Positions 1-31,522 of a DNA stretch of 31,522 bases are shown in pieces. The stretch's first letter is position 1; every line of letters starts with the position of its first letter. A program made the position numbers and the translations under genes. The notes beneath the pieces were generated by a model. It was not told where the DNA came from. It ran no database searches and saw nothing but the letters and a program-made list of their open reading frames with translations. The stretch covers positions 19,211,462 to 19,242,983 of the forward strand of contig NC_057751.1 of the NCBI RefSeq assembly GCF_004010195.1, in the 5' to 3' direction. The DNA comes from Chiloscyllium plagiosum (Eukaryota).

Positions 1-1273
1 CAATGCAAATCTGACTGCTGGCACAGTTTGTGGCCCTTTCATTGAGGTTTGAGCAGGAGAATGCCAGAATGCCCAACATTAACAATGTAGAAAACACAAA
101 AGAAAGACACAATTCCATTAAAAACCTCACAATTAATGTCACTACTTAATGTTTTCCACATGCAGACCTGTCCTCTGACTGCAGGTGTTCACCTCGGTCT
201 TGGATGAAGAGATACTATGCATTAATTTTGTGTGATGGAGCAAGAAAGGGAGATGCATCTTAGTAACTGTAGCTTTCACAGTGCTCTGTGAACTGTCAGT
301 CACCAGAGTACACCATAACGCATGGGACAATAAATGATAATTTACTATTTATAGAAAGAGCGATCAAAATAAAACAGCTGCAATATTTAAAGATTTGATC
401 TCTTGAGCTAAAAGTAGGGTTTGGGATTTCAGCAGGCAGTCAGACAACTCAGCAGCATGGAGAGCTAAAGCTGGGCAGTGTAGATCCAGAAGCTGACTCC
501 ATGCCAAGGGGTGAAATTACTGACGGGTAAGATGTAAATGAAGGATGGGAGTCGTGTGTGTGTGTGAACAGTGGTTTGTTCGCAGCACACAAGCCAAACT
601 GAAGCGTTTCCAAGCTGAGAGTGGTGGGAGAGATCCCTGCAGTCTTGCATGAACTTGAAGAATGTGTGGTTTATAGGCTTTTAAAGGAGATGGCAGTGAA
701 CAGCAGCAATTTGGGAGGTCTTGAGAGGGATGGGTCCCAAGGTTCATCAAGTTGAGTATGCGGAGGATTGGTAGGAAAAGGGGAGATGATGAGAAACTGG
801 GGCTCAGCTGAAAACGTTCCACATCTTAAGACATGTACTTCCTTAACCTCCTAGGTATCACTGATATCTGGGCTAAACCACCACCTCTCCAATCTGCTCT
901 ATTGTTTCTCAACACTCTGGATGTCCTGGTTTGGGGATGTGATTGAAAACTCTGACTTTATGTATAGGTCTCTTTGACAAGGCAGTGGTGAAGATGAGGT
1001 CTCAAAGTATTTATGTTGTGGAATAAGAAAATGCAAATCCAATCTCTGCTCTGGACTTTGCATGAGCCTACATGAATGGAAAGACACCTCACTTGGGAGC
1101 AGAGGAACCCCAGAGCAGACAGATCTGCACCCTATGGCTTCCAGTCCAAAGGATCACAATTCTGATGATTACCTGCCCATCTAACTGATAGCAGCAGGTT
1201 ACGTCTGTGAGAACTGAGGAGGGGGCTCACTCTGCCTGTGGTTTCCTTCAGTATTACCAAGAACGGTACTTAC

Positions 1274-1337
1274 AGTTACTGACGACACCGCCCAATGGAT
1301 CACCCTTGAAATCAAACTCAATATCCATGTATTTTCC
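1274..1337 (-). CDS. MYO1A/MYO1B: Myosin I coding exon 6: GKYMDIEFDFKGDPLGGVVSN; gene continues beyond the window start
   Basis: Manual translation; acceptor tttctccgtttag, donor gtaagt; 64 nt, phase 0 to 1. Confidence 0.95.
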
Positions 1338-1477
1338 CTAAACGGAGAAATGTGGAAACTCAGTTTATCAGAAACACAAATGCTGAAAATGTTAGCTTTA
1401 TTGCTATCCATAAAAATCCCAAAGCAGCCCCACCCCATCATAAGGAAAAAGAAATCCTCTCTCACTCTTCCTGCTCC

Positions 1478-1813
1478 AATACTGGGTGGCAGGGTGAGCT
1501 GTGAGGAGGGTGCAGAGATGCTTCAGTGTGACTTAGACAAGTTGAGTAAGTGGGGAATTGCATAACAGATGAAGTATAATGTGGGTAAATGTGAGATTAT
1601 CCACTTTGGGAGCAGAGCAGGAAGGTAGATCATTATCTGAATGGCAATAGATTGTGAAAGGGGGGAGGTGCAGTGAGACCTGGGTGGCCCTCATACCCCA
1701 GTCGCTGAAAGCAAGTATTGCAGAAGCAGCAGGCAATGAAGAGGGTAAATGATATGTTGGCCTTCATAGTGAGAGGAAGTACAGGAATGGGGATGTCTTG
1801 CTGTAATTGTACA
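1478..1813 (+). mobile_element. CR1/HER1 LINE ORF2 fragment
   Basis: GGRVSCEEGAEMLQCDLDKLSKW...KCEIIHFG, typical of the CR1 RT C-terminus. Confidence 0.8.
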
Positions 1814-1834
1814 GCTGTTCCTCATCTCTAAGCT

Positions 1835-2133
1835 GGGCGGCACGGTGGCTCAATGGTTAGCACTGCTGCCTCACAGTCCCAGGTTCGATTCCAGCCTCGG
1901 GCGACTGTCTGTGTGGAGTTTGTACATTCTCCCCGTGTCTGTGTGGGTTTGCTCTGGTTTCCTCCCACAGTCCAAAGATGTGCAGGCCAGGTGAATTGGC
2001 CATGCTAAATTACCCATAGTGTTAGGTGTATTAGTCAGAGGGAAATGGGTCTGGGTGGGTAACTCTTCGAAGGATTGGTGTGGACTGGTTGGGCTGAAGG
2101 GCCTGTTTTCACACTGTAGGGAATCTAATCTAA
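1835..2133 (+). mobile_element. HE1-type V-SINE
   Basis: tRNA head TGGCTCAATGG / GGTTCGATTCC; V-domain TGTGTGGAGTTTG.ACATTCTCCCCGTGTCTG; CR1-like tail ending in AATCT repeats. Confidence 0.9.
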
Positions 2134-2139
2134 GTTTGT

Positions 2140-2375
2140 ACACTTACTCCTGGGAGAGCCCCTTTAAGAATCCTCTCTGTTTCAATGAGATCACCTCTCA
2201 TTCTTCACAACTCCAGCGAGTAGAGTCCCATCCTGTTTAGCCTTTGCTCTTAAGACAATCCCTCCATCCCAGGGATCATCCTGATGAGCCCTCTCTGAAC
2301 TACCCCCAATGAAATGATATCTTTCCTTAAATAAGGGGATCAAAACTGCTCACAGTGCTCCAGGTGTGATCGCAC
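2140..2375 (-). mobile_element. CR1 LINE ORF2 fragment
   Basis: Similar to 6230-6358; minus strand contains RMRGDLIE-like and RSHLEHCEQFxSPY-like motifs. Confidence 0.75.
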
Positions 2376-2658
2376 CCTCTTCTCTTGCTGTGGAGAACAG
2401 CTGTCCTCTCCATTCATTCCCCACCACGGTGGGCCTCAGGCAGTGAAGGCAGTCAGGAATTTCCATCCTGTTGCTCTGTGCTGCCATTGGGCTAAGGGCT
2501 AGATGGCTGTAAATCACATATTTGCTCCATGATATGGGCAACAAAATGTGTGGTTCTCTGTGCGAAGAGTTTAAAAAAAACATCTCAACCAGTTCACGAC
2601 ACCCAAAAACCCACCTCCAACTACAATTGTCAGCTGATAACCGGGTGATAATACGTAC

Positions 2659-2705
2659 AAATCTGGAGGAGTTGTCATTCCGTACAGTCTTGGCATTGCC
2701 GAATG
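2659..2705 (-). CDS. MYO1A/MYO1B: Myosin I coding exon 5 (switch I): AFGNAKTVRNDNSSRF
   Basis: Within ORF 2350..2748; acceptor ttcctttgacag, donor gtacgt; 47 nt, phase 1 to 0. Confidence 0.96.
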
Positions 2706-3010
2706 CTGTCAAAGGAAACAGTTGTAAAACAGTCAGGAGTGGCTCCATGCATTAAATACTAAAACAGACACCATGTGGAGGTTGAGTCTCTGGCACCTTC
2801 TGGCTGCCAACTTAAAGGGGCATCTGTGGCTTTTTTGGCTGAACATGATTGAAGGTTTTGAAACTTCTCAATTTCTTTACAACTTAGAACTAGAATTCAG
2901 CAGTGTGTGTGGACATCAGACAAAGGCAGAAGTGCACTCACGATCATATGACAGTCAACAAACACTCAATAACAAATGTAGGTTGGCTTGCTGAGCTGGA
3001 AGGTTCATTT

Positions 3011-3050
3011 TCAGACGTTTCGTCACCGTACTAGGTAACATCTTCAGTGA
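3011..3050 (-). ncRNA. Minimal type I hammerhead ribozyme motif (Penelope-associated)
   Basis: Minus strand TCA-CTGAAGA-T-GTTACC-TAGTAC-GGTGAC-GAAAC-GTC-TGA: CUGANGA and GAAA core, paired helix II, GUC cleavage triplet, TCA/TGA helix I. Confidence 0.7.
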
Positions 3051-3161
3051 GCCTCCAGACGAAGCACTGCTGGTGTTTTCTGCTTTCTGCTGGTGTATTC
3101 CAAGGAAACCCAAACATATAAACAGAAAGCAGGAAACACCAGCAGTGCTTCGTCTGGAGGC

Positions 3162-3201
3162 TCACTGAAGATGTTACCTAGTACGGTGACGAAACGTCCG
3201 A
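3162..3201 (+). ncRNA. Minimal hammerhead ribozyme motif (mirror copy)
   Basis: TCA-CTGAAGA-TGTTACC-TAGTAC-GGTGAC-GAAACGTC-CGA; one helix I mismatch. Confidence 0.6.
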
Positions 3202-3575
3202 AAATGAACAGCAAGCAAACCTACATCTAGAACCTCAACCTGAGCTACAAATCCTCTCAAAACTTGCTAACTCAATAACAAAGCTTACATATAAAGAATG
3301 GAATGAGGTGGTGGCACTGGAGGGAGACCAGAGTCTATGGATACAGGTTTCAGTGAGACTCATGATGTGGAGATGCCAGTGTTGGACTGGGGTGGACAAA
3401 GTCAGAGGTCACTTCACCTGACCAAGGGGCAGCGCTCCGAAGCTTGTGGTTTCAAATAAACCCGTTGGTCTATAACCTGGTGTCATGTGACTTCTGACTC
3501 AGACTCGGTACCTTCAGGGATGAATGCGGAAAGAAAACCCTCGCTGAAGGTTAGGTAAAACTGGATACACCATAC

Positions 3576-3680
3576 CTTCCAGGACAGGATTTGACTGCAA
3601 AAGCTGTTCCTTGACTTGATTAACCTCTGCTCCTTTGCCACACACTGCAGCAATATAGGACATCACAAGTTTACTGGCCT
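3576..3680 (-). CDS. MYO1A/MYO1B: Myosin I coding exon 4: EASKLVMSYIAAVCGKGAEVNQVKEQLLQSNPVLE
   Basis: Within ORF 3514..3711; near-identical to recalled MYO1B; acceptor ttcccttcag, donor gtatgg; 105 nt, phase 1 to 1. Confidence 0.96.
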
Positions 3681-4415
3681 CTGAAGGGAAGAAAGAAAGA
3701 GAAACTGTCATTCACATTTAGCATTCTCTTTGACCTTTTCTGACTTGTAGCTCCACACGTGTCACCACAGCACCTTTTTCAGCGGTGGCTGTAATAAAGG
3801 GGACAACTCTAGTTTCCATAGCATGTCCTTGACATTGTCTCTCCCCAAAAAGGAGTTTACCTGGGCTTGTGGTTTGAGTTATTTCCTCAAGGAGGTGACC
3901 CTGTTTGGGGAAGAAGCATACAGACTGCTAGACTGCTCAGTGCCTCCATTGTACTGTTAACACCAGCATCAGAGTCTGCTACATTAAAATAAAATCCCTG
4001 TGTAACCTGTTCTGAAGAAGGATCACTGGACCCAAAACATTAACTCTGCTTTCTCTCCACGGATGCTACCAAACCTGCTGAGTTTTTCCAGCAATTTCTG
4101 TTTCTGATTTCCGGCATCTGCATTTTTGGTTTTGGTCTTCTTGGTTTGAGAGATACATGTTGGTGAGGACACTGAGGAGAAATCTCCTGTTGTTCTGCAA
4201 AATATTGTTGTGGCAGCTTGAGAGGCCATTCACAGCCTTAGTGAAGGAGTCTTATCCAAAAGACATGAGAACAGCCATCTTAAACTACTACCTGCACAGA
4301 ACATTTAATTCAGACCCTTCAGTTTTAAAGTAACATTAACTCGTTGTTTCTCTTTCAGATGCTGACTGACAGGTTATGCATCTTCAGCACACGCTGGTGC
4401 TATTTCAGGATTCCA

Positions 4416-4625
4416 GTGTGGCACAGTGGTTAGTACTGCTGCCTCAGAGCACCAGGGTCTTGGGTTCAATTCCAGCCTCAGACGACTGTCTGTGTGGTGT
4501 TTGCACATCCTCTGGGTTCCTCCCACACGCCAAAGACCTACAGGTTAGGGTGGATTGGTCATGCTATATTGCTCAGTGTCCAGGAATAGGCAGGCTAGGT
4601 GGATTGGCCATGGGAATACAGGTGT
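4416..4625 (+). mobile_element. HE1-type V-SINE, degenerate
   Basis: Aligns by eye to 1835-2133. Confidence 0.8.
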
Positions 4626-5244
4626 GGCCTGCCTCCACTCTGTTGGCATTCTAAGATAATCTAATTAACATTACACCAATTCTGCAGCTCCATCACATCT
4701 GTGTAAAATCAGCATTGTACTTGCCATAATCAATGGAGCTTTCAAGATCAAATTTGCAGTAATCTACAAGTTTTAACTGTTTATCAGCTCTAAACAGGAA
4801 AGCATTAAATACTTCTAGAAAGAAAAAGTCACATCCGTTCGCAGTTTCTGATTGCATAAAGCATCCAATCTTTGCAAGTGACCTTGAGAGTTATGCATTA
4901 AACGAAATTCATAGTAATTTAGCAGAGGCATTGCTGATTAACACCTAGCAACAAGGTAACTGGTCCTGAGTCTTATCTCCCTGTCTAAGTTTCAAGTGCA
5001 GGGTTTCAAACACACCCACACATTGCATCATTTTACATGTTTTTACAATAGCAGTGGGTCTAGGGACAGAGTTTTAACCGAGTCACTGTTCAGAACCAAA
5101 TTTCCCAATGGGATCGCCCATCTCCCTGTAAAAGTAGAAATGGCAGCAGAGAGTGATCCAGATCCCATGGCCTGGGTATTACAGACAGTGAACTGTACAT
5201 GACCAGTGTGGGCAAACAGCTCCAGTCCCAATTCCCTTCACTCT

Positions 5245-5440
5245 GCCATTGGTGGCCATGCCTTCAGCTCCCTGGATATCAAGCTCAGGAATTCTCTCTC
5301 CAAACTGACACAATTCCCTTCAATCCTACTAAACTTTTACTCACCTGTCCTAACAACTCTTTGTTTGATTGATATTGCTCCTTTAAAGTCGCCTGGGATG
5401 TTCTGTGTGATATTAAAGGCAGTATATAAATGCAAGTTGT
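5245..5440 (+). mobile_element. L2-type LINE 3' tail (related copies at 20580-20710 on - and 29340-29550 on +)
   Basis: GGHAFSSLDIKLRNSL motif and AAAGGCAGTATATAAATGCAAGTTG terminus. Confidence 0.55.
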
Positions 5441-5541
5441 GTGGGCTCTTGTGACACAGTGGTTTTTTCCTACCTCTGAGCCAGGAAGCCTGGGGTCAAG
5501 TCACATCTGCTACAGAGGGGTGTAATAACACCTCTGAAGAC

Positions 5542-5882
5542 TGGATGTAGGTTTGCTCGCTGAGCTGGAAGGTTCATTTCCAGACGTTTCATCACCTACA
5601 AGCTAACTTCTTCAGTGGGCCTCAGGCAAAGCACTGTACATGATTCCTGCTTTCTATTTATATCTTTGGGTTGGTGTTGTCATTTCCTGTCACTGCAGGA
5701 AATGACAACATCAACCCAAAGAAACCCAAACATGTAAATAGAAAACAGGAATTTTCAGCATTGCTTCATCTGAGGCCCACTGAAGATGTTATCTAGTACG
5801 GTGACGAAACATCTGGAAATGAACCTTCCAGCTCAGCGAGCAAACCTACATCCAGAACCTCCAAACTTCGCAAAACTCATCA
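5542..5882. mobile_element. Second palindromic Penelope-derived insertion
   Basis: Inverted arms related to 2977-3269; 12-bp TSD ACCTCTGAAGAC (5530-5541, 5883-5894); inserted in a SINE-like head. Confidence 0.85.
5777..5816 (+). ncRNA. Minimal hammerhead ribozyme motif
   Basis: CCA-CTGAAGA-TGTTATC-TAGTAC-GGTGAC-GAAACATC-TGG; a degenerate mirror copy lies on the minus strand at 5580-5618. Confidence 0.6.
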
Positions 5883-5899
5883 ACCTCTGAAGACCTTAA

Positions 5900-6358
5900 A
5901 GCCATAAGAAATAGGAATAGGAGTGGGTCATTTGGCCCCTTGAACCTGTCCTGCCATTCAATAGGATCATGGCTGATCTGCCATTCATCAAGTCCATTTT
6001 CCTGCCCTTTCCCTTGATTCCCTGACTGATCAGGAATCCATCTATCTCAGTCTTCAATATACTCAAGGACTCTGCCCCCACAGCTCTCTGTGGCAAGGAG
6101 TTCCAAAGACCCACAGCCCTCTGAGAGAAGAAATTCCTCCTCATCTCGGTCTCCAATTGGTGCCCCTTTATCCTGAGACTGGTCCTAGACTCTCCACATG
6201 AGGGGGAAACATCCTCTTTTAGCACTGACCCTGTCAAGCCCTTTAAGAATGTTTCAGTGAGATCACCTCTCATTTTTCTAAATTCCAGTGACTTGTTTAG
6301 CCCTTGCTCATCCAATAATCTCTCCACACCAGAGACTATCCTAGCGAACCTTCTGAAC
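5900..6358 (-). mobile_element. CR1 LINE 3' end
   Basis: ORF 5896..6381 has RKMRGDL...RRNFFSQRAVGLWNSLP. Confidence 0.9.
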
Positions 6359-6492
6359 AGGCTGGTGAGCAAAGAATCCATAAATGCACGTTTGTTTTGT
6401 TATATTACACCCCATAATTTATTAAGCTCTCGGTGGCTTTCACAAGTTGGACAAGAGGCCAGTTTTGTTGGACGTGCCTCAGGATACATTAC

Positions 6493-6587
6493 CTGTTTTT
6501 CCTGATCCACTCTCGCCAGTGATGAGAACACATTGGTCCTTATCCCTATCTCGGAGTGATCTGTATGCCTCATCTGCAATGGCATAG
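6493..6587 (-). CDS. MYO1A/MYO1B: Myosin I coding exon 3 with P-loop: (I)YAIADEAYRSLRDRDKDQCVLITGESGSGKT
   Basis: P-loop GESGSGKT within ORF 6479..6670; acceptor cttctccctacag, donor gtaatg; 95 nt, phase 2 to 1. Confidence 0.96.
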
Positions 6588-7249
6588 CTGTAGGGAGAAG
6601 TGTGATCGTTAGAACTTGTTTTGCTTGTTGAATTTCTGCACCCTTCCCCAATTCTGATGCATGGCTTCATATTTCTTGAAGGAAAGTGTCACCTCGAGGA
6701 AGCCACAGAAAAACTGTCAGCTTCAAAAGACGTTACACTGACAAGTAGTGATCCTTGTGCAACAGGCAGCTATGTTTCACCCTTCCCCCAGTTTTCCTTC
6801 CCCCTCTCCTTAATAAATGTCAGCAGATCATTCAAGCATGGAGGTGCTTCTTTACCTGAACTCCACAGACATACAATTCAGGAATCATCACAGGACTTTT
6901 TTCCCTCCTTCTTGCCTAAGGCACTGAGGATCAGTGTAGCCGAGCTACAGAAATACAATCAAGACGTTGACCAAATGTCAATTGTACATCACATGTCGGA
7001 CTACAGCTGCTTAGCTGCATGAAGCATTAGATTTACAAATACATCTGGACACCATAAATCTATTAGACGTATTTTGACAAACTTCCAAATATTACTTCCT
7101 CTTCTCTCCTGAAGATGCTCTCTCGCTCCAAGGGCACTGATTATCCTCTGGTACTTTGTCCAACTACCCATTTTTCATAGATGGTGACTGTTGACAGGGC
7201 ATTCAACCAACACTGGCAAACGTATCTACATGGTGGGGGAGTGGTGTTC

Positions 7250-7712
7250 AGAGGAGATTTCCCAGGATGTTACTGGGCTGGAGAGTTTCAGTGACAGAGA
7301 GAGAGATCAGACAGTCTGGAGTTGCTTTCCTTGGAGCAGAGGAGACTGAGGGGGCACATGATTGAGCTGGATAAAATGATGAGGGGCATTGTTAGGGTGG
7401 ACAGGAAGAATTTTTTCCCTCTTGATGGAGGCATCAATGATCAGGGGGGCATAGACTGAAGGTGAGGGGGCAGGGTGTTTAGGGGGGAATGTTTTTCACC
7501 CAGAGGGTGGTGGGGAATCTGGATCTCACTGCCCGTGAGGGTGGCAGAGGCAGAAACCCCTCAGAACACTGAAGAAGTGTTTAGATGGGCACTCGCGATG
7601 CCAAGGCGATGGGGCTAAGTGCTGGGGAACAAAGGTTAGGATAGCCAGGTGGTTGTTTTTGACATGATGGGTCAAAGAATCTTCTTCTGTGCTGTCAATC
7701 TCTAAGACTCTA
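7250..7712 (+). mobile_element. CR1 LINE 3' end, degenerate
   Basis: RRFPRML.GL...FSLEQRRLRG..., FFTQRVV; typical CR1 tail. Confidence 0.85.
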
Positions 7713-8189
7713 AACTGGATTTTCTTTATATTTGCTCTGTTAGCTTCTTCTCAACAAATGAAATAGCATTCACAAAGCTGAAATTATCTGGGATTATGTT
7801 TGCTTGAATTTGTTATACATTCACTTGAACCAACAATCATATTATTAAAAAGAGGCATTGGGCCATATACAGACCCAGCAGCTGAATGAAATTTGTATGG
7901 TCACCATGTGGGGCCAAACCATTCTCCTGCATGTTTACATGGACTGTATGAGACACATTGATGATATTTAATAATATAAAGGTAGAAACAGGTAGGCTGA
8001 TCGAGAAATGATTCACCCTGTGTGGCAGAGACGACCAGCAAGGTCCCAGGCTCAATTACCTGGACTGCGCTGAGTTAACTATTTGAAATGGAGGCAATAC
8101 ACGTTTCAGGCCCACCAGTGTAGGATAAAACAAAACAGCTATGGTTCCTGCCTTATCTGGTGATCGCTGCTGTACATGTCCAGGTCAGA

Positions 8190-8732
8190 TGTTAAGGGGT
8201 GAATTTGCTCTGCTGACCTTCAAGAAATTAGATGCCCCGCGGGTAGGGTGGCATGTTTCTCTTACATTTTCTCAATCTAAAAAAAATTATATTGCCATCT
8301 CCTACTACTCAGAGTAAATTTACATTGTCATCTCCTATTCAGAATCAATAAGAACACTGCAGTTAAAATTCTGACCACGCCCTGCAGTTAAAACGACTTA
8401 CACCAGATTTTGCCATTAAGGGATGATCTACATCATATTGTTTCTGAAAATAATCAAATCACTCCATTGTGTCACGAGTGGGATGTGACTATGGGGGAGT
8501 GGCTGGGGGCTGTCTTGTGGGCATTACTGATGGAGATGTAAAATTCTGTATTAAAGGGAGGACTGTTCCCTTGTTCAGAGAGATCTCTTGGCACAGCTTC
8601 ACAAAGCCCTGCGAATAGGGTTAAGGGTTCCTCCACAGTTTGTACTTGCTTAATAAAGTTTGGCTGTTCACAGACGTTGGCGTATTGCAGTTGCATCATG
8701 TGTGTAAGAATCTCAAGGAAAAGAACTTAACA
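8190..8732 (+). repeat. 5' LTR (543 bp)
   Basis: Ends TGTTAAG...CTTAACA (7-bp inverted repeat); TATA-like TATTAAA 8549-8555; AATAAA 8652-8657; repeated at 11909-12433. Confidence 0.93.
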
Positions 8733-8734
8733 TT

Positions 8735-8752
8735 TGGTGGTAGCGGTGGGAC
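8735..8752 (+). promoter_or_regulatory. Primer binding site, tRNA-Leu type
   Basis: TGGTGGTAGCGGTGGGAC, separated from the LTR end by 2 nt; 16/18 match to the recalled complement of the tRNA-Leu(AAG/TAG) 3' end, TGGTGGCAGCGGTGGGAT. Confidence 0.85.
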
Positions 8753-8970
8753 TCCAACATATACAGAGTTTCTAGGCGGACTGAATAAGCAATTGTCTGA
8801 GTGCCGGTTATGTGAGACGGATGGGCCCACGAGGTAAGATTTACCTTGATCTCTTTCCTTAACCTATCACTCAATTAACCCCTTGTCCCCTGGGACTCTG
8901 TAGTGACGGAATATCTGAGGTAACGTACGCATCTGCACGCCAACGAGTTCGCTTTCAGAACCATAAGTTC

Positions 8971-9089
8971 CTCGAAAGGGAGGTTAGAGTCCCCCTCGAA
9001 AGGGAGGTTAGAGTCCCCCTCGAAAGGGAGGTTAGAGTCCCTCTCAAATTTGGAGGTTTGAGTCCTCTAATAGTGAGGTTTGAGGCCCC
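8971..9089 (+). repeat. Tandem 24-bp repeat in the ERV leader (3 near-perfect copies plus 2 degenerate)
   Basis: CTCGAAAGGGAGGTTAGAGTCCCC at 8971, 8995 and 9019; related GAGGTTTGAGTCCTC (9053-9067) and GAGGTTTGAGGCCCC (9075-9089). Confidence 0.9.
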
Positions 9090-9268
9090 GGAACATAGTG
9101 CATAAAATTAAAGATAATTACTGTGCCTGTCTCAACCACCCTGCCTTAGACCGGTTATTAAGAGGGGAATCCCCCACGCGAAGGTCAGGACCTGAAGTGG
9201 GTGTGGAGACCGAAGACACTGGACTAGTATAGAGAAATAAGTTAGGAAGTTCAGACCTTAGAAAAAAA

Positions 9269-9550
9269 AAGGGACAGGCATTGGATAAGTCGGGTGTTGG
9301 AACCCCTTTGCATCGGTTATGCCGGGATGACCCCCACATTGAGGAACGGTTCAGGCGCCTGTCAGGATTTTAAATTAAAAAATTGGGAAATGAAATTTAG
9401 CTGATAGGAGGAACTTGGGACATAGATAAACGTTTAAAAGCAGAGGAGCTAATTTGGAAACGTAATACGGGCACTAAATGGAAAACGTTCATACCTGCAT
9501 GGAGAAAGGTTGCTGAGGAAATAATGAACAAATTTAAACAGGCCAGCTGA
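9269..9550 (+). pseudogene. gag: Decayed retroviral gag matrix (MA) region
   Basis: Reads (K, probably former M)GQALDKSGVGTPLHRLCRDDPHIEERFRRLSGF*IKKLGNEI*LIGGTWDIDKRLKAEELIW...FIPAWRKVA. Shows an MGQ-type myristoylation start, TPL, and a WPxxGT(F/W)D-like motif of gamma/epsilon Gag, at the expected position after the leader. Confidence 0.65.
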
Positions 9551-11042
9551 GGAGAATAATGCACGTCAAAGAGGGGTTAGTGTGTGTGATAATGAGGGAA
9601 ACCCTAAGTCTTGGGAGGTGCTGAAGAGTCAGTGAGAGGATTATGATCTGAGTAAAGGAAAAATTCAGAAAGGATAGACAAAGTAAGGAATCAGCGTTGA
9701 AACACCAAGCTGAACGATCAAGTGGATATAAAGTGGAGGTACCTCATGACATGTCTGGTCTGCCAATAATGTTTCAAAATAATGACACTGATGACCAGCT
9801 ATGGTCACAATGCAGATTTCTGACCTCGTCAGGGACACCTATTCAGAACTCACAAAGCCATCTTCCTCCCCAAGCAATTGGCTATAATCAAATATGCTGC
9901 CTGCTGTGAACCAGCAGGCACTAAATCGATCACCTGCCCCAAAAACAACAGGATTACCAGACTTTGTCAATGTGCAGCGTTTACAGGGGGACGCCCCTGG
10001 ATCACTCTGCGCTAAAAGGCTTCTGGATCACTCCAGTTGGCTAACTGTTTATACCTGATGCTTTGTTACCAATGCTAATAATACATGGAATATTTAATTT
10101 TACTCTGCTTTTATTGTCATTTTAAGTTTCAGTTCATAGACGTCAGTTTAAATTGCAGCTGTTTAGAAAACATTCGTACGTTGCTTTGTTTTGTTAAGTG
10201 ATTACTCATTTCTGTTGTCTATAAGTTTACACAATACTATCAGCTATTGGTACTTGGTAACAAAAAAAATTGAAATATTTGTGTACTGATTTCATATTCT
10301 AAGTAAAACATATTAATTCTATCAATTGTTTCCAACATTTTAGAATTAGAGATCTGTGTGTGTGTGTGAGATGACACAAGAACTTAATTAGTATAGTGCT
10401 TACTGTAATTTCAGACAGGACACAATGCAGTGTGTCCAGCAATGGGCTATCAGTTCCATTTGAATGACTCTCAGTTGGCAGGACTGTTTAAAGATTGACT
10501 AGTAGTTACAGCAGCAAAAAAAAACTAAACTGCAAGGAAAAATCTACATGTGACTACTGCTGGTAAAGTTGAAACTTTATTGCTGGAACAGCACAGCAGG
10601 TCAGGCAGCATCCAGGGAACAGGAGATTCGACGTTTCGGGCACAGGCCCTTCTTCAAGCCTTGCTTAAGTGATCAGGAAAGTAGAAGACTTGAAATTAAA
10701 CTTTATTACAACTAAGCACAAAGTAAATAGTAACAGAAGTTATAGAAAAAAACTTAGTTAGGAATCAGGAACTGTGAAATACTTTTCCTGACAGCTTTCA
10801 CATTAGCCAAGTATTAATTTGTTAAAGGAAAATAATTTTTGAATAACTTGAATGGGGTCCCCTGAGGGTTTGATTTTAGGACCACTGATCCTTGTTTATA
10901 ATTGACCGAATTGTTTAGGCAGTACAATTTAGAAGTTGATGGATTGTATAAAACTTGATAATGTCATAAATAGTGAACAGAGTAACAGACTCCAAGGCGA
11001 CTGAGAATGTTGAAATAGGCAGACACAATTTAGTGTCGTTAA

Positions 11043-11200
11043 ATGTGTGACTGTCCTCATACTGATAACCACCTTGGCAAGGAAGGAATGAGAGAGGATA
11101 AGCAAAGATACTTTCAGCAGCTAACATCGTCTCTAGAGTTTCTCCATTCACAGGTAAAGCATGCCTTCGGACGACCGCCCACCCCTCCACAACCTGATCC
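11043..11200 (+). pseudogene. pol: Internally deleted retroviral integrase remnant
   Basis: [11 protein letters not shown] resembles the HxxxHLG zinc-binding start of integrase. It is followed almost directly by [19 protein letters not shown], resembling the helix after the catalytic core of class I ERV integrases; the DDE core is absent. Confidence 0.55.
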
Positions 11201-11225
11201 AATGGATTCAATCATCTCCCCAGTC

Positions 11226-11535
11226 ACGAGCACAAGAAGTGAAGAAGCTAACAACAGTGAAGAGGAGGTCCAAACGCTTTTGGTCAGTGGCCTTCCTATG
11301 GAGATTAAACCACGTGAGCTTTACCTTCTCCTTCGATCATTTAAGTGAGATGAAGGCTCACTGATCAAGCTAACATCAAAACAGCCAGTTGACTTTGTTA
11401 CATTTAACAGCAGAGCAGGAGTAGAAGCAGCAAAGAATGCTGCACTCACCTAGCCTGCTGCTGCACACTCAGATGCACTAGTATCCTCCACCTGAAGCAT
11501 CTCCGCAAAGATGGAAGTCTCAACAGTTTTGTTAA
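11226..11535 (+). pseudogene. RBPMS2: Processed, internally deleted RBPMS-family (RBPMS2/Hermes-like) retrocopy inside the ERV
   Basis: [60 protein letters not shown] matches the RBPMS/RBPMS2 RRM. It then jumps to the C-terminus (A.T*PAAAH..QMH*YPPPEASPQRWKSQQFC-stop; cf. recalled AFTYP..HAQMRWYPP...GWKSRQFC). No introns; in-frame stops and a frameshift. Confidence 0.9.
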
Positions 11536-11891
11536 GTATTTAACTGCCCTTATCCAAGAATTCAGATTTCTCCGTGGAGGGATGCACAAGGACAGACTGG
11601 ATTTTGTTTTCAGGTTGGAGTTTATTGAAGGTGTTTTTGGATAACTGGCTCGTTTCCACTCTACTTGGAGGGGGTGGAGTGGCCACTAAGGACTGTGGAT
11701 TTAAGAACTTTACTGGTAAACACTTTTTTCCCATGGAGGAGGATCCTGGGGATCCTATCTACTGCACGGACTAGTAATTTTTGTTGTTATAATCATTGTA
11801 TGTTGTGTGTCAATAACTTGCTTAAAATACTGGCTGTAAGATTCGTATGAATAAGTTGGTAGCACCTTTTAGGTGGTTATCATGGAATGAT

Positions 11892-11903
11892 AAAAGGAGG
11901 AAA
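11892..11903 (+). promoter_or_regulatory. Polypurine tract
   Basis: AAAAGGAGGAAA, 5 nt upstream of the 3' LTR. Confidence 0.8.
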
Positions 11904-11908
11904 TGAAA

Positions 11909-12433
11909 TGTTAAGGGGTTAATTTGCTCTGCTGAGCTGTAAGAAATTGAATGCTCTAGACGTAGGGTGGTATGTTTCTCTGTCTTACAGGTACAATGTG
12001 ATCAAATTTACATTGCCATCTCCGACTATTCAGAGTAAATTTACATTCTCATCTCCTATTCAGAAGCAATAAGAACACTGCAGTCAAAGTTCTGACCACA
12101 CCCTGCAGTTACACCATTAAGGGATGATCTACATCATATTGTTTCTGGAAATAATCAAATCACTCCATTGTGTCATGAGTGGGATGTGACTATGGGGGAG
12201 TGGCTGGGGGCTGTCTTGTGGGCATTACTGATGGAAATGTAAAATTCTGTATTAAAGGGAGGACTGTTCCCTTGTTCAGAGAGATCTCTTGGCACAGCTT
12301 CACAAAGCCCTGCGAATAGGGTTAAGGGTTCCTCCACAGCTTGTACTTGCTTAATAAAGTTTGACTGTTCACAGACTTTGGCGTATTGCAGTTGCATCAT
12401 GTGTGTAAGAATCTCAAGAAAAAGAACCTAACA
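11909..12433 (+). repeat. 3' LTR (525 bp)
   Basis: Direct repeat of 8190-8732; TGTTAAG...CCTAACA. Confidence 0.93.
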
Positions 12434-12554
12434 CAGGCAGTGTATTAGGATAGAATTAGGCTCCACTGTGATGTCTTCCACAGCCGAACAGTCTGCCAAT
12501 GCTCACTCTAAACCTGCACATGTACAATGGCCACTGGGCAAAATATATGAGACA

Positions 12555-12720
12555 CTACAATATTTAAAAGACATTTGGATATATACATGAATGGGAAAGG
12601 TTTGGAGGGACATAGGGCAGGAGCAGGCAGGCAGGAGTAATTTAGTTTGGGATTATGTTCAGCATGGACTGGTTGGACTGAATGGTCTGTTTCCATGCTG
12701 TATGACTCTGTGACTATGAC
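12555..12720 (+). mobile_element. CR1 LINE 3' tail
   Basis: TTTAAAAGACATTTGGAT...GTTTCCATGCTGTATGACTCT, shared with other CR1 ends in the window. Confidence 0.8.
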
Positions 12721-12793
12721 CTGCTGTCAGCTATGGAACAAGACCTTAGCAGGGAGTCTATGGCCACTGGCCTGCTAAGTGGCTGGTCAAATG

Positions 12794-13730
12794 GAACATT
12801 GAACACAGAACATTACAGCGCAGTACAGGCCCTTTGGCCCTTGATGTTGCGCTGACCTGTGAAACCAATCTGAAGCCCATCTAACCTATTCCAATATCAT
12901 CCATATGTTTAACCAATGACCATTTAAATGCCCTGAAGTGATGACAGGTCCACTACTGCTGCAGGCAGTACATTCCATGCCCTTACTACTCTCTGAGTAA
13001 AGACACTCCCTCTGACATCTGTCCTGTATCTATCACCCTTCAATTTAAAGCTATGTCCCCTTGTGCTAGCCATCACCATCCGAGGAAAAAAGCTTTCACT
13101 GTCCACCCTATCTAACCCTCTGTTCAGCTTGCATGCCTGTATTAAGTCACCTCTTAACCTTCTCTCTGACGAAAACAGCCTCAAGTCCTTCAGCCTTTCC
13201 TCATAAGACTTTCCTTCCATACCAGGCAACATCCTGGTAAATCTCCTCTGCACCCTTTCCAAAGCTTCCACATCCTTCCTGTAATGTGGTGACCAGAACT
13301 GTACGCAATACTCCAAGTGCAGCCGCACCAGAGTTTTGTACAGCTGCAGCATAACCTCATGGCTCTGAAACTCAATCCCTCTACTAATAAAAGTTAATAC
13401 ACCGTACGCCTTCTTAACAATCCTATCGACCTGGGTGGCAGGTTTCAGTGATCTATGGACATGGACAACGAGATCTCTCTGCTCATCCACATTACCAAGA
13501 ATCTTACCATTAGCCCAGTACTCTATATTTCTGTTACTCCTTCCAAAGCAAATTACCTCACACCTTTCCACATGAAATTCCATTTGCTACCTCTCAGCCC
13601 TGCTCTGCAGCCAATTGTTGTCCCTCTGTAAGCTGCAACATCCTTCCACACTGTCCACAACTCCATAGGTTTTAGTGTCATCGGCAAATTTACTAACCCA
13701 TCCTTCTACACCCTCATCCAGGTCATTTAT
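12794..13730 (-). mobile_element. CR1/HER1 LINE 3' part with a 219-aa open ORF2 segment
   Basis: ORF 12924..13583 has LYKTLVRLHLEYCVQFWSPHYRKDVEALERVQRRFTRMLPG; FADDTK motif near 13670-13690. Confidence 0.93.
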
Positions 13731-13818
13731 AGAGGCTAGCAATTCTCTATTGTCATCATGGAAATCAGTGACAAGGGAAGGGATAGCGTTCAGTGTTTCT
13801 GTTGACTGCAGTACTTAC

Positions 13819-13934
13819 ATGTGAGGACTCAGCTCATACAGGTTACAGCTGCGGTACGCATTGATCTTCTCCAGGCTGTAGATTGGTAGCATCATATAGG
13901 GATTGATCGAAATAACCACACTCCCAATGTAAGT
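13819..13934 (-). CDS. MYO1A/MYO1B: Myosin I coding exon 2: TYIGSVVISINPYMMLPIYSLEKINAYRSCNLYELSPH(I)
   Basis: Myosin motor motif TYIG.VVISxNPY; acceptor tttttctcag, donor gtaagt; 116 nt, phase 0 to 2. Confidence 0.95.
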
Positions 13935-14459
13935 CTGAGAAAAAATATTAAACACCAAGAGTGTATCAGCATCCTAGTGATAGTACTCAAGATTGTCCTA
14001 GTTCAGCTTTTGAGCCCTGACCACATTAGTACACACTTCACTCAGGTCTGAGCACACTGCTACAACCCCATTCAGTGGCACCCATTGTACATTAGGTAAT
14101 GTGTACATACTGTGGTGCTGGCTTAGAACCTGGATGCCAGGTTGCTGGGGTTGGATAGTGATGGTAGTGGCTCCAACTTTCTTTCCAGCACATGGTTGAT
14201 CAAGAATCTCTCCCGCTCTCATCATCTGCTATTGGCATGTGTTGGAAGGACTTATAGGCAAACGACCAAGCTGTATGGCTGTGAGAGGAACACATCTTTC
14301 TTGGCCATCGGGTGGGACTCAAAGCTGGAGCTTCTCACTCAGGGGCAGGGATGTTACCCACAAGATCTCCTCTTTCTGCAGTGCCCAAATAAAATACCCG
14401 ATCAAACTCACAGACCATTCTCTGCCATATAATGGATGAGGTATCACTAAGAATTTTTT

Positions 14460-14675
14460 GTCGTTCTGCTATAATGCACGTTTCATCAATGCAAATTCAC
14501 TGTAATGCAATTGACAAATTGGGCACACTGTTTCTACAGCGCAAACTTTTAAAGCAGGTATTGGTTATAATGTGATTCTGCCCCCATTAGTTTAAATGGT
14601 GCTGCTACTACGCAACTTTCTTATCACACGGGATTGCACGAGAACAGAGATATCGTGTTATAGCAGAGCCGACTG
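14460..14675. mobile_element. MITE-like DNA transposon remnant (Tc1/mariner-pogo-like)
   Basis: Imperfect terminal inverted repeats GTCGTTCTGCTATAATGC ... GTGTTATAGCAGAGCCGAC. Confidence 0.6.
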
Positions 14676-15292
14676 TGCCTCAGTCTATCTCCCAATCAGT
14701 CCCAGCCACATCAGTCGTCAGTGCTGACAGAGTTGGCTGGGCATTCTCCCAACTGTTTAGGACAATACCTGAGGGAATCTTTGGCATGTATATTTACAAA
14801 CTATTCACAATTTCTCCCTCCCTATCAGCTCCAAAATGTTCTCCCCTCTCTGTTCCTGTAAACATTGATTCCTGCTGGGAAACGGTTCCATAGGCACAGA
14901 TTGCCCTCTGGTCACTTTCCTATTTGTCATTCCTTACTTGCATCAGTTAAGACAGAGAGGCTGAAAATTCCCTGTATTTTTGTCCTTTACTCAGGTGAAG
15001 GGTAAATGGGACTTATAGCCTCTCAAACCCACACTATTGTCAGTGGAATCATAGCCAGATTTTATCCTGTCCAGTGAAAGTCACTAGATAGCAATCAGGA
15101 GTTGAAATGATGACTGACCCTAACCCAGAAATCCTGCCGTCTCATCCATGGCCTGGCTGAGATTAGCTAACTCTGCACGGACTGGCCTTCCTGGGGTTCA
15201 GCGCCTCACCTGAACAGTACATTTATTAATTGTACAATACGAGACTCAACTTACTGTTACAGACATCATGAGGCTTTCTTCAATGTACTTAC

Positions 15293-15418
15293 ATAAATGT
15301 CATTGTTATTGAATCTTTTCTTGAGGTTAGAGAGTAAAGATTCATCAGTGAGGGGGTCTAACAGCACCATGTCACCCACCCCAACCATATTGTCCAGATA
15401 GGAAGACTTCTTCGCCAT
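15293..15418 (-). CDS. MYO1A/MYO1B: Class I unconventional myosin (MYO1A/MYO1B subfamily), coding exon 1: MAKKSSYLDNMVGVGDMVLLDPLTDESLLSNLKKRFNNNDIY
   Basis: Manual minus-strand translation resembles the myosin-Ib/Ia N-terminus (LDNMxGVGDMVLL.PL). Acceptor ttctttgcag (exon starts 15427, 9 nt of 5'UTR), ATG at 15418, donor gtaagt after 15293; 126 nt, phase 0. Confidence 0.95.
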
Positions 15419-16884
15419 TGTTAGTTACTGCAAAGAATGAAACCAGCATTAAATTAATGAAACAATTTAGCAGTGCGAACACAATGAAACGGTTGATACT
15501 GCAGGCAGCTATGACCAGATATGAATGCAGACTGTGTCTTGTAGGGTTGCACAAGCTCTTTTCAAAGTCCAAAGTCTCTCTGTTACGAACACTGACAATA
15601 AATATTGCTGCCATTCACCTACATCACCTTTCACTTTCTGCATCACTGCTCTAAGGAATGGGAGCCATATTATGTGAGTGAATGGGGCATAGTGTTTTGA
15701 GGGTTTGTGGGGGGCAGCGCAATGTGCACCCTTCCAGGGTATGGTGCTAGATAAATGAAATGGAAGGGATTTTCTCTCCATTTCCATTGTTGTGGTCTCC
15801 CAGTGCAATGGCTGACCTGCATCCTCTGAGCTGACACAACCTCTGATTGAACAGGGAGGAGTCTGGATTTCTTCATCGTCTGATCAGAAGATACATAACT
15901 GAGCTGGTGAACACTGTGTGTCAAGAATGATGAGATTAAACGCAGAGCCCTCTCGTACCTTGTATCAAAAAACATTCTTATCAAGCTAAAAATTATCATG
16001 AGTCATGAAAAATAAAACTTTCAATGTTTCTGTTGACCCAACCAATTAAAAGGAAAGATCCTTCACTTGGTGAAAATGCAGGAAAATCATCTGAAATTTT
16101 CCCAATGATTATAAGTTTCGATCATCGATTAATATTGTATCCCTTTAATAACAGCCCAGGCTGTTTGCACACTTTGCCATTTTAAACATTTGTGAATTGA
16201 GTTCTTTTGTGTGATTTCTAATACACATTAATTTGTCTGCAATTCAGTGCTGTGATATTATAGCTACAAAGCTCGACCTTAATGCTAATCAATAACACTT
16301 TCATCTCTGGGCTTCATCCATTAGGAGCTTCTCCTGTAACAAAAAACATAGCAGCCTAGTACCGAACTGGTGCATCTATTGGGAGTCACAGAGAGAAGTA
16401 ATTAGAATAAAGCGCTGATAAACAAATAGATCTCGAAAGGATTATGTGGATATATGCTCTTATACAGCGCTTCCCAAACTTTCTCCCACTGTAAAGCCAT
16501 TTTGAGGCTTGAAAATTGGGGCAACTCCTCAGTGAGAGTGCGAGCACAGCTTTTGTTATTGGTGCGTAGTTCCATAGCAATCATAATGGCCTCAGATCTC
16601 ATGACCCCAACATTTCAGGTCTTAACTCCAACTTGGATCCCAACCATCACTTTGAAAAGCGCTGATTTAACACCTTCCACCTCTGGCTTTTGATTCAAGT
16701 GCAAACATATTGATTCAAGTGCAATCTACTTTCATTTACAGCCTGACGTCCATGCTTTAAGTGGCTGTAAATATTGGTATTACAAAGAATGATCAGGTCA
16801 GAGGTACACTGGCAATGGAATAAGGGAACACTTATACCAACTCCCAGGTTAACATCACAAGTCAGTAGGGTACCAATGGGCAGT

Positions 16885-17290
16885 TCACAGAATCATATAA
16901 TGGTGCAGCACAGAAAGAGGCTATTCAGTTCAGTGTGACTGTGCCAGATCTTTGGAAAAGCTAGCCGGATAATTCCTCCCTCTCCTTCTCTTTCTTGATA
17001 GCCTTACAAGTATTTCTCTGCTAGTATTTATCCAATTTCCTTTTTAAAGGTTATTGCTCGGTCTGCTTCTTCTGTGTATCCTGCTTCCCCTTTGAGTGCA
17101 TCTGTGGTCTTTGTCTCAACCATGCTCAGTAAAGGCAGCTTCCACAATCTCGCCACTCTCCAAAATATTCTAACCAGGCACTCCACAGAACTGCAACCCT
17201 CTTGTCCCTGGTACCATTCTGGTAAATCTCCTCTGCACCCCCTGCAGGGCCTTGACCATCCTTTCTTAAGTGCATTCCTTTTGCTCCAGG
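16885..17290 (-). mobile_element. Old CR1 LINE fragment
   Basis: Degenerate match to other CR1 3' ends (CTGGTAAATCTCCTCTGCACCC is shared with ~13235). Confidence 0.7.
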
Positions 17291-17806
17291 ATCTGGGTTA
17301 AGCATTTTGCCAAAACATGGCTCCAAATCCTCCCTCTTGCCATAGTCCTGGCTCCAGGGGCAAACAGGACCCCTCCCTTTGTTACGTTCCAATGCTGCAG
17401 TCTCCTTACAGTATTCATTATCAGAACATTACACTGACCTTGCACGATTCCTCCTAAATTAAATGGAAGTAAGATAACAATTTGTCAGCTATGCATTAAC
17501 ATTCTGCTAGTTGTACGATAATGTTCATGATTATGATGATTGATCTTTGGAGTATCATATACTTATCTCAACTAAGGAGTGATATAAATGTTGGTATTCT
17601 GAGAAAGTGCTGACAGACTGTGAAGTAGACTGAGTAACACAGAGATAACGAAGCCCTGCTAGTTCCATCAATGCTAGTGGAAGCATCCTAACTCCTAAAT
17701 GAGAGATGCTAAAGGTTAATGCATGTGTACAAGAATGTGGCACTGACATCTTGTGATTCCTGGGAATCGGCATTACAATGCCAGTAATAAATAGTACAAT
17801 GATCAG

Positions 17807-19313
17807 TCTTGAAAATAGTCCACATTACAGAAGAGGAAGTGCTGGAGGTCTTAAAAAACAGAAACGTGGATAAATCTCCAGGATCTAATCTAGTGCGTCC
17901 CAGGATGTTGTGGGAAGTTTGGGAAGAAATTGCAGGGCCGCTAGCAGAGATATTTGTATCATCTATAGCCACAGAAGAGGTGCTGGAGGACTGGAGGGTG
18001 GCTAATGTTGTGCCTTTATTTTACAAAGGTGGTAAGGAGAAGCTTGGGAACTATAGACCGGTGAGCCCGACATTGGTGGTGGGTAAGTTGTTGGAGGGAA
18101 TCCTGAGGGACAGGATCTACATGTATTTGGAAAGAGGCAACGGACGATAAGGGATAGTCAGCTTGATTTTGTGCGTGGGAAATTGTGATTGGGTTTTTGT
18201 GAGGACGTAACTAAAAAGATCAATGAGAGCAGAATGGCAGGTGTTGTCAGCGTTTGACAACACCTGCCATTCCGCAAGGTAGATTAATCAGTAACGTTAG
18301 ATCACATGGGATTCAGGGAGAGCTGGCCAGTTGGATACAAATTGGCTTGATGGTAAGAGACAGAGGGTGGTGGTGGAGGGTTGTTTCTCAGACTGGAGGC
18401 CTGGGACCAATAGTGTTCCATAGGGATTGGTCCTGGCTCCACTTTTATTATCCATTTATTTAAATGATTTGGATTAGAATATAGGAGGTATGGTTTGTAA
18501 GTTTGCAAGAAAATGGAGGTTGTTGGGATAGTGGACAGGGAAGAAGGTTATTTAAGATTACAAAGGGATTTTGATCAATTAGACCAAAAGGCTGAGGAGT
18601 GGGAGATGGAGTTTAATTTGGATAAATTGCATTTTGGGAAAACAAACAAGAGCAGGACTTATATATTTAATGGGTAGCGTCCTGGATAGTGTTGTTAAAC
18701 AGAGAGACCTAGGGGTTCAGGTACATAGTTCTTTGAAAGTTGCATAGTTCTTTGAAAGGGTGGTTAAGAAGGCATTTAGCGCATTTGCCTTCATTGCTCA
18801 GACCATTGAGTATAGGAGTTGGGGCATCAGGTTGAGGTTGTACAGGATGTTGGTCAGGCCATTTCTAGGGTACTGTGTTTAGTTCTGGTTGCCCTGCTAT
18901 AGGAAGGGCATGATTAAATCAGAGAGGGTTGAGAAGAGATTTACCGGGATGTTGCCTGGACTGGAGGGCTTGAGTTATAAGGAGAGGCTGGGACTGTTTT
19001 CACTGGAGCACAGGAGGTTGGGGGGTGACCTTATAGAGGTTTATAAAATCATGAGGGCTATAGATAAGGTGAATAGCAAAGGTCTTTTCCTTAGGGTAAG
19101 GGAGTTCAAAACTAGGGGGGCATAACTAGAGAAAGTGGGAGATGCAGGTACAATTCCAACATTTAAAAAAACATTTGGATGGTTACATGATTAGGAAAGG
19201 TTTACAGGGATATGGGCCAAACACAGGAAAGTAGGTCGAAATTTAGTTTGGGAAATCTGGTTGGCGTGGATGGATCGGAGCGAAGGGTCTGTTCCCATGC
19301 TGTATGACTCTAT
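17807..19313 (+). mobile_element. CR1/HER1 LINE, 5'-truncated ORF2 with frameshifts
   Basis: ORF 17809..18150 has KSPG...EDWRVANVVPLFYKGGKEKLGNYRPVS; ORF 18889..19125; CR1 tail. Confidence 0.93.
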
Positions 19314-19833
19314 CTAGTACATTGGTACAATTCATTGGAGACTGGAGGAGCAAAGACTTGCGATGCCTGGGGATAAAGGGAGAATGGGGATTAATTGCTT
19401 CGATCTTTCAAAGAATTAGCACTGACTCCGTGGGCCGAATGGGCACTTGCTGTGCTGTACTATTCTGTGAGGTACCGGTCATCCTTTTGTTTTAATCGAG
19501 AGAGACGGCTGCATTGCGCAATTCTCAAAAATCTGCTCCAAACTTTGACAAATCTATCAAGACCATCATAGTTTTTTTTTTGTTGTTGTTAAGGCAAGTC
19601 GATCTGCTCCAATTGACCAAGTTAGATACTTGGGTCTCAGGGAAACTACACGTCGCCCAGTGTAAAAACAAACGGTCTTGCCCACTGTGTAACGAAATCC
19701 CATTCAACAGAGAAGCAAAATCGATTTGGACTCAAAGCATCTTTTTTTAAAAAAAGGTTAACCAATATTCGAATTGACCAGCAAAGGAGTTTTGAATCCC
19801 ACTATTTTAAGTATTCGGAATTAATTTCCTTAC

Positions 19834-20112
19834 CTTGAATGCAATGTGTGTAATTCTGTCTGGCGTGTAGTGAGAAAGTTGTCTTGCCAAGCGGTGAGCG
19901 GTTTAAATATTTTCTCTCTCTCTCTCTCTGATTGTCTGTCCCCGGTTGGGTTTCAGACTCTCGCCTCCATCCTTCCTCTCTTTGCTGATGCTGGGGAAAT
20001 GCTGCTCTCCCTTCAGCCCGGCTCCCTCTCCAAATCTTCAACGTCACTGCCTCCACCTGTCCTCCAGGAGCTGTATTTAAACTCAGACTAAAAATACACC
20101 GTCCAAAGGGCA
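19834..20112 (-). promoter_or_regulatory. Candidate promoter and non-coding first exon of the myosin I gene
   Basis: Coding exon 1 has a splice acceptor, so an upstream exon must exist. Here unique sequence has a strong minus-strand donor CAAG|GTAAGG (exon end 19834), TATA-like TTTAAATA (20081-20074) ~33 nt above an Inr-like gcAgt (20048), and DR1/HNF4-like cgtccaaagggca (20100-20112). Confidence 0.45.
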
Positions 20113-20129
20113 CTGACAGATATCATTAA

Positions 20130-20232
20130 ACAACCTGTTCAGAGATGTTATGACACACCTCTGGAGCAGGTGGGGTGGGCTTGAACCCCTGGCTCAGAGG
20201 TGGGGACACTACTACTGCACCACAGGAGCCCC
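20130..20232 (-). mobile_element. tRNA-like SINE head (same family as 5442-5541 on + and ~14290-14362 on -)
   Basis: Shared ACCTCTGAGCCAGG...CAGAGG.GTGT.ATAACA.CTCTGAA between copies. Confidence 0.6.
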
Positions 20233-20856
20233 TGGCACTTGCTTGTAAGCTGATGGCATCATCAGGCAAGGAAGCATATTTAAGGATCTGGAAGGAATTC
20301 ATTTGAAACCTTTGTGTCAATGGAGCAAATAGTGTCTCAGCACTTGGCTCAATTTCTTTTCTTAGCTTATCTGAGGCATGGTCAGCAAAGTTCTGTCAGG
20401 GGAAACACTGTAAGTCCCTACTGCTGGCAGTCCTCCAAATACTGCCCTCAGAAATACTCAACGGATAGATGTGTGGGAAGTTGCAATGTAGACTGCATTG
20501 ATTACTCCTGGTGAGAAATTCTTCCTGACCCCAGTCCCTAATTCAGCATTCATCTATTCCTTTCTCTACTCCACACTCAGAACAACTTGCATTTATGTAG
20601 CACCTTCGGCTGAGGAAAACATCCCGAGGTGCTTCACAACAGCAATTATCAAACAAAACTTGGCAACAAAGCACTTCAGGAGATATTGGGTGACCCAAGG
20701 CTTGGTTGAAAACCAATTATAGTACTTCGAGAGAGAGGACTGTCCAGCACCGTAACACTTTCCCAGGATATCCACAGACACTATACAGCCAGTAAATAGA
20801 TTGTGATGCGCAATCACTGCAGGCAATGCGTGCCTTGATCCCAAATGGACTAGTTC

Positions 20857-21216
20857 GAACATAGAACATAGAAAAGTACAGCACAGAACAGACCCTTTGG
20901 CCAATGATGTTGTGCTGAGCATTAATCCTAATGTAAAATAAAATAACTTAACCTACGCACCCCTCAATTCACTGCTGTCCATGTGCATGTCCAGCAGTCG
21001 CTTAAATGTCCCCAATGACTCTGCTTCCACCACCTCCGCTGCCAACGCATTCCATGCACTCACAACTCTCTGCATAAAGAACCTACCTCTGACGTCTCCT
21101 CTATACCTTTCTCCTAATATCTTAAAACTATGATCCCTCGTACCCATCAATCCTGCCCTGGGGAAAAGTCTCTGGCTATTGACTCTATCCATTCCTCTCA
21201 TTATCTTGTATACCTC
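20857..21216 (-). mobile_element. CR1 LINE 3' end
   Basis: ORF 20953..21201 has RGRFFMQRVVSAWNAL; (GAACATA) tail repeats. Confidence 0.9.
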
Positions 21217-21669
21217 ATTAATCTATTTTTGCTTGTGAGAGCAATGTTGGCCTGGGAGACCAGGGAACTCCCTGCTCTTTTCAAATGGTGCCATGAGATC
21301 TTTAACATCCACCTAAGTAGGTTGGCGCTTCTCTTCCTTGATCTTGTCAGTGCCCGTTTGTCCCTGAAGAGGTGGCAGGTAGTGCCCATCAATATGCTTC
21401 GGCCTTTTGCAACCAGTGGGCAAAGAAAAATCTTTATTATTTAGTTTTGAAAGTTCTCTTTGCTGAAGCTTCAGTGGATCAACTAACAAAAGACATAAAA
21501 TTTGATGATATCCTAATTTCATTTTGTGCCAAGCTGCTTTTTGTTTAATTGGACAGCTCGTTAAACTATTCAGAGTAGACTCCCTCGAAAGGTTCACTGT
21601 TGGTGCTGTTTTATGTCAGAGAACATTAGGGCAATTCAGACTAGACTTTAAACGGATGACAGGAGATCT

Positions 21670-21985
21670 AACTGGGTCAATAAAATGCTAAAGGGGATTG
21701 ACAAAGTAGGTGTAGAGAGGACGTTTCCTCATGTGGGCCAATCCAGAATGAGAGGTGATCTAGAATGACTTCTTTCAAAGTGTATGTGTGTATGGTGAAT
21801 GCTGGGACATTGAGTAAATTTATGAAGGAGATAGACAGATTTTTAATTAGTAACAGGTTAAAGGGTTAAGGAGAGCTGGCAGGAAAGTGGAGTTGAGGCC
21901 AAGATGAGATCAGCCATGATTGTATAAATGGCAGGGCAGGTTAGAGGGGCTGAATGGTCTACTCTTACCCACAGTTCTTTTGTAC
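21670..21985 (+). mobile_element. CR1 LINE 3' end, degenerate
   Basis: KMLKGIDKV..ERTFP; tail similar to the reverse complement of 5900-6060. Confidence 0.75.
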
Positions 21986-22639
21986 CTATACCATGTTCTG
22001 AAGACTAACTTGACAATGATACTGCTAGACCTGCTGAGTTTTCCAGCGATTTCTGTTTTCGTTAACTCTGTTTCTCTTTCTGCACGATGCTTCCAGACCT
22101 GATGAGTTTCTCCAGTAGTCTCTGTGTTTGTTTCAGATTTCCAGCATCTGCAGTGTTTTGCTTTTACATCTGTACTGTGCCTATTTGTCCACCAATACAG
22201 GCAGAGATGGAGGCTTGGTGTTTACTCAATATCCATCAACTTACAGAGCACATTTGGACTTCGCTCAGCACACACTTTGCATTTTGGAAATATAAGCTGC
22301 AACTGTTGCTGATGTGAGGTGTCTCTAGGCCCCGCCAAAGAATTAGGAAAAATCAAACTAAAGTAAAATCAACATTGCACATTTTGTACCACAGAGCAAC
22401 TGATTCCAGACAACAGAGTTCGAACAGTACTTGTAGACCAAACCAAAAAAGAAAGGAAAGAGGAAGTGTCCAAGAAAAAGGGAACTTAACAACACCGACA
22501 CTTTTTACAAATGAAAAGCAAGTAACCAAGTAATTGAATGAATTTTTAAAACCGATCTACGAGGTTCTATATATTTCCTGATGCATATATTTTTCTGTGC
22601 GGTAAATATTCTTCTGTGATGTGCAGAACTTATAAAATT

Positions 22640-23352
22640 AAATTCCAAAATCAGGGCAGGACTTATACACTCAGTGGTAAGGTCCTGAGGAGTGTTGCTG
22701 AACAAAGAGGCCTTGGAGTGCAGGTTCATAGCTCCATGAAAGTGGAAGAAGGCGTTTGGTATGCTTGCCTTTATTGGTCAGTGCATTGAGTACAGGAGTT
22801 GGGAGGTCATATTGTGGCTGTACAGGACATTGGTTAGGCTACTTTTGGAATACTGCGTGCAATTCTGATCTCCCTGCTATAGGAAGGATGTTGTAAAACT
22901 TGAAACGGTTCAGAACAGATTTACAAGGATGTTGCCAGGGTTGGAGGGTTTGAGCTATGGGGTGGGGCTGAACAGGCTGGGGCTATTTTTCCTGTGTCAA
23001 AGGCTGAGGGGTGACCTTATAAAGGTTTATATAATCATGAGGGGCATGGATAGGGTAAATAGACAAGGTCGCTTCCCTAGGGTGGGGGAGCCCAGAACTA
23101 GAGGGCATAGGTTTAGGGTGATAGGGAAAAGATATGAAAGGGATCTAAGGGGCAACTTTTTCACACAGAGGGTGATACGTGTATGGAACAAGTTGCCAGA
23201 GGAAGACGTGGAGGCTGGTACAATTATAACATTTAAAAGGCATCTGGATGTGTACATGGATATGAAGGGTTTCAGGAGATATGGGCCAAGTGCTGGTAAA
23301 TGGGATTAGATTCATTTAGGATATCTGGTTGTACACCTCTATGACTCAATGA
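22640..23352 (+). mobile_element. CR1 LINE 3' end
   Basis: ORF 22929..23309 has RLRGDLI...RGNFFTQRVIRVWNKLP. Confidence 0.92.
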
Positions 23353-23489
23353 CTTAATAACTACCATACAATGATGCCCTCTGCTGAATATTATTGACAT
23401 AATCATTTTGTCATTTAGGATCCAAAGATGTATGAATTTTTGTGTGGAGTTCTCCTGTCAGCCTGAAATAGGATCAGTGGAAGAAAAAA

Positions 23490-24225
23490 AAGGCTTACAT
23501 TTATATAATGCCTTTCATTATTGTGAGAGACGATTTCGGTACAAATAGTTAAGATGTGCATGACCTCAGAGTCTAAGGGGAATAGAGCCGTGGGGGTAGG
23601 GTAAAACATGCTTCTCTATAATAAAGGACGAGACAGAGTAGAAAAACAAGTCCTTGATTGATAAGACCACTAACTCTGACAGAGAAGAATAAGTCCTTGA
23701 CTGATAAGACTGCAGGCTAGAAAAACAACTAGGGAGACATATACTGCAGACTTTGTGATAAGGGTCCAGAATGGAAAAATAATGAATGTTCAGAATGTGA
23801 ACCTCGTGACTCTTTAGAGCTATAGAAGGGAGGAGCTTGAACTGTATTTAATCGAAAACTTTGTTAGCCTGGCGCGCTTTTCTCAGAAGAGTGCCCAACT
23901 CTGCAGACTTGCTAATAAAACTTTGTTTTCCTGAATTTGTCTAGAGCGATTATTGAGAAGCGATTTTCGTTTCTAACAATTATTTTAGTCAATGGCCTCA
24001 CTTCAAAACAAAACTTCATTGTTATAATGTAGGAAATGTGACAGGCAATTTGCATGCAGCAAATTCCTATAAAGGGCAAAGTGATAACGTCCAGGTTCCT
24101 GGCTGAAGAGTAAGTCTTCTTTTACATTCACCTCAGAGAGCAGCCGGTCCCTTGGTTTATCATTTCACCCGGAAAAAAATCACACTTTGAACAGTGCAGT
24201 ACTCCCTCAGTGTCACACCAAGAGT
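23490..24225 (-). mobile_element. Ancient Deu-domain SINE (SacSINE1/AmnSINE-like) split by the solo LTR
   Basis: TGTAGGAAATGTGACAGGCAATTTGCATGCAGCAA and CAGTGCAGTACTCCCTCAGT resemble the recalled Deu-SINE core; related pieces at 4160-4270 and 21245-21320. Confidence 0.6.
23522..23978 (+). mobile_element. Solo LTR (457 bp) of a different LTR family
   Basis: TGTGAGAGACG...CGTTTCTAACA imperfect terminal inverted repeat; perfect 5-bp TSD ATTAT (23517-23521, 23979-23983); AATAAA 23914-23919; internal 20-bp direct repeat. Confidence 0.85.
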
Positions 24226-24744
24226 TCCAGCCAAGATCGGCCACAGAAAAAACAGTAAAATCAGCATTTCTGCAGCTCTCTCACCAGAGTTGCAATGGAC
24301 GAGTGTCAGAACCTGTGCAGACCTTCACCCATTTGAGTTTTCAACAGAATGTTTGGACAGAGGACTTTTTGTTCATTTTCTTACTAACTTTCTCCCTCTC
24401 CATCCTAATAGGCTTGCCTCTTTGAGCAAAATGCTAATGTTAGCAGGCAACTGAGATGAGAGTGACCGCCCTTGCTCTCAAGGCAGTGTATTGCAGTGGG
24501 CAGGGTCTTGAAAAGTACGATATTCATTTTTAGAACTGAAATAATCTGTAAATCAGAAACAAAAACAGAAGTTGTTGGAAAAGCTCAGCAGGTCCAGCAA
24601 CATGTGTGAAGAGAAATCAAAGTTAACATTCTGGGTCTGGTGACCTTTCCTCGTTATGAGGAAAAGTCACTGGACCCAAAACGTTAACAATATTCATTGT
24701 TTCACTTGAATCCAACGTACGCAATTTTTACTAGCTGGGAGAGC

Positions 24745-25722
24745 GTGTTTTGAGAATATTTGTAGCTCAGGTTGAGGTTTTTGATGTAAACAAATAAATC
24801 CAGTGGCAGTATGTTCCTGTCAGTGGAAAGGGCAAGGCTGGTAGGTGTTGAGAATCATCCCAACATCCCCAAACGAAGCTGCATTAGAACATTATTTCAA
24901 TGAACCACCACACACTGCAGCACAGAGGAACTACACAGAGCAGAGGAAAATCACCTATACGGTGTATTCAAAATGAATAGATACCCAATGAACACAGTCT
25001 GCCATTTTCTCAGCAACAAACTCAAACAAGCAGAAAACATCGCGTCCAGAAACCCTAGCTACTCTCCCCTACATCAAACACATCTCAGAAATGACTGCCA
25101 GACTGCTCAGATCCCTTGGCATCATGGTAACCCACAAACCCACCAACACACTAAAACAGCAGCTCATGAATTTGAAAGACCTGATACAGACAACAAGCAA
25201 AACTAATGTCATTTACAAAATACCTTGCGAGGACTGTAACAAACACTATATTGGACAAATAGGCAGAAAACTAGCTACCAGGATACATGAACATCAACTA
25301 TCCACAAAAAGACATGACCCACACTCACTAGTATCCTTATATATGGATGAGCAAGGACACCTCTTTGACTGGGACAACACATCCATCTTAGGACAAGCCA
25401 AATAGAGACACGCACGAGAATTCCTAGAAGCATGGCATTCCAACCAGAACGCTATCAACAAACACGTTGACTTGGATCCCATTTACCACCCCCTGAGAAA
25501 AAGAACAGGAAATGACATCACGATAGAAAAAGATGTCACCACAGGAAATGACATCACCAATCCAAGGAAATTGGGTTACACCATCAGTGCTTCATCTGGA
25601 GGCTCACTGAAGATGTTACCTAGTATGGTGACAAAACATCTGAAAATGAACCTACCAGCTCAGTGAGCAAACCTACATCCAGAACCTCTACCTGAGCTAT
25701 AAATCTTCTCAAAACTCACCAA
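24745..25722 (+). mobile_element. Penelope-like element, 5'-truncated, with decayed GIY-YIG endonuclease
   Basis: ORF 25091..25405 contains NVIYKIPCEDCNKHYIGQIGRKLATRIHEH (GIY-YIG). The 3' terminal repeat has a decayed hammerhead at 25604-25643, and a short inverted copy of the 3' end sits at 24745-24788. Confidence 0.9.
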
Positions 25723-25726
25723 CTTA

Positions 25727-25868
25727 CAGAGTCATAGAGATGTACAGCATGGAAACAGACCCTTCGGTCCAACCCGTCCATGCCGACCAGATATCCCAAC
25801 CCAATCTAGTCCCACCTGCCAGCACCCGGCCCATATCCCTCCAAACCCTTCCTATTCACATACCCATC
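25727..25868 (-). mobile_element. CR1 LINE 3' tail running into the gap
   Basis: DGYVNRKGLEGYGPGAGRWD* plus CR1 3'UTR. Confidence 0.85.
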
Positions 25869-26383
25869 NNNNNNNNNNNNNNNNNNNNNNNNNNNNNNNN
25901 NNNNNNNNNNNNNNNNNNNNNNNNNNNNNNNNNNNNNNNNNNNNNNNNNNNNNNNNNNNNNNNNNNNNNNNNNNNNNNNNNNNNNNNNNNNNNNNNNNNN
26001 NNNNNNNNNNNNNNNNNNNNNNNNNNNNNNNNNNNNNNNNNNNNNNNNNNNNNNNNNNNNNNNNNNNNNNNNNNNNNNNNNNNNNNNNNNNNNNNNNNNN
26101 NNNNNNNNNNNNNNNNNNNNNNNNNNNNNNNNNNNNNNNNNNNNNNNNNNNNNNNNNNNNNNNNNNNNNNNNNNNNNNNNNNNNNNNNNNNNNNNNNNNN
26201 NNNNNNNNNNNNNNNNNNNNNNNNNNNNNNNNNNNNNNNNNNNNNNNNNNNNNNNNNNNNNNNNNNNNNNNNNNNNNNNNNNNNNNNNNNNNNNNNNNNN
26301 NNNNNNNNNNNNNNNNNNNNNNNNNNNNNNNNNNNNNNNNNNNNNNNNNNNNNNNNNNNNNNNNNNNNNNNNNNNNNNNNNNN
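25869..26383. other. Assembly gap (515 N)
   Basis: Run of n. Confidence 0.99.
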
Positions 26384-26782
26384 TCGGATGCTGCCTGGAT
26401 TGCTGTGCTCTTCCAGCACCACTGTTCCAGAATCTGGTTTCCGGCATCTGCAGTCATTGTTTTTACCTCGTTGATTTTAACCCTACTGCGAATCCTCTTG
26501 CAAGGATGCCTGCCTTGAAGAGGTTTTCCTCCTCTCTCTACAAGAATCTCAGGGAGTCTCTCTCCCACTGCAACTCCCAGGTCATTTCCTCAGCCCACCC
26601 CCACCCTCCTCTAGCGTATCTCTCCACGCTTCAGGCTCTCTGCCTTTATTCCTGATGAAGGGCTTTTGCCTGAAACGTCGATTTCGAAGCTCCTCGGATG
26701 CTGCCTGAATTGCTGTGCTCTTCCAGCACCACTGATCCAGAATCTGGTTTCCAGCATCTGCAGTCATTGTTTTTACCTCGTT
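26384..26782 (+). mobile_element. Second Penelope-like family fragment with partial tandem terminal repeat
   Basis: 89-bp direct repeat (26384-26472, 26694-26782) and hammerhead core at 26652. Related pieces at 4012-4135, 10564-10657 (-), 22020-22160, 24550-24690, 30405-30521 and 30560-30680 (-). Confidence 0.65.
26652..26680 (+). ncRNA. Hammerhead-like core of a second Penelope-like family
   Basis: CTGATGA-AGGGC-TTTT-GCCT-GAAACGTCG: core and helix II are clear; helices I and III are uncertain. Confidence 0.55.
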
Positions 26783-26809
26783 AATTTTTTGAATAAGTGA
26801 GAAACAAGA

Positions 26810-28197
26810 TTGAAGAAGGCAGAGTGGTGGATGTTGTCTATATGGACTTCGGCAAGGTGTTCAACAAGGTTCTGCATGGTAGACTGGTAAACAAAGTTAG
26901 ATCATGGGGTAGCACGGTGGCTTAATGGTCAGCACTGCTGCCTCACAGCACCAGGGACCCAGGTTCGATTCCAGCCTTGGTGCTCCGGTTTCCTCCCACG
27001 GTCCAAAGATGAGCAGGTCAGCTGAATTGGCCATTCTAAATTGCCCATAGTGTTAGGCGCATTAGGCAGAGGGAGGTGGGTCTGAGTGCTCTTCAGAGGG
27101 TCGGTGTGGACTTGTTGGGCCAAGGGGCCAGTTTCCACACTGTAGGGAATCTATTCTAATCTAAGTCACATGGACTCTGGAGAGAGCTCGCCATTTGGAT
27201 ACAAAATTGGCTTGAAGATAGGGGACATAGGATGGAAGTGTAGGTTTGTTTTTCAGACTGGAGTCCTGTGACCTGTGGTGTACTGCAAGGATCTGTGCTG
27301 GGTCCACTGCTTTTTGTCATTTATATAAATGTTTTTGGATGTGAATATAGGAGGAATGGTAAGTTTGCAGATGACACTAAAATTGATGGTGTAGTGGATA
27401 GTGAAGAAGGTTATCTCAGAGTGCAACAGGACCTTGATCAGGTGGGCTCATTAGTGTTAGCTGAAATTTAATTTAGATAAATGTGAAGTCTAGCATTTTG
27501 GAAAGGCAATTCAGGGCGGGACTTGTACACCTAATGGTAAGGTCTTGGAGAACGTTAAGAGACCTTGGAGTGCAGGTTCATAGTTCGTTGAACATGAAGT
27601 CACAGGCAGACAGGGTAGTGAAGGCAGTATTTGCCTTTACTGGTCAGTGCATTGAGTACAGGAGTTGGGAGGTCATGATGCAGCTGTATAGGACATTGGT
27701 TAGGGGCTTGCAATTCTCTGTTCAAATGTGGTCTCTTTGCTACAGGAAGGATGTTGTGAAACTTGAAATGGTGCAAAAAAAGATTTACAAGGATCTTGGC
27801 GGAGTTGGAGGGTTTGAGCTACAGAGAGAGGCTGAGGCTATTTTCTCTGGAGCGTTGGAGGCTGGGGGGTGACCTGATATAGATTTACAAGGTCATGAAG
27901 GGCATGGATAAGGTGAATATCCCCAGGGTGAGGAGTCCAAAGCTAGAGGGCATAGGTTTAAGTTGAGAGGGGAAAGATTTAAAAAGGACCTAATGAGCAA
28001 CTTTTTCATGCAGAGGGTGGTGCATGTATGGAATGAGCTGCCACAGGAAGTGGTAGAGGCTTGTATAATTACAACATTTAAAAGGCATCTGGGCCAAATG
28101 CTGGCAAATGGGATTAGATTAATTTGGGATATGAAGTTGGTATGGACAAGTTGGACCAATTGGAATGCTTCTGTGCTGTACATCTCTATGACTCTAA
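26810..28197 (+). mobile_element. CR1 LINE ORF2 3' half, interrupted by an HE1 SINE
   Basis: VDVVYMDFGKVFNKV; GVLQGSVLGPLLFVIYIN; KFADDTK; NFFMQRVVHVWNELP. Confidence 0.92.
26906..27164 (+). mobile_element. HE1-type V-SINE nested in a CR1 LINE
   Basis: Aligns to 1835-2133; CR1 RT sequence continues on both sides. Confidence 0.85.
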
Positions 28198-28354
28198 GTT
28201 GTTAGGGTCTGGAAATACAGACATGTTCAATTAAGGCATTCAAGAGGACATTGAGTGGTACAAACGTAGGGATGTAGAAACTACAGGAAATTAACACTAG
28301 GAGATAGGACTTGTGCAGACACAATGAGCTCAGTATCTTCCTTCACTGATGTAT

Positions 28355-28620
28355 TGACGTGCCTTGACTGCGTGAGGCCTCTGATGTCACGCGCACAGCT
28401 TGCCTGACGCTATTTCTTCGAAATCAGCTGTTTCACCTCGAACAGTCGTACTGCCGCTGTTCCCGCGCGTGTTCCCTCCCTCCGCGCGCCTTGGCACACC
28501 GGCTTCCAGCCAATCGGTGCACGCTGTTCGGGGGAATGACGTGAACAAGCACCAATAGACGAGCATGGAGGGCGGGACAAGCCTTGGTTTGCCTGACAAT
28601 CCATTGAGGAGGTGGTTGAG
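28355..28620. promoter_or_regulatory. CpG-rich promoter-like region, target gene not identified
   Basis: Densest non-repeat CpG cluster in the window; TTCCCGCG (28460), CCAAT (28510, 28552), TGACGTGA (28537), GGGCGGGA (28570). Confidence 0.65.
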
Positions 28621-28914
28621 TTCTTGGAATGGCCCGCTGGGTTTGCTGTTTGGTTATTGAGTTTTGGATACAGTAAATATGTGTTACAATGTAAATAAGT
28701 AACACGTCAACAAAAACAGTCATCTCCGAATAGGGTCTTGCGAGCGATATAACAGATTTATGCATTTAAAGTCTGGGGTGAACACAGCATTTCAGGTAAG
28801 GAAGCAACTTTTGACAGTAAACTCTAATTGCTGTTTTCACATTGATTGAACTTCAAACACAATTTAGTGGGAATTAATCCGAACAATTCTTATCCTTCTG
28901 ATCAAGATCCGTGT

Positions 28915-29190
28915 GGGCGGCACGGGTTAGCACTGCTGCCTCACAGCGCCAGACCCGGGTTCATTTCCCGCCTCAGGCGACTGACTGTGTGGAGTTTACA
29001 CATTCTCCCCGTGTCTGCGTGGGTTTCAGTCCAAAAGATGTGCAGGGTCAGGTGAATTGGCCATGCTAAATTGCCCGTAGTGTTAGGTAAGGGGTAAATG
29101 TAGGGGTATGGGTGGGTTACGCTTCGGCGGGTCGGTGTGGACTTGTTGGGCCGAAGGGCCTGTTTCCACACTGTAAGTAATCTAATCTAA
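28915..29190 (+). mobile_element. HE1-type V-SINE
   Basis: Aligns to 1835-2133; (TAATC)n tail. Confidence 0.88.
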
Positions 29191-30353
29191 TCCCCACGAA
29201 CTTTCTTGTCTCTCTTACTTCCATGACCCTCCCTGTTCTGTCAACCACCCCCCCGACCCCTTTATATCTCTGCTATCCCACTCCGACCCCTATAACCCTT
29301 TCAAAATGACTGTGCCACTTGTGCATTTCTGATTTTCATAGTTCCTGCATTAGTGGTCATTCTGTCAGCATCCTGAACCCAAAGCTCTGGACTTCCCTTC
29401 CTAAACCACTCCTCCCCTTCATCTTCCTTCAAAGTGCTACTTAAAACGTCTCTCTAGTGATCGAGCTTTTGGTTCCGAAACTTAATGTCTCTTTTTGTGT
29501 CTCAGCATCTGTTTCATTGAAGTTCCGATTAACGCTGTGGAATGCTTTATTATCTTAATGACAGTTGGCAGCAGTGAAGAATCTTTCTTGGTCATTGGCA
29601 TTGGCAGCCTTGTATGATCTGATACTTCCAATCTTCCAGTAGCTGAGACATCCATTAGAGCTTTTTGTGTCAGTTCTTTGTTTTTGCAACATTTCAAATT
29701 TTACTGATTGCTGGTTTCCAACAATCATTTCTAAATTTCTTGTGTTTTCACTAAATTGTTTGAGTTGAGGTAAAAAATTGGAAGGCCGTTGTGTATGATT
29801 AATTTTAAACACAATATTTAGTTGGTGAGTTTTTGCAATGGTGCTTTAACATTCCTGCTGTTTGAGTCTGAATTCTGGGCGGGCATCCAGCAGGGTCCAC
29901 GTGATCTGTGGGCGTCCCCTTAAAGCCGTCCTACCGTATGTAGTTCACTGGTCTGAGCTAATATAAGGATATTTAAAGGCTTTGTGGGAATGCTAACATT
30001 GCCATATGCCTGCTATTCAATTTTGAAGCCTCCCAATACTTCACACTCTTTTCCCCCAAGGTAAAGATGTAACAATGTGAAGAATTGTTTTTGTATATGT
30101 TTAACTTAGATTTTTTTTCGAGTAACAATTTACATTGGCTAGCCCTTGCAACAATGTGAGATTTTCCTTGTTATTTGTATCTTGAGCTGTAATAAGCTTG
30201 ATTGATCAAATGTATCGTATTATGTTCAGACTCCTTAATTCCCCAGGAGTCACAGTAAAATAATCTCCAGTCTTAAGCGGCAAGCTGTCCCTAATTTATT
30301 TACAGCATTGTCACTATACTTCCCAGAATACCATATCATAAATCTATATTTAA

Positions 30354-30882
30354 GGGGAGGTAATGACCTAGTGATATTATCGCTCTGCTATTAAACCAGA
30401 AACTGGGCTTTTGCCCGAAACATCGATTTTACTGCTCCTCGGATGCTGCCTGAACTGCTGTGCTCTTCCAGCACCACTAATCCAGAATCTGGTTTCCAGC
30501 ATCTGCAGTCATTGTTTTTACCTATTAAACCAGAAACTCAGCTAATGTTCTGGGGAAAATTAGGACTGCAAATGCTGGAGATCAGAGTCGAAAAGTGTGG
30601 CACTGGAAAAGCACAGCAGGTCAGGCAGCATCTGATGAGCAGTAGAGTCAATGTTTCAGACATAAGCCCTTCATCAGGAGTATTCTGGGAATCTGGGTTT
30701 GAATCCTGCCACAGCAGATGGTGGAATTTGAATACAATAAAAAAATCTGGAATTAAGGATCTACTGATGACCACAAAACCATTGATTGTCAGGAAAAACC
30801 CATCTGGTTTACTAATGTCCTTCAGTGAAGGAAATTTGCCATCCTCACCTGGTCTGTCCTACATGTGACTCCAGACCCACAG
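30354..30882 (+). mobile_element. tRNA-derived SINE interrupted by two Penelope-like fragments
   Basis: A-box-like TGACCTAGTGA near the start and B-box-like GGTTTGAATCC (~30696); the pieces are contiguous once the inserts are removed. Confidence 0.6.
30405..30521 (+). mobile_element. 117-bp Penelope-like terminal fragment inserted in a SINE
   Basis: Perfect 17-bp TSD CTATTAAACCAGAAACT (30388-30404, 30522-30538); near-identical to 26660-26777. Confidence 0.85.
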
Positions 30883-30886
30883 TAAT

Positions 30887-31522
30887 TGCAAGGTTTGTAG
30901 CTCAGGTTGAGGTTTAGGGTGTAGGTTTGATATCCAGATGTTTCATTACCTGGCTAGATAACATCATCAGTGGCGACCTCCAAGTGAAGCGAAGCTGTTG
31001 TCTCCTGCTTTCTATTTATATCTTTCTCCCGGATGGGGTTCCTGGGGTTTGTGGTGATGTCACTTCCTGTTCGTTTTCTGAGGGGTTGATAGGTGGCATC
31101 TAGATCTATGTGCTTGTTTATGGCATTGTGGTTGGAGTGCCAGGCCTCCAGGAATTCTCTGGCATGTCTTTGCTTAGCCTGTCCCAGGATAGATGTGTTG
31201 TCCCAGTCGAAATGGTGGGTTTTTTTTTCATCCGTGTGTAGGGCTATGAGGGAGAGGGGGTCGTGTCTTTTTGTGGCTAGCTGGTGTTTGTGTATCCTGG
31301 TGGCTAACTTTCTTCCTGTTTGTCCTACGTAGTGTTTGTGGTAATCCTTGCATGGAATTTTATAGATGACATTGGTTTTGTCCATGGGTTGTACTGGGTC
31401 TTTTAAGTTTGTTAGTTTTTGTTTGAGAGTGTTGGTGGGTTTGTGTGCTACTAGGATTCCGAGGGGGCTTAGTAGTCTGGCTGTCATCTCTGGAACTTCT
31501 TTGATGTATGGTAAGGTGGTTA
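30887..31522 (-). mobile_element. Penelope-like element 3' part with an open GIY-YIG endonuclease frame (continues beyond the window)
   Basis: ORF 30954..31487 contains NVIYKIPCKDYHKHYVGQTGRKLATRIHKH...REFLEAWHS; homologous to 25091-25500. Confidence 0.9.
30934..30973 (-). ncRNA. Minimal hammerhead ribozyme motif at the 3' end of the GIY-YIG ORF
   Basis: Minus strand CCA-CTGATGA-TGTTATC-TAGCCA-GGTAAT-GAAACATC-TGG. Confidence 0.6.

Follow-up and report, generated by a model that had tools for sequence, protein, structure and literature searches.

The window, by which we mean the whole 31,522-nt stretch of Chiloscyllium plagiosum DNA analyzed here (contig NC_057751.1 of assembly GCF_004010195.1), harbors an LTR provirus at 8185-12433, with LTRs of about 544 and 525 nt, a target duplication (TSD), a PBS, a PPT, remnants of integrase and the tail of the env TM subunit. 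Between the end of pol and the TM tail, and in the sense orientation of the element, lies a copy of a spliced host mRNA that encodes the RNA-binding protein RBPMS2. All coordinates of the element are window positions, and its internal features and LTRs are on the forward strand.

The retroviral frame and its remnants

The two LTRs are found in direct orientation with TG...CA ends, save that the first five bases of the 5' LTR (8185-8733) are mutated to TCAGA, where the 3' LTR (11904-12433) has TGAAA. The former ends in ...TAACA and the latter reads TGAAATGTTA...TAACA. As direct repeats (8189-8712 against 11908-12413) they align in three blocks of 82%, 89% and 98% identity, and a global alignment of the pair has 485 matched and 32 mismatched positions and 35 gap columns. 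An initial annotation, made from the letters of this stretch alone, had described an LTR-PBS-leader...PPT-LTR frame; the frame stands, but the LTRs start 5 nt further to the left than was given, and it is this shift that produces a perfect CAGG duplication at 8181-8184 and 12434-12437. Under the same rule for the ends, a perfect 4-bp TSD flanks three of the four complete copies examined (the window copy, C12 and C36), and no clean TSD was found for the fourth. The PBS-like sequence TGGTGGTAGCGGTGGGAC (8736-8753) begins 2 nt after the 5' LTR, is represented in other copies by TGGTGGCAGCGGTGG(G/A)AT, and may match the 3' end of tRNA-Leu, the candidate primer. The leader contains a 24-nt tandem repeat in four copies (8970-9065), and the PPT AAAAGGAGGAAA (11892-11903) is a purine run directly before the 3' LTR.

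Of retroviral pol and env TM, the window retains remnants only. A putative gag start, representing a matrix remnant (9268-9560), has lost its ATG in the window copy and is assigned from its position and from the start in other copies, which reads ATG-GGA-CA in two of the ten that cover the site and ATG-AGA-CA in a third; Pfam searches of the element returned no match for Gag. The end of RNase H and the N-terminal zinc-binding part of integrase follow as a remnant at 9650-10079, and every examined copy that reaches this region has lost the remainder of gag-pol by deletion. One sister copy gives a weak match to Pfam RNase_H. Inside the integrase zinc-finger region sits an insert (10080-11047) that is specific to the subfamily of the window copy and absent from the subfamily with a full RBPMS2 CDS. 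It contains a nested 88-nt repeat (10568-10656), and most window-type copies have only its final part, 10775-11047. Behind it, 11048-11199 joins the end of the zinc finger to the part of integrase that follows the catalytic core.

The integrase remnants named in the initial annotation are borne out by two stretches, 9803-10079 and 11048-11179, which are homologous at the nucleotide level to the pol of autonomous-like relatives whose ORFs match Pfam rve and Integrase_H2C2. The RT fragment of these relatives is closest to solved chains designated 'Reverse transcriptase/ribonuclease H p80' (E ~1e-8). The integrase core is still present in a sister copy, L021, where Pfam rve scores 36.4 bits (cut-off 32.6). 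Some 145 nt of L021 (1237-1380), located between the pol homology and the host 5'UTR homology, gave no match in nucleotide searches and are read, from a motif only, as the putative C-terminal domain of integrase. Downstream of the host insert, 11738-11891 represents the membrane span and cytoplasmic tail of the env TM subunit. A single alignment that runs from 11738 through the end of the LTR joins the element to an autonomous-like relative at 69% identity, and the TM ORF of that relative resembles class I fusion subunits of known structure from retroviruses and filoviruses (best E 4e-6).

A spliced RBPMS2 cDNA in place of env

Alignment to the host gene, as the initial annotation had proposed, fixes the limits of the captured sequence in the window copy at 11200 and 11732 and identifies the donor as RBPMS2 rather than RBPMS. 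The cDNA begins with 26 nt of 5'UTR, which in the host directly precede the ATG in exon 1 (11200-11225; 90% identity to L047). It continues into a CDS at 11226-11535, of which 11226-11441 corresponds to codons 1-72 from exons 1-4 and 11442-11535 to the end of exon 6 together with exon 7 as far as the TAA at 11533-11535. The 3'UTR (11536-11732) consists of 7 nt of exon 7 and 190 nt of exon 8, the latter (11543-11732) being 88.6% identical to the host 3'UTR exon (L061:1898-2090), which continues past the break. The adjoining 11733-11737 is the 3' recombination zone between the 3'UTR and env, where an imperfect short homology is found, the host reading CACATGGGAGGACCT and the element CCATGGAGGAGGATCCT. 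The roughly 300 nt first put forward as possible 3'UTR are thus of two kinds, since the part up to 11732 is indeed host 3'UTR, whereas from 11738 onward the sequence is env TM tail and PPT.

That an intronless RBPMS-family CDS occupies 11226-11535 is confirmed by five exact exon-exon junctions (11267|11268, 11345|11346, 11384|11385, 11472|11473 and 11542|11543), and the identification is refined to RBPMS2, the gene already named in the heading of the initial annotation. Seven such exact junctions are present in L021, which carries the full CDS. The best-matching proteins are shark RBPMS2, and Pfam RRM_1 matches ORFs of the RBPMS2-bearing ERV family. The intron-bearing host RBPMS2 lies on a different contig (C40), where its 8 exons span at least 106 kb. 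The RRM, expected from the outset to be split over several small exons, is so divided in this gene, with introns of 6-36 kb between them, and in the element the same exons are fused at their splice junctions. As RBPMS2 proteins are conserved, it is very unlikely that other vertebrates lack the host gene.

The RBPMS2 passenger of the window copy is a pseudogene with a dead ORF. Its ATG has become ACG, in-frame stops are found at 11346-11348 (TGA), 11451 (TAG) and 11479 (TAG), a frameshift falls at about 11455-11461, and codons 73-157 are absent, so that neither an open frame nor a complete RRM is left. In sister ORFs, RRM_1 still matches the retained part of the RRM.

An intronless host sequence could also have been made by a LINE, as a processed RBPMS2 retrocopy that fell by chance into the env gene of one provirus, which then founded the family. 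In being an intronless copy of a host mRNA the insert is like a LINE processed pseudogene; this route is nevertheless very improbable. LINE retrocopies are anchored at the 3' end and truncated at the 5' end, whereas the captured cDNA is nearly complete at its 5' end and stops 190 nt into a 3'UTR exon that extends further in the host. Around 2 kb of env has been replaced, not interrupted, and the insert, housed within an LTR element, multiplied together with that element. Neither a poly(A) tract nor a target duplication was found at the insert borders in the window copy. A classification as a LINE processed pseudogene, judged on poly(A), TSD, 3' completeness and 5' truncation, was rejected, there being no A-run and the 5'UTR being present. 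Taken together, the lack of poly(A) and duplication and the 3' truncation are as expected of retroviral transduction and not of a LINE. The view that the mRNA was transduced by the retrovirus, in sense orientation and with no poly(A) or TSD of its own, is in this way upheld by the fused exons, the orientation, the 3' truncation and the junctions that the copies share.

A family of several hundred copies in two subfamilies

The provirus belongs to a family of several hundred defective ERVs, all of which carry a spliced RBPMS2 copy in place of env. With up to 3 mismatches allowed, a 24-mer across the spliced exon 3/4 junction has 384 matches in the genome, one across the deletion junction of the window type has 294, and one across the exon 4/5 junction has 31, each with a reversed-pattern control of 0. 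The middle of the CDS has 57 matches, 2 of which are host exons. All of the 40 sister copies scored with the query 11150-11900, being the best 40 of 667 first-look candidates, span both junctions. They are 82-86% identical to the query, with the exception of the window itself and one near-identical tract. The loci examined are thus the best-scoring ones and not a random sample. A near-identical tract, L002, lies 367 kb away, and indicates that exchange between copies occurs at the DNA level. In all five of the full-CDS copies examined, the 5' junction is some 80 nt upstream of the ATG, and the match to the host starts at L047:772-796.

The existence of such a family had been predicted from the single element. 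The copies examined show neither of the outcomes that would have spoken against the prediction, there being no sisters devoid of the insert and no poly(A)/TSD flanking it. The same evidence bears on the suggestion that the junctions arose by misassembly, or by a local rearrangement confined to the window. Hundreds of dispersed copies on many contigs have the same junctions, independently assembled contigs from public runs under two other organism labels bridge both the 5' and the 3' junction, and contigs of one of these labels (organism C) bridge the deletion junction too. An artefact was accordingly rejected, and its probability is negligible.

Two subfamilies can be distinguished, and both are missing most of gag-pol. 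The older has the full CDS and amounts to a few dozen copies. The form seen in the window, with at least 294 junction matches, has an in-frame deletion of 255 nt (codons 73-157) and thereby lacks the last RRM strand and the linker, and it is also missing 171 nt at the pol/5'UTR border. By junction counts it outnumbers the full-CDS form by about 10:1. The elements have no gag-pol-env coding capacity, so the family is non-autonomous, yet individual insertions carry their own TSD. A genome search found no autonomous partner with closely matching LTRs; the nearest pol-bearing relatives have 68-83% nucleotide identity, with a value of about 69% for the env tail and LTR. The family was presumably mobilized in trans.

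The copies differ from the host CDS by about 10% and from one another by 13-14%, and LTR pairs are 80-88% alike, with single aligned blocks ranging over 75-91% in the four of seven other elements where both LTRs were found. The dN/dS between copies is 0.71-0.94, the three codon positions diverge about equally, and divergence is 0.12-0.17 throughout, with no better conservation of RBPMS2 segments than of viral non-coding ones. An uninterrupted RBPMS2 frame is found in 2 of 19 window-type loci and in none of 14 full-CDS loci. The copies thus appear, from these substitution patterns, to decay neutrally. As most of the divergence arose after insertion, tests for selection say little about the brief active phase of the lineage, and neutral decay is compatible with a function for the full-length RBPMS2 of the founder. 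The in-frame nature of the deletion and the open frame in 2 of 19 window-type copies may be taken for a slight sign of earlier constraint.

It can be envisaged that the insert was exploited, in that the protein, or the UTR and CDS of the mRNA serving as an RNA signal, took the RNA of the element into RNP granules of the oocyte or germ plasm (germ granules, the Balbiani body) and so raised germline transposition to give several hundred copies. One zebrafish report describes RBPMS2 as an RNA-binding protein of germ granules and the Balbiani body (PMC6049948). The insert, moreover, was retained through two subfamilies, the in-frame deletion spares the N-terminal two thirds of the RRM and the conserved C-terminal tail, the 3'UTR piece is found in 40 of 40 scored copies, and RBPMS2-bearing forms are numerous. 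Against this, dN/dS between copies is near neutral with RBPMS2 conserved no better than non-coding viral parts, only 2 of 33 loci have an open frame, and the commonest subfamily has no last RRM strand, which from known RRM architecture makes a canonical RNA-binding fold unlikely. Exploitation of this kind we consider unlikely, though less so than the alternatives discussed above. Given the neutral decay and the success of the RRM-truncated form, the passenger was probably not needed as an RNA-binding protein for amplification.

Probable origin and significance of the RBPMS2-carrying family

Taken as a whole, 8185-12433 is best explained as an old, dead insertion of a non-autonomous ERV family that arose from a single retroviral transduction of a spliced RBPMS2 mRNA, a reading to which we assign a probability of about 0.85. 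The capture probably took place in the germline. The RBPMS2 cDNA of the founder comprised some 80 nt of 5'UTR and the complete CDS and extended 190 nt into the 3'UTR; it was inserted in the sense direction between the integrase C-terminal domain, as read from its motif, and the last part of env TM, with env replaced. During minus-strand synthesis, reverse transcriptase would have copied U3, the PPT and the TM tail first, and would then have switched at a short homology, either to a co-packaged RBPMS2 mRNA or to a read-through chimeric RNA. This template would have been copied towards its 5' end before a switch back into the end of pol. The lineage lost most of gag-pol by deletion and nonetheless went on multiplying as an LTR element, presumably with proteins supplied in trans by related autonomous ERVs of the same genome. 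A derived subfamily, that of the window copy, lost 171 nt at the pol/5'UTR border and 255 nt of RBPMS2, gained the integrase-remnant insert and is now the most numerous.

The capture of host mRNAs by tumor viruses is textbook knowledge. Retroviruses with a v-onc gene carry an intronless sense cDNA in exchange for viral genes, with junctions in viral coding sequence and no poly(A), and are defective and helper-dependent. The RBPMS2 ERV shares the intronless sense cDNA, the replacement of a viral gene, the position of the junctions in viral coding sequence, the lack of poly(A) and the defectiveness, presumably with a need for helpers. In contrast to these exogenous and somatic viruses, selected via cell transformation, it forms a family with hundreds of germline copies, and the RNA-binding protein that it carries as a passenger shows no sign of selection. 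Acutely transforming retroviruses carrying v-src and v-sis are among those named in PMC13297096. Like the RBPMS2 ERV, the ETn elements of the mouse combine an LTR-PBS-PPT structure and high copy number with no working gag-pol-env, and exist beside coding-competent relatives. Such non-autonomous LTR elements are mobilized in trans, ETn by MusD, whereas the autonomous partner of the RBPMS2 ERV is only loosely identified. We know of no recognizable spliced host cDNA in ETn-type families.

The closest parallels are found in crocodilians. CrocERV31 (ERV4) of alligators captured a nectin3 mRNA (Chong et al. 2014, PMC4299795), and as in the RBPMS2 ERV the ORF derived from host mRNA replaces env and is present at several germline insertions, spread in the authors' view by retrotransposition. 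Six insertions are described there, and their nectin3 ORFs are reported to be intact and to evolve under purifying selection; RBPMS2 has at least 384 junction matches and ORFs that decay neutrally and are mostly broken. The RBPMS2 ERV further differs from CrocERV31, as described in that article, in the host gene and animal involved, in the loss of most of gag-pol and in the takeover by a subfamily with a truncated passenger. The CrocERV29 lineage captured a KIT-ligand mRNA (PMC4299795) and likewise has a spliced host mRNA in a germline-inherited ERV, but is reported to have lost no ERV domain, whereas in the RBPMS2 ERV env is replaced. The same authors regard germline ERV capture of host mRNAs as relatively uncommon, and the two crocodilian cases were the only ones found in our literature search. 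Gene capture of the kind that the RBPMS2 ERV family represents is rare in vertebrate germlines.

The value of this family lies in the fact that one genome shows every step, with an intron-bearing donor, the two recombination junctions, the founder form with its full CDS and the form derived from it, providing a clean natural record of the path from a transducing retrovirus to a high-copy non-autonomous element. On a practical level, the ~400 copies give rise to false 'RBPMS2-like' gene models, two of which (P0001 and P0002) are already in public annotation, and they will confuse RBPMS2 expression counts in sharks. The germ-cell RNA-binding nature of the passenger hints at capture in cells where RBPMS2 mRNA is abundant, and its identity raises the testable idea of germline targeting. 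Were exploitation true, the family would represent a retroelement that hijacked a germline RNP-targeting module, acting via an RNA localization signal in the CDS and 3'UTR that it kept, or via the conserved N- and C-terminal parts of the protein.

The element and its captured cDNA

The element occupies positions 8185-12433 and is bounded by direct repeats of about 530 nt; a repeat comparison across the window resolves these into three blocks, one of 74 nt at 82% identity, one of 118 nt at 89%, and one of 300 nt at 98%. Globally aligned, the two LTRs share 485 matches, with 32 mismatches and 35 gap columns. The 5' LTR spans 8185-8733, its ends having been fixed against three other complete copies, and the 3' LTR spans 11904-12433, running from TGAAATGTTA to TAACA. 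The element is flanked by a perfect 4-bp target duplication, CAGG (8181-8184 and 12434-12437), and the same end rule yields perfect 4-bp duplications in two of the three other complete copies (TCAG and GTAG). The initial annotation had recognized the LTR pair but set the LTR starts 5 nt too far to the right, as comparison with the three complete copies reveals; from that start the target duplication matches at only three of four bases, and the 5-nt shift makes it perfect. A PBS-like TGGTGGTAGCGGTGGGAC is found two bases after the 5' LTR, and the purine run AAAAGGAGGAAA lies directly before the 3' LTR. Together with the aligned repeats, these sites establish that the LTR-PBS...PPT-LTR frame proposed at first reading is real. 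Between the PBS and the point where gag putatively begins, the leader carries a 24-nt unit repeated four times in tandem (8970-9065). A search of 8100-12500 against Rfam returned one weak miRNA-like match, far below threshold and taken as chance, and ten ORF fragments from the window, too short and decayed for such a search, yielded no informative match in Pfam.

The passenger is a spliced RBPMS2 cDNA. When the 166-aa ORF of a sister copy is used as a protein query, the matches are RBPMS2 and RBPMS proteins of vertebrates, with shark RBPMS2 the best among them, and the element-encoded ...KSRQFC resembles shark RBPMS2. The host gene lies on contig C40, separate from that of the window, and is 100% identical to the database protein P0106 over the exons tested. 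Eight exons were mapped in it, across a span of at least 106 kb; the introns between them measure 2.9 to 36 kb and have canonical GT/AG borders. In the window the host exons are matched consecutively, with nothing between them: exon 1 at 11200-11267 (90% identity), exon 2 at 11268-11345 (90%), exon 3 at 11346-11384 (93%), exon 4 at 11385-11441 (88%), the end of exon 6 at 11442-11472 (86-88%, for the aligned core only), exon 7 at 11473-11542 (89%), with the stop codon at 11533-11535, and the 3'UTR exon 8 at 11543-11732 (88.6%). The exon 7/8 junction, TGTTAAGTATTTA/ACTGCCC, is exact in the window copy. The intronless RBPMS-family coding sequence noted previously is therefore RBPMS2, present as fused exons of an intron-bearing host gene. 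The possible 3'UTR of about 300 nt that was thought to follow it stands for 190 nt, which are host exon 8; beyond this point the sequence is the end of env and the PPT. A motif-based reading of 11536-11737 as env TM is ruled out by the same 3'UTR exon.

Within the host gene, an intron of about 2.9 kb is found only 7 nt past the stop codon (at L060:8995 and L061:1898, two loci covering parts of the gene), so the host RBPMS2 3'UTR is spliced. Most ERV copies and the RBPMS2 of other sharks have FDSRAG; this genome's own gene has FDCRVG (L043 and L047, further parts of the gene). Judged from these residues, one or two substitutions have apparently arisen in the host protein since the capture.

Junctions and mode of capture

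Positions 9803-10079 and 11048-11179 align to the pol region of relatives that this genome also contains and that bear both pol and env. The ORFs of these relatives match the Pfam families rve and Integrase_H2C2, and the nucleotide homology bears out the integrase remnants reported earlier. Among solved structures, the relatives' reverse transcriptase fragment best matches chains listed as 'Reverse transcriptase/ribonuclease H p80' (E about 1e-8), which we take to be murine-leukaemia-type enzymes. On the other side of the cDNA, 11738-12433 forms a single alignment, at 69% identity, to the env end, PPT, and LTR of one relative. The TM ORF of another relative resembles the solved class I fusion subunits of retroviruses and filoviruses (best E 4e-6), with syncytins scoring more weakly. 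Neither the TM ORF nor the RNase H/IN ORF of the relatives has a Pfam match at E 0.01, and one of the two has no match among solved structures. These relatives (L051-L057, L058, and L059) are themselves decayed, with stops in most ORFs, and the env TM of some of them contains a CX6C motif resembling that of filovirus GP2 and syncytins.

The cDNA lies in sense orientation and takes the place of env, filling the interval between the pol end and the final portion of TM. Its 3' break falls at 11733-11737, inside host exon 8, with host sequence continuing past the break in the gene, and there the host 3'UTR and the env partner have an imperfect short homology in common. As had been claimed, there is no sign of a poly(A) tail, the window copy having no A-run at this break. 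At the 5' side, the host match in the form of the family with a full coding sequence has its start about 80 nt upstream of the ATG in each of the five copies examined, and the segment preceding it, read by motif only, is probably the end of the integrase C-terminal domain. The cDNA is hence nearly complete at its 5' end and shortened at its 3' end, which, together with the replacement of env and the sense orientation, is the signature of template switching in retroviral transduction. An RBPMS2 retrocopy made by a LINE would be expected to display the opposite pattern, and we regard such an origin as very improbable. The original observation is confirmed, with its coordinates slightly corrected, and its interpretation as retroviral capture, rather than LINE insertion, is supported.

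The family has a single set of junctions and therefore goes back to one capture, in which env was replaced; gag-pol was lost, integration took place with 4-bp duplications, and two successive forms arose. During the capture, reverse transcriptase would have left the viral RNA for a second template, either an RBPMS2 mRNA packaged with it or a chimeric RNA produced by read-through, and then returned. In the founder the passenger may have been expressed from an env-type subgenomic mRNA, and the family was presumably mobilised in trans by related autonomous ERVs; the candidate mobilising relatives found are only 68-83% identical. Capture in germ cells is plausible because RBPMS2 mRNA is abundant there, and a germ-granule role for RBPMS2 is reported in PMC6049948. 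That a germ-plasm gene such as RBPMS2 helped the element to reach the germline is doubtful, the identity of the captured gene being the one point that speaks for it here.

Two subfamilies and their decay

With 11150-11900 as the query, 667 first-look candidates were obtained. Of these, 40 were scored, and every one of them spans both junctions; setting aside the window itself and one nearly identical tract, their identity is 82-86%. Allowing up to three mismatches, the 24-mer across the spliced exon 3/4 junction has 384 genomic matches, against none for its reversed control. The predicted family of RBPMS2-carrying LTR elements thus exists. The internal-deletion junction has 294 matches (control 0), the exon 4/5 junction, which is kept only in undeleted copies, has 31 (control 0), some of those with three mismatches possibly being chance, and the middle 84 residues of the coding sequence have 57, two of which are host exons. 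The 5' and 3' junctions are also spanned by contigs of public runs that carry two other organism labels, and for one of these labels the deletion junction is spanned too; the family is therefore neither an assembly artefact nor confined to one label.

The full-CDS form (L021-L040) has the whole coding sequence with seven exon junctions, preceded by about 80 nt of 5'UTR, and shares its 3' end with the window's form; one such copy, L021, retains the integrase core (Pfam rve). The window's form lacks 171 nt at the pol/5'UTR border and, in frame, 255 nt inside RBPMS2 (codons 73-157, the last RRM strand and the linker), and its integrase zinc-finger remnant contains up to 880 nt of inserted sequence. 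Both breaks of the 255-nt deletion lie at a TGCATT motif. Exon skipping was rejected as its source, since the 5' break is 6 nt before the exon 4/5 junction and the 3' break is inside exon 6. The same large gag-pol deletion is found in both subfamilies, making the whole family non-autonomous. In the window the insert that splits the zinc-finger remnant covers 10080-11047; most copies keep only its last 272 nt, and among the 40 scored matches it occurs within family copies only. Nested within it is an 88-nt piece (10568-10656), absent from most sister copies and without an Rfam match, which is found in both orientations at many unrelated loci and is a very common short repeat of this genome.

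Another copy, L002 (G000:C42:19588502-19592252), lies about 367 kb away on the opposite strand. Over 962 nt (11123-12084) its identity to the window copy is 99.5%, against only 93.6% immediately upstream. This tract stops about 180 nt inside the 3' LTR, at the point of greatest difference between the window's two LTRs, and the two copies differ in their deletions. As the flanks are unrelated and identity falls outside this one tract, segmental duplication was rejected; the tract resembles the product of ectopic gene conversion, or of a partial duplication, involving the two copies.

In the window copy ACG stands in place of the start codon, and the reading frame contains stops at 11346, 11451, and 11479 and is shifted near 11455-11461. 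Among the best-scoring rather than randomly chosen loci, an open RBPMS2 frame from Met to stop is retained by 2 of 19 of the window's type and by none of 14 full-CDS loci. Divergence is about 10% between copy and host coding sequence and 13-14% between copies. Differences are spread about evenly over the three codon positions, dN/dS for pairs of copies is 0.71-0.94, and RBPMS2 segments are conserved no better than viral non-coding ones (0.12-0.17 throughout); as measures of purifying selection on the passenger, all of these are neutral values. In four other elements with both LTRs found, the pairs are 75-91% alike by aligned block; three further elements had no 5' LTR within the stretch fetched. 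From these divergences the family is old and has decayed neutrally since insertion; the tests are of little use for its short active phase. That the form with a truncated RRM was so successful speaks against a need for an intact RNA-binding protein. Among the runs listed as containing the family, none is recorded as RNA. The one run recorded as RNA that was examined, X22, gave no reads in the roughly 6% of the run covered; two runs presumed to be RNA contain family contigs, which does not demonstrate transcription.

Relation to known captures

Acutely transforming retroviruses work in the same way but, unlike the RBPMS2 family, are somatic and exogenous. ETn is a non-autonomous ERV family, and families of this kind resemble the RBPMS2 elements in way of life but not in cargo. 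The closest precedent is provided by the crocodilian ERVs of Chong et al. (2014; PMC4299795): one lineage acquired nectin3 mRNA, which took the place of env, and another acquired KIT-ligand mRNA with no domain lost. The RBPMS2 family is of the same kind, known but rare, with another gene in another host lineage. It further differs in its loss of gag-pol, in its copy number (hundreds, against the six nectin3 insertions described in that paper), and in its neutral decay, where purifying selection is reported there for the crocodilian capture (PMC4299795). The open-access and bioRxiv literature yielded no paper linking RBPMS or RBPMS2 to a retrovirus or retrotransposon in this sense, and none on this capture, whether as a shark ERV with a captured gene or as a non-autonomous ERV with a host mRNA.

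Two publicly annotated 'RBPMS2-like' proteins, P0001 (132 aa) and P0002 (126 aa), both have the family's internal deletion, and one also has an integrase-derived leader; they are most likely ERV-borne pseudogenes and not paralogues. The family is of fair interest to researchers working on shark genomes or on gene capture by retroviruses, and it has practical value for annotation.
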